Below are positions 1 through 64,000 of a stretch of DNA of 64,000 nt, piece after piece (the first letter of the stretch is position 1; each line of letters starts with the position of its first letter). The position numbers were made by a program, and so were the translations under genes. The stretch is taken from positions 17,012 through 81,011 of the forward strand of contig CAIRBK010000097.1 of the NCBI GenBank assembly GCA_903876795.1, given 5' to 3'. The stretch comes from an uncultured Verrucomicrobiota bacterium. GTDB taxonomy: Bacteria; Verrucomicrobiota; Verrucomicrobiia; Opitutales; Opitutaceae. Below the pieces are notes generated by a model, which did not search any database, was not told the origin of the DNA, and saw only the letters and a program-made list of their open reading frames with translations.

Positions 1-142
1 TAAAAGAATGCGCGTTAATCGCCTATCGAGGCCCCTCCTCAGACCCACCCACGCCGTTACCTCATGCGCCACCTAGGGCATACACCAGGCGCGTCCCGAA
101 ATCACCCTACACAGCCAGGCAAACACCCTAGGTGCACCGGGA

Positions 143-1093
143 TTACACCGCGACTTCCTGACGGGCCCGCTCAGCCAGAACCGTTGAAAGATAACGCTCT
201 CCAAAGCTGCATCCGACCGTAACTATCACCTTGCCTTCAAATTCTTTACGTTTTGCGACTTGCAGGGCGGCCCAGACGTTTGCCCCCGTGGAAATACCGC
301 CCAATATCCCATCCTGGAGCGCCAGCTGTCGGGCGGTCTCCAAGGCGTTTTCGTCGCTCACGGTGAGCACCTCGTCGATAATCGCCGTGTTGCAATTACG
401 GGGGATAAAACCGGCTCCGATGCCTTGTATCAGGTGGCGTCCAGGCTTGCCTCCCGACAAGACCGGACTGGCGCTGGGCTCCACCGCGATGCTGCGCATT
501 TCCCTGCGGGCCTTGATGACCTCGGAAACGCCGGTGATCGTGCCTCCCGTGCCCACGCCGGCCACGAACACGTCGATCTTCCCGCCGGTGGCCGACCATA
601 TTTCCTCGGCCGTGGTGCGCCGGTGCGCCTCGGGATTGGCCGGGTTTTCAAATTGCTGGGGCATGAAGGCGCGCTCCCCGTGCAGGGCCAGAATCTCGGT
701 CGCCTTGCGAATCGCCCCGGGCATACCCTCCGCGCCGGGCGTGAGCACGATCTCCGCCCCGAGCATGCGCAGGAGCACGCGGCGCTCGACCGACATGGTC
801 TCGGGCATTGTCAGGATCAATTTGTATCCACGTTGTGCGCACACAAACGCCAGGGCGATTCCGGTATTGCCCGATGTCGGCTCCACAACCACCGCGCCGG
901 CCCGTAGCCTCCCTTCGCGTTCGGCCGCCTCGATCATGGCGCGACCGATTCGGTCCTTCACGCTGGAGAGCGGATTGAAAAACTCGGCCTTCAGGTAGAT
1001 CGAGGCCGGCACCCCGGCGGCGATGCGGTTAAGCCGGATCAACGGTGTCTGCCCGATGGTGGCTACGATGTCGGTGTAGAGGGTCGCGGACAT
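143..1093 (-). CDS. cysK: Cysteine synthase A (O-acetylserine sulfhydrylase)
   Basis: 316 aa; PLP-lysine motif [22 protein letters not shown] and QGIGAG motifs. Confidence 0.95.
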
Positions 1094-1117
1094 GCCGCGA
1101 TTGAAACCGGCGTTACC

Positions 1118-2344
1118 TCAGCCGGGCAAGATAATCGCGTCGGCGATGCGGCGGCCGCTCTCCATCGCGCCCTGGATCGAAGCCGACGACAAATGGTCGC
1201 CGCACGCCCACAAGCCCGCGCCCGCCTGAGCCGCAGCCTCAGGTCGCGGTGAGGAAACGACCGGCAGGGCCCGGGGCACGCGCACCATCCTCAGCAGGCA
1301 CCAGGCGCGGGCGTCAAAGCCCCATTGTTCGGTCAATTCGTCCCGAACGAGCGCAGCGAGGTGTTCGTCCGCCTCATCGGCAAGGCCGAGAAACGTGACT
1401 GAAACCAGCGCCCGACCGGGGGGCGCGTAGGTCGGCGCCACGTTGCTCAATACCACGAGGTTGTTGACACGCCCTCGGCCGGTTCCGTTCAGGCACAGCG
1501 TCGCCTCATCCACCGGACTGTGTTCCGCCGAGAAATAAAGCGCGACCGTGGACCGCCATGCGGAGTGAGCGGCCCCCCCGTGGAACGGGATGTCCGCGCA
1601 TGCCACAACGACATGCCGGGCCGGCAAAAACTCGCCTGACGCCAAGAGCACGCCACCAGATTCTGGTGACGATACCCGCGTGTTCAGTCGCACGGTTCCC
1701 GGCGGGAGCCCGGCGGCCAGTTGCTCGGGGATGGCCTGCATCCCCAGGGCCGGCACCGCCGCGGAGCCTTCGGCAAACATGCGAAACACAAACTCCATCA
1801 TGCGGCTGGATTCATCCAGATCCCGATCCAGAAAAATCCCGCCCAACCACGGGCGCAGGAAGGTATCTATCATCGTCGGGCCAAAGCCATGCCCCCGCAG
1901 TGCCGCCAGTGCCGTTGTCTCCGGCCGGGCCCAGAGTTTCTCCAACGAACCGCTGCACGCACGGGACCGCAGCGTGGCGATGCGCAACTTGTCGGCCAGC
2001 GTGCCCACCGGAGCACGCAGCGTCGCCCACAGTTGAGAGGGCCGGCGAAACGGATCTGAAACCCGATGAAGGCCGGACGGAGTCCGCACCAACGCACCTG
2101 GGTTAAACTCCTGCAAATCGAGCGCTTCGTAGTCGAGCCATCGCCGCGCTTCAGGATACGCGGTGAGCAGGACCTGAAATCCCCGGTCCAGCCGGAAACC
2201 ATCCACCACATCGGTACGCACACGGCCGCCGACGGCATCGGCGGCCTCCAGCACCAGGCAAGTCCGGCCCGCCTCTTGCAGGCGGCGGGCGCAGGTAAGC
2301 CCGGCCAGTCCGGCGCCGATGATTATGACTTCCGCAGAACTCAT
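1118..2344 (-). CDS. FAD-dependent oxidoreductase (flavin amine oxidase/protoporphyrinogen oxidase-like)
   Basis: N-terminal IIIGAGLAGL dinucleotide fold, GGRVRTD, LDRGFQV, C-terminal CGD..SIQGAMESG; start moved to MSSAEV, which overlaps the upstream stop (ATGA). Confidence 0.8.
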   Translation of the reverse strand: MSSAEVIIIGAGLAGLTCARRLQEAGRTCLVLEAADAVGGRVRTDVVDGFRLDRGFQVLLTAYPEARRWLDYEALDLQEFNPGALVRTPSGLHRVSDPFRRPSQLWATLRAPVGTLADKLRIATLRSRACSGSLEKLWARPETTALAALRGHGFGPTMIDTFLRPWLGGIFLDRDLDESSRMMEFVFRMFAEGSAAVPALGMQAIPEQLAAGLPPGTVRLNTRVSSPESGGVLLASGEFLPARHVVVACADIPFHGGAAHSAWRSTVALYFSAEHSPVDEATLCLNGTGRGRVNNLVVLSNVAPTYAPPGRALVSVTFLGLADEADEHLAALVRDELTEQWGFDARAWCLLRMVRVPRALPVVSSPRPEAAAQAGAGLWACGDHLSSASIQGAMESGRRIADAIILPG

Positions 2345-3300
2345 TGCCTTGGGACCAGGCATCCGGCCACTTTGCGGGCCAGCGCCAAACCCGACAAGGA
2401 CGCGCCTTCGATCTTGGGGCCGCCAAACGCATCGCCCGCAAAACCCAGACCGAACTCCGGCAACCACACGCAAGTCTCGGAATGCGTCGTTTTTGGTTCG
2501 CTGAACTTCCAGCGATGAACCGTGGCCGAGACAACCGGCGCCCCCAGCAAAGGCTCCAAGGACGGCAGCAGCATCTCGGCGATTTCCGCCTCGGTCCGGC
2601 CATAGTTGGCCTCTGAAAATTGGATTGATGCGTGGATGGTCACCGCAGCGGGCGTGTTTTGCGCCAGCCCTTTTTTAACGTTGTCGGCCAGCCAACGCAC
2701 CGGACCGTCGTTGAAGGCAACGCCATCCACCGGCACCAAACTAGGCCCGGAAAGAACCGCCAGCAACGCTATGCACGGGTGGTAGGAAAGCCCCTGTAAC
2801 GACTCCGCCACGCCGCCTGGCAGGGAAAACTCTCCGGCATGCAGCAAAGCCAGCGCCTGCGGCACCGGGCAGGTGAACAAGACCCGCGCGGCCTGCATGA
2901 TCCCTTCGTTCTCGATATCGATCTCCCAGCCGCCGGAGGCATGACGATGAGCGCGCGTCACCTTGTGTTCGCGCAAAATCTCCAGACCTTCCGCCAGCGC
3001 TTTCGGGACCGCCGTCATGCTTGGCCTGCCAACCCAGCGGCGATGGTTCGTTTCAGGCCAATTCACAACCAAGCCCTGGCGGTGCCAATCCTCGACCAGC
3101 CCGACAAAGGCCGGATCACGGGCCGTTAAAAATTGCGCACCTTGATCAAAGAGCGTCTCCCCCACCCGTTTGGTCGCCATGCGACCGCCGTAACCGCGGC
3201 TTTTCTCCAGCACCACCACCGTCGCGCCCGAGGCGGCCAGCGAACGTGCGAGCAGCAAGCCCGAGATACCTGCGCCGATGATGACCGTGGTGTTGTTCAT
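2341..3300 (-). CDS. Renalase-like NAD/FAD-dependent oxidoreductase
   Basis: IIGAGISG, EKSRGYGGRMATKR, FDQGAQF, HRWKFS and AGDAF..IEGA.LSG motifs typical of bacterial renalase-like proteins. Confidence 0.85.
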   Translation of the reverse strand: MNNTTVIIGAGISGLLLARSLAASGATVVVLEKSRGYGGRMATKRVGETLFDQGAQFLTARDPAFVGLVEDWHRQGLVVNWPETNHRRWVGRPSMTAVPKALAEGLEILREHKVTRAHRHASGGWEIDIENEGIMQAARVLFTCPVPQALALLHAGEFSLPGGVAESLQGLSYHPCIALLAVLSGPSLVPVDGVAFNDGPVRWLADNVKKGLAQNTPAAVTIHASIQFSEANYGRTEAEIAEMLLPSLEPLLGAPVVSATVHRWKFSEPKTTHSETCVWLPEFGLGFAGDAFGGPKIEGASLSGLALARKVAGCLVPRQ

Positions 3301-4700
3301 GGATGAGTCAACGATGCCCGGCCCAGTCCGGCGCGCAATGCGTCCTCAAGGTTTTCGTGGCGGAAACCATAGTGAGCCTCTTTCAGCACTCCAGGCAGCA
3401 CCCGCGTGCTCGCCAGCAACAGTTCATCCGCCATCTCACCGAGCGCCAAACGCAGCGCGACTTTCGGCGCAGGCAACAGGGCGGGCCGGCGCAAAACCCG
3501 CGCCAGCGTCCGGGTAAACTCCGCGTTGGTCATGGGATTCGGCGCGACTGCGTTGACCGGCCCCCGGCAACGCTGGTCGAGGACCGCGTGGTAAATGGCG
3601 CCCACCAGATCATCCAGCGATATCCAGCTCATGCACATGCGACCGTCGCCCAGGCGTCCGCCAAGGCCGGCCTTGAACAGCGGCAGCAGCCGGGCAAGCG
3701 CGCCGCCCGCCGGGGTGAGCACCACTCCGGTGCGCAGGGTAACCACGCGCACGCCCAACGCCTCTGCCGCGACCGCCGCCTTTTCCCAGTCAATGCAGAC
3801 ATCGGCCAAATAACCGGCGCCCGTTGCGGAGTCCTCCTTGAGCATCTCGTCTCCGCGATCCCCATACACGCCGATGGCCGAGGCCGAGATCAAAACGAAC
3901 GGCCGATGTCTTTCGTTTCGCACCGCCCCGATCGCTGATACGAGCGTCCGCGTGCCGTCCACCCGGCTGCGCAGGATTTCCTGCTTGCGCGCCGCCGACC
4001 AGCGGGCGTCGGCGATGCCTGCCCCGGAGAGATTCACAATGACATCCACGTCCCTCAGCGCGCCCGGGGCGATTTCTCCAGTAGCGGGATTCCAAAACAC
4101 CTCGTCAGGCGCCGCCGTCGCCCGCCTCACCAACCGGACCACCGTGTGACCCTGTGTTGTTAAAAACGCGGTCAAGGAACGTCCGACCAGGCCCGACGAT
4201 CCGGCGATCAGGAATGTCATCGGCCTGACCGAAAGGTAACGCGCCGCCCCCTCGATATCCGCCTTGGTGATCGCGTGACGATAAGTGAAAAGCCGCTCCA
4301 ATTCGCCCCGGACAAACCCTCGGCCGAGACGACCGAAAGGCCCGAACGGCAGCCGGTAGGTGATCGCATCGGTGAGCACGCAGGCGCGCCCGTCCTCGAC
4401 CGACTCCACGCGATGGAGGTGTTCCCAGCGCGCGAAGGGCCCCCGCAACTGCACGTCACGAAACTGCACCCCCTCGACATAGTCGCGATGCTCCACATCC
4501 CAGCGCGCCCACACCGGTCCGATACGGGCGAGCAAGCTTACCTTCGCACCGTCGCGAATGCCGCCACTGCGGGCAAGCAACCGCAGCTTTTGCCAAGGCG
4601 GCGCGAGGCGTTCAAAGGCGCCTGGCCGTTCGTGCCAGGAAAAGACTTCGGCGGCGGGTCTTGAGATGCGCAGGCTGCGCGTAAAGGTGAAATCACTCAT
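3297..4700 (-). CDS. SRPBCC domain fused to TIGR01777-family NAD-dependent epimerase-like protein
   Basis: N-terminal SRPBCC-like region (FSWHERPGAFERLAPPW..FRDVQLRGPF..WEHLH) then AGSSGLVG, SASAIGVYG, WISLDD, GPVNAVAP; start moved to MSDFTF. Confidence 0.85.
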   Translation of the reverse strand: MSDFTFTRSLRISRPAAEVFSWHERPGAFERLAPPWQKLRLLARSGGIRDGAKVSLLARIGPVWARWDVEHRDYVEGVQFRDVQLRGPFARWEHLHRVESVEDGRACVLTDAITYRLPFGPFGRLGRGFVRGELERLFTYRHAITKADIEGAARYLSVRPMTFLIAGSSGLVGRSLTAFLTTQGHTVVRLVRRATAAPDEVFWNPATGEIAPGALRDVDVIVNLSGAGIADARWSAARKQEILRSRVDGTRTLVSAIGAVRNERHRPFVLISASAIGVYGDRGDEMLKEDSATGAGYLADVCIDWEKAAVAAEALGVRVVTLRTGVVLTPAGGALARLLPLFKAGLGGRLGDGRMCMSWISLDDLVGAIYHAVLDQRCRGPVNAVAPNPMTNAEFTRTLARVLRRPALLPAPKVALRLALGEMADELLLASTRVLPGVLKEAHYGFRHENLEDALRAGLGRASLTHP

Positions 4701-4843
4701 TTCGTGGCCCGCCCCTTTCGCAGCCGGCAGCCCTCGGAGCAATACTTCACCTCGTCCCATACCTTTTCCCATTTCTTGCGCCATGCGAAGGGACGCCCGC
4801 AAACCACGCAGGTTTTTTCCGGCAGATCGGACTTTTTTCGCAT
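4697..4843 (-). CDS. DUF2256-like small cysteine protein
   Basis: 48 aa MRKKSDLPEKTCVVCGRPFAWRKKW..VKYCSEGCR, the C-terminal part of ORF 4697..5476; overlaps the next gene by ATGA. Confidence 0.85.
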   Translation of the reverse strand: MRKKSDLPEKTCVVCGRPFAWRKKWEKVWDEVKYCSEGCRLRKGRATK

Positions 4844-4948
4844 TTTGGTCACCGTGGTGAATCGCCCGACTAAAACTCCATTTTCCACCCAATGACAACC
4901 GGCTGGCGCATTTCCTCCGTGACCTCCACCGCCAGGACCTGTGTTCTC

Positions 4949-6091
4949 ATGCCCGCCCATATGTCCGATTCCGCTCTCATCAATCGCGCCACGCTCATCA
5001 TAGATCAAGTCTCTGCGGACTCCCCCGCCGACTACGTGCTGCGCGGAGTGCTCGGTGCCGACAAAAGCATTCCTGCGCACGAAAAGCGCGACATCTCCCG
5101 CGCGGTGTTCAGCTATTACCGCTGGCTCCACTGGCTCGACAAGGCCGCATCCACCCAAAGCAGGCTTGCCTCGGCCCTTGATCTCCAGAGCAAGTTCGAC
5201 CAGGCCCCGTCCGGCTTTAAAATCGAGACCCTCGCCGCCCGCGCGGTCCCGGAATGGCTCAAATCGGAGCTCGATCTTACGGACGGCTACCTCAGGCACC
5301 TTCAGACCGATCCCGCGCTCTGGATTCGCGTCCAGAAGGAATTCGCCGCCGCCCTGCCCCGCTCTCTCGGGAATTGCACACCGTCCGCTTCCTTCTTGGT
5401 CCCCGAGGCCCGCCGCAGCACCACCCTGCGCTACTCGGGCAACATCGATCTCTTCAAAACTCCCGAGTTTCAACAAGGCGTCTTTGAGATCCAGGATCTC
5501 TCCTCCCAGCTCGTCGGCTACGCCGCCGACCCCAAGCCGGGCGAGACCTGGTGGGACACCTGCGCGGGCGAGGGTGGCAAAACCTTACACCTCTCCGAGC
5601 TGATGGAAAACAAGGGCCTCATCTGGGCCAGCGACCGCAATACCGGTCGTATCGCCACCCTCCGCAAGCGAGCCGGACGCGCCCAGGCCTTCAACTACCG
5701 TGCCGTCACTTGGAACGGCGGCCCTTTCCTGCCCACGAAGACCAAGTTCGACGGTATCCTCGTCGACGCCCCTTGCAGCGGCGTCGGCACTTGGCAGCGC
5801 AACCCCCATGCCCGCTGGACCACCACGCCCGACGACGTGAAAGAACTGGCCGACATCCAGCTCCAACTCCTCAACCACGCGGCGCCCGCGCTCAAACCCG
5901 GCGGACGGCTCATCTACGCCGTCTGCACGCTCACCCGGAGTGAGACCACCAAGGTCGCCGACGCCTTCACCGCCGAGCATCCCGAACTTTCCTCCGACCC
6001 CGTTTTAGGCCAAGGCCCCAGGCTCCACCTGCTCCCCCACGAACTCGACGCCAACGGCATGTTTATCGCCGCGTGGAAAAAGCGCGGCTGA
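4949..6091 (+). CDS. RsmB/NOP family RNA m5C methyltransferase
   Basis: EIQDLSSQL, DTCAGEGGKT, LVDAPCSG, YAVCTL motifs. Confidence 0.9.
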   Translation: MPAHMSDSALINRATLIIDQVSADSPADYVLRGVLGADKSIPAHEKRDISRAVFSYYRWLHWLDKAASTQSRLASALDLQSKFDQAPSGFKIETLAARAVPEWLKSELDLTDGYLRHLQTDPALWIRVQKEFAAALPRSLGNCTPSASFLVPEARRSTTLRYSGNIDLFKTPEFQQGVFEIQDLSSQLVGYAADPKPGETWWDTCAGEGGKTLHLSELMENKGLIWASDRNTGRIATLRKRAGRAQAFNYRAVTWNGGPFLPTKTKFDGILVDAPCSGVGTWQRNPHARWTTTPDDVKELADIQLQLLNHAAPALKPGGRLIYAVCTLTRSETTKVADAFTAEHPELSSDPVLGQGPRLHLLPHELDANGMFIAAWKKRG

Positions 6092-6146
6092 TTTCACCGC
6101 ACCCTGCTCCTCGGGAAAACCACGTTCTCTCGTTGGTAACCTTGGC

Positions 6147-6920
6147 GTGAAACCTCCGCTCAAAATCACCTCGTCCACCGTTCGCGAGGACTTCAACGAT
6201 CCCATCGCGGTCGTTCATTACGCACGGGCGGCGCACCACCTCGGTTTGTGGAAATCCGAACGCATGCTCATTGAGCGGTTTTTCCCAGATCGCACCGCCC
6301 GACTGCTTGAAGCCGGTTGCGGGGCCGGACGCGCGACTCTCGGGTTATGGGAACTCGGCTATCACAATCTCGTCGCCTTCGATTTCGCCGAGGAGTTGGT
6401 GGATCAAGCCCGCGCACTCGCCGAGGAACGCTCCGCCAACATCCCCGTCCACCACGCCGACGCCACCACGCTCCAAACCAAGTGTCACCCAATAGGTGAC
6501 ACTTGGTTTGATGGAGCCCTTTTTTTGTTCAATGGGCTGATGCAGATTCCCGGTCGCGCTAACCGTCGGTTGGCATTGAAAAACCTGGCAGGGGTTTGCC
6601 GCGCGGGCGCGCCTTTGCTTTTCACCACTCACGACCGCGACCACTCGCGGGTGGAACGCGCCTCGTGGAAACTAGAGGCGCTCCGCTGGCAGCAGGGAAA
6701 ACAAGACCCGCGCCTGGTCGAATTTGGCGACCGCTACTTCGAGGATGACGTGGGCCGGACGTTCATGCACTTGCCCGACCGTCCCGAAATCCTCGAAGAC
6801 CTCGCCGCGACCGGGTGGGCCCACACGTTTGACGCGATGCGGCGCGACTTGGCCCGCGAATCGCGCGCCGTGGTGGAGTTCTCCGACGAATGCCGGTTCT
6901 GGGTCGCGCAACGGGTCTGA
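6147..6920 (+). CDS. Class I SAM-dependent methyltransferase
   Basis: LLEAGCGAGR motif I, VAFDFAEE, HADAT. Confidence 0.8.
   Translation: MKPPLKITSSTVREDFNDPIAVVHYARAAHHLGLWKSERMLIERFFPDRTARLLEAGCGAGRATLGLWELGYHNLVAFDFAEELVDQARALAEERSANIPVHHADATTLQTKCHPIGDTWFDGALFLFNGLMQIPGRANRRLALKNLAGVCRAGAPLLFTTHDRDHSRVERASWKLEALRWQQGKQDPRLVEFGDRYFEDDVGRTFMHLPDRPEILEDLAATGWAHTFDAMRRDLARESRAVVEFSDECRFWVAQRV
6474..6510. repeat. Perfect 16-bp inverted repeat inside the methyltransferase CDS
   Basis: CAAACCAAGTGTCACC-CAATA-GGTGACACTTGGTTTG; in frame, encodes QTKCHPIGDTWF. Confidence 0.9.
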
Positions 6921-7003
6921 CCTAGCCGCGTCGTCCCGAACTCGCAAGCGGCGGCTTGCGCATCGGGGCCCCGCCACGCAACGTGAGCGGCTCACCGCAA
7001 CCC

Positions 7004-7843
7004 ATGCCCACCTTCACCGATCGCACCTGGCTCTGGTTCGCCGCCGCGTGTTACCTCGCGGGTTTTGTGCTGGGCACCCTGGCCGTCGTCCGCGAGCGCA
7101 GGCTCTCGCGGGTGCTGATGTATTTCATCGTATCGGCCGGCTTCGCCCTGCAGACCTTTGGGCTTTATCTGCGCGGTCTCGCGGTCAAGGGATGCCCGCT
7201 GGGCAACACCTTCGAACTTTTCCAATTCATCGCCTGGTCCGCCATCTCGCTCTACTTGGTGATCGGCGCCACTTTCAGGCTCAGCCTGCTGGGTTATTTT
7301 ACGTCGGTCCTGGCGGCCATGCTGACTCTGCTTTCGTTGTCATTCCCCGCTTGGGACGCTTCCCGGCGGGTCAACATCTTTGGCGGCAACGCCTGGATCG
7401 AGTTTCACGCCGCGCTCGCGCTGTTCAGCTACGGCGTCTTCGCGCTGCTGACGCTTACCTCGCTCATGTATGCGCTCCAGGTTTTCAGCCTGAAGCGGCA
7501 CCGGCTCCACGGGCTTTTCTCTTTCCTGCCCTCGATCCGGGAACTCGATCACATCAGCCTTCGTCTGCTGGCCGCGGGAGCCGCACTGCTGACCGCATCG
7601 CTCGCGGTCGGAGCCGTGTACTGGGTCGAAGACACCTCCACCGTAAACATCACCAAACTCTCGGTCACCGTGGGCGTGTGGGCGGCCTACGTCGCGGTGC
7701 TGATTTTGCGCCTGCGCAGCCGACTGGTCGGCAAACGTCTCGCCTGGACGCTGCTCGTGCTCTTCGCCGCTGTGCTGCTTTCGCTGCCGCTGGTCGGCGG
7801 CGGTCAGGCCTCCGCCGTCGCACCGGCAGTTTCAGCGCCATGA
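7004..7843 (+). CDS. CcsA/HemX-like cytochrome c biogenesis family membrane protein
   Basis: About 8 hydrophobic helices, WIEFHAAL, GAVYW..K..VTVGVWAAY; stop overlaps the hemA start (ATGA). Confidence 0.75.
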   Translation: MPTFTDRTWLWFAAACYLAGFVLGTLAVVRERRLSRVLMYFIVSAGFALQTFGLYLRGLAVKGCPLGNTFELFQFIAWSAISLYLVIGATFRLSLLGYFTSVLAAMLTLLSLSFPAWDASRRVNIFGGNAWIEFHAALALFSYGVFALLTLTSLMYALQVFSLKRHRLHGLFSFLPSIRELDHISLRLLAAGAALLTASLAVGAVYWVEDTSTVNITKLSVTVGVWAAYVAVLILRLRSRLVGKRLAWTLLVLFAAVLLSLPLVGGGQASAVAPAVSAP

Positions 7844-8880
7844 GTTCGCCCGTGTTTTTTCTTCTGGGCGCGAGCCATCACCGGACCCCTCTGGATTTGC
7901 GCGAAAAACTCGCGCTGTCGCCCGAGCGCCTGCCGGCCTTCCACCAGACGGCATCCACGCTTCCAGGCATTCGTGAATTGGCCGTGCTCAACACCTGCAA
8001 CCGGGTCGAATTCTACGGGACCGCAGACTCGCCGGAAGCGGTCGATCGTCTGCGCGAAGCATTCTGCGGGTTTCAGGGATTCCCTGCGGGAACCTTTACG
8101 AACATCGGCAATCGTGTAGCCGGACAGGCCGCGATCGAGCACCTGCTCACCGTGGCCTCCGGCCTCGATTCCCAGATGCTCGGCGAGACGGAGATTCTTG
8201 GCCAGGTGAAGGACGCCTATGCGGCCGCGCAAGAGCGGCGAACCACCGGCCCCGTCCTCAATCGCGTTTTCCAGAAGGCGTTCCAACATGCCAAATACGT
8301 GCGCACCCACACCGCCATCACCGAGGGACAGATAAGTGTGGCCAACGTCGCGGTTGATCTGGCCATGAAGATTTTTGGAGACCTGTCCACGACACGCATT
8401 CTGCTTCTGGGCGCGGGCGAAATCGGTGAAAAAACCGCCAAGGCCTTCCAAAGTCGAGGGGCCGGGTCTCTTACCGTGGCCAGCCGCACGCTTGGCCGAG
8501 CCATGGAACTCGCCACCACGCTCGACGCCACCGCGCTCCCGTGGGAACACGTTTCCTCCCGACTCTCGGAATACTCCGTGGTGGTCGGTTCGACCGCCGC
8601 TCCCGACGTGGTGGTGACGCTGGCCGACGCTGAGGCCGCGATCAAAAAACGCTCGGCCGATCCCCTGTTCTTCATCGACCTCGCCCTGCCTCGCGACATC
8701 GACGCGGCCGTGGCGGGGCTGGACAACGTCTTCCTCTACAATCTCGACGACCTGGCGAGGATCGCCGACGAGAACCTGGCCGCGCGCGCCGCCGAGGTCG
8801 TGCATGCCCGGCGGATTGTCGCGGAGAAGGCCGCCTCCCTTTGGCGGCAGATCGAACCGCAGGCCGGCGGCGGTCTATAA
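7840..8880 (+). CDS. hemA: Glutamyl-tRNA reductase (short form)
   Basis: GASHHRTPLDLRE, LNTCNRVEFY, SGLDSQMLGETEILGQVK, GAGEIG, FIDLALPRDID; C-terminal part of ORF 6724..8880. Confidence 0.93.
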   Translation: MSSPVFFLLGASHHRTPLDLREKLALSPERLPAFHQTASTLPGIRELAVLNTCNRVEFYGTADSPEAVDRLREAFCGFQGFPAGTFTNIGNRVAGQAAIEHLLTVASGLDSQMLGETEILGQVKDAYAAAQERRTTGPVLNRVFQKAFQHAKYVRTHTAITEGQISVANVAVDLAMKIFGDLSTTRILLLGAGEIGEKTAKAFQSRGAGSLTVASRTLGRAMELATTLDATALPWEHVSSRLSEYSVVVGSTAAPDVVVTLADAEAAIKKRSADPLFFIDLALPRDIDAAVAGLDNVFLYNLDDLARIADENLAARAAEVVHARRIVAEKAASLWRQIEPQAGGGL

Positions 8881-8902
8881 GGTCAAGTCTACCGCTCCGA
8901 CC

Positions 8903-10972
8903 CTACGCAACCGGGGCCAGCCCGCTGCGAATCAGCAGCGCGGAGATGTCGGGATCGCGCCCCATGAAGCGGCGATAGAGTTCCGCCGGTTCGTGCGAGT
9001 TGCCCTTGCTCAGGATGTGCTCAACGAAGTCCGCGCCCACCTTGGGACTGAAAACGCCCTCGTGCTTGAAACGCGTGAACGCATCGGCGTCGAGCACCTC
9101 GGCCCACTTGTAGGAATAGTAGCCGGCGGCATAGCCCACCGGATCACTGAAGAGGTGGCCGAAGCGTTTGACGATGGTGCGTGCCGGCGGCTCGGTCGGA
9201 ATGATGCAATCGGCGACCAAGGCGCGTGCATGGGCCTCGATGTCGCCTGTGCCAAACTCCGAAGCCCGCATGTGCAGGAGCAGGTCCATTCGCGCGAACT
9301 GCACCTGGCGAATGGTGGCGCAGGCCGAACGGAAATTTTTCGCCGCAGTCATCTTTTGAAAAATGTCCCCGGGGATCGTCGTCCCCGTCTCGTGATGGCG
9401 CGCGAAGAGATCGAGGCTCTCGCGCTCCCAGCACCAGTTTTCCATGATCTGAGAAGGCAGCTCGACAAAGTCCCAGGCGACGTTGACGCCGTTGAGCGAC
9501 TTGATCTCCACCTCGCCGAGCAAGTGATGCAGGAGGTGGCCGAACTCGTGGAAAATCGTCTCCACCTCGTCGTGAGCCAGCAGCGCGGGTTTGCCCTCGG
9601 CCGGAGGGGTGAGGTTGCCGCAGATATAGCCGAGATGTGGAGCACGGGAGCCGTCGGGCTGCGGTCCGCCCGTGACGAGGTACCCCATCCACGCGCCGCC
9701 GCGCTTCGATTCGCGCGGGTGCCAGTCGGCGTAGAACGACCCCAGATGTCGCCCGCCCGCGTCGTGCAGGTCGTAGAACTTCACCTCGGGATGCCACACC
9801 TCGACCTTGCCGGCCGGCGACTCGTTAATCACCAGGCCGAAGACGCGGCCGGCCAGTTCAAAGAGACCCTTGATGACGCGGTCCATCGGAAGATAGGGAC
9901 GCAGCAGTTCGTCGTCGAAATCGTAACGTTCGCGGCGAAGTTTTTCCGCCCAATAACCGACCTCCCACGCCTTTAACGTCGAGCGCGTCCCGCCGGTTTT
10001 GCGGGCCTTGAACTCCTCCAGTTCGGCGCATTCACGGACGAACGCCGCGTGCGCACGGCCGCGCATGTCATCGATGAAATCCAAGGCGCGCTGGCCGCCC
10101 CCGGCCATCCGGCGGGCCAGGACGAGATCGGCAAAGTGGGGCTTTCCGAGCAGGCGGGCCTTCTCGTCGCGCAGCGCGAGTATCTTCTGCACCAGTGCGG
10201 CGTTGTCATGCGGAGGCAGGGCGCCGACGGCGGTCGCCGCCGTCCAGATCTCCTGCCGCAGGCTTTCGTCGTCGGCATATGTCATGACCGGCTCCTGCGA
10301 GGGCATGTGCAACGTGAAGCGCCACGCCGGTTTCTCGGAAGAGCCCAGCCCCTTGGCCTCGGCGCCACGCCGGGCGGCGGCGACGGCATGGGCGGGCAAT
10401 CCGCGCAGGCGCTCAGGGTCGGTCACGACCAATTCCCAGGCGTTGGTGGCGTCGAGGACGTTTTCCCCGTATTTCTGGGTGATCTCGGCGAGCTCGGTTT
10501 GAAGCGCTTCAAGCCGTGCACGCCGGTCGTCGGACAAGTCGGCTCCCGCCTGGCGAAACTCCTCGACCGTCTCGTCGATATGGCGGCGATGGATTCCAGT
10601 GAGGGCGGCCGCCGCCGGCGTGGCTGCGAAGGTTTTGAGCCGGTCCCACAGCGAGGCGTTCAGGGGAATGCCGGCGAAGAACGCGGAGACGGCGGGCAAC
10701 ATGGCGTTGTGCGCGTCGCGCAGCGCGGGCGAGTCGGCGACGGATTGCAGGTGCGTGACCTTGCCCCACGCATAGTTGAGCGTTTCGGTCGCCCGCTCCA
10801 GGGCTAGAAACGTATTCTCGTAGGTAAGCGTCGCCAAATCCCGGGTGGCAATCGCATGGACGGCGGCCTGCGCGTCGGCGAGCGCGGCCTCAATCGAGGG
10901 AACAACTTCGTCGGAGGTGTGGCGGGACCAGCGAACGGCAAACGTGGTGTCGAGAAACGATAAGGCGGGCAT
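8903..10972 (-). CDS. prlC: M3 family oligopeptidase A
   Basis: FHEFGHLLH zinc motif, DFVELPSQIMENW, KRGGAWM, GYYSYKWAEVLDADAF. Confidence 0.92.
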   Translation of the reverse strand: MPALSFLDTTFAVRWSRHTSDEVVPSIEAALADAQAAVHAIATRDLATLTYENTFLALERATETLNYAWGKVTHLQSVADSPALRDAHNAMLPAVSAFFAGIPLNASLWDRLKTFAATPAAAALTGIHRRHIDETVEEFRQAGADLSDDRRARLEALQTELAEITQKYGENVLDATNAWELVVTDPERLRGLPAHAVAAARRGAEAKGLGSSEKPAWRFTLHMPSQEPVMTYADDESLRQEIWTAATAVGALPPHDNAALVQKILALRDEKARLLGKPHFADLVLARRMAGGGQRALDFIDDMRGRAHAAFVRECAELEEFKARKTGGTRSTLKAWEVGYWAEKLRRERYDFDDELLRPYLPMDRVIKGLFELAGRVFGLVINESPAGKVEVWHPEVKFYDLHDAGGRHLGSFYADWHPRESKRGGAWMGYLVTGGPQPDGSRAPHLGYICGNLTPPAEGKPALLAHDEVETIFHEFGHLLHHLLGEVEIKSLNGVNVAWDFVELPSQIMENWCWERESLDLFARHHETGTTIPGDIFQKMTAAKNFRSACATIRQVQFARMDLLLHMRASEFGTGDIEAHARALVADCIIPTEPPARTIVKRFGHLFSDPVGYAAGYYSYKWAEVLDADAFTRFKHEGVFSPKVGADFVEHILSKGNSHEPAELYRRFMGRDPDISALLIRSGLAPVA

Positions 10973-11023
10973 AGGAACACCCAAGGGAAACCCATGCCCG
11001 CCGCTGTTCAAGCCTGCTAAAAA

Positions 11024-12868
11024 TCACCAGGCGTAGCGCACACCACCGGACATCTCGCGCGGAGCGCCCGGGACCAAGGGCACCTCCTCGTAGTAGATGT
11101 TCCAGAGGTTATCCACCTGGGCGAAGACCGAGAGCCCTTTCACGCGAGGCACCGTGTAATAGAGTCCAAACGAACTCAGGACGGGGTCGTCGTTGCCGCG
11201 ACGGAGAGCGTTCTCGGCCTGGTGGCGGTATTCGTTGTCGAGTCGGGCTTCAAGGCCGGCTCCGATGCGGGCGACCACGGCGACGGTCAGGCGTTGCTCG
11301 GCGTAATTAAGGGCGTAAAAGCTGCCGATGACGCCCGGCGCGCCGTAGTCGTAGGACTTGTCGAGCCATGCATAGCCGAAGACGAAATCGAAGGACCCTG
11401 CGGTGCGGCTGCTCATGAACTCCACGCCGGTGGTATCGACGTCGATGGGCCGTGCATCACGGGCGGACGCGGTCGAGGTGTAGACCCAATCGGCGAGATC
11501 CTTGTCGTTGCGGTAAAAGACTGCAGCCTTGGTTTGCCAGCCCGCAAACGAGCCGGACAGGCCTGTTTCCAGGGTTTGCGATGTTTGGCGGCCGATATCG
11601 GGATTGCCACGAAACAAACCGGCTGCGGGCGAATTGGTGGTGGTGTAGGTCGGCAACTGGCTGGACGACGAATACGAGGCGTAGACGCGCTGCAGCGGGG
11701 CGCTCTTCTGCACAAGGGCAAGCTCCGCCGTGGGCGACGTGCGGCCACCGTCGCGGTTGCTGTCGTCGTGATTCGCCCCAACGGTGAACACCAACGAGCG
11801 ATTGGCATCCACGGGCAAGGTGTATTCAGGAAAAAGTCCGGCGTAGTATTGAGAACGCGTGCGGTAGCGGCCGGCAGTCAGGGCGGTCGAGTTGAGGTCG
11901 TCGGCGATCAGGCCTGCGCGATAGCGCAGCGCGAGCGCTTCGTTGGCCGAGACCCGTCCGTCAAGGCCCGTGCCGTAAACATAGGTGGTATGCTGGTAGG
12001 GGTTGAACAGGCCGGGGATCAACCGATTGTATTCGTAATCGTCCACGTTGACGCGCTGGTAAGCGCCGAACTGCAGGTAATCGCCATCGGCGCCGAAGCT
12101 CGCGCGGTGGTTGAGTGCCGTGAGCGTGGTTTCCAGTTCGTCGGTCTCGGGGGTGTTGGCCCGGGCGTAGAGATTCACCCAGCCGGTAAACTTCTCCTGG
12201 CGGCCGAAAAACAGATCGGTCTGCGAAGAGGCGTCGGCAAGCTGGACGCGCGCGTTGTAGCGATTAAAGCGGTGGTCGCCGAAGGAACGGGCGCCGTCGG
12301 ACTCCGAATGGGCCACCGAGGCATCGGCCGCCAAGGTGCGTCCGGCGAGCTTCACGTCGCTCTTGTAGCCGGCGTAAAGTTCGGAGCGAAAGAGATTGTT
12401 ATCGCCCGCGCCGGCCGAAGCAAAACCGCCGGAGCGCACCGGCTGCCAGCCGTAGGTGACGGTGCCGGCGGTGGCGCCCCAGCCCGACAGGGCGTTGTCG
12501 GTTCCGGTGCGCACGGAAGGCGCGCTCAGCATCGCTGGGGCCACGGGCAACTCGGCCGAATAGTGGCCGGTCTGCGGATCGTAAATGGGCAACGCGCCGA
12601 TCTTGAAGCCGGTATTCTCAAACGTGCCGCCGCGGATCGCCACGTCGGATTGACCTTCCGCAAAATTGCGCGCCTGGACGTCCACCTGCGGTTCATAACG
12701 CAAGGCGGTCACCGGCATGGAAAAAGTGCCTGCGGAATCCTGATTGGCAACCACGCGGGAATAAACCGTGAGCGGAGCCATTTCAACGGGGGCGTCGGGA
12801 TTTACCACCTCTACGGCACGGGCGGAAGTTAACACGATCAAAGCGGTTAAAACGGAATAACGAGTCAT
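11024..12868 (-). CDS. TonB-dependent receptor
   Basis: Signal peptide, plug motif DVAIRGGTFEN, beta-strand-rich barrel, VDNLWN motif, terminal aromatic residue (RYAW). Confidence 0.85.
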   Translation of the reverse strand: MTRYSVLTALIVLTSARAVEVVNPDAPVEMAPLTVYSRVVANQDSAGTFSMPVTALRYEPQVDVQARNFAEGQSDVAIRGGTFENTGFKIGALPIYDPQTGHYSAELPVAPAMLSAPSVRTGTDNALSGWGATAGTVTYGWQPVRSGGFASAGAGDNNLFRSELYAGYKSDVKLAGRTLAADASVAHSESDGARSFGDHRFNRYNARVQLADASSQTDLFFGRQEKFTGWVNLYARANTPETDELETTLTALNHRASFGADGDYLQFGAYQRVNVDDYEYNRLIPGLFNPYQHTTYVYGTGLDGRVSANEALALRYRAGLIADDLNSTALTAGRYRTRSQYYAGLFPEYTLPVDANRSLVFTVGANHDDSNRDGGRTSPTAELALVQKSAPLQRVYASYSSSSQLPTYTTTNSPAAGLFRGNPDIGRQTSQTLETGLSGSFAGWQTKAAVFYRNDKDLADWVYTSTASARDARPIDVDTTGVEFMSSRTAGSFDFVFGYAWLDKSYDYGAPGVIGSFYALNYAEQRLTVAVVARIGAGLEARLDNEYRHQAENALRRGNDDPVLSSFGLYYTVPRVKGLSVFAQVDNLWNIYYEEVPLVPGAPREMSGGVRYAW

Positions 12869-12918
12869 CCCCCCCATGCCTACGAAATCCGAAGCTAAAA
12901 CCAAGCCTATTGTTATTG

Positions 12919-12940
12919 TGTTAATGAGCTTCCATTAACA
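12919..12940. promoter_or_regulatory. Candidate transcription factor operator upstream of the TonB-dependent receptor
   Basis: Perfect AT-rich inverted repeat TGTTAATG-N6-CATTAACA in the short intergenic region. Confidence 0.6.
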
Positions 12941-12956
12941 ATGGATTCATCCGGTC

Positions 12957-12986
12957 AAAAAAAAGCCCACCGGTTGGTCGGTGGGC
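12957..12986 (-). terminator. Rho-independent terminator of the ferredoxin gene
   Basis: GCCCACCG-N6-CGGTGGGC stem followed by a T8 tract on the minus strand. Confidence 0.8.
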
Positions 12987-13010
12987 GGGAGAGAGAAGCG
13001 GTCGATGGTA

Positions 13011-13247
13011 TCAGGCGTCGCCGTCGTTTCCGATGGCTTCTACCGGGCAGCCTTCAAGAGCTTCCATGCAGAGAGCGATGTCTTCCTCTGTCTCAGGCTG
13101 CTTGTGGACGAAAGAGTAGCCACCCTCGTCGTGGCGGGTGAAGAAGCCCGGCGCGGTTTCGCGACAGAGATCGCAGTCGATGCACTGCTGATCGACGTAG
13201 AACTTACCGGTGATATTTTGATCCCATTTATCTGCTTTGTTGGCCAT
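13011..13247 (-). CDS. Ferredoxin
   Basis: 78 aa, CIDCDLC and CPVEAI cysteine motifs. Confidence 0.9.
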   Translation of the reverse strand: MANKADKWDQNITGKFYVDQQCIDCDLCRETAPGFFTRHDEGGYSFVHKQPETEEDIALCMEALEGCPVEAIGNDGDA

Positions 13248-13401
13248 GGCTAACGCAAGAAAACCGAATGAACTCGACTGTCAAGCGGCCATCCTTGCAG
13301 CCGATTGTTTTGGGACCGCACCCCGGTCATAAGCAAAAAACGGCCTTCCTCTTGGGTGGCGGCTTGTGTTTGTCGCAGGCAGAAGCACTATTGGAGGGAG
13401 C

Positions 13402-14286
13402 ATGATATTTGACCGCCCCTACATGCGCCAATCAAACGAGCGCCCGTCGATCCCGGCGCTCGGGTGGCTGATCATTTCGATCATCGCCGTATTCGTAGTA
13501 GAAAACATCTTTGTCCGCTGGTTTCATGGCGACCTCGGCCAGCAGTTCATCCGCTTCACCGCTCTTTCGCCGGAGGGTCTTAAAAGCGGCTTCGTCTGGA
13601 CGCTCGCTTCGCATGGATGGATCCACCATCCGGACAACCTTCTCAGCCTCGTCTTCACGCTGCTGGCGCTCTTCGTGTTTGGGCGGTCGGTCGTCGAGGA
13701 GATCGGTCCCAAGCGGTTTCTGGGAGTGTTCATCGGCGCGGTGACGCTCGGCGGTCTTACCTGGCTGGCTGTCAACTGGAGTCGAGCAGACACGCTGTTC
13801 GGCGCGTCTGCCGGTGTGAGTGCCATGATTGTACTTTTTGCCTGTTTAAACCCCGAACAGCCAATCACCCTTTTCCTGGTTGATGTCGGAATGCGCGCCA
13901 AGCACCTGGCCTTGGGTTTATTCGCTATCGACGTGCTGGGCCTGGTGCTCGTCGAGATTCCCGGCCGCAGCTCCTGGTTCTCGATGGCCCACTCGGCCCA
14001 CCTGGGAGGCATGGCTGCCGGCTGGATTTACTTCCGCATGGCTCATCAAGGCCGCTGGCTGATCCCGGGAGAAAAGCCTACGATCGAGCTGCCCGGCTGG
14101 GCCCGCAAGGCGCGGAAGACCGACACCTCCGCACCCGTATACAAGATCAATCTGAGCAAACGCGAGGACCTCAAGGCCGAGGTTGATCGCATCCTCGACA
14201 AGATAAACAGCGAAGGATTCCAGTCGCTCACCGCCGAAGAAAAACGCCACCTCGACCAAGCCCGCGAACTGCTGGGCCGCCGCTGA
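13402..14286 (+). CDS. Rhomboid family intramembrane serine protease with a C-terminal soluble extension
   Basis: GASAG serine motif, AHLGG histidine motif, several TM helices, C-terminal EVDRILDKI..LTAEEK domain. Confidence 0.85.
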   Translation: MIFDRPYMRQSNERPSIPALGWLIISIIAVFVVENIFVRWFHGDLGQQFIRFTALSPEGLKSGFVWTLASHGWIHHPDNLLSLVFTLLALFVFGRSVVEEIGPKRFLGVFIGAVTLGGLTWLAVNWSRADTLFGASAGVSAMIVLFACLNPEQPITLFLVDVGMRAKHLALGLFAIDVLGLVLVEIPGRSSWFSMAHSAHLGGMAAGWIYFRMAHQGRWLIPGEKPTIELPGWARKARKTDTSAPVYKINLSKREDLKAEVDRILDKINSEGFQSLTAEEKRHLDQARELLGRR

Positions 14287-14357
14287 ACTGCCCCACTCCT
14301 AAACCCTCGCGCGCAGATTCAGATGAAACATCCTCCCGCCGCCACGTTCCCAATTTA

Positions 14358-16571
14358 ATGATGCATCTTTTCGCCCGCCACGCACGCAGTGCCCTGTCCC
14401 TTGCCGGAGTACTCCTGCTCGCAGCCTCCCTCCGTTCCCAACCCGAGGCCTCGTTCCAACCTCCGCCGCTTCTGGATGTCGAGGCGCGCACCCTCATTCG
14501 GCTGCTCGAAGAGGTTCACTACAACCGCGACAGTGTGAGCGCCGCCAGCTACGCCGAGGTCATTCCCGACTATATGGCCGCTCTCGACGGCCAGCATTTG
14601 TTCTTCCTAGAGACCGACAAACAGGAGTTCATCGCCCGCCACCGGCCCGAATCCCTCTATTGGACCATCACCTCCATGGGCAAGATCGACCCGGCCTACG
14701 CCATTTTCTCCGTTTACCAAAAACGTGTCACCGAACGCGTGGCCTGGATCCAGGACGCCCTCAAAAGGGAGTTCGATTTCAACTCCACGGACAGCTACCT
14801 GATTGATCGCGCCAAATCCGTCTGGCCCGACTCCGCCTCAGACGCCGATGCTCTTTGGGGGCAGCGCCTGCGCTTCGAATTGATAAAGGAACTGCTGAAC
14901 AAAAAGACCATCGAGGAGGCCAAGAAGAACGTCGGCAAGCGCTACGATCGCATGCTTAAAAACCTCGGGGACATGGAAAGCTCCGACGTCTCCGAGCTTT
15001 TCCTGGCCAGCATCGCGCGCCTCTACGATCCCCACTCCACCTACTTCTCCGCCGACACCTACGAAGACTTCGGCATCCAAATGCGCCTGCAGCTTGTCGG
15101 CATCGGCGCCCTTCTGGGCATCGAGGATGATCAATGCGTGATCAAGGACATCATCCCCGGCGGCCCGGCCGACTTGGACAAACAAATCAAGCCGAACGAC
15201 AAGATCATCGCCGTCGCCCAGGATAACGGCGAACCCGTCGAGGTCATAGGCATGAAACTGCGCAAAATCGTCGATATGATCCGGGGCGCCAAGGGCACGC
15301 GCGTACGCCTTCTCATCGAGCCGTCGGAAGGGGCCGAATCTGCGATCCGCAAAGAGATCGTGCTCACTCGCAACGTGGTGAACCTCGACTCCTCCCGCGC
15401 CCACGGCGCCATTTTTGAGGTACCCGACTCCGAAGGAAAAATCACGCCAGTCGGCGTGATCACCCTGCCCACCTTTTACGGCCCCGACGCCTCCGCCGAA
15501 GGCAAGGCCCAGAACAGCGCCACCAAGGACATCGAGGAAATCCTCGGCCGCATGAAGGCCTCCGGCATCCGCGGCGTGGTGCTGGATCTGCGTCGCAACG
15601 GCGGCGGCCTCCTCACCGAGGCCATCACGCTCACCGGCTTGTTCATCAAGGACGGCCCGGTTGTCCAGGTCCGCTCCTACTCCGGCGAAATCAAGATCGA
15701 TGACGACGATGACCCCTCGGTGGCCTACGATGGTCCGCTGGCTGTGTTGGTTTCCCGCTTCAGCGCCTCGGCATCCGAAATCGTGGCCGGTGCGCTCCAG
15801 AACTACGGACGCGCCGTCATCGTCGGCGACCGCTCCACCCACGGCAAGGGCACCGTCCAGACCGTCCTGGAGCTGCGCAACCTCGTCCCTAGACTCGCCA
15901 GCAGCGGAGCCAAGAGCGGCGCGACCAAGCTCACCGTCCAGAAATTCTACCTGCCCAACGGCGCCTCCACTCAACTCAAAGGCGTGACCCCCGACATCAT
16001 CCTGCCCTCGATAGACGACTTCCTGCCCATCGGAGAAGCCGACCTGCCCCACGCCCTTTCCTGGGATCAGATACCCTCCAGTATCTTCGATGGACGCCCG
16101 CTTACACCCTCCCAACTCAAGCCCATCGTCGCAGCCAGCGGTAAACGTCAGGAATCGCTTGAGGAATTCGCCTACCTTCGGCGCGCCATCGATTGGTTCA
16201 AGGTCCGCCAGGAACAGAAAGCCGCCTCCCTCAATCTGGATCAGCGTAAACAACAAAAAGAGGCCGACGAAGTGCTCCGCAAAACCATGAAGGAAGAGCG
16301 CAAAAAGCTCGCGGCCGGTGCGTTTAAATTCTCCGAGGTGATGCTGGCCCCTCCTCCCGCCGCTCGCGCCAACAAACCCGACAGCAAGGACGACGAGAGT
16401 CCGATCAGCGATGACGCGGACTCCGGCACCGATGAAAAAGAGCGCTACAGCCCCGTGGACATCCCGCTTCGCGAGGCGCTTCGTGTGGTCAACGATCTGA
16501 TCCCTCGCTCCGTGCCTCCGTCTGCCCCCGCCCCCGGGGGCACCAGCGTGGCGACCATCGTTGCCCCCTGA
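14358..16571 (+). CDS. prc: Carboxy-terminal processing (tail-specific) protease
   Basis: DPHSTY, PDZ region, LDLRRNGGGLL, SASASEIVAGALQ, GKGTVQ, STQLKGV.PDI. Confidence 0.92.
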   Translation: MMHLFARHARSALSLAGVLLLAASLRSQPEASFQPPPLLDVEARTLIRLLEEVHYNRDSVSAASYAEVIPDYMAALDGQHLFFLETDKQEFIARHRPESLYWTITSMGKIDPAYAIFSVYQKRVTERVAWIQDALKREFDFNSTDSYLIDRAKSVWPDSASDADALWGQRLRFELIKELLNKKTIEEAKKNVGKRYDRMLKNLGDMESSDVSELFLASIARLYDPHSTYFSADTYEDFGIQMRLQLVGIGALLGIEDDQCVIKDIIPGGPADLDKQIKPNDKIIAVAQDNGEPVEVIGMKLRKIVDMIRGAKGTRVRLLIEPSEGAESAIRKEIVLTRNVVNLDSSRAHGAIFEVPDSEGKITPVGVITLPTFYGPDASAEGKAQNSATKDIEEILGRMKASGIRGVVLDLRRNGGGLLTEAITLTGLFIKDGPVVQVRSYSGEIKIDDDDDPSVAYDGPLAVLVSRFSASASEIVAGALQNYGRAVIVGDRSTHGKGTVQTVLELRNLVPRLASSGAKSGATKLTVQKFYLPNGASTQLKGVTPDIILPSIDDFLPIGEADLPHALSWDQIPSSIFDGRPLTPSQLKPIVAASGKRQESLEEFAYLRRAIDWFKVRQEQKAASLNLDQRKQQKEADEVLRKTMKEERKKLAAGAFKFSEVMLAPPPAARANKPDSKDDESPISDDADSGTDEKERYSPVDIPLREALRVVNDLIPRSVPPSAPAPGGTSVATIVAP

Positions 16572-16593
16572 GTCGGCTCCTTGCGCTTCTCGC

Positions 16594-17448
16594 TCAACCC
16601 GGGGCGGGTCTTGCAAACACAAACCGGTCACGATCGGTGAGATCGCGGCATGACTCGAACCCGACCAACCCGGCCGACTTCACCATAGCGGCCAGAGCCC
16701 CATGCTGGGCGATGCCGGTCTCCAGGGCGAGCCAGCCGCCCGCCGCCAACCGACCCGAAGCCCCCGCGATGATCGTGCGCAAATCGGCCAGCCCGGCCTC
16801 TGAGGCCGTCAACGCCGCGGCGGGCTCGTGCGCCCGCACCTCGGGCTCGGCCGAGGCGGTTTCCTCCGCCGTCAAGTAGGGCGGATTGGCCACGATGACG
16901 TCGAACGGCGGCTCGTCGGCCAAGGCGGCATACCAATCCGACCGCACAAATCGCACCCTCGCATCAAGCGCCAGCGTCCGGGCGTTTTCGGCGGCCAGGG
17001 CGAGGGCATCCTCGCTGGCGTCCACCGCCGTGACGGTTGCGGTGTCAAAGCGCTTGGCCAAGGACAGGGCGATCGCCCCCGAGCCGGTCCCCAGGTCAAG
17101 GATGCGCGCCGGCGGTTGCGTGATTCGTCCGACCAACAACTCGACAAGCAGCTCCGTCTCGGACCGCGGGATCAGCGCCCGCCGGTCCACCTTGAACCGC
17201 AATCCCGACCACTCGGTCTCGCCCAGAATGTATTGCAACGGTTCTCGCTGCCCGCGCCTCTTCACCAGGGGCCGGATCTTTTCCAGGTCCGCCTCGGGCA
17301 GCACGCGCTCGAACTGAAGATAGACCTGCATGCGCTTTAAACCCAAGGCGTGGCCGATCAGCAATTCCGCGTTGAGACGGGCCGATTCCACACCTTTCCC
17401 GGTCAGGAAATCCGTGGTTTTTTGAACGACTTCCAGCAGCGTGATCAT
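16594..17448 (-). CDS. prmC: Release factor glutamine methyltransferase
   Basis: EPLQYILG, ALIPRSETE, LDLGTGSG, ANPPY; directly downstream of prfA. Confidence 0.95.
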   Translation of the reverse strand: MITLLEVVQKTTDFLTGKGVESARLNAELLIGHALGLKRMQVYLQFERVLPEADLEKIRPLVKRRGQREPLQYILGETEWSGLRFKVDRRALIPRSETELLVELLVGRITQPPARILDLGTGSGAIALSLAKRFDTATVTAVDASEDALALAAENARTLALDARVRFVRSDWYAALADEPPFDVIVANPPYLTAEETASAEPEVRAHEPAAALTASEAGLADLRTIIAGASGRLAAGGWLALETGIAQHGALAAMVKSAGLVGFESCRDLTDRDRFVFARPAPG

Positions 17449-17451
17449 GAG

Positions 17452-18573
<1,122 letters not shown>

Positions 18574-18697
18574 GCAAAGTGAGTTGAAGACCGCCGCCGA
18601 CTGCGGCATTTGCGCGTTGCGAAGGCTTGCGCGAGCGGCTTGTGTAAGCCCGCTCGACGCGTGCCGAGGCAATCCTGCCTAGCGGTGTTGATCAAAC

Positions 18698-19732
18698 ATG
18701 GCCACGACGCTCTTCACTCAGAACACCATCGCGTGCATCTGGGATTTCGACAAGACCTTAATCCCCGAATACATGCAGTCTCCCTTGTTCCGTCGCTACG
18801 ACGTGAATGAGCAGAACTTCTGGCACGAAACCAACAGCCTCGTGGCCCACTACCGCCAGCGCGGCTACCAGCTTTCCGGGGAAATCGCCTACCTCAACCA
18901 CATCCTCACCCATGTGCTTGCGGGCCAGATGGCGGGCCTCAACAACCGCATCCTGCGGGAATGCGGGAGGGAAATTCGATTCTATCCGGGGATGCCGGTG
19001 TTTTTCGAGCGCAGCCGCAGCTTCGTGACCGAAAAGCCAGAATATCAAAAACACGAGATCACCCTGGAGCACTACATCGTGAGCACGGGCCTGGCCGAGA
19101 TGATCCGCGGCAGCGCGGCGGCCCCCTTGGTGGACGGCATCTGGGGATGCGAATTCGTCGAAAACCCGCTCCAGCCCGGCTTTCTCAAGCAGAAGGAACT
19201 CGACCTCGCCGCCGAGGCCGAAATCGCCCAGATCGGCATGGTCATCGACAACACCACCAAGACCCGGGCGATTTTCGAGATCAACAAGGGCACAAACAAA
19301 AACCCCGCCATCGACGTCAACGCCAACATCAGGCCGGAGGACCGTCGCATCCCGTTACAAAACATGATCTACATCGCCGACGGGCCGAGCGACATCCCCA
19401 GCTTTTCCGTGGTCAAGGGTGGCGGCGGCAAGGCCTACGCCGTTTACAATCCCGACTCCACCGCCGAATTCGAGCAAAACGACCGCCTGCGCCAGGTGGG
19501 CCGCATCGACCACTACGGCCCGGCCGATTACGACGAAAAGAGCCCCACGTCGCGTTGGCTGCGTCTGCAAATCCATAAGATATGCGACCGCATCGTGGCC
19601 GACCGCGAAGCCGCCGTCTCACAGCGCGTCACCCGTCCGCCGAAGCATCTTTCAAGCGCCGACGAGGCGGAAACCACCGCCCGTGCCGTCATGATCGACC
19701 GACAAACAACGTTCATCGACGAAGTGAAGTAA
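18698..19732 (+). CDS. HAD-superfamily hydrolase
   Basis: DFDKT motif I, YIVSTG, YIADGPSDIP motif IV. Confidence 0.8.
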   Translation: MATTLFTQNTIACIWDFDKTLIPEYMQSPLFRRYDVNEQNFWHETNSLVAHYRQRGYQLSGEIAYLNHILTHVLAGQMAGLNNRILRECGREIRFYPGMPVFFERSRSFVTEKPEYQKHEITLEHYIVSTGLAEMIRGSAAAPLVDGIWGCEFVENPLQPGFLKQKELDLAAEAEIAQIGMVIDNTTKTRAIFEINKGTNKNPAIDVNANIRPEDRRIPLQNMIYIADGPSDIPSFSVVKGGGGKAYAVYNPDSTAEFEQNDRLRQVGRIDHYGPADYDEKSPTSRWLRLQIHKICDRIVADREAAVSQRVTRPPKHLSSADEAETTARAVMIDRQTTFIDEVK

Positions 19733-19791
19733 CCCGCAAGGCCCCTGCTTATTGCGTAGTACTTGAGTGATTAGGCACGGTTCGTAACAAC

Positions 19792-19827
19792 AAAAAACCC
19801 CGGAACCTTTCGGTTGCCGGGGTTTTG
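19792..19827. terminator. Bidirectional rho-independent terminator between convergent genes
   Basis: AAAACCCCGG..CCGGGGTTTT stem flanked by A and T tracts. Confidence 0.8.
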
Positions 19828-19842
19828 AAGGACTAAGTCAAA

Positions 19843-20889
19843 TTAGGGGCTGGACGGGCTGACGATGATGGTGATGTCAGGAGTAGACGGAGTGCTAGGG
19901 ACGATTATTTCAGTAATGGTAGGCTTGGTACCAGGCTCAGTGGGCGTGGTCTGAACGTCAGGATCAACTTTGACCTCTGGCTGTGTCCGGATCGCCTCGC
20001 GCACCGCTTCTCTAAGGGACTGGTCGGCTCTAGCGTTGACAGAAAAAATCGCACCCGGGGCTGATTGACCGGCAAAGGTCTGAACCGTATCGACAGTGTT
20101 GGATACAATTGCCTTGGCAGCGGTAGAGTCGGTCTTGGCGAGCTCATTGGCGGCATTGGTCACGTTCGAGACAACGGACCTAAGGGTGGCGTTGGCACCC
20201 CTGTCCGCAGTTTCTCTGCTGACTTGAGCAATGATGGAAACAACCGCCACCGTGGCTTGGATAGACTCGGTGATGGCGGTTTTTTCTTCGGCAGTCGTGG
20301 CTGAGCTAATGGCCGAAGCGATTGAAGTGGAGACGCCCAGATTGGAATTGGCCGATTTACCTTCAGAAACGGTGACGGGGGCTTGGCCGTTGATCGCGAA
20401 GCTCACCGAACCGGTGTAGGTGTTGACGGTTACAAACACCTGGCCACCGCTGGCGAGCTTTACGGTGGTGGTGTAGGTGGTGCCGCGGGCGGCGGCCACG
20501 CCTTTCGGGGTGCGCACGCTGTAATTGTTGATGGCACGCTTCGACGGATCGAGCACGGAAACGGAAGTACCATTTTTGAGATCGATGACCGCCGTGCGCA
20601 CGCCCTCGGAGTTCACACTGTGGGTGCCGATCACCGCTGTGGTGAGACTGTCGAGACCCGTTTCGATGCCATCGTGAGACTTCACAACGATTTTGCTGCC
20701 GGCACCAGTGACAACGGTGGAACCCTCGGGCAGAACCTCACCCGGCACAGCGGGCTTTGAGGCTGCGCCACCGGGCAGGGAGACGGTGGCCGAACCGTTG
20801 ACGGAGGAAATCGTTGCCTGCTGTGCGGAAGCAATCACAGCTCCCGCCATGGCGGCGATGGACAACACAATTAGGCGGATTTTTTTCAT
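19843..20889 (-). CDS. Secreted FecR-domain protein with a Pro/Thr-rich tail
   Basis: Signal peptide MKKIRLIV..ASA; FecR-like V.TG.GS and VRTPKGVAAARGTTY motifs; P/T/S-rich C-terminus. Confidence 0.7.
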   Translation of the reverse strand: MKKIRLIVLSIAAMAGAVIASAQQATISSVNGSATVSLPGGAASKPAVPGEVLPEGSTVVTGAGSKIVVKSHDGIETGLDSLTTAVIGTHSVNSEGVRTAVIDLKNGTSVSVLDPSKRAINNYSVRTPKGVAAARGTTYTTTVKLASGGQVFVTVNTYTGSVSFAINGQAPVTVSEGKSANSNLGVSTSIASAISSATTAEEKTAITESIQATVAVVSIIAQVSRETADRGANATLRSVVSNVTNAANELAKTDSTAAKAIVSNTVDTVQTFAGQSAPGAIFSVNARADQSLREAVREAIRTQPEVKVDPDVQTTPTEPGTKPTITEIIVPSTPSTPDITIIVSPSSP

Positions 20890-21241
20890 GGCTATTATGA
20901 TTGGATCGAAGAGTGAAATAGACCGACGTAAGCAGGGAGAGTTAAAAGACGAGCCGAGAAAGGCGTTGTTATGCAGGGTTGTCGAGCATCTTTCCTGCAT
21001 TTTGCGCTGAAAATTCCCCGCCTCTCCGCTCACTCCCGCCAGTTTAACACTCAGCGCGTTCCTCTGTTAGTGGCAACGGTTCAACGTTACGACACCTAAA
21101 AAGTGGGGTGAAAACCGCCGTAACGACACACCTGACAAAATCTCGGCTTTCTGGATATAGCCACCGATTTCCTTGGTCGCCGATGATATGGGTGGCAACC
21201 AGACGCGTTTTGGCCGCCTGCATTACGGTCCAACAAAGAAA

Positions 21242-21985
21242 TCAAGCCCGCAGCCGAGAGACCAGTTCACGCAATCGCACAGCCAGCACCTTACGATCTC
21301 CGCCCGCCGCCACCGCCTCGCCCCAAACCACACGGGCGCGCACCCACGGAAGGGTCGTGAAATTCCACAGGTGCGGCGCCAACGTCATGTCACCCCACCA
21401 ACACACCTCATGAGTCACCCGGCGACCGGCGGACGTTTTGTAGCTGATACCCGCCGGAATCACCGGCCAGCCATTCTGCACCGCCGGCTCCAGCAACGAT
21501 GGTTTGAACGGCAACACGTCCGCCCCATCGGTCGAGGTGCCTTCCAAAAAAACAACCACGGTCAACCGCTCGGTGATGACCGGGCCGATTTCGTCGGCTA
21601 TCCGGGCCACATCGCCGCGTCGGTTCCGATCAATAAAGCGCGTGCCCGCCTTCTCCGCAAACCAGCCGAACAAAGGCCAGGAACGCACTTCCCGCTTAGC
21701 CACAAAAACCACCGGCGTCAGCGAAGCCAGAACCAGGATGTCCAAATAGCCCAGATGGTTCGCGGCAATGATCGCCCCCCGGGCAGGCTCTCCGCGCGAT
21801 TCCACTTCGACCGCCAGCACCAATAGGGCACTTCTGCAAACGGACTGCAACCACCGTGCCTTCGCGCCCGCATCCTGCCGGTGCGACCGCCGCGCCGCAT
21901 AGTCGAAAGCCGAGCCCGCGATCAAGACCAACAACGCCACCAGGCGCCCCGCCCCGCGCACGTTGTTCCAGATTTTTTCCGTCAT
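21242..21985 (-). CDS. PlsC-type lysophospholipid acyltransferase (OlsA-like)
   Basis: NHLGYLD (HxxxxD), FVAKREV, FIDR, FLEGTSTDG..FK motifs. Confidence 0.88.
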   Translation of the reverse strand: MTEKIWNNVRGAGRLVALLVLIAGSAFDYAARRSHRQDAGAKARWLQSVCRSALLVLAVEVESRGEPARGAIIAANHLGYLDILVLASLTPVVFVAKREVRSWPLFGWFAEKAGTRFIDRNRRGDVARIADEIGPVITERLTVVVFLEGTSTDGADVLPFKPSLLEPAVQNGWPVIPAGISYKTSAGRRVTHEVCWWGDMTLAPHLWNFTTLPWVRARVVWGEAVAAGGDRKVLAVRLRELVSRLRA

Positions 21986-22004
21986 TCGAGTTCGCCGAGC
22001 AAAG

Positions 22005-22745
22005 TCACGCGGCGAACTTGCGCAACACCCGCGGCGGCATCGTCCGCAGATCCATCCAAGTCAAAAAATCGATGGTCTTGAACTCCCGGTCGAGCGCCGG
22101 CTCGCCGCAGATCGCCGCCCCCGCCGCCAGATACGCGGTCATCAAGCGCGGGATTCTCACCCCGAGGCGAGACCGCGACTCCACTTCGTCCTCGCTCGCC
22201 TCGCAACGCCACCCAGGCAGCGGACGCGTGCGCCACGGCTCCGCGACGAGGTTTTTTGCCGAAAGCTGCGCATAGGCCGCCAAACCCTCGGCCGCGTCCT
22301 GCGACGTGAGCGAGCTGCACCCGAGCAGGTAACGCGCCCCGCGTTCTTGCGCGTAGGTTGCGATCCCGCGCCACAACAGGCCCAGCACGCTTTGATTGCG
22401 ATGCGCCAACGCCACGCATGCCCGGCCCAGCTCCACCACTTCCCCCCGAACCGGCTCGAACGGGCCAAACTCAAACTCCCTCTCGCTGTAATAACCCACG
22501 CCCGATGCCGCCGCCGTCCGGCCGGTTTGCAGCCGATAGGTGCCCACCACCTCGCCGGTCCCCCGCTCGCGCACCAGCAGATGGTCGCACACCGCGTCGA
22601 ACTCATCCGCGTCCAGCCCGGAGGCAACCGCCGACGTCAACCCTTCACCCAGCTCCAGGTTGAACACCGAGAAGCGCAGCCTCTGCGCCTCGCTTATGTC
22701 GTCCGGCTCTTCGGCCAGTTTCAACTCATACAAGTCCGTGCTCAT
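22005..22745 (-). CDS. GNAT-fold N-acyltransferase (OlsB-like, N-acyl amino acid synthase)
   Basis: AQRLRFSVFNLELG, D.DEFDAVCDHL, VGTYRL, ELGRACV, YLLGCSS, P.LMTAYL..GA.ICGEPA.DREF..IDF; overlaps the upstream gene by ATGA. Confidence 0.85.
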   Translation of the reverse strand: MSTDLYELKLAEEPDDISEAQRLRFSVFNLELGEGLTSAVASGLDADEFDAVCDHLLVRERGTGEVVGTYRLQTGRTAAASGVGYYSEREFEFGPFEPVRGEVVELGRACVALAHRNQSVLGLLWRGIATYAQERGARYLLGCSSLTSQDAAEGLAAYAQLSAKNLVAEPWRTRPLPGWRCEASEDEVESRSRLGVRIPRLMTAYLAAGAAICGEPALDREFKTIDFLTWMDLRTMPPRVLRKFAA

Positions 22746-24355
22746 GATCGCGCCTTTTGCAGCAGTTCCAAAACCTCCTTCACCGTCGGCACGCGCACCC
22801 CGCGCGCCCGGTTGGCCGCGCCGATTGCAAACGCCAGCCGCCATTGCCGGCACAACACACGCCAGCCATGCCACACCGAGTGTCGCGGATCGTAAATGCT
22901 GGTTGCCTCCGAGGTGAGACCGTTCAGCTCGATCACCGTAATCTCGCCGCGCCGAAAGGCTTCGGGCGAGGGGGTGCGGACGTCGTAGCGTCCAAAATAA
23001 AAACCGTCGAAAGCCCGGCTCATGTTATCCACCGCGCAGACCAATTCCGGCGTCACCAGTTCCCCTCCGTCGAGAAACAAGGCTCCGCGGCAATGTGTGC
23101 CCAAATCGGTCAACGAGATGCGTGCCCCTGTCGGCGGCACTTCATCGAGCCGCGCGGCGAATTTATCCAAAAAGAAACTGCCCATGCATACTGCGCGGTC
23201 ATCGGCGAGGATCAGCTCCTCCAGCGTTCGCCGCCCGTCGCCGGTCACCTGGACCATGCGCTTGTCGGTCACCGCAAAAATCTCCCCGCGCTCCGCCCCG
23301 GGCCTGCGCACATAAAACACGCCGTACTCCGCGCCCGGCACGTAGCGTTGCACGATCAACGCCCGCGGTTCCGCCGCCAGCGCCGCGCGCGCCATCGCTT
23401 CCCCGAGCGCGATCACCACGCCCGCGCCGCGCTCGCCCACGTCGGGTTTCAACACCACGGGCCAGCCGTGTATGGCCGCCAGGGCGCGCACGACGGACAT
23501 GCGCGCAGCCGCATCGCCCGGCACCACCAGGCGCCACGCCGCCACCGCGTCGCCCGCGCCGGCCAGTCCCGCGAGAATTTCACTCTTGGACTCGCCCACC
23601 AGCCCGCCACCGGCCCCGATGCCCGGATTCACCGCCGCAAAAAGCGTCGCCCCCCGATGCCGTAACGCCAGCCAACAAGCATACGCGACCACCGGCGTGT
23701 ACACCGCCCACATCGGCCAGAATTCCCATCGCGTCAGCCGTCGCCACCCGCCGAGCAGCAGGCGGCGTCCACGCCAGGTAGCCGCCGTCACGATCAGTTT
23801 TAGGCCAACCGCCAGCGCCAGCGCTGCGATCACAAGCCAGCCCGCGACTTGTGTCCAGGCTTGCAACCAGCCCAGCGCGGCTTCGCCCGCGACTGCCGCC
23901 ACGCCGACCAGCAATGGCGTCCACACCGCGCAGGCCAATGCGAACCAGGGTGTGAACCGGCCCCACGGCATCCGCAGAATCCCGGCAGCCACATAGGTCG
24001 GCAGACGCGTGCCGGGCGTAAACCGGCTCGCCACGATCACCCACGCGCCGCGTCGTCCAAACCACCGCTCCGCCCAGGTTAATGCATCGGGCGACACGCG
24101 TCCGCGCAACGGCCACCGCACGAGCGCCGCGCGCCCAAGCCGGCGCCCGAGCAAGACCAGCAGCATATCGCCGGCGAAGATGCCCGCGAAGCACGCCGCC
24201 GCCGCCGGACCGAATGCAAGCTTGCCCGCCGCCACCAACAGCCCCGCCGCGATACAGGCGAGGTCCTCGCTCACCAGCGTCGCGAACGCCAGGGCGGCCA
24301 GCGCCAGCGGCAGGTTGTCCGCGCTCAACCAGTTTTGGACCGACTCGAGGCTCAT
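22742..24355 (-). CDS. DedA/VTT membrane domain fused to an ATP-grasp ligase-like domain
   Basis: N-terminal SEDLACI..GD..SRFTPGTRLPTYVAAG (DedA); C-terminal WPVVLKPDVGERG.GV, IVQRYV, GRYDVR..IELNG (ATP-grasp). Confidence 0.8.
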   Translation of the reverse strand: MSLESVQNWLSADNLPLALAALAFATLVSEDLACIAAGLLVAAGKLAFGPAAAACFAGIFAGDMLLVLLGRRLGRAALVRWPLRGRVSPDALTWAERWFGRRGAWVIVASRFTPGTRLPTYVAAGILRMPWGRFTPWFALACAVWTPLLVGVAAVAGEAALGWLQAWTQVAGWLVIAALALAVGLKLIVTAATWRGRRLLLGGWRRLTRWEFWPMWAVYTPVVAYACWLALRHRGATLFAAVNPGIGAGGGLVGESKSEILAGLAGAGDAVAAWRLVVPGDAAARMSVVRALAAIHGWPVVLKPDVGERGAGVVIALGEAMARAALAAEPRALIVQRYVPGAEYGVFYVRRPGAERGEIFAVTDKRMVQVTGDGRRTLEELILADDRAVCMGSFFLDKFAARLDEVPPTGARISLTDLGTHCRGALFLDGGELVTPELVCAVDNMSRAFDGFYFGRYDVRTPSPEAFRRGEITVIELNGLTSEATSIYDPRHSVWHGWRVLCRQWRLAFAIGAANRARGVRVPTVKEVLELLQKARS

Positions 24356-25053
24356 ACCCGCAACATCACGGTGTTCGCCGCAACCGCCTCGGGCCAGGCG
24401 ACCGCTTGGTAGGCCAACTCTCGCAGTGCTTCGACCGGTCTCACCCGCACGGAACACACGCTGCGCGTGGCCGCGTCGGGACGCCTCATTAAAACCGAGC
24501 CCGCTCCGTCGGACGGATCGTGCGCCCAGTGAAAAGTCGCCCCGCGTTCTTCGACCGCGCACGCCGCATAAGCCGCCGAGCGGCGGGCCCGTACCCCGGC
24601 CGGATCAAAAGAAGACGAAGTCAAAAACTCCGGAGCGGGCGCTTCGTGCAGCCTCCGTCCGTCCCAACGCGCGTGCACGCCGCCGGCGCGGGCGTCGATC
24701 GCCACCAGATGAAAGGGCGCGAACTCGGCCAGCGGCATCGTTCGCATCACCGCGACCGCCTCGGTGGCCCGCACTTCGCCGGCGACGGCGAGCGGCAGCC
24801 GCCCGCGGCTCAAGCGCCCGGTTTCGACGATGCCCCGGGGATAATCGTTGAGCACGCAGACCGTGAGGCCATGCGCGTTGAGCATGAGCCAGGTGCCGCC
24901 GTGGTCGCCGTCCACAGGTGCGAGGTGGCGCACACCGTTGGCCGACCTTCGCTCGGCCGGCGGGGATTCGGACGCGCGAGTGTTGTGTTCGTCGCGGTTA
25001 AAAAACAGGTCGTAGCCGCCCTCCCGGACGGCACGCCAGGTCAGCGTGCACAT
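24352..25053 (-). CDS. NRDE/TANGO2 family protein (Ntn-hydrolase fold)
   Basis: MCTL start, FNRDE signature, GGTW, SRGRL, PFHLV, TSSS. Confidence 0.88.
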   Translation of the reverse strand: MCTLTWRAVREGGYDLFFNRDEHNTRASESPPAERRSANGVRHLAPVDGDHGGTWLMLNAHGLTVCVLNDYPRGIVETGRLSRGRLPLAVAGEVRATEAVAVMRTMPLAEFAPFHLVAIDARAGGVHARWDGRRLHEAPAPEFLTSSSFDPAGVRARRSAAYAACAVEERGATFHWAHDPSDGAGSVLMRRPDAATRSVCSVRVRPVEALRELAYQAVAWPEAVAANTVMLRV

Positions 25054-25568
25054 GCGTCGGCGGCGGCCCGGGCCTTGAGGTGGCGAAGGGTCGAGGGCGC
25101 CAGGCCGAAGTCCTTCGGCAGCGTCTGGCCCGACAACTGGCAGATCACCCCGATCAACGCGTAATGATGCACGGTATGGCTGAGCAAAAACTCCAGTTCG
25201 CGCAACACGGTGGATTGTCCCCAGCCGAGTGCGCCCTCCACAGGACTGGACTCGGCACGCACGCGCAAGGCGCGGTCGTGGGTGAGGCGTTCGAGCCTTT
25301 CACCGATGGACACCAACTGCGCGATCGCATGGCCGGGGTCGTTTTCAATCAATGGATCGCGGGCGCGGGCCTCGTAGTCCACGACACCGGTCTCGATACC
25401 GCGCAGGAAGCTCTGGTAGTGTTCGATCACATGGCGCAGGTGTCCGCCGGCCGAGCTGTTGAAACACGCCGGCGTGCGTTCCGTGTAGCTTTCAGGATTC
25501 AGTCGGGACAGCAGATCGATGCTTTGGCGAAGGGCGGAGACATTGTCGCGGATGCTGTGTGCGATCAT
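25041..25568 (-). CDS. DinB/YfiT family metal-binding protein
   Basis: GGHLRHVIEHY and RELEFLLSHTVHHYALI histidine motifs. Confidence 0.82.
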   Translation of the reverse strand: MIAHSIRDNVSALRQSIDLLSRLNPESYTERTPACFNSSAGGHLRHVIEHYQSFLRGIETGVVDYEARARDPLIENDPGHAIAQLVSIGERLERLTHDRALRVRAESSPVEGALGWGQSTVLRELEFLLSHTVHHYALIGVICQLSGQTLPKDFGLAPSTLRHLKARAAADACAR

Positions 25569-25582
25569 GGCGGGCAAATCGC

Positions 25583-26029
25583 TCAGTTTTTGAGAATCTT
25601 GGGCCAGTTCTCATCGGCGCGGGCGATGTTGTCGGGAATGTTCTCCGACCACTGGCCCTGCACCTTCGGACTGTAGTTCAGGTAGAGGCGGTCGTTCACG
25701 ATTTTCCAGGCGTCCGGGTCGATGCCCGCCGTGTAACCGCGGCTGACCGCCCAGGCGCAGTAGCCGCCGTATTGCGGGGCGTATCCGGCGGGATCGATCT
25801 TGAACAACTCGCGGTTGGCCGCGCTGGCAAAATGCCACGCGGCGCCGTTCCAGTCGTAACTGAAATCGGAGTCGCCCTTCGTCGGTTTGCCGACCGTGAA
25901 ATAGGCCACGGGATCGTAGCCCTTGATGGCCACGCCAGTGAATGTGCTGTTGACCGGTTTCTCAGCACGGAGCGCCGCGGTGGCACACAAGGCGCACAAG
26001 GTCGCCGCCAGACGAATGAACATGTTCAT
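25583..26029 (-). CDS. Secreted YHS-domain protein (Cys form of the YHS (seleno)protein family)
   Basis: Signal peptide; AIKGYDPVAYF, WHFASAANRELF..P..YAPQYGGYCAWAV. Confidence 0.85.
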   Translation of the reverse strand: MNMFIRLAATLCALCATAALRAEKPVNSTFTGVAIKGYDPVAYFTVGKPTKGDSDFSYDWNGAAWHFASAANRELFKIDPAGYAPQYGGYCAWAVSRGYTAGIDPDAWKIVNDRLYLNYSPKVQGQWSENIPDNIARADENWPKILKN

Positions 26030-26047
26030 GAAGGGATCGAATTTGTA

Positions 26048-26470
26048 CTAAAGTCTGGAGCCGATTACCGGCAGGGCGCGGCGGTGCAGCCAGGCGATGA
26101 ACGCGCTGCCCAGCCACACGATCAGCGCCAGACCAAAAAGCAGGCCGCCGTCGTCCTGCACCACGATGCCGAGCTTGGTGAGATGGAAAAAAATCGCGCC
26201 GCTGATCACCCCGAGCGCAATCCCGGCACCAACCGGCACCAGTGACGGCACAAAAAGCAGCAAGGCCGCGATCAACTCGACCGCTCCGGAACCATAGCGC
26301 CCCCACGGCTCCTGGCCGACGGTCTTAAAAAAATAGACCGACTCGGGCGCGCCCGAAAATTTGAAGAACAGGGTCTGGAGAAGTATGACCGCGACGACGA
26401 CGCGGACAACCCAGCTGGCAGCGCGCAACGGCGCTGGTGACGTTCGGTGGACGATGGTGGACTTAAGCAT
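26048..26470 (-). CDS. DoxX family membrane protein
   Basis: Four TM helices; LQTLFFKFSGAPESV.FF, EPWGRYG.G..EL, GAIFFHL. Confidence 0.82.
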   Translation of the reverse strand: MLKSTIVHRTSPAPLRAASWVVRVVVAVILLQTLFFKFSGAPESVYFFKTVGQEPWGRYGSGAVELIAALLLFVPSLVPVGAGIALGVISGAIFFHLTKLGIVVQDDGGLLFGLALIVWLGSAFIAWLHRRALPVIGSRL

Positions 26471-26512
26471 GTGCGGATGAGAGCCGCCAGCCGCACATTT
26501 ATTCCCGGATAA

Positions 26513-27232
26513 TCAAAAAACGTTGCGCAAAGCCGCGCCGCCCTCGTCCGTGACCAGCACATAGGCATGGCGTGAGTCCGCCCACGAAACCGCCGCCAGC
26601 TTGCCGCGTTCGCGGAACATCGGTTCTGCGTCGCCCGGGAAATCCTCGCGACGCCCGATGTAGAGGTGGAATTCCCCGCCGCGCTCGAAGCAGGCCTCCA
26701 GCACGTCGTGACCGGCGATGCGCACGGTGCGGCATCCGTCGGCCTTGAGCCGGTCGATATCCATGTCCACCCCCGCAGCCAGCCGCGTCGCGGGATTGGA
26801 CAACAGCGCGCGCAGTTCTCCGCGGGCAAAGGGCATCCGTTTGTGATGGGACACCGAATCGACCTCCGCCATGGCGCCCCGGGCCAGTTGTTCGACGTCG
26901 GCTGGCGGTATCAGCACGGTCCAGAAGGCCGCAAGCCCGAGAATCAGGGTGACGCAAGCGGCCGTCGCGAGCACCTGCGGACGGCGCCAGAACGGCGGCA
27001 TAGGACCGAGGCTCGCACCCGATAAGATGGCGTCGCGCAATCCGGCCGGCGGTTGGACGGAGCGGAGTCTGGCGGCAACCACCTCGTCGAACGCACGCTC
27101 GCGCTCCAACCACTCGCCCAGCACGGGGTCGCGTCGCGCCTGCTCGAGCGCAGCCGCGAAGCACGGATCGGCGTCGTCCCGTCCGTCTGGACGACGCGCC
27201 TGGAGGATGAATTTGGCTTCGGTCGTGTTCAT
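26513..27232 (-). CDS. Putative membrane-anchored anti-sigma factor
   Basis: C-terminal part of ORF 26513..28018 from MNTTEAKF; one TM helix; overlaps the ECF sigma stop (ATGA). Confidence 0.7.
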   Translation of the reverse strand: MNTTEAKFILQARRPDGRDDADPCFAAALEQARRDPVLGEWLERERAFDEVVAARLRSVQPPAGLRDAILSGASLGPMPPFWRRPQVLATAACVTLILGLAAFWTVLIPPADVEQLARGAMAEVDSVSHHKRMPFARGELRALLSNPATRLAAGVDMDIDRLKADGCRTVRIAGHDVLEACFERGGEFHLYIGRREDFPGDAEPMFRERGKLAAVSWADSRHAYVLVTDEGGAALRNVF

Positions 27233-27771
27233 GACGTTTTCTTTTGCGAAAGGGGAAAAGGGACGACGTTCGACGCGGTTTCGCGCCGGGCCAGCGCCGT
27301 GCGCAACTGGGTTTTGCCGCGGGACAACCGCGACATCACCGTGCCGATCGGCACTTCGATCAGGTCGGCGATTTCCTGATATGGCAGGTCTTCCAGATAA
27401 AACAGGGTAAGCGGAACCCGGAACGTCTCGTCCACTTCCTGCAGCGCCTCGACGACGCCCTGGGCATCCATCTTCAGCGCCGGATCGTGGCAGGCCGTCG
27501 GCGGATCGTCTTCGCCGGGCGGCAAGTCGGCGATTGCGGTGACACGCGAGCCGCGTCGACGTCCGCGCAGGAATTCGCGGTAGAGCGTCGTGAAGAGCCA
27601 CGTCTTCACCTTCGAGCCGTCGCGCAGCGAGGAGCCCTTGGTGGCCCACACATAAAAGGTTTGCTGCGTAAGGTCGCAGGCGTCGGCGGAGTTGCGGGCC
27701 AGACTCAGCGCGAAGCGGTAAAGCGACGTGTAGTAGGCATCGACCAACTGCTTGAAAGCGTCTTGTCCCAT
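27229..27771 (-). CDS. ECF RNA polymerase sigma factor
   Basis: ACDLTQQTF, KTWLFT region 2; YQEIA..IEVPIGTVMSRLSRG region 4. Confidence 0.93.
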   Translation of the reverse strand: MGQDAFKQLVDAYYTSLYRFALSLARNSADACDLTQQTFYVWATKGSSLRDGSKVKTWLFTTLYREFLRGRRRGSRVTAIADLPPGEDDPPTACHDPALKMDAQGVVEALQEVDETFRVPLTLFYLEDLPYQEIADLIEVPIGTVMSRLSRGKTQLRTALARRETASNVVPFPLSQKKTS

Positions 27772-27913
27772 TGCATGTGTGAGCCGGGAACCGCCGGCTT
27801 ATTCCCGAAAAATCAACCGTCATGCGCTCCCGGGCGAGCATGGAGTCGCCGCGTCCTTGCCGGCGTTTTTTCTTCCGCCCGGAGCCCGACGGGCGCAGCG
27901 TCGTCCGTCCGAC

Positions 27914-30331
27914 ATGCTGCGTCTCCTGCTCCCGCCCAATCTCGCCGCCGCCGCCCCGCGCGACGCCATCGCCGTAAAGATCGAGCTTGATCCCTCGTCC
28001 GCACTTTCGCCCGCGCAATTCGCCGCCCTGGCCTTGCTCCAGCGTCTCTGCGGCGGCGCAGTCACGCCTCCGCCGTTTGTGCAGCTGAAGCGCACCCAGC
28101 TGCGCGACCTCGTCGCCGCGCTCAAAGGCCAGCCCGCCTTCGCCTTTGTCAACGCCCCCGCCGCACCGCTGCTCTGGATAGGCCCGCGCCTGCGCGGCGT
28201 GAGTGAATACCTTGACGAGGCCCCCTCGCCCCGACCTGTCGCCCCCCCGCCACGCCTGTCCACGCCCGCCGCAGGAGTTCCATCGCGCTCCGCCAAATCA
28301 TCCACGCCGCTCACCGTGGACGGCAGCGAGCATTTCCTCGCGATCACCCTGCCCTCGCGCGAACAAAGCGGCTACGCGACCGCACTCGACCTCGTCAAAT
28401 CCCACGGGTTCACCCTCGACGCCACCTCGCGCAAATGGTGGCTCCGCGACCGACACAAGACGCTCAACTTCCTCGCCACCCACCTCGGTGCCTTGCGCGA
28501 TGCTTACCACGCGGAGTTCACAGAAAACTTTGAGCGCAACACCGCCAAGCTCGCCGAGATCGAGGTTCAATGCGACATCGCCGAGACCGGCGGCGAGTTC
28601 ACGCTCACCCTCGGCCTGCACGCCGGCAAGGTCTCCGAGGACAACTTGCGCGCGGCCCTGGCCACCAACCGCGGCTACGTCGAGGACGCCGGGAAGGTCT
28701 TTCTCCTGCCGCCCGAAAAGGTCGCCCGCCTCGCCGCCGCCCAGCGCGCTCTGGCCGGCAGCGCCACCGCGCCCGCCGCCGCCCGCCGCACCTGGCGCGT
28801 GCCCACCGCCCGCGTCGCCGAGGTGCAGGAGCTCATCGAGGAACTCGCTCCGCATTACCAACCGCCCGCCGGTTGGAAGTCCCGCGGCGAGGCCCTGCGT
28901 AATCTCTCCACCCTTGCCCCCGCGCCCCTCCCGGCCGAACTCGCCGCATTGCTTCGTCCTTATCAACAAATCGGCGTCGCCTGGCTCTGGCACCTCCATC
29001 GCCACGGCCTCGGCGGCATCCTCGCAGACGAGATGGGCCTCGGCAAAACACTTCAGGCGATTGCCCTGCTCTCCGCGTTGCACGGCACCGCCTCGGCGGA
29101 AAAACGCCCGGCCCTCGTCGTATGCCCCGCCTCGTTGGTGGAAAATTGGCGAAGAGAGAACGCCCGCTTCGCGCCGACCCTCCGGGTCTTTGTCCACCAC
29201 GGCGGCACCCGCCTAGGCGGCGTGACCGAAGCCGCCGCCCACGATGTCGTGATCACGTCCTACGGCACACTGGCGCGGGACCGCGATCTGTTCGCCGACA
29301 TCCCGCTCTCCTGTCTCATCGCCGACGAGGCCCAGCATATAAAAAACCGCCGCACCCACAACGCCCAGGCTCTGCGCAGCCTCGACGCGCGCAGCCGCTT
29401 CCTGCTCACCGGCACGCCCGTGGAAAACTCCCTCGACGACCTGCGCGCGCTCTTCGACTTGCTGATGCCGGGCTACCTGGAAAAAGTCCCCGCCGGAACC
29501 CGCGGCGACGAACGCGGCTGGTTCGACGAGCGCCTGCGCGCCAAGACCGCCCCCTACCTGCTCCGCCGCACCAAGGCCGCCGTCGCCCCCGAGTTGCCCG
29601 ACAAAATCGAGCAGGTGATCTACTGTGAGCCGTCGCCGGCGCAGGCCCGCCTCTACGCCGAGTGGCGGCAGAAATCCGAACAGGAACTCGATGCCCTCGC
29701 CGCCGACGGAGCCTCGGAAAACTCCCTGCGCCTGGCCACGCTCACCCAGCTCCTCCGCCTGCGCCAGATCTGCTGCGACCCGCGACTGGTGTCCCCCGCC
29801 TCCCCTGCCGATCATTCGGCCAAGCTGGAAACCTTCCGCGAGCTCCTCGCCGAGGCGGTGGACGACGGCCATCGCCTGCTCGTGTTTTCCCAATTCACGT
29901 CGCTCCTTGCCCTGCTCCGCGCCGAGCTCGACGAACAGGGTCTGCCCTACTGTTACCTCGATGGAGCCACGCCGCAGAAACAGCGCCAGGCGGAAGTTGA
30001 TCGCTACAATCACTCGCCCGACATCCCGGTCTTCCTCATCTCCCTCAAGGCGGGGGGCACCGGCCTCAACCTCACGGGTGCCGACACGGTCGTGCATTTT
30101 GACCCGTGGTGGAATCCCGCCGTCGAGGCCCAGGCCACCGACCGCGCCCACCGCATTGGCCAAAAACGCGTGGTCACGAGCTACAAACTCATCTGCACCG
30201 GCACGGTGGAGGAAAAGGTGCTGCACATGCAGCAGACCAAGCGCGCCCTGCTGGCCGACGTCTTTGAGGCCAGCGACGCCACCAACGCCAGGCTGACGCT
30301 CGCCGACCTGGCCTCGCTGCTGAAGGAATAA
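27914..30331 (+). CDS. SNF2-family DEAD/DEAH helicase/ATPase
   Basis: LADEMGLGKT, DEAQHIKN, LTGTPVEN, LRR.K, GLNLTGAD, QATDRAHRIGQ. Confidence 0.92.
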   Translation: MLRLLLPPNLAAAAPRDAIAVKIELDPSSALSPAQFAALALLQRLCGGAVTPPPFVQLKRTQLRDLVAALKGQPAFAFVNAPAAPLLWIGPRLRGVSEYLDEAPSPRPVAPPPRLSTPAAGVPSRSAKSSTPLTVDGSEHFLAITLPSREQSGYATALDLVKSHGFTLDATSRKWWLRDRHKTLNFLATHLGALRDAYHAEFTENFERNTAKLAEIEVQCDIAETGGEFTLTLGLHAGKVSEDNLRAALATNRGYVEDAGKVFLLPPEKVARLAAAQRALAGSATAPAAARRTWRVPTARVAEVQELIEELAPHYQPPAGWKSRGEALRNLSTLAPAPLPAELAALLRPYQQIGVAWLWHLHRHGLGGILADEMGLGKTLQAIALLSALHGTASAEKRPALVVCPASLVENWRRENARFAPTLRVFVHHGGTRLGGVTEAAAHDVVITSYGTLARDRDLFADIPLSCLIADEAQHIKNRRTHNAQALRSLDARSRFLLTGTPVENSLDDLRALFDLLMPGYLEKVPAGTRGDERGWFDERLRAKTAPYLLRRTKAAVAPELPDKIEQVIYCEPSPAQARLYAEWRQKSEQELDALAADGASENSLRLATLTQLLRLRQICCDPRLVSPASPADHSAKLETFRELLAEAVDDGHRLLVFSQFTSLLALLRAELDEQGLPYCYLDGATPQKQRQAEVDRYNHSPDIPVFLISLKAGGTGLNLTGADTVVHFDPWWNPAVEAQATDRAHRIGQKRVVTSYKLICTGTVEEKVLHMQQTKRALLADVFEASDATNARLTLADLASLLKE

Positions 30332-30338
30332 GACCCCC

Positions 30339-30884
30339 TCAATCGAGCCCCAGGGTCTTCCGTCCGGCCTCGGAAATCATCTGAGGCGTCCACATCGGAT
30401 CCCACACGATATGAACCTTGGCCGACTCGACCGTGGGCAGCGACGCGATCTTCTGGCGGGCGTCCTCCGCGATCACCGGCCCCATGCCGCAGCCCGGCGC
30501 GGTCAGCGTCATCTTCACTTCCAAAACGTGCGTGCCCGCCGGCGTTTTCTCCACACTCAGATCATAGATAAGCCCGAGATCGACGATGTTGACCGGGATC
30601 TCCGGATCGAAGCAGGTCTTCAACGCCGACCACACCGCCGACTCGCTGAACTCGCCCGCCGCAACGTCCGGAGTCCCGGAGTCGAGCTTGGCCAGGTCGA
30701 AACCCTTGAGCGCGTCCGCGTGCTCGCGGGCGATGCGGAACAGGCCCGTGTCGGTGCGCACCGTCACGTTGCCGCCCAGCGTCTGCATGACGTGGGCCGA
30801 GGATCCGGCGGCAAGCGTGGCCGCGTCCCCGGCCGGGATGATCGTGGCCGGGATGTCCCGGGTGAGGATGAATTCGGATGACAT
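30339..30884 (-). CDS. sufT: SufT-like Fe-S cluster assembly protein
   Basis: QTLGGNVTV N-terminal domain; DPEIPVNIVDLGLIY and TLTAPGCGMG. Confidence 0.85.
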   Translation of the reverse strand: MSSEFILTRDIPATIIPAGDAATLAAGSSAHVMQTLGGNVTVRTDTGLFRIAREHADALKGFDLAKLDSGTPDVAAGEFSESAVWSALKTCFDPEIPVNIVDLGLIYDLSVEKTPAGTHVLEVKMTLTAPGCGMGPVIAEDARQKIASLPTVESAKVHIVWDPMWTPQMISEAGRKTLGLD

Positions 30885-30897
30885 GGGTTTAAAATGT

Positions 30898-32700
30898 TCA
30901 GCGCAGGTTGAGTTCGATGGGCAGGCGGGCGTAGATGCCGCGAGGATCGTTGAACTGCCCGAATACCTTCGCCTGGGATTCGATCCGGTGCATCACATGG
31001 GAGACCAAACCGCGATGCGCGGTCTCCACCGGCCGCACGTTTTGAAGCCAGCCTTCGAGCACCTCCGAGAAGGTCTGCGACAACGGGTACTCGGTCAGGC
31101 GGTAGTCATCCTTCACCTCGGCCGCCCTGGCGGCGAAGGCGATGGCGGCGTCGAGTCCGCCGAGTTCGTCCACCAGGCCGAGTTTCAGGGCCTCGCGGCC
31201 CGACCAAACGCGGCCTCCGGCGATCTTGCGAACGTCGTCTGGATCGAGTTCGCGACCTTCGGCGACCTTGCGGATGAACTCGCCGTAGATCCAATCGACC
31301 ATGCCCTGAAAGATCGCGAGTTCGGACTCGGTCTTCGGGCGGGCGATGGTGAAGATGTCCGCGTATTTGCCGGTCTTCACGCCGTCCCAAGTGATGCCGA
31401 GTTCATTGGCCAGTTTTTGAACGTCGAAGTGGATGCCCACCACCCCGATGGAACCGGTGATGGTCGTGGGCTCGGCGAAAATGCGGTCGCCGTAGGCCGA
31501 TATCCAATACCCGCCCGATGCCGCGTAGCTGCCCATTGAAACGATGACCGGCTTCTCCTGCGCCGCCAGGCGAAGTTCGCGCTGGATGTGCTCGGCGGCG
31601 GTGGCCGAACCTCCCGGGCTGTTCACGCGCAAAACGATCGCCCGGACATCGTCATCTTGACGCAGCGCGCGCAGCTCCCGGGCGAAACGATCACCGCCCA
31701 CCTCATCGACCACGCCTTCCCCGTCCACAATCGCCCCCTCGGCGTAAAGCACCGCGATCTGGTTCGAGCTGCTCCCGGCGTGTTCGGGCAACTGGCGGGC
31801 GTAATCAGCCAGGTTGATCTGTTTGAAGGGATCCGCCGGATCGGTGACTCCGGTCGAGGCTTTCAACTGCTCCAGCACCTCGTCGCGGTAGGCGAGCCGG
31901 TCCACCAATCGGGCCTTGAGGGCGGACTCGGGCTGGATCACACCCTCGGCGTCGATCAGCGCCTGAAACTTTTCCGGCGAGAGCCTCCTGTCGGCCGCCA
32001 GATCGGCGCGAAGGTCGCCCCAAAGATCGCCGAGCAGCTTTTCGGTCTGCTCGCGGTTGGCCGGGCTGAGATCCTTGCGCACAAACGGCTCGGCGTAGGA
32101 TTTGAACTCGCCGACCTTGGTCACCTGCACACCCACTCCGAAACGCTCGAATGCCCCGGCGAAAAACGTCGATTCGCTCGCCAGTCCCGGAACCACCAAT
32201 GAACCGTAGGGATCGAGGACGAGATCCGTCGCGGAGGCGGCCAGATAAAGGTCGCGCGTCGTCGCGTAGTCCAGGTAGGCCACCACCGGTTTCCCGGATT
32301 TTTTGAACGCGGCCAGCGCCGACCGCACCTCTGACAAAGCCGCGAAACCAGTCCCATAGCCGTCTGGCGAGAGGTTACCCAGCAACACCAATCCGGCAAT
32401 CCGTCCATCCTCGCCGGCCGCCTTCAAGGCGCGAGTCACCGTGCGCAACTGCAACGTACTGTCATCTCCGCCGCCAACCAACAACGCGCCCAGTCCACCT
32501 CCCTCAAAAGCGGGTGGCGAGTCCGTGATATTCGCGCCAAGATCAAACACCAGATAGGAGCCTGTTTCCACGGCGGCGTGAGGGGCGTGCTTCATGGTCG
32601 AGGCCACCACCATAAAGCCCAACGCCAGAGCCACCAGGCTGGTGATGGCGATCGCCAAAGCCGCCAGTGTGCCGAGTAACGACGCAAAGAAATGTTTCAT
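30898..32700 (-). CDS. sppA: Signal peptide peptidase SppA (long form)
   Basis: Tandem S49 domains; KSYAEP, LRVNSPGGS, AASGGYW, TGSIGV, GRVWSG. Confidence 0.93.
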   Translation of the reverse strand: MKHFFASLLGTLAALAIAITSLVALALGFMVVASTMKHAPHAAVETGSYLVFDLGANITDSPPAFEGGGLGALLVGGGDDSTLQLRTVTRALKAAGEDGRIAGLVLLGNLSPDGYGTGFAALSEVRSALAAFKKSGKPVVAYLDYATTRDLYLAASATDLVLDPYGSLVVPGLASESTFFAGAFERFGVGVQVTKVGEFKSYAEPFVRKDLSPANREQTEKLLGDLWGDLRADLAADRRLSPEKFQALIDAEGVIQPESALKARLVDRLAYRDEVLEQLKASTGVTDPADPFKQINLADYARQLPEHAGSSSNQIAVLYAEGAIVDGEGVVDEVGGDRFARELRALRQDDDVRAIVLRVNSPGGSATAAEHIQRELRLAAQEKPVIVSMGSYAASGGYWISAYGDRIFAEPTTITGSIGVVGIHFDVQKLANELGITWDGVKTGKYADIFTIARPKTESELAIFQGMVDWIYGEFIRKVAEGRELDPDDVRKIAGGRVWSGREALKLGLVDELGGLDAAIAFAARAAEVKDDYRLTEYPLSQTFSEVLEGWLQNVRPVETAHRGLVSHVMHRIESQAKVFGQFNDPRGIYARLPIELNLR

Positions 32701-32751
32701 AAAATAACCATCGTGCCCAACGGCCAGTTAACCGCCAGTGCTTTTCGCCGA

Positions 32752-34308
32752 TTATGGCGGTGTGGTCGGTTGCAAAAGCCGGTTCACTTCCGACAGGGCC
32801 TCGCTCATCGTAAACGGCTTTTGCAGAAAGCCCTTGGCACCGGCCCGCAATATCTCGGACTTGAGGTTGGCTTCCAGGTGACCGCTCATCACCAGTGCGT
32901 TTACCTGCGGTGATCGCTCTTTCATCTTCAAAAACGCCTCCCAGCCGCTCATGTGCGGCAGACCGAGATCGATCACCACCAGGGATATTCGATCGGCATG
33001 CAGGACATACTGGGCTACCGCCTCGATGCCGTCGCGAGCTTTGATGACGTTGAATCCGTTGCGACCGAATAGAAAACTCAGTGTCTGCAAAAACATGTCC
33101 TCGTCGTCCACCACCAGCACGGTGCGTTCTCCGGTGCCCGGGTCCGCTGGGCCCGGCACAGGCGGTCCACTCGGCGTCTCGGTTTCGGCCAATGCGGGAA
33201 GATAGATGCGGAACGCCAGGGCGGGGCCCGACCAAGCATCGATCTCCAGGTGCGCACGGTGACTCGCCAGGATGTTGTGAGCCACCAGCAGCGACAAATC
33301 TCTGCGCTTTTCCACAAAACGCACGGCCGCATCCCAGGTGCCCGGACGCTCCCCGGCGACCATCTCGCCATTCGGCGGCGCGGCCCGCAGCGAGAGTTCG
33401 ACATAAGCCGGCTCGCGCGCATCGGGAAACTTCACACGGACGTCGGTCCCGGCAACCCGTCGATTGACCACGGTCAAACGGCCGCCGCTCCCGGCGAGTT
33501 CACGGGCTTTCTGCGCGAGATTGGTCATCACCTGATGAAACTGCCTCGGATCAAGCGAGACGGGCGGAAGATCGGTCGATAAATCCAATGACAACTCCAA
33601 ACCAGTCCCAATCGTCGCGGATGCCATGCGGAAAAACTCACGCACCACATCGCCCGTCATCACACGTTGGAAATTGAGTTCCTCCCGCTTGGAAAGATGC
33701 AGCGTTTGACCGATGAGATTGGCCGCGCGCCGCACCGCATGGTCAATGCCGCCAACCGCCGTTGTCAGCCTCCCGGCGTCAGGCGGGCTGTCTTGCAAGA
33801 GCGCCGTGTAGCCGAGGATGATCGAGAGCAGGTTGTTGAAATCGTTGCTGATATCCGACGCCAGCGCGGCGAACGTCTCCGCCTGCTGATGCTGGCGAAG
33901 TTGCGGCACGCCGGCCACCCGACGTCCGAGATCGATCAGGGTCGTGAGCCGGTAAATCCTTCCATCCCGGGACCGGAGACGCGTGTCGGAGGCATGGAAG
34001 AAGAGCGGCCGGCCGCTCTTGTGGAGGTAAGTCATCTCCGCCGTGGCGGAATCCTCGCCGGCGATGAATGCGATGTGCGCGGCCGATCCAAGCACGGCAC
34101 CCTCGGCCGCCAGCAAACGCATGATCGGCAGGCCGACGAGTTCACGCTCGCCATACCCCGTGGTCTCCGCAAACGAAGCGTTAACCGCGACGATATCGCC
34201 GCTGTCATCGCTCAGACACAGGCCCACGGGCGTCCGCTCCCAGAAATCCGGAAGCAAACCGCCCAGCAGCGCACCCGTATCGATGTTGGACCTGTTCACC
34301 TCGCTCAT
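32752..34308 (-). CDS. PAS + degenerate histidine kinase + receiver hybrid protein (probable pseudokinase)
   Basis: PAS region; H-box reads SNDFNNLL (no His); G boxes not recognisable; intact receiver (VVDDE, IDLGLP, QKPF). Confidence 0.8.
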   Translation of the reverse strand: MSEVNRSNIDTGALLGGLLPDFWERTPVGLCLSDDSGDIVAVNASFAETTGYGERELVGLPIMRLLAAEGAVLGSAAHIAFIAGEDSATAEMTYLHKSGRPLFFHASDTRLRSRDGRIYRLTTLIDLGRRVAGVPQLRQHQQAETFAALASDISNDFNNLLSIILGYTALLQDSPPDAGRLTTAVGGIDHAVRRAANLIGQTLHLSKREELNFQRVMTGDVVREFFRMASATIGTGLELSLDLSTDLPPVSLDPRQFHQVMTNLAQKARELAGSGGRLTVVNRRVAGTDVRVKFPDAREPAYVELSLRAAPPNGEMVAGERPGTWDAAVRFVEKRRDLSLLVAHNILASHRAHLEIDAWSGPALAFRIYLPALAETETPSGPPVPGPADPGTGERTVLVVDDEDMFLQTLSFLFGRNGFNVIKARDGIEAVAQYVLHADRISLVVIDLGLPHMSGWEAFLKMKERSPQVNALVMSGHLEANLKSEILRAGAKGFLQKPFTMSEALSEVNRLLQPTTPP

Positions 34309-34715
34309 GCCGCCCAGTGAAAGACAATCGGTTTGTCCAACGCCGGGTGGAGGCTCTGATGCACCGGGCACTGGTGGGCCGCCTTTTCCAAGAGCCCAGC
34401 CAGCGGCTCGGTTCGGGAAATGGGCATCCACACGACTGTCGCCAATCTAGCGATACGCCGGGGCGCGTCGGCCGACATCTCTTTGGAAACCTCATAGCGG
34501 AGCCCCTTCAACTCGACGCCGTGTTTGCGGGCGACCAGCGCCATCGTCGTGACGATGCAGGTTGCCATGCCGGCGGCCACCAAGTCGGTGGGGGAAAACG
34601 CCTCGCCCCGGCCTTGATTGTCCCTTGGCGCATCGGTGGCCAGCACGTTGCCGGAAGGTCCATGGATGGCGCTGCAATGCAGTTCGCCCTCATATATGCC
34701 TGTGATCGTAACCAT
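34305..34715 (-). CDS. OsmC/Ohr family protein
   Basis: TDAP.DNQG.G.AFSPTDL, CIVTTM and second Cys in QCPVHQSL. Confidence 0.88.
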   Translation of the reverse strand: MVTITGIYEGELHCSAIHGPSGNVLATDAPRDNQGRGEAFSPTDLVAAGMATCIVTTMALVARKHGVELKGLRYEVSKEMSADAPRRIARLATVVWMPISRTEPLAGLLEKAAHQCPVHQSLHPALDKPIVFHWAA

Positions 34716-34768
34716 GACAGACAACCTCTTTTCTTTTTAAACTCTGGCAACAGTCAACTTGCCGGAAA

Positions 34769-34846
34769 TGGGGCGGCCAACGGGATTCGAACCCGCGACC
34801 CCAAGAATCACAATCTTGTGCTCTAACCAACTGAGCTATGGCCGCC
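34769..34846 (-). tRNA. tRNA-His (GUG)
   Basis: Reverse complement GGCGGCCATAGCTCAG..GATTGTGATTC..GGTTCGAATCCC..GGCCGCCCCA; anticodon GTG, G-1:C73 pair, encoded CCA. Confidence 0.96.
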
Positions 34847-34947
34847 GTGAGAGTTGGCGAAAATCACGAGCGCCTCCGGCTCTGTCAACTTCTTCTTCCG
34901 GCCTTTCCCGTTGCCGTTTTTACACGCGCGTCCACGCTGCACCCACC

Positions 34948-35721
34948 ATGCCCCGCGTCCGGATCGTCACTTTCAACATCGCGCACGGTCGCGGTCTGGC
35001 TCCGCTTCAAGGCATGACCACGCGGCGGCGCATCCGCTCGACCTTGCTGAAAATCGCCCGACTGCTCGCCGAACTGGAGCCCGACATCGTGGCCCTCCAG
35101 GAGATCGACGAAAACTCCCGCTGGGCGGGCAACTTCGACCAGCTCGAATTCCTCCGGGAGTTTGGCGGATTCGACCACGCCGTCTTCGGCATCAACAACC
35201 GCCGGGCCGGCCTTATCAACCTGAGTTACGGCAACGCCATTCTTTCCCGTCACCGCATCACCGAGTCGGAAAACATCGCCTTCGGACGCAGCCAGGTCGG
35301 CGAAAAAGGGTTTTTATTCGCCGAAATAGACGTCGCGGGACGCCGCCTGCCCGTGGCCAACATGCACCTGCACTACCGGTCGCGCCTGCACCGTTTCGCC
35401 CAGGTTGATCGCTTTCTCGCCTACCTGCGTGACAAACAACGCGACCGCCGCCACCACTGGGCCCTGTCCCCCATCGTTTGCGGCGATCTCAACAATACCC
35501 GTGCGGCCTCCGACGCCACCGCCACCTTGCTCAGTCACCTGCATGATTACGGCGACTACACCCTGCATCCGCTGAAGGGCCGCACATTCCCTTCCCCTCT
35601 GCCCAGCCGCACGCTCGACTTCATCTTCCTGCCTCCCGGTGCCAAACATGCCCGCAGCCAGGTCGTGCGCTGCCACCTCTCCGATCACCGCCCCGTCGTG
35701 GCTGACTTCGAGGTGGACTAG
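34948..35721 (+). CDS. Endonuclease/exonuclease/phosphatase family protein
   Basis: TFNI, DIVALQEID, GNAILSR, CGDLN, LDFIF, SDHRPV. Confidence 0.88.
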   Translation: MPRVRIVTFNIAHGRGLAPLQGMTTRRRIRSTLLKIARLLAELEPDIVALQEIDENSRWAGNFDQLEFLREFGGFDHAVFGINNRRAGLINLSYGNAILSRHRITESENIAFGRSQVGEKGFLFAEIDVAGRRLPVANMHLHYRSRLHRFAQVDRFLAYLRDKQRDRRHHWALSPIVCGDLNNTRAASDATATLLSHLHDYGDYTLHPLKGRTFPSPLPSRTLDFIFLPPGAKHARSQVVRCHLSDHRPVVADFEVD

Positions 35722-35813
35722 CCCCCCAAGCCGAGATGGTCCGCCCGCAGTGCGCGCGTCCGGGAAAAAATCCCTTTGCGCCTCATGCGGTTTTTTGCGG
35801 CTATGCGCGCTCC

Positions 35814-36617
35814 ATGGATCGCATCACCCACGCCTTCGCCCGCGCCCGTGCCGAGAACCGAGCCGCCTTTGTCGCCTACTTGTGCGCCGGCGATCCTGAT
35901 TTTGAGACCTCGCTGGCGGCCTGCCGCGCACTGGTTGAAAGCGGCATCGATGTGCTCGAACTCGGCGTGCCGTTCAGCGATCCCTTGGCCGACGGCCTCA
36001 CCAACCAACTCGCCGCCCAACGCGCCCTCGAAGGCGGCATGACCGCCTCCCGCGTCTTTGAACTGGTGCGCCGCATCCGTGAATTCACACCGGCCGTCCC
36101 CGTCGTTTTCTACACCTATTACAACCTCGTTTTTTCCAATGGCGTGGACGCCTATGTGCGCGCGGCCAAGGAGGCCGGCGTGGACGGTATGCTCACGCTG
36201 GACCTGCCGCCCGAGGAGGCCGCCGATGTGCAGGCCGCCTGCGCCGCGCACGGCGTGAAGACCGTGTTCATCGTGGCCCCCACCACTCCCGAGGCCCGCC
36301 TCGCCAAGATCGGCGTGGCCGCCACGGGGTTCATCTACTACGTCTCCCGGGAAGGCGTGACCGGCGTGCGCGACTCCATGGCCGCCAACATCCCGCAGGC
36401 CGTGGCCGCCATCAAACGCCACACCCCGCTGCCCGTCGTGGTAGGTTTCGGTATAGGCACCCGCGCTCATGTGGTCGAAGTCGCCGCTCATGCCGATGGC
36501 GTCGTGGTCGGCAGCGCCTTGGTGAACGTGATCCGCGACCACCTGGCGGACCGCTCCCGCATCGCCCCGGCACTCGCGCTCCGCACCGCCGATCTGGTGG
36601 CCGGGACGCAGCGTTGA
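35814..36617 (+). CDS. trpA: Tryptophan synthase alpha chain
   Basis: LELGVPFSDPLADG..Q.A..RAL, YYN, DLPPEE, YYVSR.GVTG, VGFGI, VGSA. Confidence 0.95.
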   Translation: MDRITHAFARARAENRAAFVAYLCAGDPDFETSLAACRALVESGIDVLELGVPFSDPLADGLTNQLAAQRALEGGMTASRVFELVRRIREFTPAVPVVFYTYYNLVFSNGVDAYVRAAKEAGVDGMLTLDLPPEEAADVQAACAAHGVKTVFIVAPTTPEARLAKIGVAATGFIYYVSREGVTGVRDSMAANIPQAVAAIKRHTPLPVVVGFGIGTRAHVVEVAAHADGVVVGSALVNVIRDHLADRSRIAPALALRTADLVAGTQR

Positions 36618-36686
36618 TCGCGAGGCGGGCGCGCATCCCGCGCCCCCGCGCTTGCCAGCCGGTCGAGGCCCGGGGAGAGTGCCGGC

Positions 36687-37058
36687 ATGGCGTTTACCGA
36701 CACTTCGACAACCCTGGCCGAGATCAAGACCCGCGTTCTGGCCTTCGCACGCGAACGCGACTGGGAACAATTTCACGCGCCAAAAAACCTGAGCATGGCC
36801 TTGGCTGCGGAGGCGGGTGAGCTGATGGAGCATTTCCTGTGGGCCACGCCCGAATCCTCCCGAAGCATCGCGCAAGACGCGGCCAGGCGAAAAAAAATCG
36901 AGGAGGAACTGGCCGACGTGGTGATCTATGCGCTGGAATTCGCCAACATGACCGGCATCGACGTTGCCGCCGCGATCGAGGCAAAAATGGCGGCAAACGC
37001 CGCCAAATATCCGGTCGAAAAGGCCAAGGGCCGCTCCGACAAATACACCGAGCTGTAG
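36687..37058 (+). CDS. MazG-like nucleotide pyrophosphohydrolase
   Basis: RDWEQFHAPKNL..AL..EAGEL.E, EELADV, N..KYP. Confidence 0.88.
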   Translation: MAFTDTSTTLAEIKTRVLAFARERDWEQFHAPKNLSMALAAEAGELMEHFLWATPESSRSIAQDAARRKKIEEELADVVIYALEFANMTGIDVAAAIEAKMAANAAKYPVEKAKGRSDKYTEL

Positions 37059-37140
37059 GCGGCTCGCAGGATCGCTCTGCAGGCGGCTCGCTCCCCGAAG
37101 CCGGACTCGTCCAGCCACTCAATATCCGAATAAAAAGTGT

Positions 37141-37321
37141 GACACCCCGCCTGTGCCGTGCGCCCAAAGGCTCGAGAACCTTTTTGCGATTAGGTGGGCT
37201 CCTCCGAATGGCTTCGCGCTTTCCGATTTACGGCCTAGCACTCCCCCACCCGTTCCGGATCCCGAATTATATCAAAGGCAAAGAGCAGTTATTGAAAGCA
37301 CCTCGAACACCGCAGGGTATC
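37141..37321 (-). ncRNA. ssrS: Probable 6S RNA
   Basis: 181 nt; closing stem GAUACCCUGC/GCGGGGUGUC pairs fully only on the minus strand (G-U wobbles); CCCUGCGGUGUUCG start, GGAAAGC, CCCACC and CACGGCA..GCGGGG segments resemble the 6S pattern; no covariance search run. Confidence 0.72.
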
Positions 37322-37329
37322 ACGCGCGA

Positions 37330-37357
37330 AACCTAGTCCCGGGGACCGGAGCGTCAA
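37330..37357 (-). promoter_or_regulatory. Candidate sigma70 promoter of the 6S RNA
   Basis: TTGACG-16 nt-TAGGTT ending 8 nt before the predicted 5-prime end. Confidence 0.55.
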
Positions 37358-37381
37358 CCGCCGTCGGCGAATAATTCCCGC

Positions 37382-37855
37382 TCACTCGTCCTCCTCGACC
37401 GCCATTGGATCGAGATACTTGAGGATGATCTTCTGAAGCTCGTCCAAAAACATGTAGCACGCAAAGGCCTTCTGGGTGTCCTCGTCGAGATCGCTCACGG
37501 TGTTACTGGCCTCGAGCGCCTCCAACGTGTCATCGGGAACCCTGGCGAGGCGGGTTGCACGCAGACGCAGTCGCAACGCCGCGCAGGCACGCAGGACCGG
37601 CTCGGCGTTCTCCCGGTCGAAGGCCACCACGCCTTCACTGAAAAACTCCTGGTTGAACAACGAGAACAACCGGTCGCAGTCGTCGCGTTGCGAGACCAGC
37701 AGGTCATCGCTCCAAACTGCGGCCAGTTCCGCGTCGGCGTCGCTGAGCGCTAGCGGCACGGCCAGTTGCGTGCGCAACTCGTCGGCCGCCGCCTTGATCA
37801 AATCGAGGAGGGGAGCCACCGCCGGGATGCTCAGTCGCACTTCAACTCTCTTCAT
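37382..37855 (-). CDS. Hypothetical protein (DUF2017-like) downstream of clpS
   Basis: 157 aa acidic helical protein overlapping the clpS 3-prime end; family suggested by clpS linkage and LRACAALRL.L motif. Confidence 0.6.
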   Translation of the reverse strand: MKRVEVRLSIPAVAPLLDLIKAAADELRTQLAVPLALSDADAELAAVWSDDLLVSQRDDCDRLFSLFNQEFFSEGVVAFDRENAEPVLRACAALRLRLRATRLARVPDDTLEALEASNTVSDLDEDTQKAFACYMFLDELQKIILKYLDPMAVEEDE

Positions 37856-38147
37856 CGGGTTCGATTGTCGCGGACAGATGCCATTGTTGCAGCGAAAACG
37901 CGTAGGCCTCGGCGCTTTCACGCACCCCCGCCCAGACGACCGAACGGCCCGATTCGTGGGCCTCCAGCATGTGCCGGGTCGCGGTCGGCTCGTCGAAGCC
38001 GAAGAGCTTGCGCAGCACCATCACCGCGTAGGACATGCGGGTAACCGCGTCGTTGAGAAACACAACGCGCCAACGCTGCGGGGAAGCCGTCGCAGTCTTG
38101 CCACTCTCCCCCGGCGTCTCACGGATTTTTTCGGCGACGACGCTCAT
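37842..38147 (-). CDS. clpS: ATP-dependent Clp protease adaptor ClpS
   Basis: WRVVFLNDAVTRMSY.V..L..LF, A...MLEAHESG..VV, E.AE; C-terminal part of ORF 37842..38471. Confidence 0.85.
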   Translation of the reverse strand: MSVVAEKIRETPGESGKTATASPQRWRVVFLNDAVTRMSYAVMVLRKLFGFDEPTATRHMLEAHESGRSVVWAGVRESAEAYAFSLQQWHLSATIEPDEES

Positions 38148-39910
38148 GCCTGGGCAAACGCGTCGCGGACGACCGTCTCGATGTGGCCGGCGGCCTCGGC
38201 CACCGGAACCTTGATGACGTCTTTCTTCGCTCGCCACTTGAGTTCGATCACGCCGGCTGCGAGGCCCTTGCCTCCGATGGTGATGCGCAGCGGTATGCCG
38301 ATCAGGTCGGCGTCCTTGAACTTCACGCCGGGGCGCTCCTCGCGGTCGTCGATGATCACGTCGGCACCGGCCTTTTCGGCCACTTCCGCGAGTTGTTTCG
38401 CCAGCGCGGCCGGCTCGGCGACCGCCGGGTCGAGCAACGTGATGATGATCTGGAAGGGAGCGACCGCCCACGGCCAGATGATGCCGTCGTTGTCGTGGCT
38501 CTGCTCGATCACGGCCTGGAGCGTGCGGCTGATGCCGATGCCGTAGCAGCCCATCACCATCGGGTGCGTCTGCTTCTGGTCGTCGGTGTAAACGGCGCCG
38601 AACTTGTCCGAGTATTTGGTGCCGAGCTTGAAGATGTGACCGACCTCGATGCCGCGCTTCACGGAAAGAGGCTGACCGTTTTTGGGGTCGGGCTCGCCCG
38701 GACGCACGCGGCGGAAGTCGCCGAACTTCGTGATCGCGAGGTCGCGGGTCACGTTGACGTTGCGCAGGTGGAAGCCGTCTTTGTTGGCCCCGGTCACGCC
38801 GTTGCCGATGAGGCGTATGGCGTGGTCGGCAAACACGCCGGCCAAGGCCGAAGGCTCTTTGATCGAACCCTTGACCGCACCGAGGCTGCCGGGTTTGGCC
38901 CCGAGAACCGGCTCGATCTCTTCGGCGGTGGCCGGACGGGTAAGCGTGAAACCGAGGGCGCCGAGCTTGGCCTCTTCGAGCTCGTCGTTGCCGCGCAGGA
39001 TAACGAGGAAGGGCTTGCCGTCGCCGATATAGACGAGGGTCTTGAACTGCTGCCCGGCCTTCACGCCATAGGGTGCGGCTTCGAGCCCGGCGATGGTCAC
39101 GACGCCGGGCGTGGCAAACTCCTCGACTTGGCCTGCGGGCGCGGCGTCGGCCAAGTCGGCGGGCACGAGCGCGCTGGTGGCTTTTTCGCGGTTGGCCGCG
39201 TAGCCGCTGGCCTCGTTGTAGATCACGTCGTCGTCGCCGATTTCGGCGGGCACCATGAACTCATGGGAGAAGCTGCCGCCCATCACGCCGGTGTCAGCCT
39301 CGACCGCGATGGCGGTGACGCCGATGCGCTTAAAGAAGCGGGCGTAGGCGTCCTTCATGGCGAAGTAGCTCTTCACCGAGCCCTCGTCGTCGGCGTCAAA
39401 GGAATAAGCGTCCATCATCACGAACTCACGGGCACGCATCAGGCCGAAGCGCGGACGGATCTCGTTACGGAACTTGGTGGCGATCTGATAAAAATTTTTC
39501 GGGAGATCGCGGTAGCTGGTGATCTCGTTTTTCACGAGGGGAGTGATGATTTCCTCGTGGGTAGGACCGAGCACGAACTCGGGTTCGCGGGAGCGGCCTT
39601 TGTTGGCGCCGGCGCTGTCCACGCGGAACATGATCTCCCGGGCGGCGGCCCAACGGGGACCCTGCTCCCAGTTTTCCACGGGATGGACCTGGGGCATCCA
39701 CAGCTCGATGGCGTCGGATGCGTCGAGCTCCTCGCGGCAAATCTGCGAGATCTTCTGCATGACGCGCAGGCCGAGCGGCATGTAAGTGTAGAGGCCGCCG
39801 CCGAGCTTGCGCACGATGCCGGCGCGCATGAGCAGCTTGTGGGATGCGATCTCCGCGTCGGCGGGACTGTCGCGCAGGGTGGAAATGTGGAACTTGGTCC
39901 AGGTCTTCAT
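38144..39910 (-). CDS. proS: Proline--tRNA ligase (with editing domain)
   Basis: SHKLL.RAG, GPTHEE, FRNEIRPRFGLMRAREF.M.DAYSF, IEVGHIFKLG, MGCYGIG. Confidence 0.96.
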   Translation of the reverse strand: MKTWTKFHISTLRDSPADAEIASHKLLMRAGIVRKLGGGLYTYMPLGLRVMQKISQICREELDASDAIELWMPQVHPVENWEQGPRWAAAREIMFRVDSAGANKGRSREPEFVLGPTHEEIITPLVKNEITSYRDLPKNFYQIATKFRNEIRPRFGLMRAREFVMMDAYSFDADDEGSVKSYFAMKDAYARFFKRIGVTAIAVEADTGVMGGSFSHEFMVPAEIGDDDVIYNEASGYAANREKATSALVPADLADAAPAGQVEEFATPGVVTIAGLEAAPYGVKAGQQFKTLVYIGDGKPFLVILRGNDELEEAKLGALGFTLTRPATAEEIEPVLGAKPGSLGAVKGSIKEPSALAGVFADHAIRLIGNGVTGANKDGFHLRNVNVTRDLAITKFGDFRRVRPGEPDPKNGQPLSVKRGIEVGHIFKLGTKYSDKFGAVYTDDQKQTHPMVMGCYGIGISRTLQAVIEQSHDNDGIIWPWAVAPFQIIITLLDPAVAEPAALAKQLAEVAEKAGADVIIDDREERPGVKFKDADLIGIPLRITIGGKGLAAGVIELKWRAKKDVIKVPVAEAAGHIETVVRDAFAQA

Positions 39911-40010
39911 GAAGCCCGCCAACGAAGCACCCGGCCTCGTGTTGCGCAAATGTTATTCCGCATTGCCATTGACCGACTGCCGGCAACCCCTTCGCGCTCC
40001 ACTCGCAAGA

Positions 40011-40185
40011 GCACCTGCCGATGGCCTGCTAGGTTAGAAAAAACCGCCGAAACTTGAACCGAATCACGTTCGTAAGGTCCTCGATCTCTTACCCTGCGAA
40101 CGTGTGAGGGAAGCACGGACATGTCCTAAGTCCAGTCGCACGACCACAGGGCCATCCACCGCAGATGGCCGACTGCGGCAGGTGC
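40011..40185. other. Unassigned multi-hairpin structured element between lpdA and proS
   Basis: 10-bp closing stem GCACCTGCCG/CGGCAGGTGC enclosing several hairpins (GGCCATC/GATGGCC, CAGTC/GACTG, GAAC/GTTC, GTAAG/CTTAC). Confidence 0.5.
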
Positions 40186-40285
40186 CGAGGAACAAGGGTG
40201 AAGTGCTATTGGCAGGTAGCCACCAGCTTCAGCGGCACGAACCCTATTGGGCAAAGGTTTCTGGTCTCAGACTGGACGCCCCAAC

Positions 40286-41683
40286 TCAGATGTGAATGGC
40301 TTCGCCGAGCGACGCGGCGGCGGCTTCCATGACCGCTTCGCTGAGCGTCGGATGGGCATGGATCGTCTGGTGAATCTCATCGACCGTCGCTTCAAGCTCG
40401 ATCGCCAGGCCATACTCGGCGATCAACTCGGTGGCCTCGCTGCCGATGATGTGCGCACCGTAGATTTCGCCTGTCTTCGCGTCCGTGATGACCTTCACAA
40501 AACCCTCGCTGTCGGCCGAAGCCACGGCCTTGCCCGAGGCGGTGAAGGGAAATTTGCCCACCTTGTAGTCGAGTTTCTTTTCTTTGGCGGCCTTTTCGGT
40601 GAGGCCCGTGCTCGAAACCTGCGGCTGGCAGTAGGTGCAGCCCGGGAACTTGGTCACGCGCTGCGGCTTGCCGTGTCCGAACATGCCGTTGACCGCGCTG
40701 ACGGCCTCGAAGGTGGCCACGTGCGCGAGCCAGGGCGGCCCGATGATGTCGCCCGCCGCGTAGATCCCCTTGATATTGGTCTGATAATCGTCGCCTACCT
40801 TCACGTAGTTACGGTCGAGCTCGATTTTCACCGAATCGGCGATGACGCCCTCAATGTTGGCGACCACGCCGATGGCGGAAAGAACGACTTCGGCATCAAC
40901 CTCCTGCTTCTTTTCGCCGGTGACGAGGTCCACCTTGACCGAGTCCTTGCCGACGCGGAAATTCTCACACTTGGTGCCGGTGAGGATGGTGATGCCCTGT
41001 TTCTCAAGGGAGCGCTGGAGAACCTTGGCAACCTCCTCATCTTCGACGGGGAGGACTTGATTGAGCATCTCGACGAGAGTCACCTTGGTGCCGAACGCGT
41101 TGTAAAAATAAGCGAACTCCACACCGATGGCACCCGCGCCGACGATGACGATGGACTTGGGCAGCGTGGTGTTGGCGAGGGCCTCGCGTGAGGTCATCAC
41201 ACGCACGCCATCGACGGGGAGATCGGGGATGCGGCGCATCTTGCAGCCGGTGGCGATGAGAGTGTTCTTCGTCTTGAAGAATTTGCCCTTATGCTCGCCC
41301 TCGACGATCTCGATCATGCCGGCGGCGATGATGCGGGCCTTGCCGGTGAAGTAATCGACCTTGTTTTTCTTGAACAGGAACTCGATGCCCTTGGCCATCT
41401 GCCCGGCGACGCCGCGGGACCGCTCCATAACCTTGGCGAAATCGAACGTCACATCCTTCACGGAGATGCCGAACGATTCGGACTTCTTGATCTTCTGGTA
41501 GAGTTCGGCGCTCTTTAGCAGGGCCTTGGTCGGTATGCAGCCCCAGTTCAGGCAGGTGCCGCCGGCGCGTTCCAGCTCGATGCAGGCGACCTTTTTGCCA
41601 AGCTGACCGGCGCGAATGGCACCCGCATAACCCGCCGGGCCGCCGCCGATGACGATCAAATCGTATTCAAGTGTGTCTGCCAT
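40286..41683 (-). CDS. lpdA: Dihydrolipoamide dehydrogenase
   Basis: GGGPAGY, GGTCLNWGCIP disulfide motif, GAGAIG, HPTLSE. Confidence 0.96.
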   Translation of the reverse strand: MADTLEYDLIVIGGGPAGYAGAIRAGQLGKKVACIELERAGGTCLNWGCIPTKALLKSAELYQKIKKSESFGISVKDVTFDFAKVMERSRGVAGQMAKGIEFLFKKNKVDYFTGKARIIAAGMIEIVEGEHKGKFFKTKNTLIATGCKMRRIPDLPVDGVRVMTSREALANTTLPKSIVIVGAGAIGVEFAYFYNAFGTKVTLVEMLNQVLPVEDEEVAKVLQRSLEKQGITILTGTKCENFRVGKDSVKVDLVTGEKKQEVDAEVVLSAIGVVANIEGVIADSVKIELDRNYVKVGDDYQTNIKGIYAAGDIIGPPWLAHVATFEAVSAVNGMFGHGKPQRVTKFPGCTYCQPQVSSTGLTEKAAKEKKLDYKVGKFPFTASGKAVASADSEGFVKVITDAKTGEIYGAHIIGSEATELIAEYGLAIELEATVDEIHQTIHAHPTLSEAVMEAAAASLGEAIHI

Positions 41684-41782
41684 ATGAAAAAGGGAACGAG
41701 GTTGGTTGAGAATTAAAGGCCAAGTTCGCGCCGCAGGGTTCGCCGGTCAAATTGAAACTCAACTCCCGCAAGATGAACCGCC

Positions 41783-42211
41783 TCAGATGTCGATGACATC
41801 GTCCGGTTTGCTTTTGGGATTGGGAGCCGTGCGCCCACCGGCCCGGGGACGTACCGGCTGGCGGCCTATCAGCAGGCTCACAAAGAGATTGGTCAGGCTC
41901 ACGATGACCGCGCCACCCACCGCATGCCAGAAGCCGTCCACCCGAAACCCGGTGACCAACTGGCCGACCAGCAGGAAAAGCAGAGCGTTGATCAACACCA
42001 CGCCGAAGCCGAGCGTCAGCACGATGAAGGGCAGGCTGAAAAGGAGCAGCAGCGGCTTGAGCACCGCGTTGAACAGGCTCAGCAGCGCCACCACCGCGAC
42101 CAGCGTGCCGAGCGAGTCATAATGAATGCCGGGCACGACCTTCGTGGCGATGGTCACTCCCAACGCCAGCACCGACCAGCGCACCAACAACGCGATTAAC
42201 GGATGATTCAT
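41783..42211 (-). CDS. YvlD-like 4-TM membrane protein (phage holin superfamily IV family)
   Basis: N...KP.L....LP...LTLG.....IN.....L pattern; start moved to MNHPLI. Confidence 0.75.
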   Translation of the reverse strand: MNHPLIALLVRWSVLALGVTIATKVVPGIHYDSLGTLVAVVALLSLFNAVLKPLLLLFSLPFIVLTLGFGVVLINALLFLLVGQLVTGFRVDGFWHAVGGAVIVSLTNLFVSLLIGRQPVRPRAGGRTAPNPKSKPDDVIDI

Positions 42212-42296
42212 CGCGCCACTTTCTGTCCGCTGTCCGTCCCCGCAACGAAAATTCCTCGCCTCGACCTTCGTCCTCGATCGCCTAGAAACTTCACCC

Positions 42297-43073
42297 ATGA
42301 CCAACAAGCAGCGGCTCGACCTCATTGAAAAACACATCCGCGAACACAAATACGCCGACCTGCACACGCTCTCCACGCTCTTCGGCAGCTCCCTGTCCAC
42401 CGTCCGCCGCGCCCTCGACGAACTGGAATCGCGCGGTGTCCTGCGCCGGCACCACGGCGGCGCCTCTCTCATCGAGACCGACGAGCTCGCCAAGGAATAC
42501 GATTTCATTTCCCGCGACCAGCGCCAGGCCGAGGAAAAGTTCTCCATCGCCCGTCTCGTCGCCGACCAGGTCCAGCCCGGCATGACCGTCATCCTCGACG
42601 GCGGCACCTCCATCTACGCCGTCGCCCGCCTGCTCACGGCCAAACGCCTTCAGGTCATCACCAACTCCCTGCCCATCGCCGGCCTCTTCAGCGAGATCGG
42701 CTCCCTCGAAACCATCGTCACCGGTGGCAGCATCCAAAACCGTCTCGGCGTGCTCGTCGGCCCGCTCTGTGAGCAATCCTTAGAACAAATCCACGCCGAC
42801 ATCGCCATACTCGGCGGCGCCGGCATCACCGAGGCCGGTGTCTGGAACCACAACGCCCTCATCGTGGCCACCCAGCGCAAGATGATCGCCGCCTCCGAAC
42901 GCACCCTCTTCGCACTCGATAGCTCCAAGTTCGGCCGCAAGGCCATGAGCCTCACCGCCCCGTTCTGCGAAAAATTCACGATCGTCACGGACCAGAAGCC
43001 CTCTCCCGCCGTCGCCACCGCCATCAAAAACGCCGGCGCCTCCCTCACCGTCGCCCCCACATCCCGGGACTGA
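42297..43073 (+). CDS. DeoR/GlpR family transcriptional regulator
   Basis: N-terminal HTH STVRRALDELE..G.L.RHHGGA; EK..IA, LDGGTS, ITNSLP, DSSKFG. Confidence 0.92.
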   Translation: MTNKQRLDLIEKHIREHKYADLHTLSTLFGSSLSTVRRALDELESRGVLRRHHGGASLIETDELAKEYDFISRDQRQAEEKFSIARLVADQVQPGMTVILDGGTSIYAVARLLTAKRLQVITNSLPIAGLFSEIGSLETIVTGGSIQNRLGVLVGPLCEQSLEQIHADIAILGGAGITEAGVWNHNALIVATQRKMIAASERTLFALDSSKFGRKAMSLTAPFCEKFTIVTDQKPSPAVATAIKNAGASLTVAPTSRD

Positions 43074-43128
43074 CCGGCACCGCGTTTCCCGATTTGCCTT
43101 CCCCGCGCCCCCGCGCATCCGTAACCGC

Positions 43129-46100
43129 GTGGTCTCCTCCTTCTCTGCTCCCGCGCACCTCCGTCCCGCCAGGCCCGACTGCATCCGCCTGCGCGGTGTC
43201 CGCCAAAACAACCTCAAGGGCTTTGATCTCGACCTGCCCCTCGGGCGCTATGTGGTCGTCACCGGCCTCTCCGGCGCGGGCAAGAGTTCCCTTGTTTTCG
43301 ACACCCTCCACGCCGAGGGCCAGCGCCGCTACGTCGAGACGTTCTCCGCCTACACCCGGCAATTCCTCGACCTCCTCGACAAGCCGGCGGTCGACTCCAT
43401 CGAAAACATCCGTCCGTCCATCGCCATCGAGCAGACGAACACCGTCAAAACTTCGCGCTCCACCGTCGGGACGATGACCGAATTGACCGACTTTTTTAAA
43501 GTCTGGTTCAGCCACGTCGCCACGTGCTTCGACCCTGCCACCGGCAAACCCGTCGAGGATGACACTCCGTCGTCCATCTGGGAAAAAACCCACACCTCCA
43601 CGCCCGGCGCCCAGGTGATCGTCGCCTTCAACGTCGCCAAACCCGAAAAACTCACCTGGCCCGAAATCCTCACCAACCTCAAGGCCCAGTCCTACGTCCG
43701 TGTCCTCCTTTCGAGCAGCCGCATGCGTGAGCGAGCGGTCTCCGTCGCCCGCATCGACGACCTTCTATCCTCCGAATGTAGGAGCCTGCTTGCAGGCGAT
43801 TCCGACCACCTCTTCGTCGCCCAGGACCGACTCACGATCACACCCGACGCGCGCCCTCGCTTCCTCGAAGCCGTCGAAACCGCGCTACACTTCGGCCAGG
43901 GCCAGGTTCACCTCTTCGCCGCCGACACCCTTGCTCCGCTCGGCCACTACTCGCGGGGACTGCACTCGCCGGAAACCGGCCGCACGTTCCGCCCCGCCTC
44001 CCCCGCCCTCTTCTCGTTCAACTCCCCGCTCGGCGCCTGTCCACAATGCCGCGGCTTCGGACGCATCATCGAGATCGACTACCGTCTCGCCATCCCCGAC
44101 CAGACGCTCTCCATCGCCGACGGCGCCATCAAATGCTGGGAAGGCGAGGTCTACAGCGCGTCCAAAGACGACCTGATCTCCGTCGCCAAACGCAAAAAAA
44201 TCCCCGTCAACGTCCCCTTCGCGTCCCTGACGCCGGAACAACGCGATTTCGTCATCAACGGCGAAAACGGCTACGGCGAAAACGGACTCGATTGGCCCCG
44301 TGCCTGGTATGGCGTGAAGGGTTTCTTCAGCTGGCTCGAAAAGAACACCTACAAGATGCATGTGCGCGTTTTTCTCTCGCGCTACCGTGCCTACAACGAG
44401 TGCCCGTCCTGCCGGGGCACCCGGCTCCAACCCGAGTCCCTTTGCTGGAAATGGCAGGGCCGCACCCTGCCCGAGCTCTACCAACTCCCTGTCAGCCAGC
44501 TTTGGGATTCCTTGTCTTCGCGTAGCAACGAGCTTGCTCGCGATTCCGAGTCCGCCCACAGCGCCACCATCGCCTTCGACGCCATCCTCACACGGCTCCG
44601 TTACCTCCAACAAGTTGGTCTAGGCTACCTCACGCTAGACCGCACTTCGAAAACCCTCTCGGGCGGCGAAGTCCAGCGCGTCAACCTCACCTCCTGTCTG
44701 GGCACATCGCTCGTGGACACGCTCTTTGTCCTCGACGAGCCCAGCGTCGGCCTGCACCCGCGCGACATCGACCGCCTCATCGCGATCATCCGCACGCTCA
44801 CCGACGCCGGCAATACCGTCGTTGTCGTCGAGCACGACGAGGCCATGATTCGTGCCGCCGACCACCTCATCGAGATCGGCCCCGAACCCGGCACCCGCGG
44901 CGGCCACATCGTTTTTCAAGGCGATCTGCCCGGCCTCCTCACCTCCGACGCCATCACCGGCCGCTACCTCTCCGGCCGCGACTCCATCGCGGTCCCGACC
45001 ACCCGCCGCCCGGTCGGCTCTCCTCGTGTCGGTGAGAGTGAGCGACCCGACTCCGGTTGGCTCACCTTCCACGACGCCTCCAAGCACAACCTCCGCAACG
45101 TCACCCTCTCGCTGCCGCTTCACCGCCTCGTCGCGCTTTCCGGTGTCTCCGGCTCCGGCAAATCCACGCTGCTCGACAACGTCATCCACCAGGGACTCCT
45201 TTCGAAACGCCTCCAACTCACCGAAGACCCCGCCACCATCGCCGTCATCACCGGCGACGACGCCTTCTCCGAGATCGTGCTCGTCGATCAATCGCCCCTC
45301 TCCCGCACGCCCCGCTCCAACCCCGCCCTCTACACCGAGGCCTGGGACTTCATCCGCGAACTCTACGCACGCGAACCCGCCGCCAAGGAGGCCGGCTTCA
45401 ACAGTTCCTCCTTTTCTTTTAACAGCGGCGACGGCCGTTGCGACCACTGCCAAGGCCTCGGCTACGAGCGTGTCGAGATGCAGTTCCTCTCCGATGTCTT
45501 TGTCCCCTGCCCTATCTGCGAGGGTCGCCGCTTTAAACCCGAAGTCCTGTCCATCCGTTGGCGCCAGCTCTCCGTTTCCGATCTCCTCGCCACCAGCATC
45601 AACGACGCGCTGCCGCTCTTCGACAGCCACCCCGCAATCCGCTCCCGCCTCGCCAGTCTCGAATCCGTCGGCCTCGGCTACCTCACCCTCGGCCAGCCGC
45701 TCAACACCCTCAGCGGCGGCGAATCCCAACGCCTCAAACTGGTCAAGTATCTCAGCAACTTCACCGGCGCGCCTTCGTCGCCACCTGATATTTCCAATCC
45801 CAAATCTGAGATTCCGACAGGAGCCCTGCTCCTCTTGGACGAGCCCACCACCGGCCTGCACCGCCACGACGTCAAACGCCTCATCGCCATTCTGCAGGCG
45901 CTCGTCGACCGTGGTCACAGCGTCGTGGTGATCGAGCACAACCTCGACGTCCTAAAATCCGCCGACTGGCTCATCGAGGTCGGCCCCGAAGCCGGCGCCG
46001 AAGGTGGCCAAATCATCGCCGAGGGCCCGCCCGAAGCGGTCGCCCGCGCCCGCACCGCCACCTCGCCCTTCCTCCGCCAGGCCCTGAGCTTGGCCGCGAG

Positions 46101-48885
46101 CGAAAGCGAGGGGTGCGACTCCCTCCTGCTCGCCGCCGAGGACCCCGCCCGTTACAACGCGACTCCCGCGGCCTCCGGCGCTCGGCTCGTCCTCACCGGC
46201 GCCCGCGAAAACAACCTCAAAAACCTCTCGCTCTCCATCGACCACCGCGCCCTCACGGTCGTCACCGGCGTGTCCGGCTCCGGCAAGAGCACCCTCGCCT
46301 TCGACATCGTCTTCGCCGAGGGCCAGCGCCGTTTCATGGAGTCGATGTCGCCCTACGCGCGCCAATTCGTCGAGCAACTCCCCCGCCCCGCCATCGACCG
46401 GCTCACCGGCATCCCGCCCACCGTCGCCATCGAGCAGCGCATCACTCGCGGCTCCCGCAAGTCCACCGTCGCCACCATCACCGAGGTCGCCCAATACCTG
46501 CGCCTCCTCTACGCCCGCCTCGGCGTCCAACACCACCCCGACACCGGCAAGCCCGTCCAACCGCTCACCCCCGGCCAGCTCAAAAAACTTCTGACGACCG
46601 TCCTCGCCTCGCCCAAGGCCGCGAAGGCGAAACATCTCTACCTCTGCGCCCCGCTGGTTCGCGGCCGCAAGGGCCACCACCAACCCATCGCCACCTGGAT
46701 AGCCGACCACGGCTACGAACTCATGCGCGCCGACGGAAAACTCCTCCGGGTGGATACGTTCCAAAAACTCGACCGCTACTCCGAACACGACATCGAGGTC
46801 GTCGTCGCCGACCTCAAATCCGACGCTCAACCTTCGACTCTCAACTCTCGGCTGACCGACGCCCTGCGCCTCGGCAAGGGCTCCTGTTTCATCGCCCTGC
46901 CCAACGGCGCTATTCTCTCCTGGTTTTCGACCACCCGCACCGACATCGAGACCGGAGAATCCTTTCCCGAGCTCGACCCGAAACAGTTCTCGCACAACTC
47001 CCCGCGCGGCTGGTGCCCGACCTGCCGCGGGCACGGTCGCGTCTTCCCCTGGATGCTTGAACCCGCCGACGACGAGGGCAAAGAAGACCCCGCCGCCCGC
47101 CTCCGCGAATTCGGCATCGAATCCGGCGATGATGTGCCCGACACCGGCACGCCTTGCCCCGAGTGCTGCGGCCAGCGACTCAACCGCGTCGCCCGAGCCG
47201 TCCGCCTCCACCTCAACGGCAAACTCGCCCCCGTCTCCCTCCCCGAGCTCCTCGCCAGCACGCCAGCCCGGCTCCTCAACCTCCTCGGCGCCCTCAAGCT
47301 CGACGAACGCGGCACCCTCATCACCCGGGACATCGTCCCGCAGATCCGCGAACGGCTCCGTTTCCTTGACCACGTCGGCCTCGGCTACCTCTCTCTCGAC
47401 CGGCCCACCGACACGCTTTCCGGCGGCGAAGCCCAGCGCATCCGTCTCGCCTCGCAACTCGGCACCAACCTCGCCGGCGTGCTCTACGTGCTCGACGAAC
47501 CTTCCATCGGCCTGCACGCCCGCGACAACGACCGCCTCATCGAGACCCTCCTCGCCCTGCGCGACAAAGGTAACACCCTGCTGGTGGTCGAGCACGACGA
47601 CGAACTCATGGAACGGGCCGACAGCATCATCGACCTCGGCCCCGCCGCCGGCGTCCACGGCGGCGAGCTTCTCGCCCACGGCACCCCCGCCGAGATCAAG
47701 CAAAGCGCCAAATCCCTCACGGGCCTCTTCCTGGCACGCGGCATCCCCCACCCGCTGCGCGGTGCTTACCGGGAGATTCCCAACGCCAAAGGTCCAACGT
47801 CCAAAAAAGAAAACGCCGCCTGGCTCACGCTCTCCGGCGTCCGTTTCCGCAACCTCAAGGGCTTCGACCTGCACCTACCCCACGGCCGCCTCATCATGGT
47901 CTGCGGCCCCTCCGGCGCCGGCAAATCCACCCTCTTCCGCGACGTCCTCCACCCCGCCGTCACCCACGCGATCAAAACACAGTCCGCCAAACTCACCGGA
48001 AAATCCTTTGTTCGTAATACGAACATTGCCGACTCCGTCCCTTTTCTAGATCTGCGCAACGCCGACGCCTTCAAGTCCGTCATCGAGGTCGATCAATCCC
48101 CCATCGGCAAAACCCCGCGCTCCACGCCGGCGACTTACCTGGGTATCTTTGATCTGATCCGCCAGTTCTTCGCGTCGTTGCCCGAGGCAAAAATGCGCGG
48201 CTACACCTCCGGCCGCTTCTCGTTCAACACCGCCGGCGGTCGCTGCGAAACCTGCGCCGGCGGCGGTCGCATCAAGCTCGAGATGGCCTTCATGCCCGAC
48301 ACCTACCTGCCTTGCGACGACTGCCGCGGCACGCGTTACGGACCCGAACTCGCCGACATCACCTGGAAGGGCAAAAACATCGGCCAGGTCCTCCGGCTCA
48401 CTTTCGAGGAAGCCGTCGGTTTCTTCGATTTCCACTCGCAGCTCTCCCAGGTCTGCCAGCTCATGGTGGACTGTGGACTGGGTTACCTCACCCTCGGCCA
48501 GTCCTCGCCCACGCTCTCCGGCGGCGAAGCCCAGCGCCTCAAACTCGTGACCGAGCTCGCCCACGGTCTGCAAAGCTACCGGGAGCGCAGCCGCGGCATC
48601 GCGATCAAAAACCTCTATCTCCTCGAAGAGCCCACCATCGGCCTGCACTTGAGCGATTGCGAGAAACTCATCAAGGTCCTCCATTCGCTCGTCGATCAGG
48701 GGCACACAGTAGTCGTCATCGAACACCACCTGGACCTGCTGGCCGAGGCGGACTACATTATCGAACTCGGCCCCGTCGGCGGCCCCGAGGGCGGCGAACT
48801 CCTTTATCAAGGCCCCCTGGCCGGGCTCCTGAAGCTGAAGTCCAGTCCCACCGCCCCTTACCTGAATTCCAAACTGCGGCGGTAA
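43129..48885 (+). CDS. uvrA: Excinuclease ABC subunit A, double-length (tandem UvrA fusion)
   Basis: 1918 aa; four Walker A motifs (GLSGAGKS, GVSGSGKS x2, GPSGAGKS), four LSGGE signatures, repeated zinc-finger Cys motifs. Confidence 0.93.
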   Translation: MVSSFSAPAHLRPARPDCIRLRGVRQNNLKGFDLDLPLGRYVVVTGLSGAGKSSLVFDTLHAEGQRRYVETFSAYTRQFLDLLDKPAVDSIENIRPSIAIEQTNTVKTSRSTVGTMTELTDFFKVWFSHVATCFDPATGKPVEDDTPSSIWEKTHTSTPGAQVIVAFNVAKPEKLTWPEILTNLKAQSYVRVLLSSSRMRERAVSVARIDDLLSSECRSLLAGDSDHLFVAQDRLTITPDARPRFLEAVETALHFGQGQVHLFAADTLAPLGHYSRGLHSPETGRTFRPASPALFSFNSPLGACPQCRGFGRIIEIDYRLAIPDQTLSIADGAIKCWEGEVYSASKDDLISVAKRKKIPVNVPFASLTPEQRDFVINGENGYGENGLDWPRAWYGVKGFFSWLEKNTYKMHVRVFLSRYRAYNECPSCRGTRLQPESLCWKWQGRTLPELYQLPVSQLWDSLSSRSNELARDSESAHSATIAFDAILTRLRYLQQVGLGYLTLDRTSKTLSGGEVQRVNLTSCLGTSLVDTLFVLDEPSVGLHPRDIDRLIAIIRTLTDAGNTVVVVEHDEAMIRAADHLIEIGPEPGTRGGHIVFQGDLPGLLTSDAITGRYLSGRDSIAVPTTRRPVGSPRVGESERPDSGWLTFHDASKHNLRNVTLSLPLHRLVALSGVSGSGKSTLLDNVIHQGLLSKRLQLTEDPATIAVITGDDAFSEIVLVDQSPLSRTPRSNPALYTEAWDFIRELYAREPAAKEAGFNSSSFSFNSGDGRCDHCQGLGYERVEMQFLSDVFVPCPICEGRRFKPEVLSIRWRQLSVSDLLATSINDALPLFDSHPAIRSRLASLESVGLGYLTLGQPLNTLSGGESQRLKLVKYLSNFTGAPSSPPDISNPKSEIPTGALLLLDEPTTGLHRHDVKRLIAILQALVDRGHSVVVIEHNLDVLKSADWLIEVGPEAGAEGGQIIAEGPPEAVARARTATSPFLRQALSLAASESEGCDSLLLAAEDPARYNATPAASGARLVLTGARENNLKNLSLSIDHRALTVVTGVSGSGKSTLAFDIVFAEGQRRFMESMSPYARQFVEQLPRPAIDRLTGIPPTVAIEQRITRGSRKSTVATITEVAQYLRLLYARLGVQHHPDTGKPVQPLTPGQLKKLLTTVLASPKAAKAKHLYLCAPLVRGRKGHHQPIATWIADHGYELMRADGKLLRVDTFQKLDRYSEHDIEVVVADLKSDAQPSTLNSRLTDALRLGKGSCFIALPNGAILSWFSTTRTDIETGESFPELDPKQFSHNSPRGWCPTCRGHGRVFPWMLEPADDEGKEDPAARLREFGIESGDDVPDTGTPCPECCGQRLNRVARAVRLHLNGKLAPVSLPELLASTPARLLNLLGALKLDERGTLITRDIVPQIRERLRFLDHVGLGYLSLDRPTDTLSGGEAQRIRLASQLGTNLAGVLYVLDEPSIGLHARDNDRLIETLLALRDKGNTLLVVEHDDELMERADSIIDLGPAAGVHGGELLAHGTPAEIKQSAKSLTGLFLARGIPHPLRGAYREIPNAKGPTSKKENAAWLTLSGVRFRNLKGFDLHLPHGRLIMVCGPSGAGKSTLFRDVLHPAVTHAIKTQSAKLTGKSFVRNTNIADSVPFLDLRNADAFKSVIEVDQSPIGKTPRSTPATYLGIFDLIRQFFASLPEAKMRGYTSGRFSFNTAGGRCETCAGGGRIKLEMAFMPDTYLPCDDCRGTRYGPELADITWKGKNIGQVLRLTFEEAVGFFDFHSQLSQVCQLMVDCGLGYLTLGQSSPTLSGGEAQRLKLVTELAHGLQSYRERSRGIAIKNLYLLEEPTIGLHLSDCEKLIKVLHSLVDQGHTVVVIEHHLDLLAEADYIIELGPVGGPEGGELLYQGPLAGLLKLKSSPTAPYLNSKLRR
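43777..43803 (+). repeat. GTAG-class REP-like palindrome, in frame in uvrA
   Basis: TGTAGGAG-CCTGC-TT-GCAGG-CGATTCC. Confidence 0.75.
44521..44547 (+). repeat. Second GTAG-class REP-like palindrome, in frame in uvrA
   Basis: CGTAGCAA-CGAGC-TT-GCTCG-CGATTCC; same layout as 43777 with a different but paired stem. Confidence 0.75.
45791..45818 (+). repeat. Degenerate heptamer tandem repeat, in frame in uvrA
   Basis: TTTCCAA TCCCAAA TCTGAGA TTCCGAC (peptide ISNPKSEIP). Confidence 0.6.
46825..46852 (+). repeat. Degenerate heptamer tandem repeat, in frame in uvrA
   Basis: GCTCAAC CTTCGAC TCTCAAC TCTCGGC (peptide AQPSTLNSR). Confidence 0.7.
47777..47804 (+). repeat. Degenerate heptamer tandem repeat, in frame in uvrA
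   Basis: TTCCCAA CGCCAAA GGTCCAA CGTCCAA (peptide IPNAKGPTSK). Confidence 0.65.
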
Positions 48886-48910
48886 AGCCAGTCCCCAAGT
48901 TGGCCATCGT

Positions 48911-50446
48911 TTAACACCCTGGATTCGCGAGCAACCCGAGGACTTTTCCTGCCAGGGCGGCGGAAGATTCGTCGAGCCAGCGCGCGCCCTTTTCGGCGGT
49001 GGCGAGCGTGGCGTCGCCGATGACGCCGCTCTTGGAAACATCCGAGGTTTTCCAGGCGTACGCCGCGTCGCCTCCGTCTAATCGGAGTCCGCCGGCAGCC
49101 TCGATGCTCGCGGGGTATTCGCAAACCGCACGGTCCATGCGCACGAGTCCGGGCGCACTGGCCAGCATCAGCGACGTCTCCCATTCCCCGGCGTGGAAAC
49201 CGTAGGCGGCCTCCTGCGGGCTCTGGTCGGGACGGTGATATCCGCCGAGCATCCCCGCCCTCAAGCCGAGGCCGGTCTGGATCTCGCGCAGGGTCGCCAC
49301 GATTACCGCGCTGTTGCCGCCATGAGAGTTAAGCACGGCGATCTGCCGGAATCCGAGTGCCTTCAGGTCGGCGGCAAGCGCCAGCAGCTGCCTCTGCAGG
49401 ACGCGCGCCGGGAGCGTGATCGTGCCCGCGAAGCCGAGGTGCTCGTTGCTCTTCCCGTAGGTAATGGCCGGGGCGACGTAAACCGGCGCGTCCGCCGGCA
49501 GCCGGGGCAGCATCCGTTCCAGCCTCAGGTCCCCGAGCATCGCGTCGGTTCCCAGCGGCAGGTGGTGTCCATGCTGTTCGATCGAGCCCGCCGGGATGAT
49601 CACCAGGGCGCGCTCCTTGGCGGGCAACCGGGCCACTTCGTCCGCCATGAGCCCTGCGAGTTCACGCGAACGCCCGCCAACGGTCTGCGGTGGCGGGCAA
49701 ACAGGGGGCAGGGTCGTCCCCTTCGGATGCTCGATCCCTGCGGCGTGCGCGACGATTTCACCCAACAGGCCGGCGAGTTTGGCCGCGGAATCCACGAAAA
49801 GTTTCTCGCCGTCCAAGGCCGGATCAAACGGCACCGGCGCGGGCCGCTCGAAAAAGCCGGGGCGAAAATCCGTGTCGCGCACGACCGGCCCGTGCGGCGA
49901 GTGCGAGGGCACGCGGCCGAGCAACCGCGCCGCGACCGCTTGGGTGCGGTTGCGTCCGGTGTCGGCCGGATGAAAACCCAGGCCGATGCCTCGGGAGTCG
50001 ATGACGTAGGTGCGCAGGTCCAGCCCGGTGCGGGCGTCGAGCGCGGCGGTCGCCACGCATTCGGCGTTCCAGGGACTGGTGTTGAAAAACAACACGCGGG
50101 AAAACCCCGAGGCGTGCACGCCAGCGACGATCGCGGCGAGTGTTTCCAGAACCGTTTCCACATCCACGCCGAAACGGGCGTGCGCATAGGGCGCCGCGAC
50201 CAACCGCAGCGGCGGCAGGACCAGCACGCGCGGTTGCAGCCAGGCTGCGGCGACGGCGGCGTGGAGCACGGCGGAGCCGACGGTTTCCTCGGCGTCAAGC
50301 GGCAGTCCCATCCCGTGATCGGCCAGACCGTGCACGGGCAGCACCACCACCGTGCGGGCCCTGTCGGGGCGCGCGGCCAGTTCGCTCCAAGTTTGGCGGG
50401 CCCAGTCGGTCGCGGGATCGGCGTTGGCTGGCCGGATGGAATACAT
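48911..50446 (-). CDS. Creatininase-family protein with two tandem domains
   Basis: C-terminal domain has GSIEQHGHHLPLGTD, NSHGGN, HAGEWET; N-terminal domain homologous but degenerate. Confidence 0.82.
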   Translation of the reverse strand: MYSIRPANADPATDWARQTWSELAARPDRARTVVVLPVHGLADHGMGLPLDAEETVGSAVLHAAVAAAWLQPRVLVLPPLRLVAAPYAHARFGVDVETVLETLAAIVAGVHASGFSRVLFFNTSPWNAECVATAALDARTGLDLRTYVIDSRGIGLGFHPADTGRNRTQAVAARLLGRVPSHSPHGPVVRDTDFRPGFFERPAPVPFDPALDGEKLFVDSAAKLAGLLGEIVAHAAGIEHPKGTTLPPVCPPPQTVGGRSRELAGLMADEVARLPAKERALVIIPAGSIEQHGHHLPLGTDAMLGDLRLERMLPRLPADAPVYVAPAITYGKSNEHLGFAGTITLPARVLQRQLLALAADLKALGFRQIAVLNSHGGNSAVIVATLREIQTGLGLRAGMLGGYHRPDQSPQEAAYGFHAGEWETSLMLASAPGLVRMDRAVCEYPASIEAAGGLRLDGGDAAYAWKTSDVSKSGVIGDATLATAEKGARWLDESSAALAGKVLGLLANPGC

Positions 50447-50467
50447 GGCGGAGAAATCTAGCGACGC

Positions 50468-50902
50468 TCAGCGGCCCGCCGCAAGCAGTTCGCCCACCAT
50501 GCGTCCCACGACCGCATCGGTCTGCGTCGTGAACTCCAGGTACTTCGAGTATTCCACGGTCACAAACGGCAGATACTCCCGGGGATCGCGGGCTCCGAGA
50601 CGCAGATAGACCAGATGGTCGCCGAAATCCCACGCCCAGCGGTCCTCGTAGACGATCACCGCCTGGGCCGACTCCGGCATCAAGGTGATCGGCCCGCTCT
50701 CGGCCGTAAACCCGCGCGCCTTTAGGGCACGCACGATGCGTTCGTCGATGCCGTGGTTGTCCTTGAGATTTCGCAGCACGAAAAACTCGCGCACATCCCG
50801 CAGGCTGCGGCCTTTTTCCGCGACGTGCGCGCGCGTCGAAGCGCAACCGGCGACGAGCGCGCAGACCCACAACACCCAGGCAAACCGAACGGCGTTTCTC
50901 AT
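50468..50902 (-). CDS. Hypothetical lipoprotein
   Basis: Last 144 aa of ORF 50468..54073; signal peptide with lipobox LVAG-C. Confidence 0.7.
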   Translation of the reverse strand: MRNAVRFAWVLWVCALVAGCASTRAHVAEKGRSLRDVREFFVLRNLKDNHGIDERIVRALKARGFTAESGPITLMPESAQAVIVYEDRWAWDFGDHLVYLRLGARDPREYLPFVTVEYSKYLEFTTQTDAVVGRMVGELLAAGR

Positions 50903-50986
50903 GCGAAAACACCAGCCACGGCGGAAATCGCCCCCGCTGCAATCCTCGGTTGCGCACCGTCGCCACGTCGTCACGCTCGCCCGCAC

Positions 50987-51844
50987 ATGGCCACCCTCGG
51001 CAAACGCAACCAGCTCACCGTTCTTAAATCCGCCCCGCCGGGCTTCTACCTCGACGGCGGCCCGCTGGGGGAGTTGCTGCTGCCGGGTGCGCTGATTCCG
51101 CCCGGTGCCAAGGTCGGCGACACGCTCGATGTTTTCCTCTACCGCGACTCCGAGGACCGCCTCGTCACCACGACCGAGACTCCGCACGCCCAAGTCGGCG
51201 AGTTCGCCTACCTGCGGGTCGTGAGCGTGGCGCCGCGCATCGGCGTGTTTCTCGATTGGGGCCTCTCGAAAGACCTCCTCCTGCCCATCCGCGAGATCAA
51301 ACAAGAGGGCGTCCAACGCGGCGACTGGCTGATCGTTTATGTGCTGCGCGACGAGAAGACCGACCGCATCGTCGCCAGCATGCGCCTCAAACGCCACCTG
51401 AGCCCGGAGCCGCCCGCCTACGCCGAGGGCCAGGAGGTCAATCTGCTCATCACCGGCGAATCTCCGCTCGGCTACAACGCGATCGTGGAAAACGCCCACC
51501 TCGGCCTGCTCTACCACGGCGACCTGGGCTCGCCGCTCGGCGTCGGCCTGCGGGTGGACGGCTTCGTGCGCGCGGTGCGGCCCGACGGCAAAATCGACTT
51601 GAGTCTTGATCGCGCCGGCCACCAGCGCATCGAGCCCAACACCCAGCGCGTGCTCGCGGAACTCATGAAGGCCGGCGGACGCCTCCCTTTCCATGACGAC
51701 AGCACTCCGGAGGAGATTCGCACGGCCTTCGGCCTGAGCAAAAAAGCCTTCAAACAGGCCATCGGCTCTCTCTTCAAAGACCGCCAGATCGTCATCACCA
51801 AACACGGCATCCGTCTCGCCGACACCACCAAGCCATCCGCCTGA
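50987..51844 (+). CDS. CvfB/YitL family S1 RNA-binding protein
   Basis: G.RNQL.V....P.G.YLDGG...ELLLP, FLYRDSEDR, FLDWGL.KDLL, C-terminal SKKAFK.AIGSL winged helix. Confidence 0.9.
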   Translation: MATLGKRNQLTVLKSAPPGFYLDGGPLGELLLPGALIPPGAKVGDTLDVFLYRDSEDRLVTTTETPHAQVGEFAYLRVVSVAPRIGVFLDWGLSKDLLLPIREIKQEGVQRGDWLIVYVLRDEKTDRIVASMRLKRHLSPEPPAYAEGQEVNLLITGESPLGYNAIVENAHLGLLYHGDLGSPLGVGLRVDGFVRAVRPDGKIDLSLDRAGHQRIEPNTQRVLAELMKAGGRLPFHDDSTPEEIRTAFGLSKKAFKQAIGSLFKDRQIVITKHGIRLADTTKPSA

Positions 51845-51862
51845 TCCCGCCGCTTCTCCATC

Positions 51863-52096
51863 ATGCCCACCGCCGATAACGCGCCCCGCACCATCACCAT
51901 CCGCGCCGAGCCCATCGAGCTCTGCCAACTCCTGAAATTCGCCGGTCTGGCCGACAACGGCGGCGCCGCCAAGGCCTTCATCGGCGAGGGCCGCGTGCTG
52001 CTGAACGGCGTGGTCGAGACCCAGCGGAGCAAAAAAATCATGGCCGGCGACCGCGTGACCTTCGCCGACGAAACCATCATCGTCAAAGTCGGTTAA
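51863..52096 (+). CDS. S4-domain RNA-binding protein (YbcJ/YaaA-like)
   Basis: IELCQLLK..GL..NGGAAK..I..G.V.LNG.VETQR.KK. Confidence 0.88.
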   Translation: MPTADNAPRTITIRAEPIELCQLLKFAGLADNGGAAKAFIGEGRVLLNGVVETQRSKKIMAGDRVTFADETIIVKVG

Positions 52097-52117
52097 CAAA
52101 GGTAAATCCCCCTTTTT

Positions 52118-52450
52118 ATGGCCAAACCCGAACTCAAGATCGAGTCCCTCCAAGCCGGCGCCGGACGGAGCCCCCGCAAGGGCGAGCTCGTCACCGTGCA
52201 CTACACCGGCTGGTTCACCGACGGGGAAAAATTCGACAGCTCCGTGGACCGCGACGAGCCCTTCGCCTTCGTCCTCGGCGCGGGCCAGGTGATCGCCGGC
52301 TGGGACCTCGGCGTCGCCACCATGAAGATCGGCGACAAGGTGAAACTCACCCTCCCGCCCGAACTGGCCTACGGAGCGAACGGCTACCCCGGGGCGATCC
52401 CGCCCAACGCCACCTTGGTCTTCGACGTCGAGTTGTTGAAGATCGGCTGA
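52118..52450 (+). CDS. FKBP-type peptidyl-prolyl isomerase
   Basis: [36 protein letters not shown]. Confidence 0.95.
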
Positions 52451-52483
52451 TCGCCCGCGGCCTCGTCCGTCGTTTTTCCCGCC

Positions 52484-53170
52484 ATGAAAATCATCATCAC
52501 CGGCGTCACCCGCGGTCTCGGCCGGGCGCTCACGGAAGAGTTCATCCGGCTCGGCCACACCGTGATCGGCTGCGGACGCGGCTCCGAAGGCGTCTTCGAC
52601 CTGCGCATGAGACACGGTGCCCCGCACAGCTTCGACGTCGTCGATGTGGCCAACGCCACCAAGGTCGGCATCTGGGGCGCGCGCGCCCTCGCCTTCGGCG
52701 AGACCCCCGATCTGCTCATCAACAACGCCGCCCTCATGAACACGCCCGCGCCGCTCTGGAAAGTCCCGGCCGAGGAGTTCGCCCATCTCGTCAACGTCAA
52801 CATCACCGGCGTGGCCAATGTCATCCGCGAATTCGTGCCCGCGATGGTCGCCGCGAAAAAAGGCGTGATCGTCAACCTCAGCTCCGGCTGGGGACGCGGC
52901 GTGTCGCCCGGCGTCGCGCCTTATTGCGCGAGCAAATGGGCCGTCGAAGGCCTCACCAAGGCGCTCGCCCAGGATCTGCCCGCCGGCATGGCCGCAGTGC
53001 CGCTCAACCCCGGCGTGATCGACACCGACATGCTCCGCCTGTGTTGGCCCGAGGGCGCCGCCAACCACCCAAAGGCCGGGGCCTGGGCCAAGGTCGCCGC
53101 GCCGTTCATTCTCCAGCTCGGCGCGAAGGACAACGGCGCGAGCCTGAGCGTCCCGCACTTCGAAGACTAG
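52484..53170 (+). CDS. SDR family oxidoreductase
   Basis: TGVTRGLG, LINNA, YCASK. Confidence 0.9.
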   Translation: MKIIITGVTRGLGRALTEEFIRLGHTVIGCGRGSEGVFDLRMRHGAPHSFDVVDVANATKVGIWGARALAFGETPDLLINNAALMNTPAPLWKVPAEEFAHLVNVNITGVANVIREFVPAMVAAKKGVIVNLSSGWGRGVSPGVAPYCASKWAVEGLTKALAQDLPAGMAAVPLNPGVIDTDMLRLCWPEGAANHPKAGAWAKVAAPFILQLGAKDNGASLSVPHFED

Positions 53171-53194
53171 CGCCACTCCGCACGTTATCCTGTT

Positions 53195-53986
53195 ATGAAA
53201 ATAAAGATCCCCGACACCCTCACAGCAGACCTGCCCGACAACAAGTGGGGCAAGCTCCTCGGTGCCACGCCGGTCGTGATGACCGTGGTGGCGACGTTGC
53301 TGGCCGGCCTCGCCTCCAGCGAGATGACCAAGGCGCAATACGAGCGCGCCTACGCCGCGCAGATCCAGTCCAAGGCCGGCGACCAATGGGCGTTTTTCCA
53401 GGCCAAGCGCCAGCGCGGCGAGATGCAGCGCAACACCCTCGATCTCTTCGCGGCGCAGGGCATCCCCGCCACCGGCGAGGACGCCCCGCCGCCACCGCCC
53501 GCCCCCGGGCTTTCCCCGGAAATCGACGCGGCGCTCCAGGCCGTGCGCGCCGACGCCCCGGCGGTGACGCTCAACCCGATGCTGGCCAAACTGTCGCCCA
53601 AGACGATCATCGCCGCGCAACTCGCCGCCAAGGAGCACGCGGGGGCCTACGAGGCGTTGACCGCGCCCCTGCTCAAAAAAATCATCGCCGACGGCTCGGT
53701 CACCGCCCGCCTGAAGTTCAATGCCGGACGCTACGATCACGAGGCGCAGCTGAACTCCGCCGTGGCGCGTCTCTACGAGTTGCAAGTGCGCCAGGGCAAC
53801 TTCAGCGCCGAGCGCCACCACGGCCGCAGCCAGCGCTTTTTCTTCGGCATGCTCGCCGCGCAGATGGGCGTGATCATCAGCACGCTGGCGATGGCCGCCA
53901 AACAGCGGAATCTCCTCTGGGGTCTCGCCGCCGGCGCCGGCCTGATCGCCATCGTCTTCGCGATCTACGTCTATCTCTACGTGTGA
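53195..53986 (+). CDS. DUF4337-like membrane protein
   Basis: TM at each end; A.DQWAFFQAK motif. Confidence 0.65.
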   Translation: MKIKIPDTLTADLPDNKWGKLLGATPVVMTVVATLLAGLASSEMTKAQYERAYAAQIQSKAGDQWAFFQAKRQRGEMQRNTLDLFAAQGIPATGEDAPPPPPAPGLSPEIDAALQAVRADAPAVTLNPMLAKLSPKTIIAAQLAAKEHAGAYEALTAPLLKKIIADGSVTARLKFNAGRYDHEAQLNSAVARLYELQVRQGNFSAERHHGRSQRFFFGMLAAQMGVIISTLAMAAKQRNLLWGLAAGAGLIAIVFAIYVYLYV

Positions 53987-54024
53987 ACCGCGCTTTCCGC
54001 CGGTGGGCGGAAAGCATTCGTGTT

Positions 54025-54237
54025 TCAGCGCGGTCCGCGCAGGTAGAGTTCCTCGACTTTTTTGCGCGCCCACGGGGTTTTGCGCAGAAAAGTGAGGCTT
54101 GATTTCACGCTCGGGTCATGGGTGAAGCAGCGGATCTCGATCAAGCGCCCGAGCCCGGCCCAGCCGTGGCGGGCGACGAGTTCGTTGACGATCATTTCCA
54201 GGGTGATCCCGTGGAGCGGGTTGTTGGGCTGCGACAT
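54025..54237 (-). CDS. VF530/DUF2132 family small protein
   Basis: [36 protein letters not shown]. Confidence 0.88.
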
Positions 54238-54294
54238 GGCCACGAGGCAAAACGCCACGCCTCCGGCCGGCAAGCCGCCTTTGCGGCGGGCCCG

Positions 54295-55212
54295 TTACGG
54301 GGCGACCTCGAACCAGAACGGCGCAAACACCTCCCGCCCGGCAAGCATCACCTGGGACCAGATCACGTAGCGGCCCGGCTCGGGAATCGTGATCTTGAAC
54401 GTAAGCTTCGGACGCACCGCGTCGGGCGGAGGCGTGAGCGCGGTCTCGACCGGATGCAGGTGGGCGAAGCCGCTGACGGCCCGATCAAACGCGACCAGAT
54501 GGGCGTACGCATCCATCACCGGCTCCATCGGCACGGGTCCGCCGTCAAGACGGCTGGCGGTAAACACCAGTGTGGCCGCGCGCCCGGCGGTGATCGGGGC
54601 GTCGGGCGCAAGTTGAAACCGGTAGCCATCCACCTCCGCCTCCCAAGAAAGCGGAGTCGGTTTTTCCACGATCTCACCCGCGACCGGAAGGTCGGCGCCG
54701 GCGTACAAACTGCGGCCGGTGGGCACGGGTACAAAGTCGGCGAACACGCGATAGGTGCCGGCCAGACGCGGCGTAAACGAGAACACCCACTCGCCTTCGG
54801 TCGGGCCGGGCTCGGGGTGGAGGTGCTGGTAGTCGTGCAACGTCGGATCGACGACCAGCAGGTGGAGCTTGCGCGTGTGTTGCACGAGCAGATCAACCGG
54901 TCCCACCGGTTTGCCGGTCGAGGTGGCCAATTTGAGCGTGAGTCGCGCTTCGCGGCCGGGGACCGCCGGGACATCCCCGCGCAAGGTCATCGTGACCGGG
55001 GAACGGGCGGTGGTGACGGCGACAAATTGCGGATTCGTCGGGTCGCACAGCTCGACAATGTCCTTGCCCTGGGTGTTGAAATCAACCTGGTGCAAGTTGG
55101 TGCCGGTCGGCAGCGCGCGGAAACCGGCATAGAGCGCCAACGCTCCTGCGGTGATCAACGCAATCTGCCGCCAAGGAAGCGGGGCGGCGGGGGTGGTGTC
55201 GGCGGTGTTCAT
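54295..55212 (-). CDS. Membrane-anchored protein with two repeated His-motif domains (putative metal-binding)
   Basis: N-terminal TM; HTRKLHLLVVD..YQHLHP and DAYAHLVAFD..FAHLHP; TAATG overlap with the SCO gene. Confidence 0.65.
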   Translation of the reverse strand: MNTADTTPAAPLPWRQIALITAGALALYAGFRALPTGTNLHQVDFNTQGKDIVELCDPTNPQFVAVTTARSPVTMTLRGDVPAVPGREARLTLKLATSTGKPVGPVDLLVQHTRKLHLLVVDPTLHDYQHLHPEPGPTEGEWVFSFTPRLAGTYRVFADFVPVPTGRSLYAGADLPVAGEIVEKPTPLSWEAEVDGYRFQLAPDAPITAGRAATLVFTASRLDGGPVPMEPVMDAYAHLVAFDRAVSGFAHLHPVETALTPPPDAVRPKLTFKITIPEPGRYVIWSQVMLAGREVFAPFWFEVAP

Positions 55213-56114
55213 TATTTCTTCATTTTGCGCACAAATTCATCGGGGGACCACTGGCTGCCGTCGGTGCGCCAGACGATCTTGCCCTGGGCGTCGATCAGCA
55301 GCGTGGAGACGGTGTGCTTGAGGATGCTGCCCTCAAACTCGGCGAGCACGCCAAACTGCGCGAGCAGGTCCTTGATTGCGCCCTCGGGGCCGGTGAGGAA
55401 GGAAAAGTTGCCCGTGTCGATGCCGCGCTGTTTCGCGTAGGTGAGCAGCACGCCGGGCGTGTCGTAGTCGGGATCAAGCGTGATGGAGATGAATTCGATG
55501 TTGGTGATGCCGGCCTCCCTGGCCTTGCGCTGGGCCGCTGTCATGTTGGCGGTCGCCAGAGGGCACATGGTCGCCACCTGGCAACGCGTGAAGATGAAAT
55601 TGAGCATGATCTGCTTCCCGCGAAAACGCGCCGCCGAAACCACCTGGCCGGTCTGGTCGTACAGCGCGAAATCAGGCAGGTTTTCCCCCACTTCGCGGTA
55701 GGCGCGACGTCCGCGGATCGCGGTGTCCTGACGCAACGCGCCGCCGGCCGCGCCGATCCTGGCCTCGGCGACGGGATCGACGGGCCAGATTTTTTCGAGA
55801 GCGAACACGCCGTCCTCGCGCTCGACCAACTCGGCGCGGATACGCTGCCCCTCGCGGGCGTTGGCCACGTCGCCGACCGAGACGGAAAACTCCATGGTCA
55901 TCGGGACCATGTATCCGGGAATCTCGTCATGATTAACCAGGAGCGTGAGGCGCTCTGGGTCGGCCTTGATGATCTCACCGGTGAGCGGGTGGCGGACCTC
56001 CTTCGGAGTCGCCCCGGCGGAAGGACCGGCACCGCCGGGTTTGCACCCGGCGAGCATAATGCAAAGGGACACGCCTGTCATTAGAAGGGACGGATGCAAA
56101 CGGGAAAAAACCAT
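55212..56114 (-). CDS. CusF-like copper-binding domain fused to a SCO (Sco1/SenC) domain; probable lipoprotein
   Basis: LAGC lipobox; VNHDEIPGYMVPMTMEF; FIFTRCQVATMCP, SITLDP.YDTP, LKHT; start uncertain (56114 or 56081). Confidence 0.82.
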   Translation of the reverse strand: MVFSRLHPSLLMTGVSLCIMLAGCKPGGAGPSAGATPKEVRHPLTGEIIKADPERLTLLVNHDEIPGYMVPMTMEFSVSVGDVANAREGQRIRAELVEREDGVFALEKIWPVDPVAEARIGAAGGALRQDTAIRGRRAYREVGENLPDFALYDQTGQVVSAARFRGKQIMLNFIFTRCQVATMCPLATANMTAAQRKAREAGITNIEFISITLDPDYDTPGVLLTYAKQRGIDTGNFSFLTGPEGAIKDLLAQFGVLAEFEGSILKHTVSTLLIDAQGKIVWRTDGSQWSPDEFVRKMKK

Positions 56115-56200
56115 ATATCTACCGATTCCCCCAAGGAAAAATTTGTCAAAGGCATTGAGGCAGGTAGTCGTTTCGCTTCGCCGCGCAGAAACGCGGCCTG

Positions 56201-57202
56201 ATGACAATCATCATGAATTCTTCCCGCACCTCCTCCTACAAACCGGCCCTCGCGTGGTTCGCCGCGCTGGGCGCCGCCTGGGTGTTTGGCGTCGTGACGC
56301 TGGGCGCGTTTACCACCAGCATCCACGCCGGCATGGTGTTTCCCGACTGGCCGTTGTCCAACGGCTCGATCAACCCGGACGGCTGGCTTACGGAGATCGA
56401 CAAGTTCGCCGAGCACTCGCACCGCCTGTTCGGCATGATCATGGGTTTCCTGGCCATAGGGTTGGTCATCTGGTTGCACCTGCGCGAGGAACGCCGCTGG
56501 CTGCGCAAGCTCGGCTGGGCCGCCCTCTCCATCGTGGTGATCCAGGGCCTCCTCGGTGGCAAACGGGTGCTGCTGGATTCGATCGCGGTTCCTGGCTTCG
56601 AGATGTCCCTGGGCGAGATGTTGCGCATCCCGCACGGCATCCTGGCCCAGGTCTACGTCTGCATCCTTTTCGCCATTGCCGCCGGGTTGTCGCGTCCGTG
56701 GATAGAGGGCATACCCATCAACGGCGGGGACATCAGTCGCGGCGTGCGACGGCTCGCGGTGGCGTCCACGTTGCTCATTTTTGGTCAACTGGTGATCGCC
56801 GCGCTCATGCGCCACAACAACGCCGGACTGGCGATTCCGACCTTCCCGCTCACCCCCGAAGGCGGCTTGGTGCCCTCGCAGTGGGATTTCCGGGTGGGCA
56901 TCCATTTTGCGCACCGCGCGATGGCCTTGGTGCTGACCGTCGTACTCGTCTGGCTGGCGGTTTGGCTGAGGCGCTCGCCGGCGACGGGGACGGGCCTCAA
57001 ACAATCCGCCAACCTGATCGTGGGGTTGCTCGCGGTGCAGATTCTGCTCGGCGCGGTGTCCGTGTGGACGATTCGTAATCCATACTACACCACCGCGCAT
57101 GTGATCTGCGGGGCCTTCCTCCTGGCGACTGTTTTTACGGTGACTTGGTGGCTGCATCGTCACGTCTTGGTTCGCCGCGAAACCACCCCCTTGGCCGCAT
57201 GA
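56201..57202 (+). CDS. ctaA: Heme A synthase (COX15/CtaA family)
   Basis: G..FPDWP, EHSHR, HG..AQ, HFAHR and terminal H; about 8 TM helices. Confidence 0.85.
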   Translation: MTIIMNSSRTSSYKPALAWFAALGAAWVFGVVTLGAFTTSIHAGMVFPDWPLSNGSINPDGWLTEIDKFAEHSHRLFGMIMGFLAIGLVIWLHLREERRWLRKLGWAALSIVVIQGLLGGKRVLLDSIAVPGFEMSLGEMLRIPHGILAQVYVCILFAIAAGLSRPWIEGIPINGGDISRGVRRLAVASTLLIFGQLVIAALMRHNNAGLAIPTFPLTPEGGLVPSQWDFRVGIHFAHRAMALVLTVVLVWLAVWLRRSPATGTGLKQSANLIVGLLAVQILLGAVSVWTIRNPYYTTAHVICGAFLLATVFTVTWWLHRHVLVRRETTPLAA

Positions 57203-58098
57203 CCGCCGACACCACCGTGGATGCCACCGCGCCCAAGGCGCGCTTTGGCGATTATCTGGAGCTGACCAAGCCGCGGCTGAGCATGCTGTCGGTCATCACC
57301 ACGCTTGTGGGTTACTCGGCGGCTCGCCCGGGCTGGCACCCGAACGAGTTTTGGGCGTTGGTCGCGGGCACCTGCGCGTGCGCCGGCGGCGTCGCCGCTC
57401 TTAACCAATGGATGGAAAGCGACACCGATGCGGTGATGCCCCGCACGGCCGAGCGCCCGATTCCCGCCGGCAAAATCGCCACCGGTTCCGCATTTGTGAT
57501 CGGCGTGGGTCTTTGCGCCGGCGGACTGGGCGTGTTGTTTACGTATATGCACGGCGCGGCGGCGTTTTTCGCCCTGCTCACCATCATCTCCTACCTGGCC
57601 ATCTACACCCCCTCGAAACGCTGGTCGCGCTGGTCCACGGAGATCGGCGCGGTGGCCGGTGCGTTTCCCCCGCTCATCGGCTGGGCGGCGGCGACCGGCG
57701 GAGTCACCGCACTCGGCTGGATCCTGTTCGCAGTCCTGTTTTTTTGGCAAATACCGCACTTCATGGCCATCGCCTGGACTTATCGCAAAGACTACGGCGC
57801 GGTGAACTTCCCCATGCTGCCCGTGCGCGACCATAAAGGCAGTCAAGTCGCCCGCTGGTCATTCATCAACTCACTGGCGTTGGTAGCCGTATGCCTGCTG
57901 CCCCAGCCCCTTGGCCTCGCCAGTCCCTACTATACCACCGTGACCGCCCTGCTCGCGCTGTGGTTTATCTTCCGGGCGGCCGCCTTTATAAGAACGGTCA
58001 ACCGCGACCAAAACGCCCGCAAACTTTTCTTTACCACCATCGGATGGCTGCCCCTGCAACTGGGGGCCTTGGTGGCCGACCGCCTCATTTTTGCCTGA
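57199..58098 (+). CDS. ctaB: Protoheme IX farnesyltransferase (heme O synthase)
   Basis: LTKPR, ALNQ..E.D.D..M.RT..RPIP.G, GAFPPLIGW, WQIPHF. Confidence 0.93.
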   Translation: MTADTTVDATAPKARFGDYLELTKPRLSMLSVITTLVGYSAARPGWHPNEFWALVAGTCACAGGVAALNQWMESDTDAVMPRTAERPIPAGKIATGSAFVIGVGLCAGGLGVLFTYMHGAAAFFALLTIISYLAIYTPSKRWSRWSTEIGAVAGAFPPLIGWAAATGGVTALGWILFAVLFFWQIPHFMAIAWTYRKDYGAVNFPMLPVRDHKGSQVARWSFINSLALVAVCLLPQPLGLASPYYTTVTALLALWFIFRAAAFIRTVNRDQNARKLFFTTIGWLPLQLGALVADRLIFA

Positions 58099-58128
58099 AA
58101 CCCGCGACCTGCCGATCGACAACCAACC

Positions 58129-58584
58129 GTGAGCATCAACGACATTCCCGCCTTCAACGCCGGCCTCAACGGTCTGGCCACCCTGCTGATCACGGCCGGG
58201 TTCATTTTTATCAAACTCGGCCGCAAAGAAGCGCACCGGGCCTGCATGTTCTCCGCAGGTGTCGTCTCGGCGGTATTCCTGGTCGGCTACCTGACCCACA
58301 AGGCCCTCAAGGGGGCGACGACGGGGGCCGGCGAGGCCGTCCACACCCAGTTCGGCGGTGAAGGCGCGATTCGCACCGTGTATTATGCGATGCTGATCTC
58401 CCACATCCTGCTCGCGATCGCCATCGCCTACCTGGTCCCAAAAACCTTCGCCCTGGCGTTCAAGGGCGACTTCGAACGTCATAAAAAATGGGCGAAGGTT
58501 GTCTTCCCCATCTGGTATTACGTCAGCATCACGGGCGTGCTGGTTTACTTCTTCCTCTATCAATGGTGGCCGGCTACCCGGTGA
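58129..58584 (+). CDS. DUF420 family membrane protein
   Basis: P..NA.LN, HRACM, FL..YL, SH..LA, HKK.A....PIW.YVSITG..VY. Confidence 0.85.
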   Translation: MSINDIPAFNAGLNGLATLLITAGFIFIKLGRKEAHRACMFSAGVVSAVFLVGYLTHKALKGATTGAGEAVHTQFGGEGAIRTVYYAMLISHILLAIAIAYLVPKTFALAFKGDFERHKKWAKVVFPIWYYVSITGVLVYFFLYQWWPATR

Positions 58585-58744
58585 AATTTTGCTTCACGTG
58601 AACTACTTGGAAGCCGTCGGTTTCTTATGTCGTCCAGCATCGACGTTTATGGCTTGAAATGCCCCACCGCTTCCCGACCCTCCTACGGTTTACTCACTTT
58701 TCGGTATCACGCCTGACCCGCCAGCTTCTTCGCCTTTTGGACCA

Positions 58745-60043
58745 ATGACCTTAACGTCTCTTTACCACCTGATTAAACGCCGCGCCCTTCCCTGCGCGGC
58801 CGTCGCTGCCATGCCGTTGTTTTTCGGCGGCTGGTTCAAGTGGCTCACCGGCCCCCAATCCACGTTCGATACCCACGGCCCCGTGGCCAAGTCGCAGCTG
58901 GAGGTGTTTTATGTCACGCTCTGGGTGACGGGCATAACTTTTGTAATCGTTGCGAGCATAATGGCTTATGCCATGTTCAAGTTTCGTGCGCGCAAGACCG
59001 ACGACCCCAAGGCCGTCATGCCGCACCAAGGTCACGGCAACCCCCTGATCGAGCTCAGCCTCATCGCCCTTTCCGTGCTGGCGCTGGTGTTCATCGCCGT
59101 CCCCACCATGAAGGCCATCTGGTATACCTACGATGTCCCCGCAGACCAGAAGGCTACTGCCTACGAGGTCACCGCCACCGGTCTCCAGTGGTGGTTCAAA
59201 TTCGAATACCCGAAAGAGCAAATCGACGGCGCCGGAAACCTCATCACCGCCAACGAGCTGGTCATACCTGCCGGCCGCCCCGTTCGCGTCAACTTGCGCA
59301 CCACCGATGTCATCCATTCGTTCTGGGTTCCGAAGCTGGCCGGCAAGGTGGATATGATCCCCAATCGCGGCAACCACCTCTGGCTGCAAGCCGACAAACC
59401 CGGCTACTTCTGGGGTCAATGTGCCGAGTTCTGCGGCGAATCCCACGCCGTCATGCGTTTCCGAGTGATCGCCCTCGACGAACCCGAATTCGCCGCTTGG
59501 GTCGCCCACCAGAAAACCACCGCCCGGACCGTCCCAGCCGATGCGCCACCGGCCGGAGAACCGGCCGCACCTTACGTATTCAACAATCCCGGCCGCAACG
59601 CCCCCGGCTACTCCGCCGCTTTCGACGCCGATCCGATGGGTGCCTGGAAAAAGCAGCAGCAGATCGAGGCCGGCGAGGATCCCAAGCTCATCGCCGAAGG
59701 CCGCAAGATATTCCAACAAAAGAACTGCGTGACCTGCCACGCCGTGCGCGGACATGAGGGCATGGGCGTGACCGCCCCCGATCTCACCCACATCGGCTCC
59801 CGCACCACGATCGCCGCCGGCCTCCTTGAAAACACCAAGGAAAACCTCCACCGCTGGATCGCCCACCCCAACGAGGTCAAACCCGGCAACAAGATGTATG
59901 TCGGCGTCCCCACCGGCGGTGGCAATGTCATGATGGGTTACATGGAAATCGACCGCACTTCCGGCAAGGCCGTTAACACGCACATCGCCATCTCCGACAC
60001 CGATGCCCGTGCCCTCGTCGCCTACATGCACAGCCTCAAATAA
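58745..60043 (+). CDS. ctaC: Cytochrome c oxidase subunit II with a fused cytochrome c (caa3 type)
   Basis: DVIHSFW, CAEFCGESHAVM CuA motif, C-terminal CVTCH heme c site. Confidence 0.95.
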   Translation: MTLTSLYHLIKRRALPCAAVAAMPLFFGGWFKWLTGPQSTFDTHGPVAKSQLEVFYVTLWVTGITFVIVASIMAYAMFKFRARKTDDPKAVMPHQGHGNPLIELSLIALSVLALVFIAVPTMKAIWYTYDVPADQKATAYEVTATGLQWWFKFEYPKEQIDGAGNLITANELVIPAGRPVRVNLRTTDVIHSFWVPKLAGKVDMIPNRGNHLWLQADKPGYFWGQCAEFCGESHAVMRFRVIALDEPEFAAWVAHQKTTARTVPADAPPAGEPAAPYVFNNPGRNAPGYSAAFDADPMGAWKKQQQIEAGEDPKLIAEGRKIFQQKNCVTCHAVRGHEGMGVTAPDLTHIGSRTTIAAGLLENTKENLHRWIAHPNEVKPGNKMYVGVPTGGGNVMMGYMEIDRTSGKAVNTHIAISDTDARALVAYMHSLK

Positions 60044-60068
60044 AGCCTCTCTTTTAAAGCCCGCCACT

Positions 60069-62012
60069 ATGTCCGCTCACGCCAAAACCGATTTCGTCGG
60101 CCACGATGCGCCCGCCTCTCCCGCGGAACAGCGCTCCTGGCTTCTCACCCGCCCGACCGCCAAAACCGGCATCGTCAGCTGGCTCACCACCGTCGATCAC
60201 AAGAAGATCGGCCTGATGTATGGCATCTCCGCCTTGTTCTTCTTCCTCGTGGGCGGATTCGAGGCGCTGCTCATCCGCATCCAGCTTGCCGTGCCAAACA
60301 ACACGTTCATCTCGCACCAGCTCTACAACGAGTTGTTCACGATGCACGCGACCACGATGATCTTCCTGGCGGTCATGCCACTCTCGGCGGCTTTCTTCAA
60401 TTACATGATGCCGCTCCAGATCGGTGCCCGCGACGTTGCCTTCCCTCGACTCAACGGCTTCGCCTTCTGGGTATTCCTGGCCGGTGCCATCGTCCTCAAC
60501 CTCGGTTGGTTCGTTCGCTCCGGAGCCCCCGACGCCGGCTGGTTCGGCTACGCCCCGCTCACCTCCACGGCCTACTCCAACCAGTTCGCCGGTGACATGT
60601 CCACCGACCTCTGGATCATGGGCCTTCAAATCCTTGGCGTCTCCTCGGTGGTTGGCTCCCTCAACTTCATCGTCACCATCATCAACATGCGCGCTCCCGG
60701 CATGACCATGATGCGCCTGCCGGTCTTCACATGGATGACCTTGATCACCGCCTTCCTAATCATCCTCTCTTTCCCCGCCATCACCATCGCACTGGTCGAG
60801 TTGATGATGGACCGTTCTTTCGGCACCACCTTCTTCGAGGTCTCCAACGGCGGCCTGCCCATCCTCTGGCAACACCTTTTCTGGATCTTCGGGCACCCCG
60901 AAGTTTACATCCTCATTCTTCCAGCGATGGGCATCGTCTCGGAAATCCTGCCCACCTTCTCGCGCAAGCCACTCTTCGGTTATCCGATCATCGTGTTCTC
61001 GGGCGCCACCATCGGCTTCCTTGGCTTCGGCGTATGGTCGCACCACATGTTCACCACCGGCATGGGCACCGTCGCCACGGCCGCCTTCTCGCTCCTGACC
61101 ATGGCCATCGCCGTGCCCACGGGCGTAAAGATGTTCAATTGGATCGGCACACTTTGGGGCGGCCACCTCCAGATGCGCACGCCCATGATGTTTGCCCTGG
61201 GCTTCATGTGGATGTTCATGATGGGCGGTTTCTCCGGCGTGATGCACTCCGCCGCCCCCGCCGACGCCCAGCAGCAGGACAGTTATTTCGTCGTGGCCCA
61301 CTTCCACTATGTGTTGATCGGCGGCTCGGTCTTCGCCCTGCTCGCCGGCATACACTACTGGTTCCCGCTCGTCTTCGGCCGCAAGGTCTCCGAGTTCTGG
61401 GGCAAGCTCTCCTTCTGGGTGATCTTCGCCGGCTTCAACATCACGTTCTTCCCGATGCACTTCCTCGGCCTGAACGGCATGCCGCGCCGCACCGCCGTTT
61501 ACGACGGCAACATGGGCTGGAACGACGCCAACCTCATCGCCACCATCGGCGCCATGATTCTCGCGGTCGGTGTCGGCATTTACTTCACCGTGATGGTCTA
61601 CTCCTATTTCAAGGGCGACAAAACCCGCCATGACGAATGGGATGCCCGCACACTCGAATGGACCGTACCGTCCACTCCCCCGCCCGAGCATAACTTCGAC
61701 GTCATCCCGACCGTCCATGCCCGCGACGCGTTCTGGTATGAAAAGACCCACAAAGAGGAGATCGCCAAGGAAAAGGCCGAGCACGCCAAGGCCGAGGAAG
61801 ACCACGGCGGCATTCACATGCCCAGCCAGTCCTGGTTCCCGCTGGTCGCAGCCGTAGGCCTGTTGATCGGCGCATTGTTCTTCGTGAACCACCTCATGAT
61901 CGGCGCCATCTTCGGAGGAGTAATCATGTTCCTCGGCGTCTACCTCTGGGCCGCCGAAGGTCCGGGCGGTTACCACATCCACCTCGACCACAAGAATCAC
62001 GACAAACACTAA
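60069..62012 (+). CDS. ctaD: Cytochrome c oxidase subunit I (type A1)
   Basis: TMHAT, WIFGHPEVY, WSHHM, VAHFHY; C-terminal extension with two extra TM helices. Confidence 0.96.
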   Translation: MSAHAKTDFVGHDAPASPAEQRSWLLTRPTAKTGIVSWLTTVDHKKIGLMYGISALFFFLVGGFEALLIRIQLAVPNNTFISHQLYNELFTMHATTMIFLAVMPLSAAFFNYMMPLQIGARDVAFPRLNGFAFWVFLAGAIVLNLGWFVRSGAPDAGWFGYAPLTSTAYSNQFAGDMSTDLWIMGLQILGVSSVVGSLNFIVTIINMRAPGMTMMRLPVFTWMTLITAFLIILSFPAITIALVELMMDRSFGTTFFEVSNGGLPILWQHLFWIFGHPEVYILILPAMGIVSEILPTFSRKPLFGYPIIVFSGATIGFLGFGVWSHHMFTTGMGTVATAAFSLLTMAIAVPTGVKMFNWIGTLWGGHLQMRTPMMFALGFMWMFMMGGFSGVMHSAAPADAQQQDSYFVVAHFHYVLIGGSVFALLAGIHYWFPLVFGRKVSEFWGKLSFWVIFAGFNITFFPMHFLGLNGMPRRTAVYDGNMGWNDANLIATIGAMILAVGVGIYFTVMVYSYFKGDKTRHDEWDARTLEWTVPSTPPPEHNFDVIPTVHARDAFWYEKTHKEEIAKEKAEHAKAEEDHGGIHMPSQSWFPLVAAVGLLIGALFFVNHLMIGAIFGGVIMFLGVYLWAAEGPGGYHIHLDHKNHDKH

Positions 62013-62102
62013 GTCCGAAAAGGCGGGATCCCGTTTACGGCCGATTCCGACCCTCGCCCGTAAATCGGCTCACGTCTTCCAATCTTCTTTCCACTCTCAG
62101 CC

Positions 62103-62951
62103 ATGAGCACTCACGCGGCCGCCGGGGCCATCGATCACCACCACGACCACACCACGACGACGGGCATTCCCAACAAGAAGCTCTTCATGTGGGCGTTCCT
62201 TGCGTCCGACTGCATGTTCTTCGGCGCGCTCATCTCGACGCACCTGATCTATCGCCTCCATCCGACGCCCAACCAGCCCAACGTCCTCGGCATGTTCTCG
62301 TTGGAGCTCACTTCGTTTTCGACGTTTATCCTGCTCATGTCGTCGCTGCTCATGGCACTGGCCGTCAATTCCTGCCAAAAGGGCCATGTCGGTGCGACCC
62401 GCAAGATGCTCCTCGGCACGATCATCTTCGGTCTCATCTTCCTGGCGTGCCAGGTGTATGAGTTCAGCCACTTCGTCCACGATAAGGGTCTGACCCTGAA
62501 CAGCAGTATGTTCGGCTCGACCTTCTACACGCTCACGGGCACCCACGGCTGCCACGTCGCCATCGGCGTGCTTTGGCTCGTGCTCATGTATATTCGCACC
62601 TTCAAACCCGCCGACGGCAGCCCGTGGATTCTCAAGTCCATCGTCCACCTCCTTGTCTTCGCGGTCGTGACCGTTGCCTCGATCAAGGCGCTCCTCGGCG
62701 GTGTTCACGCCATCCAGGAATTCGGCGCCACCGCACAGGCCTTCTCGGCATTTATCCAGCACGAGCTCCTCGCCCTCGTTGCCACCGCCGTCGGTCTGGC
62801 CGGTCTTGTCTTCCTGGGCCGCGACACCAAGGCGGTCGAATTCGGCGAGGCCAACGCCGTAGATGTCGAATCGATGGGCCTCTACTGGCACTTCGTGGAC
62901 ATCGTTTGGATCGTGATCTTCACGGCCGTCTACCTGCTCGAATACCTCTGA
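62103..62951 (+). CDS. ctaE: Cytochrome c oxidase subunit III
   Basis: W.FLASDCMFFG, FYTLTGTHG.HV, GLYWHFVD.VW; carries an internal hydrophobic insertion. Confidence 0.9.
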   Translation: MSTHAAAGAIDHHHDHTTTTGIPNKKLFMWAFLASDCMFFGALISTHLIYRLHPTPNQPNVLGMFSLELTSFSTFILLMSSLLMALAVNSCQKGHVGATRKMLLGTIIFGLIFLACQVYEFSHFVHDKGLTLNSSMFGSTFYTLTGTHGCHVAIGVLWLVLMYIRTFKPADGSPWILKSIVHLLVFAVVTVASIKALLGGVHAIQEFGATAQAFSAFIQHELLALVATAVGLAGLVFLGRDTKAVEFGEANAVDVESMGLYWHFVDIVWIVIFTAVYLLEYL

Positions 62952-62964
62952 TTTTCCCTCCGCC

Positions 62965-63339
62965 ATGAGCGCCACCACCCATCCCGCCGTTCCCGGCGAC
63001 CACGGCCATCACGAGGCCAGCAAGTTCCATATCTTTGTCCAGCTGGCCATGATCCTCGCGGTCATCACCGGCGTGGAGATCGTGCTGATCTACCTTCCGC
63101 TCGTGAGGTGGTTCATTGTCACGAGTCTCGTGGTCCTCTCGCTGGTGAAGTTCCTCCTCGTGATCTTCATCTTCATGCACCTGAAGTGGGACAAACTCTT
63201 CTGCACCATCCTTTTCTTTATCGGCTTGGTGTTGGCCACCGGCACCGTCGGGGCGCTGATGGCTATTTTCACTGCCAAAGACAGTATTCCTCTCAAAGCG
63301 CAGGAAATCTACGCCGAGCGCGCGGCCGAGGCCAAGTGA
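62965..63339 (+). CDS. Cytochrome c oxidase subunit IV family protein
   Basis: LA.IT.VE, K..LV..IFMHLKWD. Confidence 0.85.
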   Translation: MSATTHPAVPGDHGHHEASKFHIFVQLAMILAVITGVEIVLIYLPLVRWFIVTSLVVLSLVKFLLVIFIFMHLKWDKLFCTILFFIGLVLATGTVGALMAIFTAKDSIPLKAQEIYAERAAEAK

Positions 63340-63353
63340 CCGTGGCTCACCCG

Positions 63354-63384
63354 AGGCGGCTCGAGTCACCGAGCCGCCTTTTTT
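63354..63384 (+). terminator. Rho-independent terminator after the oxidase structural genes
   Basis: AGGCGGCTCG-N6-CGAGCCGCCT followed by a T tract. Confidence 0.82.
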
Positions 63385-63406
63385 GCGCCCACCCAAGCCC
63401 CTTGCG

Positions 63407-64000
63407 ATGATCGACTGGACCCATTGGCATAACGAACCGCATCTCGTAGGCGGGCTGATCCTGCTGGGCTGGTTGTACGCGCTTCTGACCGGTCCGTTTC
63501 GCCCAAGGCTCGCCCCGGGCGAGCCCTTCCCTCGCGCCCACGCGATCAAGTTCTACGCCGGCCTCATCGTTTTCTATCTGGCCGTGGGGTCGCCCTTTGA
63601 TCAGATCGGTGAGCGTTACCTGCTCAGCGCCCACATGATTCAGCACCAGCTCATCATGTATGTCTCGGCTGTGCTTTTCCTGCTCGGCTTGCCCAGCTGG
63701 CTGGTTTCCAGGATTACCGCACGCCCCGGGCTGCGCTCCCTTCTCGGTTTCCTCACCAACCCCATCATCTGCGGCCTGGTCTACACCTTGATTTATTCCA
63801 TATGGCACGTTCCCTCTCTCTATGACTGGGCGTTGCAAAACCGTTGGGTTCATATCACCGAACACGTCACATTCTTCGGCGCTTCACTCTTTTACTGGTG
63901 GCCCATCATCAGCCCCTCGGCTCAATTTCCCCGCCTGGCCTACGGTGCCCAGATGCTTTACCTGGTCGCCGTGGTCATCGGCATGACTCCCGTGTTCGCC
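63407..64000 (+). CDS. ctaG: CtaG-type caa3 oxidase assembly factor (runs off the window end)
   Basis: Read by hand (absent from the ORF track): MIDWTHWHNEP..AVGSPFD..GERYLLSAHMIQH..WHVP.LY..HITEH. Confidence 0.85.
   Translation, partial: MIDWTHWHNEPHLVGGLILLGWLYALLTGPFRPRLAPGEPFPRAHAIKFYAGLIVFYLAVGSPFDQIGERYLLSAHMIQHQLIMYVSAVLFLLGLPSWLVSRITARPGLRSLLGFLTNPIICGLVYTLIYSIWHVPSLYDWALQNRWVHITEHVTFFGASLFYWWPIISPSAQFPRLAYGAQMLYLVAVVIGMTPVFA

Follow-up and report, generated by a model that had tools for sequence, protein, structure and literature searches.

The window, a 64 kb stretch of DNA from a freshwater Opitutaceae bacterium, contains a cluster of nine co-oriented open reading frames, all present on the minus strand at 21242–27771 as an earlier note on this DNA had described. 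When the junctions were read directly, the ATGA overlaps claimed there were found between the sigma and anti-sigma genes, the NRDE gene and the DedA fusion, and the DedA fusion and OlsB, together with a 13 nt overlap between the DinB and NRDE genes and short gaps elsewhere (anti-sigma/DoxX 42 nt, DoxX/YHS 18 nt, YHS/DinB 14 nt, OlsB/OlsA 19 nt). The proposed gene identities and domains also held in searches of Pfam and NCBIfam, except that the ATP-grasp domain came not from Pfam but from comparisons of sequence and fold with the PDB. Eight of the nine proteins have significant family matches, the sole exception being the anti-sigma factor, and GC3 is 0.75–0.83 in each of the nine genes, which fits real coding regions. 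Furthermore, the grouping of these genes recurs in dozens of genomes belonging to several phyla, which puts the arrangement far beyond chance. Deposited sequencing runs matching the cluster sequence are of metagenomic DNA only.

The cluster begins with a gene for an ECF (group IV) sigma-70 factor of 180 residues (27229–27771, minus strand), which matched Pfam Sigma70_r2 and Sigma70_r4_2 and scored 71.5 against the NCBIfam sigma70-ECF model TIGR02937 (cutoff 42.9). The gene overlapping it encodes a putative single-pass anti-sigma factor of 239 residues (26513–27232, minus strand), with one predicted transmembrane helix at residues 90–108 and a weak best family match to DUF3379 (E 0.012), and it follows the sigma gene in all Opitutaceae relatives examined. 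An ECF-type promoter motif, P1 (GGAATAAGCCGGCGGTTCCCGGCTC; 27781–27805, minus strand), ends 9 nt from the sigma ATG, and a second one, P2 (GGAATAAATGTGCGGCTGGCGGCTC; 26481–26505, minus strand), lies in the anti-sigma/DoxX gap and ends 10 nt from the DoxX ATG. The pattern GGAATA-N15-BCTC has exactly two matches in the 64 kb, P1 and P2, against 0.12 expected. The P1 motif recurs 9–11 nt upstream of the sigma start in related loci (L001–L006, L008, L009, L011, L012, L088 and L092), and copies of P2 were found upstream of DoxX in L004, L009, L010, L011, L061 and L092 and at the corresponding position in L006/L088. P1 is a likely candidate for an autoregulatory promoter, and the short distances of both motifs from the start codons imply near-leaderless mRNAs. 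The single transcript suggested in the earlier note is made less likely by the second motif in the anti-sigma/DoxX gap; since a motif precedes both the sigma and the DoxX gene and is kept in relatives, the cluster probably forms two sigma-dependent, near-leaderless units instead of one obligatory transcript. ECF control, also suggested, is backed by this conserved motif within the Opitutaceae but does not extend to the system as a whole, as the sigma/anti-sigma pair was found next to the other genes in this family only.

The gene following P2 encodes a DoxX-like four-helix membrane protein of 140 residues (26048–26470, minus strand) with predicted transmembrane helices; its family match is marginal (Pfam DoxX 24.3, cutoff 23.6), and the protein is strongly conserved, with 60–75% identity to copies from Acidobacteriota. 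Next to it is a gene for a secreted YHS-domain protein of 148 residues (25583–26029, minus strand), the Cys form of a "(seleno)protein" family (NF041384, 168.5 against a cutoff of 70), which also matched Pfam YHS and carries an N-terminal signal-like hydrophobic segment. Its C91 is invariant in 37 homologues, and an in-frame TGA was looked for in the gene, with none present. DoxX and YHS accompany the module described below across phyla. The DinB-fold protein (175 residues; 25041–25568, minus strand; Pfam DinB_2 and DinB) has invariant histidines (H43, H46, H131, H134 and H135), arginines (R45, R68, R70 and R123) and E124 as well as an invariant C-terminal motif, FGxAPST, and is probably metal-dependent. 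The NRDE/TANGO2-family protein (233 residues; 24352–25053, minus strand; Pfam TANGO2 33, cutoff 22.6) is predicted to have a Cys-Ntn-hydrolase-like fold (AF2 model, pLDDT 96). Cys2 is conserved at 90% or above and the stretch F18-N-R-D-E22 is invariant, and Foldseek matched the model to human TANGO2 (1e-10), isopenicillin-N acyltransferase (TM 0.76), bile-salt hydrolases and penicillin V acylases.

The product of the following gene (22742–24355, minus strand) has an unusual architecture, comprising a DedA/VTT membrane domain (approximately residues 1–235; 23651–24355, minus strand; Pfam VTT_dom 56.2, cutoff 33.9) and a C-terminal ATP-grasp amino-acid-ligase domain (approximately residues 240–537; 22742–23638, minus strand). 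The former is weakly similar to UptA in NCBIfam and forms a helical membrane region in both the AF2 model and the transmembrane prediction. When compared to the PDB with phmmer, the ATP-grasp domain matched cyanophycin synthetase 1 (CphA1) at 1e-7, and Foldseek returned CphA2, GshAB, CphA1 and Ddl, each with probability 1.0. K303, R456, D458, E476 and N478 are invariant, so that the R-x-D...E-x-N motif and the lysine are retained. Homologues of the domain fall into 892 clusters at 50% identity (E ≤ 1e-30), in almost all of which it is C-terminal to a DedA or an alpha/beta-hydrolase-DedA region. The alpha/beta-hydrolase domain is absent from the window protein and N-terminal in most relatives; the positive-inside rule places it outside and the ATP-grasp domain inside, and it is thus probably periplasmic.

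The cluster ends with an OlsB-family N-acyltransferase, or lyso-aminolipid synthase (246 residues; 22005–22745, minus strand; Pfam Acetyltransf_5, 3.5e-29), and an OlsA-family (PlsC-type) O-acyltransferase (247 residues; 21242–21985, minus strand; Pfam Acyltransferase, 3e-24), whose translation contains the HX4D motif as NHLGYLD. The former shares 55–62% identity with ordinary verrucomicrobial OlsB genes. The best NCBIfam matches of OlsB are the OlsB equivalogs (138 against a cutoff of 350), and OlsA scored 131 against 300 for the OlsA equivalogs; with both scores well under the cutoffs, the amino-acid substrate is uncertain.

The conservation of these neighbourhoods was surveyed in loci from top-scoring species representatives, which are phylogenetically non-independent and in many cases lie on MAG contigs. 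Among 51 fusion-anchored loci with good flanks, neighbours within 10 kb included OlsB in 39, OlsA in 34, DinB in 33 and NRDE in 31, and no locus lacked both pairs, OlsB/OlsA and DinB/NRDE; OlsB was missing from the flank in 12. DinB-anchored loci contained the fusion in 44 of 50 cases, NRDE in 43, OlsB in 22, YHS in 19 and DoxX in 15, OlsB thus being missing from the flank in more than half. When anchored on OlsB, only 11 of 48 loci had the fusion, and these also had DinB (11/11) and mostly DoxX (10/11). The earlier note had set the acyltransferase pair beside DedA/ATP-grasp, DinB, NRDE, DoxX and YHS, and this linkage held across phyla. The module also adjoins OlsB in Limisphaerales, Chthoniobacterales, Terriglobia and Burkholderiales, and in Solibacter/Bryobacterales-type loci (e.g. 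L058) a bifunctional OlsF-like synthase replaces OlsB and OlsA. The triad of DedA/ATP-grasp, DinB and NRDE occurs in hundreds of species from many phyla, mainly Verrucomicrobiota, Acidobacteriota, Gemmatimonadota and Planctomycetota. At least one assembly lacking OlsB at the triad locus has an OlsB-OlsA pair on another contig (L039, L117). Ferric-reductase/Rieske, GMC oxidoreductase and DUF1223 (CxxC) genes were seen near relatives' loci, one DUF1223 gene having an ECF motif upstream. As judged from these distributions, the conserved core is DinB-NRDE-(alpha/beta-hydrolase)-DedA-ATP-grasp, and OlsB/OlsA is a widespread pathway to which it attaches, since most close OlsB loci are without the module. 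With OlsB near the fusion in 39 of 51 loci but the fusion at only 11 of 48 OlsB loci, the triad behaves like an accessory that aminolipid synthesis can do without.

We therefore favour, with a confidence that falls a little short of even, the reading that the cluster makes an aminolipid and carries its own module for modifying and translocating it, and that it would be ECF-switched in this lineage of Opitutaceae. The accessory genes probably extend or remodel the lipid head group; judged by their neighbourhood and structure, their likeliest task is to extend the head group of the aminolipid made by OlsB and OlsA at the expense of ATP and to translocate this lipid. An envelope signal would free the ECF sigma factor from its membrane anti-sigma factor to fire the near-identical P1 and P2. 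Going by family membership, OlsB would transfer a 3-hydroxy fatty acid onto the nitrogen of an amino acid (ornithine or lysine being the likeliest), and OlsA would add the second acyl chain. The ATP-grasp domain, held at the inner membrane face by DedA, could then convert the free alpha-carboxylate of the head group to an acyl-phosphate and couple this with an amine or an amino acid, while DedA would present the lipid to the ligase and/or move the product to the outer leaflet in an MprF-like manner. In the long-form relatives, the N-terminal alpha/beta-hydrolase, predicted to be periplasmic, may act on the translocated lipid. NRDE, with its Cys-Ntn amidase/acyltransferase fold, and DinB could trim, exchange or edit an amide-linked group, and membrane-bound DoxX and the secreted YHS protein, whose cysteine is invariant, may act as a membrane/periplasm companion pair in redox or metal handling. 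In line with the earlier note, no characterized pathway of such composition was found in the literature searched, nor was any published characterization of the accessory gene set. The cluster suggests that, in this Opitutaceae bacterium, synthase genes of the ornithine-lipid type answer to a stress sigma factor of their own and stand beside a previously uncharacterized and widespread gene set.

The 12 fusion loci and more than half of the DinB loci without nearby OlsB mean that the triad could serve another membrane substrate. It may be a self-contained envelope system, sharing no substrate with OlsB/OlsA and adjacent to them merely through a common envelope-stress response; its substrate might, for example, be the head group of a phospholipid, an intermediate linked to polyprenyl phosphate, or a peptide or poly-amino-acid that is secreted or anchored to lipid. 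We regard this as unlikely, if still a serious contender. DinB is linked to the fusion and NRDE about twice as often as to OlsB, polyprenyl-phosphate recycling is the best-known role of DedA proteins, in line with the weak UptA similarity, and the CphA and RimK relatives of the ligase are processive polymerases. Regulatory convenience alone, however, hardly explains why OlsB/OlsA or OlsF-like genes are by far the commonest conserved neighbour, in at least five phyla and several gene orders and with the OlsF-type fused replacement included, or why the fusion and OlsB genes overlap by 4 nt in the window.

It is improbable that the cluster is mainly a redox or thiol/metal stress system, with DoxX, YHS and DinB handling an envelope thiol, metal or oxidant, the ECF sigma factor sensing redox or metal stress and the lipid genes adjusting membrane composition in parallel. 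The DoxX, YHS and DinB families are linked to quinone, thiol or metal chemistry, in keeping with the redox-type genes near relatives' loci, and the YHS family, with its invariant C91, includes selenoproteins (NF041384; PMC9312934). However, DinB is tied to the fusion and NRDE far above DoxX and YHS, the DoxX match is borderline, and the window cluster encodes no thiol-biosynthetic or disulfide-exchange enzyme.

Quite improbable, too, is an alternative first-step synthase in which ABH-DedA-ATP-grasp would activate a fatty-acid carboxylate and join it to an amino acid, with NRDE and DinB supplying or editing acyl groups and OlsB being a paralogous activity or a complement instead of the upstream step. 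The chemistry of ATP-grasp enzymes is open to any carboxylate, the alpha/beta-hydrolase could free a fatty acid, some triad loci are without OlsB, and the recently described OlsH, a third, ATP-dependent route to lyso-ornithine lipid (PMC12971839), is a precedent. Yet the closest ATP-grasp relatives use alpha-carboxylates of amino acids or peptides rather than fatty acids, the frequent tight coupling with OlsB and OlsA favours sequential over redundant functions, and the predicted periplasmic orientation of the hydrolase would keep it apart from the pools of acyl-ACP and acyl-CoA. Chance adjacency or mis-called reading frames without any functional unit are effectively refuted by the synteny, besides the 4 nt and 13 nt overlaps, the uniformly high GC3 and the family matches.

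When compared to known systems, the regulatory genes resemble autoregulated ECF modules with a co-located target operon in the sigma-2/sigma-4 domains, the translationally coupled single-pass anti-sigma factor and the common -35/-10-like motif before both the sigma gene and the adjoining operon; they differ in an anti-sigma factor outside the curated families and in motifs that lie only 9–10 nt ahead of the start codons. Literature searches on other aspects gave no report of an ECF factor with aminolipid genes as its target. With the OlsB/OlsA pathway of the Sinorhizobium meliloti type the cluster shares the adjacent GNAT-type N-acyltransferase and PlsC-type O-acyltransferase with HX4D, and the fused OlsF variant is used by relatives; the differences are the sub-cutoff scores and an operon that includes the ECF pair and five more conserved genes, for which no counterpart at an ols locus was described in the literature searched.

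The NRDE protein has in common with TANGO2/HtpA and with Cys-Ntn amidases/acyltransferases the NRDE motif, an N-terminal Met-Cys and the alpha-beta-beta-alpha fold. TANGO2, which binds acyl-CoA via the NRDE motif (PMC11867700), is only about 15% identical to it, and the published role of the bacterial TANGO2-type HtpA is heme trafficking (PMC10470608), in contrast to the lipid-amide-metabolism gene context here. The CphA G domain, GshAB and RimK are the best sequence (CphA1) and fold matches of the ATP-grasp domain, with the lysine and R-x-D...E-x-N kept, but the identity is only about 20% over some 260 columns, the customary N-terminal substrate-binding subdomain is reduced, a membrane domain precedes it, and the M and N domains of CphA are absent. 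Cyanophycin synthetase, glutathione synthetase and RimK activate a carboxylate as an acyl-phosphate and extend peptide C-termini. MprF, an aminoacyl-phosphatidylglycerol synthase fused to a flippase, couples synthesis and flipping. The fusion is alike in combining, in one polypeptide, a cytoplasmic catalytic domain that modifies the head group and a polytopic membrane domain whose family has been implicated in lipid translocation, a resemblance in working mode without homology; it differs in its DedA/VTT domain, in an ATP-grasp domain using ATP where MprF uses aminoacyl-tRNA, and in the predicted periplasmic alpha/beta-hydrolase of most relatives.

Head-group extension at the aminolipid carboxyl, as proposed here, is found in the cerilipin (tauro-ornithine lipid) synthase activity of Gluconobacter cerinus, where ATP-dependent taurine transfer to the ornithine-lipid carboxyl has been reported with the gene not identified, and in the Ser-Gly (flavolipin) extension of Bacteroidota, Ser-Gly and Orn-Ser-Gly head groups being described without a named ligase (PMC12971839). 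The present genes occur mainly in other phyla; by analogy, an ATP-grasp enzyme beside olsBA would be of the right kind for chemistry of the cerilipin/flavolipin type.

The region at 21242–27771 holds a candidate aminolipid cluster with a widely conserved accessory module, for which no published description was found. All nine minus-strand ORFs that an earlier note had proposed for this span are present, and the domain assignments made there were borne out by Pfam and NCBIfam profile scans. From the upstream end the genes encode an ECF sigma factor (27229–27771), a putative anti-sigma factor (26513–27232), a DoxX-like protein (26048–26470), a YHS protein (25583–26029), a DinB protein (25041–25568), an NRDE/TANGO2 protein (24352–25053), a DedA/ATP-grasp fusion (22742–24355), an OlsB-like protein (22005–22745) and an OlsA-like protein (21242–21985), OlsB and OlsA being the N-acyltransferase and O-acyltransferase of the ornithine-lipid route. 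Direct reading of the junctions confirmed the ATGA overlaps at sigma/anti-sigma, NRDE/fusion and fusion/OlsB and the 13-nt overlap of DinB and NRDE; the remaining intergenic gaps are 14–42 nt (OlsB/OlsA 19 nt), and GC3 is 0.75–0.83 across all nine genes. The nearest relatives are Rariglobus-like Opitutaceae, and the sequence was found in lake-water metagenomes; the matching runs were all metagenomic DNA, and no RNA run containing it was found. Our best explanation, to which we give slightly less than an even chance, is an ECF-induced aminolipid cluster with a module for head-group ligation, presentation or flipping, and editing.

The surrounding genes at 17452–18672 (minus strand), 18698–19732 (plus), 30339–30884 (minus) and 30898–32700 (minus) are housekeeping in appearance and comprise a GGQ-containing ORF resembling a class-I release factor, a HAD-like hydrolase, a FeS_assembly_P-domain protein and a large ORF resembling the signal-peptide peptidase SppA; the first and last of these were assigned solely by reading the translations. 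On the same strand as the cluster, 353 nt downstream of OlsA (19843–20889, minus strand), lies a gene for a secreted FecR-domain protein whose C-terminal half is rich in Thr, Ser and Val; as this gene is not conserved beside the cluster in relatives, it is probably a separate unit.

The sigma factor contains only sigma-2 and sigma-4 regions (Pfam Sigma70_r2/r4) and scores 71.5 against TIGR02937 (cutoff 42.9). Its ATGA-coupled partner, with one predicted transmembrane helix and a weak match to DUF3379 (E 0.012) as its sole family match, is a putative anti-sigma factor. Alignment of the regions upstream of sigma in 12 Opitutaceae loci yielded the motif GGAATA-N15-(G/T/C)CTC, which occurs exactly twice in the 64-kb window compared to an expected 0.12, and no shuffle reached two. 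The first copy (P1, 27781–27805), a putative autoregulatory promoter, ends 9 nt before the sigma ATG, and the second (P2, 26481–26505) lies within the 42-nt gap between the anti-sigma and DoxX genes, ending 10 nt before the DoxX ATG. Related loci totalling 2.43 Mb contained 32 matches, most at the sigma and DoxX positions: in 12 loci the motif stands 9–11 nt before sigma, and at least six more have it before DoxX. These positions support sigma-dependent expression from two putative promoters, with mRNAs that would be near-leaderless. Because there are two motif copies, we regard the sigma/anti-sigma pair and the DoxX-to-OlsA unit of seven genes as forming a small regulon, possibly with read-through; the single transcript earlier suggested as probable for all nine genes is disfavoured by P2. 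The sigma/anti-sigma pair was confined to Opitutaceae loci, so ECF control appears to be a lineage-specific overlay on the module: the proposed ECF control of the operon gains from the conserved motif before sigma and DoxX, but applies to Opitutaceae only. In Verrucomicrobiota the cluster would define an ECF sigma regulon whose promoter motif is clear and whose transcripts are apparently leaderless.

In one related locus (L010) a motif copy precedes a gene for a secreted DUF1223 (CxxC) protein (L010:6076–6932) just upstream of DinB-NRDE, and the DoxX-proximal motif is kept there although no sigma/anti-sigma pair stands beside DoxX, a pattern that hints at a wider regulon. Divergent from the sigma gene in the window is an SNF2-family helicase (27914–30331, plus strand; SNF2-rel_dom and Helicase_C), which is syntenic in relatives such as locus L005; the reverse-strand motif found about 120 nt upstream of the helicase in L005 is absent in the window. 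A scan for sigma-70-type promoters gave no match. The last anti-sigma codons, just before P2, contain a short GC hairpin with a T-run after it (26525–26538, minus strand), which could be a partial terminator between the two units; it was given no weight because terminator-like matches were at background level (12 compared to 9.3 expected).

The fusion protein begins directly with its DedA domain (PF09335 or VTT_dom, 56.2 compared to a gathering score of 33.9; residues 38–152), which lies inside the helical membrane region of the AlphaFold model (pLDDT 86) and does not reach the UptA equivalog of NCBIfam (47 compared to 250). Over its last ~300 residues the protein matches cyanophycin synthetase 1 in the ATP-grasp core (phmmer against the PDB, 1e-7), and Foldseek matched the model with probability 1.0 to CphA2, GshAB, CphA1 and D-Ala-D-Ala ligases (Ddl). 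Five residues (K303, R456, D458, E476 and N478) are invariant in 47 fusion homologues; by analogy with Ddl, K303 would be the ATP-binding lysine and the R-x-D...E-x-N residues would be catalytic or Mg-binding. By modelled fold and residues, the C-terminus belongs to the ATP-grasp carboxylate-amine ligases, with ligation as its predicted activity. The closest characterized relatives activate the alpha-carboxylate that ends an amino-acyl or peptide chain and then add an amino acid. Membership in cyanophycin synthetase (CphA1) itself was rejected, as the TIGR02068 score was 36.9 compared to a cutoff of 850 and the G-domain core alone aligned (residues 283–383).

When 1.84 billion representatives were scored with the ATP-grasp domain alone, 892 clusters were found at E ≤ 1e-30, and the domain was nearly always C-terminal in proteins of either ~530–600 aa (DedA and ATP-grasp) or ~800–900 aa. 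The long form, representing ~60% of the fusion relatives in the loci surveyed, carries an extra N-terminal alpha/beta-hydrolase (ABH) domain (Pfam Abhydrolase_1), in which the xSMGG nucleophile elbow is intact and which lies behind a signal-anchor helix (e.g. L001:8972–10000 and L015:8912–9900 in two related loci). Judged by hydropathy and the positive-inside rule, the long form would have its N-terminus inside, followed by the signal-anchor helix, a periplasmic hydrolase, the DedA domain and a cytoplasmic ATP-grasp domain. The window protein is of the short form, and no alpha/beta-hydrolase homologue was found elsewhere in the window. Database names of the fusion relatives are all generic ('VTT domain-containing', 'DedA family', 'alpha/beta fold hydrolase').

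The NRDE protein scores 33 against PF05742 (TANGO2; gathering score 22.6), and in its homologues F18-N19-R20-D21-E22 is invariant and C2 at least 90% conserved. As phmmer against the PDB gave no useful match for either NRDE or DinB, fold comparison was used for NRDE: its model (pLDDT 96) has human TANGO2 (E 1e-10) and the structural-genomics protein CV2077 as nearest matches, with the TANGO2-like fold seen in the Foldseek match to 8sv7 (E 1.4e-10). The matches that follow, namely acyl-CoA:isopenicillin-N acyltransferase (TM 0.76), penicillin V acylases and bile-salt hydrolases, are all Cys-Ntn enzymes acting on N-acyl amide bonds by cleavage or exchange. TANGO2 is a human disease gene of disputed function, being ascribed either to acyl-CoA and lipid or to heme handling. 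It binds acyl-CoA via the NRDE motif (PMC11867700), and published work ties one of its bacterial homologues to heme trafficking (PMC10470608). Here, a bacterial homologue is placed in a candidate lipid-amide operon. The DinB protein exceeds the Pfam thresholds of both DinB_2 (PF12867, 31.7 compared to 24.8) and DinB (PF05163, 27.3 compared to 23). Five histidines (H43, H46, H131, H134 and H135) and four arginines are invariant in its homologues, which share a C-terminal FGxAPST motif; these residues suggest a predicted metal site and an anionic substrate.

Gene neighbourhoods were surveyed by scans anchored on three genes. Among 51 loci with adequate flanks anchored on the fusion (135 relatives, 80 loci), OlsB was found in 39, OlsA in 34, DinB in 33 and NRDE in 31, these and the following counts being of top-scoring matches in species-representative genomes that are phylogenetically non-independent. 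Every fusion-anchored locus held at least one of the OlsB/OlsA and DinB/NRDE pairs. A single-sequence genome scan with NRDE returned two loci only, and later scans were alignment-based. With a DinB alignment as anchor (at least 590 relatives), 50 loci with adequate flanks contained the fusion in 44, NRDE in 43, OlsB in 22, YHS in 19 and DoxX in 15. An OlsB alignment (at least 584 relatives) gave 48 such loci, of which 11 had the fusion (with DinB in all 11 and DoxX in 10) and most were plain OlsB(-OlsA). The linkage to the acyltransferases envisaged in the earlier note thus recurs across lineages, but OlsB mostly occurs without the module. From these counts the conserved core is DinB, NRDE and the (ABH-)DedA-ATP-grasp protein; DoxX and YHS are its frequent companions, and OlsB/OlsA/OlsF (OlsF being the fused acyltransferase) are its commonest neighbours and far more widespread than the module, as would be expected if the module were an optional one working on what the aminolipid synthases make. 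To our knowledge, ornithine-lipid-modifying enzymes have likewise been described only from particular bacteria. An unlikely though serious alternative is that the triad of fusion, DinB and NRDE has a different membrane substrate and shares only its regulation with the aminolipid genes. In at least one assembly the triad and an OlsB-OlsA pair lie on separate contigs (loci L039 and L117). Gene orders vary with lineage. Opitutaceae have either the window order or DinB-NRDE...sigma-antisigma-DoxX-YHS-fusion-OlsB-OlsA; Blastocatellia, Gemmatimonadota and the planctomycete Engelhardtia have OlsB-OlsA-DinB-NRDE-fusion; and a second arrangement, YHS-DoxX-DinB-fusion-NRDE, adjoins OlsB in Limisphaerales, Chthoniobacterales, Terriglobia and Burkholderiales.

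Thermoanaerobaculia show the order [ferric-reductase/Rieske + unknown]-OlsB-OlsA-fusion, in which a ferric-reductase-transmembrane/Rieske fusion is accompanied by an adjacent ~250–300 aa protein without a Pfam family (L064:4813–7178; L006:14020–15863); the pair also recurs beside the cluster in some Opitutaceae. Acidobacteriota loci repeatedly contain genes for GMC oxidoreductase and VOC/glyoxalase. None of the companion genes seen elsewhere (ABH, ferric-reductase/Rieske, the gene family f8, GMC oxidoreductase, VOC) was found in the window.

The DoxX-like protein, with four hydrophobic helices, is a marginal Pfam DoxX match (24.3 compared to a cutoff of 23.6) and falls below the DoxX_2 cutoff. 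The YHS protein (Pfam YHS) scores 168.5 against NF041384 (cutoff 70), a '(seleno)protein' family that includes selenoproteins; C91, within GGYCAW, is cysteine in the window protein and all 37 homologues, and selenocysteine was found in none of them. In the 51 fusion-anchored loci DoxX was found in 18, YHS in 16 and sigma in nine. That the cluster is primarily a redox or thiol/metal stress system is a reading that we consider improbable.

The OlsB-like protein spans the full Acetyltransf_5 profile (PF13444, E 3.5e-29, 1–102/102), and its best NCBIfam matches are OlsB equivalogs at scores below cutoff (NF052554, 138.1 compared to 350; NF052555, 123.5 compared to 320). It is by sequence a member of the OlsB family, with ornithine as a candidate specificity that these sub-cutoff scores do not fix. 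Likewise, the OlsA-like protein is a PlsC-type acyltransferase (PF01553, E 3e-24) with the HX4D motif NHLGYLD, and its best NCBIfam match is to OlsA equivalogs (131 compared to 300). The window OlsB shares 55–62% identity with verrucomicrobial OlsB from loci without the module and is an ordinary verrucomicrobial OlsB. A cluster-dedicated OlsB clade was rejected, as the window protein is nearer to module-free OlsB genes than to module-bearing acidobacterial ones. Solibacter/Bryobacterales-type loci have OlsF-like and DoxX genes instead of separate OlsB and OlsA; in L058:12459–14234 (also in L062, L060 and L063) a 591-aa bifunctional OlsF-like protein (Acyltransferase and Acetyltransf_5) adjoins DoxX. 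In the cultured Opitutaceae bacterium D2-102, two tandem OlsB paralogues (L188:11251–12885; 59% and 55% identity to the window OlsB) sit between the fusion gene and OlsA. That the system is instead an ATP-dependent synthase for the first step is very unlikely. Chance adjacency of the nine genes, set beside the recurring linkage, has a probability close to nil.

From the anatomy, conservation, fold relationships and promoter motif observed here, we infer every chemical step of the preferred reading, an aminolipid cluster with a ligation, flipping and editing module. The operon would be switched on by the ECF sigma factor, and OlsB and OlsA would make an acyloxyacyl aminolipid, to whose free carboxylate the membrane-tethered ATP-grasp domain would ligate an amine or amino acid. 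The DedA domain would present or flip the lipid, whose editing would fall to NRDE and DinB, joined in relatives by the periplasmic hydrolase; DoxX and YHS would form a companion pair, possibly for redox or metal handling. A broader proposal, possible if doubtful, is that (ABH)-DedA-ATP-grasp, DinB and NRDE constitute an unrecognized trans-membrane lipid-editing machine. Its cytoplasmic ATP-grasp domain would extend an aminolipid made by OlsBA or OlsF at the carboxyl, using an amino acid, a taurine-like amine or a short peptide; DedA would flip the extended lipid, which periplasmic and cytoplasmic hydrolases would then remodel. On that proposal, ATP-dependent extension of aminolipid head groups, the reaction class behind cerilipin and flavolipin, would have its first genes, and the TANGO2 family would be given a defined enzymatic function in the metabolism of lipid amides.

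Phosphorus-free membrane lipids of the aminolipid type are widespread and have links to both stress resistance and host sensing. A March 2026 review describes three ornithine lipid routes (OlsBA, OlsF, OlsH) and five modifications, as well as cerilipin, formed by ATP-dependent taurine transfer to the ornithine carboxyl with the gene not known, and Ser-Gly and Orn-Ser-Gly head groups whose ligase is not named (PMC12971839). Our literature searches found no paper naming both DedA and ornithine lipid, only incidental co-occurrence of OlsB and ATP-grasp in one review, and nothing on the cluster under TANGO2/NRDE with aminolipid, YHS with DoxX, or Opitutaceae with aminolipids, in agreement with the earlier statement that no pathway of such composition has been characterized. 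An ATP-grasp ligase joined to DedA and genetically coupled, across many phyla, to OlsB/OlsA or OlsF is a testable candidate for head-group extension. As cultured carriers exist (Rariglobus hedericola, Horticoccus sp. 23ND18S-11, Opitutaceae bacterium D2-102, Pelagicoccus mobilis KCTC 13126 and Engelhardtia mirabilis Pla133), the predictions are directly testable. The fusion is furthermore an example of a DedA domain joined to an enzyme, and bears on what DedA proteins transport. Pfam and NCBIfam scans of the cluster proteins found no MprF-related families; the closest functional analogy for the fusion is nevertheless MprF, in which a synthase is fused to a flippase, a likeness purely of architecture.

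Follow-up and report, generated by a model that had tools for sequence, protein, structure and literature searches.

Two GTAG-type REP units probably fixed in frame in loops of a fused double UvrA of an Opitutaceae bacterium

Introduction

The stretch of DNA analysed here, called the window throughout (64,000 nucleotides, 64 kb), carries two short palindromes headed by GTAG within a single reading frame related to uvrA, and the question is how such hairpins came to be there and what they are in the protein: mobile repeats that settled in a gene and are read as passengers, sequence copied into the gene from repeats elsewhere, elements kept for a function of their own, or a chance likeness. The GTAG and CGTC super-families of REP sequences were defined by Di Nocera, De Gregorio and Rocco (2013, BMC Genomics 14:522; PMC3733652). 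An earlier reading of the locus, referred to below as the sequence-only reading, proposed that a REP family is invading an essential DNA-repair gene at tolerant loops and adding new peptide segments to its product. The window comes from a freshwater Opitutaceae bacterium.

The two palindromes and their host gene

Copy 1 (site 1) occupies positions 43778-43803 on the + strand (GTAGGAGCCTGCTTGCAGGCGATTCC) and corresponds to codons 217-225, with the predicted peptide (C)RSLLAGDS; copy 2 (site 2) lies at 44522-44547 on the same strand (GTAGCAACGAGCTTGCTCGCGATTCC) and corresponds to codons 465-473, with the predicted peptide RSNELARDS. The two 26-mers are identical at 20 of 26 positions. Head (GTAG), core (GC-TT-GC) and tail (GCGATTCC, then GA) are common to both, while their 5-bp stems, CCTGC/GCAGG and CGAGC/GCTCG, differ at two positions, both of them compensated. 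The observation made in the sequence-only reading is confirmed, at the coordinates it gave. Each copy has the GT[A/G]G tetranucleotide, unpaired, beside a short palindrome (GTAG, a 5-6 bp stem, a TT loop). With at most one mismatch allowed, the shared pattern occurs at these two places only within the 64 kb, against a mean of 0.09 matches in dinucleotide-preserving shuffles of the window, none of 100 of which gave two or more; a relaxed structural scan of the window (any 5-bp stem, TT or AA loop) added no further members. A generic definition, GTAG next to any 5-7 bp hairpin, returned 16 cases in the window versus about 20 expected, which is chance level, and was dropped as a definition of the family; the significance therefore rests on the specific motif the copies have in common, not on hairpins generally.

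Both copies lie in the same frame of an ORF at 43129-48885 (+ strand), whose 1918-aa translation has no internal stops and runs intact through the two REPs, in agreement with the earlier proposal that both are in frame and, as far as can be predicted, translated. Inspection of the consensus REP shows just one of its six frames to be closed, by the stop in G|TAG, so an open frame through the elements is unremarkable in itself. Pfam recognizes ABC_tran, UvrA_inter, and UvrA_DNA-bind in the product, UvrA domains being present on both sides of the REP elements, and the UvrA chains 3PIH and 2R6F of the PDB match it with E ~1e-153. The hallmarks of UvrA (two ABC ATPase modules with Walker A, signature, and Walker B, zinc modules, and the UvrB-binding and insertion domains) can be predicted twice in tandem, with four ABC ATPase modules in all, and the layout is that of a head-to-tail fusion of two UvrA units. 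The domains and structure matches uphold the earlier assignment to uvrA, but the gene is a fused tandem double UvrA and not an ordinary uvrA. Many homologues of 1800-1990 aa have the same architecture; no protein record matched the 1918-aa product exactly, and a homologue search with a 141-aa query from the variable region returned fragments only. The word "essential" overstates the case, the host being a double-UvrA paralogue: Opitutus terrae has both Oter_2709 and a canonical 999-aa uvrA (PMC3733652).

The REP family and its RAYT genes

A genome collection was scanned with the pattern GTRGNANCNNGCTTGCNNGCGATTCC, which has 19 fully specified bases and covers both window copies and the variant of a relative. 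It matched at least 120 stretches, mostly in Opitutaceae MAGs; among the 120 loci listed, about 97 belong to MAGs of Opitutaceae, Opitutia or other Verrucomicrobiota (Opitutus, Rariglobus, Lacunisphaera), with several contigs per MAG often contributing, and the remaining listed matches come from Pseudomonas, Luteibacter, Thiobacillus, and other Proteobacteria. The 137 strict matches listed have the head GTAGGAGC in 113 cases and GTGGGAGC in 20, and in them the two stem pairs left free by the pattern are of the Watson-Crick type in 94.9% and 92.7%, as against 45% and 33% (maxima 57% and 43%) when the partners are shuffled. A looser definition gives, among the matches listed, 264 units in 883 kb, with the stems CCTGC/GCAGG (92) and CGAGC/GCTCG (49), followed by CCCGC, CGCGC, CGTGC, CGGGC, CCAGC, CTTGC, and others; at least nine fully complementary stem variants exist in the family. 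The hairpin is maintained through compensatory changes across the family copies. Neighbouring units among the 264 listed are arranged tail-to-tail in 79 cases, head-to-head in 9, and directly in 20, the 79 tail-to-tail inverted doublets being the REPIN arrangement.

Copy 1 is base for base the commonest variant of this family, and the same 26-mer is found at dozens of Opitutaceae loci. Copy 2 agrees at 24 of 26 positions with the CGAGC variant, the second commonest, its head being changed from GGAGC to GCAAC (score 22/24), and both uvrA copies are singletons, not doublets. The peptides published for the Pseudomonas GTAG-1 elements (CGSELARE..., VGASLLA, and REQARSY; PMC3733652) match the translations obtained here, which identifies the family of the window as GTAG-1-type.

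RAYT genes were sought by tblastn with an approximate E. coli RAYT query, used as a first pointer only, and the matches were then verified with Pfam and NCBIfam. Two ORFs in related genomes, L064:1269-1781 (97.8 bits, HUH motif PDHVHTVI) and L110:6886-7401 (90.0 bits, HUH motif PDHVHALI), score above the cutoff of 80 for NCBIfam NF047646, the equivalog "REP-associated tyrosine transposase"; both have a C-terminal Y...LNP motif, the former additionally passes Pfam Y1_Tnp, and in both contigs REPs of the family lie on either side of the RAYT ORF. The two uvrA motifs are, on these matches, members of a GTAG-type REP/REPIN family common in Opitutaceae; the membership proposed earlier is borne out by the covarying stems, the REPIN-like doublets, and the cognate RAYT genes of related genomes. 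The window itself contains no RAYT detectable by tblastn, relatives of the L064 and L110 ORFs included, so the RAYT search suggested with the sequence-only reading succeeded in related genomes but not in the 64 kb. The motif search suggested along with it yielded, besides the stretches in the genome collection, a decayed tail-to-tail REP doublet (a REPIN relic) elsewhere in the window, at 62023-62075, with the stem variant CCCGT/ACGGG. It is intergenic, directly after the stop of the ORF at 60003-62012, and an intergenic position just past a stop codon is the usual habitat of REPs; its left unit scores 19/24 to the family, and the entire doublet folds into a single long hairpin, imperfectly paired (-13.6 kcal/mol, z = -2.2). 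No intact REP other than the two uvrA copies is present in the 64 kb, this doublet being the sole other copy. It indicates that the family exists, or once existed, outside genes in the source genome, of which the 64 kb seen here contain the pair of intragenic copies and this intergenic relic.

Members of the family are found in frame in other genes as well, with Pfam domains that flank the elements or extend across them. In a Peptidase_M3 gene of a Rariglobus MAG (L061) the element is a doublet at residue 445, inside a Pfam match that covers residues 285-775. A reductase of an Opitutus MAG (L029) has a unit in its flavodoxin/FAD-binding linker, and further units are placed in a DUF3656 gene (L105) and an Orn/DAP decarboxylase gene (L078). 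In-frame occurrence in real genes is general for the REP family, with several cases among the 264 units listed.

The family matches bear directly on the notion that the likeness of the two 26-mers is accidental, or a result of selection on the peptide (x-L-A-x-D-S), and that they have no mobile-element ancestry. Such a notion could draw on the presence of only two copies in the window and on a native UvrA helix nearby that encodes a similar LA-x-DS peptide, but copy 1 is the commonest variant of a family with more than 100 loci, copy 2 agrees with another variant of that family at 24 of 26 positions, the DNA identity of 20/26 exceeds what four shared residues out of eight would need, and shuffling gives next to no matches (0.09). 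Codon usage argues in the same direction: codons ending in A or T make up 8 of the 18 in the elements and 17% of those in the gene (P = 0.006), and AGG, GCA, GCT, and CTT, all used in the elements, each account for at most 0.07 of synonymous usage, such non-adapted usage being a sign of the non-coding origin of the elements. The likelihood of this explanation is close to nil, a chance origin being effectively excluded by the family matches and the stem covariation.

The sites in the protein and in its orthologues

The sites were placed by alignment to the solved UvrA structures 3PIH and 2R6F. With either structure, site 1 coincides with a gap in the alignment; it belongs to a loop of the UvrB-binding-domain region of module 1, just before the conserved "...VVDR..." strand. 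Site 2 belongs to the signature domain I connector that precedes the helix running to "...RLxFLxxVGLxYLxL...LSGGE", and here the window protein exceeds the crystallised proteins by 4-5 residues. The orthologues comprised 80 loci with 61-81% amino acid identity, plus four more contigs, obtained by an exhaustive HMMER search and a metagenome scan. In the 80 orthologues both sites are loops hypervariable in length and sequence, and other lineages carry other repeat-like inserts there: VERSALNVER, WMLGVGRWALDVGR, and SRSPLSP at site 1, and WSLGLGH, NPKSEI, ETRNSEPGTRNP, and, in P0018, an insert of 45 residues at site 2. Both REPs appear to lie in variable surface loops of the first ATPase module. 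The mapping on a structure, which had been put forward as a check, and the variability of the two loops, from most of whose orthologues the element is absent, both agree with the description of the sites as tolerant.

In a neighbour-joining tree the window and its closest relatives are arranged as (window, ((L125, L126), (L127, L128))), with L129 outside. The site-1 REP is present in the window, in L125/L126 (27/27 nucleotides including the preceding T), and in L001 (26/27, head GTGG) only; L127/L128 have an unrelated stretch two codons shorter, and in about 70 other lineages the REP is absent and the loop, of the ADxxPLAxAxH type, numbers about 11 residues, three codons fewer than in the window. 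The simplest history would be a gain in the common ancestor of the small clade followed by replacement in L127/L128, the alternative being two independent gains at the same spot. The net change in length is +9 nucleotides (3 codons), with the ancestral loop sequence replaced, and the event would be old, predating a split of about 17% nucleotide divergence.

The site-2 REP, within its clade, is found in the window only. In L125-L128 the place is taken by a (CATTGGT)n-like element (GHWSLDIGHSP) with precisely as many codons, and L129 has a shorter loop; the net change relative to the sister clade is 0 nucleotides, and no gap is needed to align the peptide with its closest orthologues. This event is probably the younger one, specific to the branch of the window. 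Outside the clade, the distant orthologue L198 (67% amino acid identity) has TGTGGGAGCGAGCTTGCTCGCGAC at the site-2 columns in the same frame, and REP-like elements in the equivalent loops of two modules, and L187 has at site 2 the sequence GGCAACGAACGTGCTCGCGAC (17/26 to copy 2), possibly a decayed REP. Just downstream of site 2, several orthologues, L195 among them, encode a native helix ("...LA[R/H]DSI...") by a sequence, CTGGCGCGCGATTCC in L195, nearly identical to the 3' half of the REP. A weak REP-like excess at site 2 across the orthologues (1.34 vs 0.19 per kb) was considered as REP remnants and discarded, as it corresponds to the conserved native helix "...LA[R/H/F]DSI...".

Neither site looks like a clean 26-nt insertion: the net lengths of +9 and 0 nucleotides indicate that the loop sequence was replaced, or was trimmed later so that the frame was regained. 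The claim that new peptide segments were inserted holds as regards the three net codons of site 1, but there the old loop sequence was replaced, and at site 2 the element stands gapless against a repeat of equal length. In the alignment of orthologues, proposed as a check on insertion, the element is absent from most of the 80 loci, and site 2 shows no gap to its nearest relatives.

Present state of the copies

Contigs of lake-water metagenomes are identical to the window across both sites. In a strain of about 96% identity the site-1 REP persists, altered by a single synonymous substitution (43779 T>C, GTAG to GCAG). The REP copies are fixed in lake populations, and the head of copy 1 drifts like ordinary coding DNA. 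A joint from 44496 to 44647 in run X6, recorded as skipping 150, would remove site 2; the support for it is a single short end of a contig, reaching 33 nt to one side of the joint. The image of a family that "is invading" the gene is too strong in view of the fixed copies, the age of the site-1 event relative to the split of about 17%, the lack of a RAYT in the window, and the decay of the only other copy there.

Between the window and L125/126 the site-1 REP is identical at all 27 nucleotides, while the conserved flanks are 82.8% identical, and 68% at third positions; the excess of identity over the flanks has P ~0.006 overall and P ~0.03 for third positions alone. This exceeds what a purely neutral passenger would predict, and leaves room for constraint at the nucleotide level, or for homogenisation against other REP copies.

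Origin and role of the elements

The reading we prefer, with a probability of about 80%, is that units of the REP family became fixed in frame in tolerant UvrA loops and are translated as passenger peptides. From the known biology of such families, single GTAG-1-type REP units would have arrived by RAYT-mediated mobilisation (HUH/Y1, through single-strand DNA), and each would have become fixed in the double UvrA, in a surface loop of its first ATPase module, where, the frame of the unit being free of stop codons, it would be read as a 9-residue stretch. Such passengers would be tolerated because these loops may accept almost any sequence, and retained because their removal would need a precise in-frame loss. 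What counts against transposed passengers is the window, which has neither a RAYT nor another intact REP, together with the shape of both sites, which depart from a clean 26-nt insertion. The REP at the same codon columns in the distant L198, and its possibly decayed counterpart in L187, are awkward for simple independent random insertion.

Some of these points would be served better by copying than by transposition, namely by gene conversion or template switching from genomic REPs into existing loop DNA, perhaps repeatedly refreshed. Homogenisation of this kind would account for replacement at equal length (the site-2 REP stands where the sister clade has a different repeat of identical codon length), for the perfect conservation of the site-1 REP (27/27 across lineages about 17% diverged), and for recurrence at the same columns, as well as for the REP-like elements in equivalent loops of two modules of L198; the native helix near site 2, which resembles the 3' half of the REP, for example in L195, could offer microhomology. 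Still, the window shows no copies that could have served as donors, the microhomology was picked post hoc among the top-scoring positions, and the ordinary synonymous change at 43779 in the strain of about 96% identity argues against ongoing homogenisation. Copying is considered unlikely.

The conservation of site 1 above its flanks may also be taken as a trace of function, the hairpins being kept as working nucleic-acid elements (an mRNA structure, or a DNA site for RAYT, gyrase or a nucleoid protein) or the peptides modifying UvrA activity. An mRNA structure would slow interdomain translation or affect stability; in addition, rare codons are retained in the elements, both intact copies of the 64 kb lie in one gene, and uvrA and other repair genes are recurrently REP-tagged in published data, for which Di Nocera et al. 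speculated about altered activity (PMC3733652). However, the isolated hairpins, computed as DNA, are weak (-5.7 kcal/mol with z = -1.1 for copy 1 and -9.5 kcal/mol with z = -2.3 for copy 2), most orthologues have unrelated sequence or other repeats in place of REPs in those loops, the head of copy 2 is mutated and that of copy 1 is GCAG in the close strain, and the family inserts into many unrelated genes. A functional role is held to be highly improbable. Very unlikely, too, is a broader proposition, by which REPs in UvrA loops would be no passive accident: several unrelated repeat families would land in, or be converted into, the same few loops of UvrA-family genes time and again, perhaps in a targeted way, with at least the site-1 REP under nucleotide-level constraint; if true, it would point to a DNA or RNA function of the element or to an altered repair protein, in line with the speculation of Di Nocera et al.

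If the passenger reading is right, the locus is a clean, phylogenetically dated case of a mobile hairpin repeat becoming protein sequence, one event being common to the window and its sister lineage and the other lineage-specific. The same UvrA loops gather different repeat families in different lineages, which bears on whether repair genes are preferred targets of REPs or tolerant hosts. For annotation it implies a caution: REP-like peptides such as CRSLLAGDS and RSNELARDS would be real parts of a protein and not the sign of a spurious ORF.

Comparison with known systems

The GTAG-1 REPs and REPINs of Pseudomonas (Bertels & Rainey 2011, PMC3116915; Nunvar et al.; PMC3733652) resemble the family described here in the GT[A/G]GGAGC head, the GCGA tail, the short GC-rich stem with compensatory sub-families, the inverted doublets, and the RAYT gene flanked by REPs. 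They differ in that the host here belongs to Verrucomicrobiota, the elements have a longer tail that does not vary (GCGATTCC), tail-to-tail doublets with short spacers predominate, and the two uvrA copies are intragenic singletons. The GTAG-1-type REP/RAYT system, classically that of Pseudomonas, is widespread in uncultured Opitutaceae.

The Rickettsia palindromic elements are similar in being in-frame palindromic repeats that add peptide segments. RPE-1 elements, of about 100-150 bp, are much longer than the REPs of the window, and we know of no cognate RAYT for elements of this kind. As reportedly described by Ogata et al. (2000) and cited in PMC3733652, they are placed in frame in genes that stay functional, the added segments being usually surface-exposed. 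They belong to sequence families other than the window REPs, RPE-4 and RPE-6 being CGTC-tagged (PMC3733652).

The closest precedent is O. terrae, the genome with the most intragenic GTAG REPs among those surveyed by Di Nocera et al., in which both uvrA genes contain such REPs, with two insertions each (PMC3733652). Oter_2709 (1995 aa), itself a double UvrA, has GTAG-19 units at residues 638-644 and 1601-1623, and Oter_3168, the canonical uvrA (999 aa), a GTAG-17 dimer at 224-239 and a GTAG-19 dimer at 440-462 (supplementary table of PMC3733652). The bacterial family, the kind of host gene, and the presence of in-frame GTAG REPs twice per gene are the same as in the window. The elements are not: in O. 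terrae they are GTAG-17 and GTAG-19, with peptides such as VAGVVDPGPGS and GTGVPPV...HGRDARAT, and the GTAG-1 type is not listed for that genome (PMC3733652), whereas the window has the GTAG-1 type (GGAGC-stem-TT-stem-GCGATTCC). The positions in Oter_2709 are also other than codons 217-225 and 465-473, and the dimers of Oter_3168 contrast with the singletons found here. Location of the Oter_3168 insertions in the same two loops was considered and is not claimed, their spacing being about 200 residues versus about 240 here and about 248 in 2R6F. The novelty implied by the sequence-only reading cannot be maintained, in-frame GTAG REPs in the uvrA genes of Opitutus having been published in 2013 (PMC3733652); that report already describes the phenomenon, in the same bacterial family and in host genes of this kind. 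What is new is the instance, which extends the O. terrae report by a different REP family, other positions in the protein, singleton units, and a dated phylogenetic context.

Repeat-like inserts in the double uvrA

The two REP sites of uvrA in the window receive other repetitive sequences in related genomes. At site 2, the connector of signature domain I carrying REP copy 2 in the window (44522–44547), the nearest orthologues, L125–L128, have a (CATTGGT)n-like heptamer run, ATTGGGCATTGGTCATTGGATATTGGTCATTCC (e.g., at ca. 3440–3475 in L126), which reads GHWSLDIGHS and corresponds exactly in position and codon length to REP copy 2. The heptamer run was also noted at this site for the orthologues L168, L172, L190, and L194, and WSLGLGH variants of its peptide are present in distant orthologues. 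P0018, the representative with 72% identity, contains at site 2 (residues ca. 470–520) an internally repetitive insert of ca. 45 residues (SETRQSFDS...SETRERFDP...ANPQSAFRIPQS), which likewise indicates that the connector tolerates repetitive DNA. In a distant double-UvrA orthologue, L198, two REP-like units are found: the unit at 3519–3544 occupies site 2 of module 1, and that at 4686–4711 (GTGGGAGCGGGCTCGCTCGCGACTCC, translated as AECGSGLARDSLAEIRTRL) occupies the corresponding connector in module 2. It is worth mentioning that the DNA coding for '...LA[R/H]DSI...', a native helix conserved downstream of site 2, nearly matches the 3' half of the REP (GC..GCGATTCC), for example in the orthologues L195 (CTGGCGCGCGATTCC), L144/L150, and L176/L177. 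By its sequence, this helix DNA imitates weak REP matches at site 2, and it might offer microhomology.

The UvrB-binding-domain loop (site 1, with REP copy 1 at 43778–43803 in the window) contains a VERSALNVER-type peptide in L142, L189, L196, and L198, WMLGVGRWALDVGR in L152, and SRSPLSP in L131, L135, and L143; it gathers several unrelated repeat-like inserts across lineages.

The third in-frame insert in the window uvrA, the low-complexity SSPPDISNPKSEIP (45775–45816, + strand, codons 883–896 of the ORF), lies in ATPase module 2, in the linker that joins LSGGE to Walker B. Among the 70 orthologues compared, the extra length of this linker varies from ca. 5 to over 60 residues, and motifs such as ISNLKSEIP, ENQKSKIENP, and NPEPETRNPE recur throughout it, which suggests another class of translated repeats.

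Integrity of the orthologous genes

In L001, the closest relative (ENA ERZ27252491, k141_5343000), an in-frame TAA is located four codons past the site-1 REP (ca. 1150–1162; CTC TAA GTC vs. CTC TTC GTC in the window), and the contig stops ca. 70 nt further on. The gene could be a pseudogene, or the TAA could be a strain variant or come from an error in the assembly. In two long-read contigs, L002 and L003, frameshifts that are probably long-read errors break the double uvrA into numerous short gene calls; this splitting explains why the search of the protein database yielded only fragments for this gene family.

REP family in other genomes

Among the matches listed, the 26-nt REP architecture, including the GCGATTCC tail, is found besides Verrucomicrobiota also in Gammaproteobacteria and Betaproteobacteria, in loci of Pseudomonas (L014, L020, L035, L060, and L087), Luteibacter (L008/L121), Thiobacillus (L030), and Lysobacteraceae (L113/L120). 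Such a spread poses the question of an ancient origin versus transfer of the RAYT/REP system. Tandem REP arrays are present in the loci L065, L009, and L069 (MAG Loc080925-8-8m_bin-163), with up to five strict copies in 7 kb and flanks repeated with a period of ca. 47–128 nt, resembling the clusters in which GTAG-1 elements have been described in some Proteobacteria.
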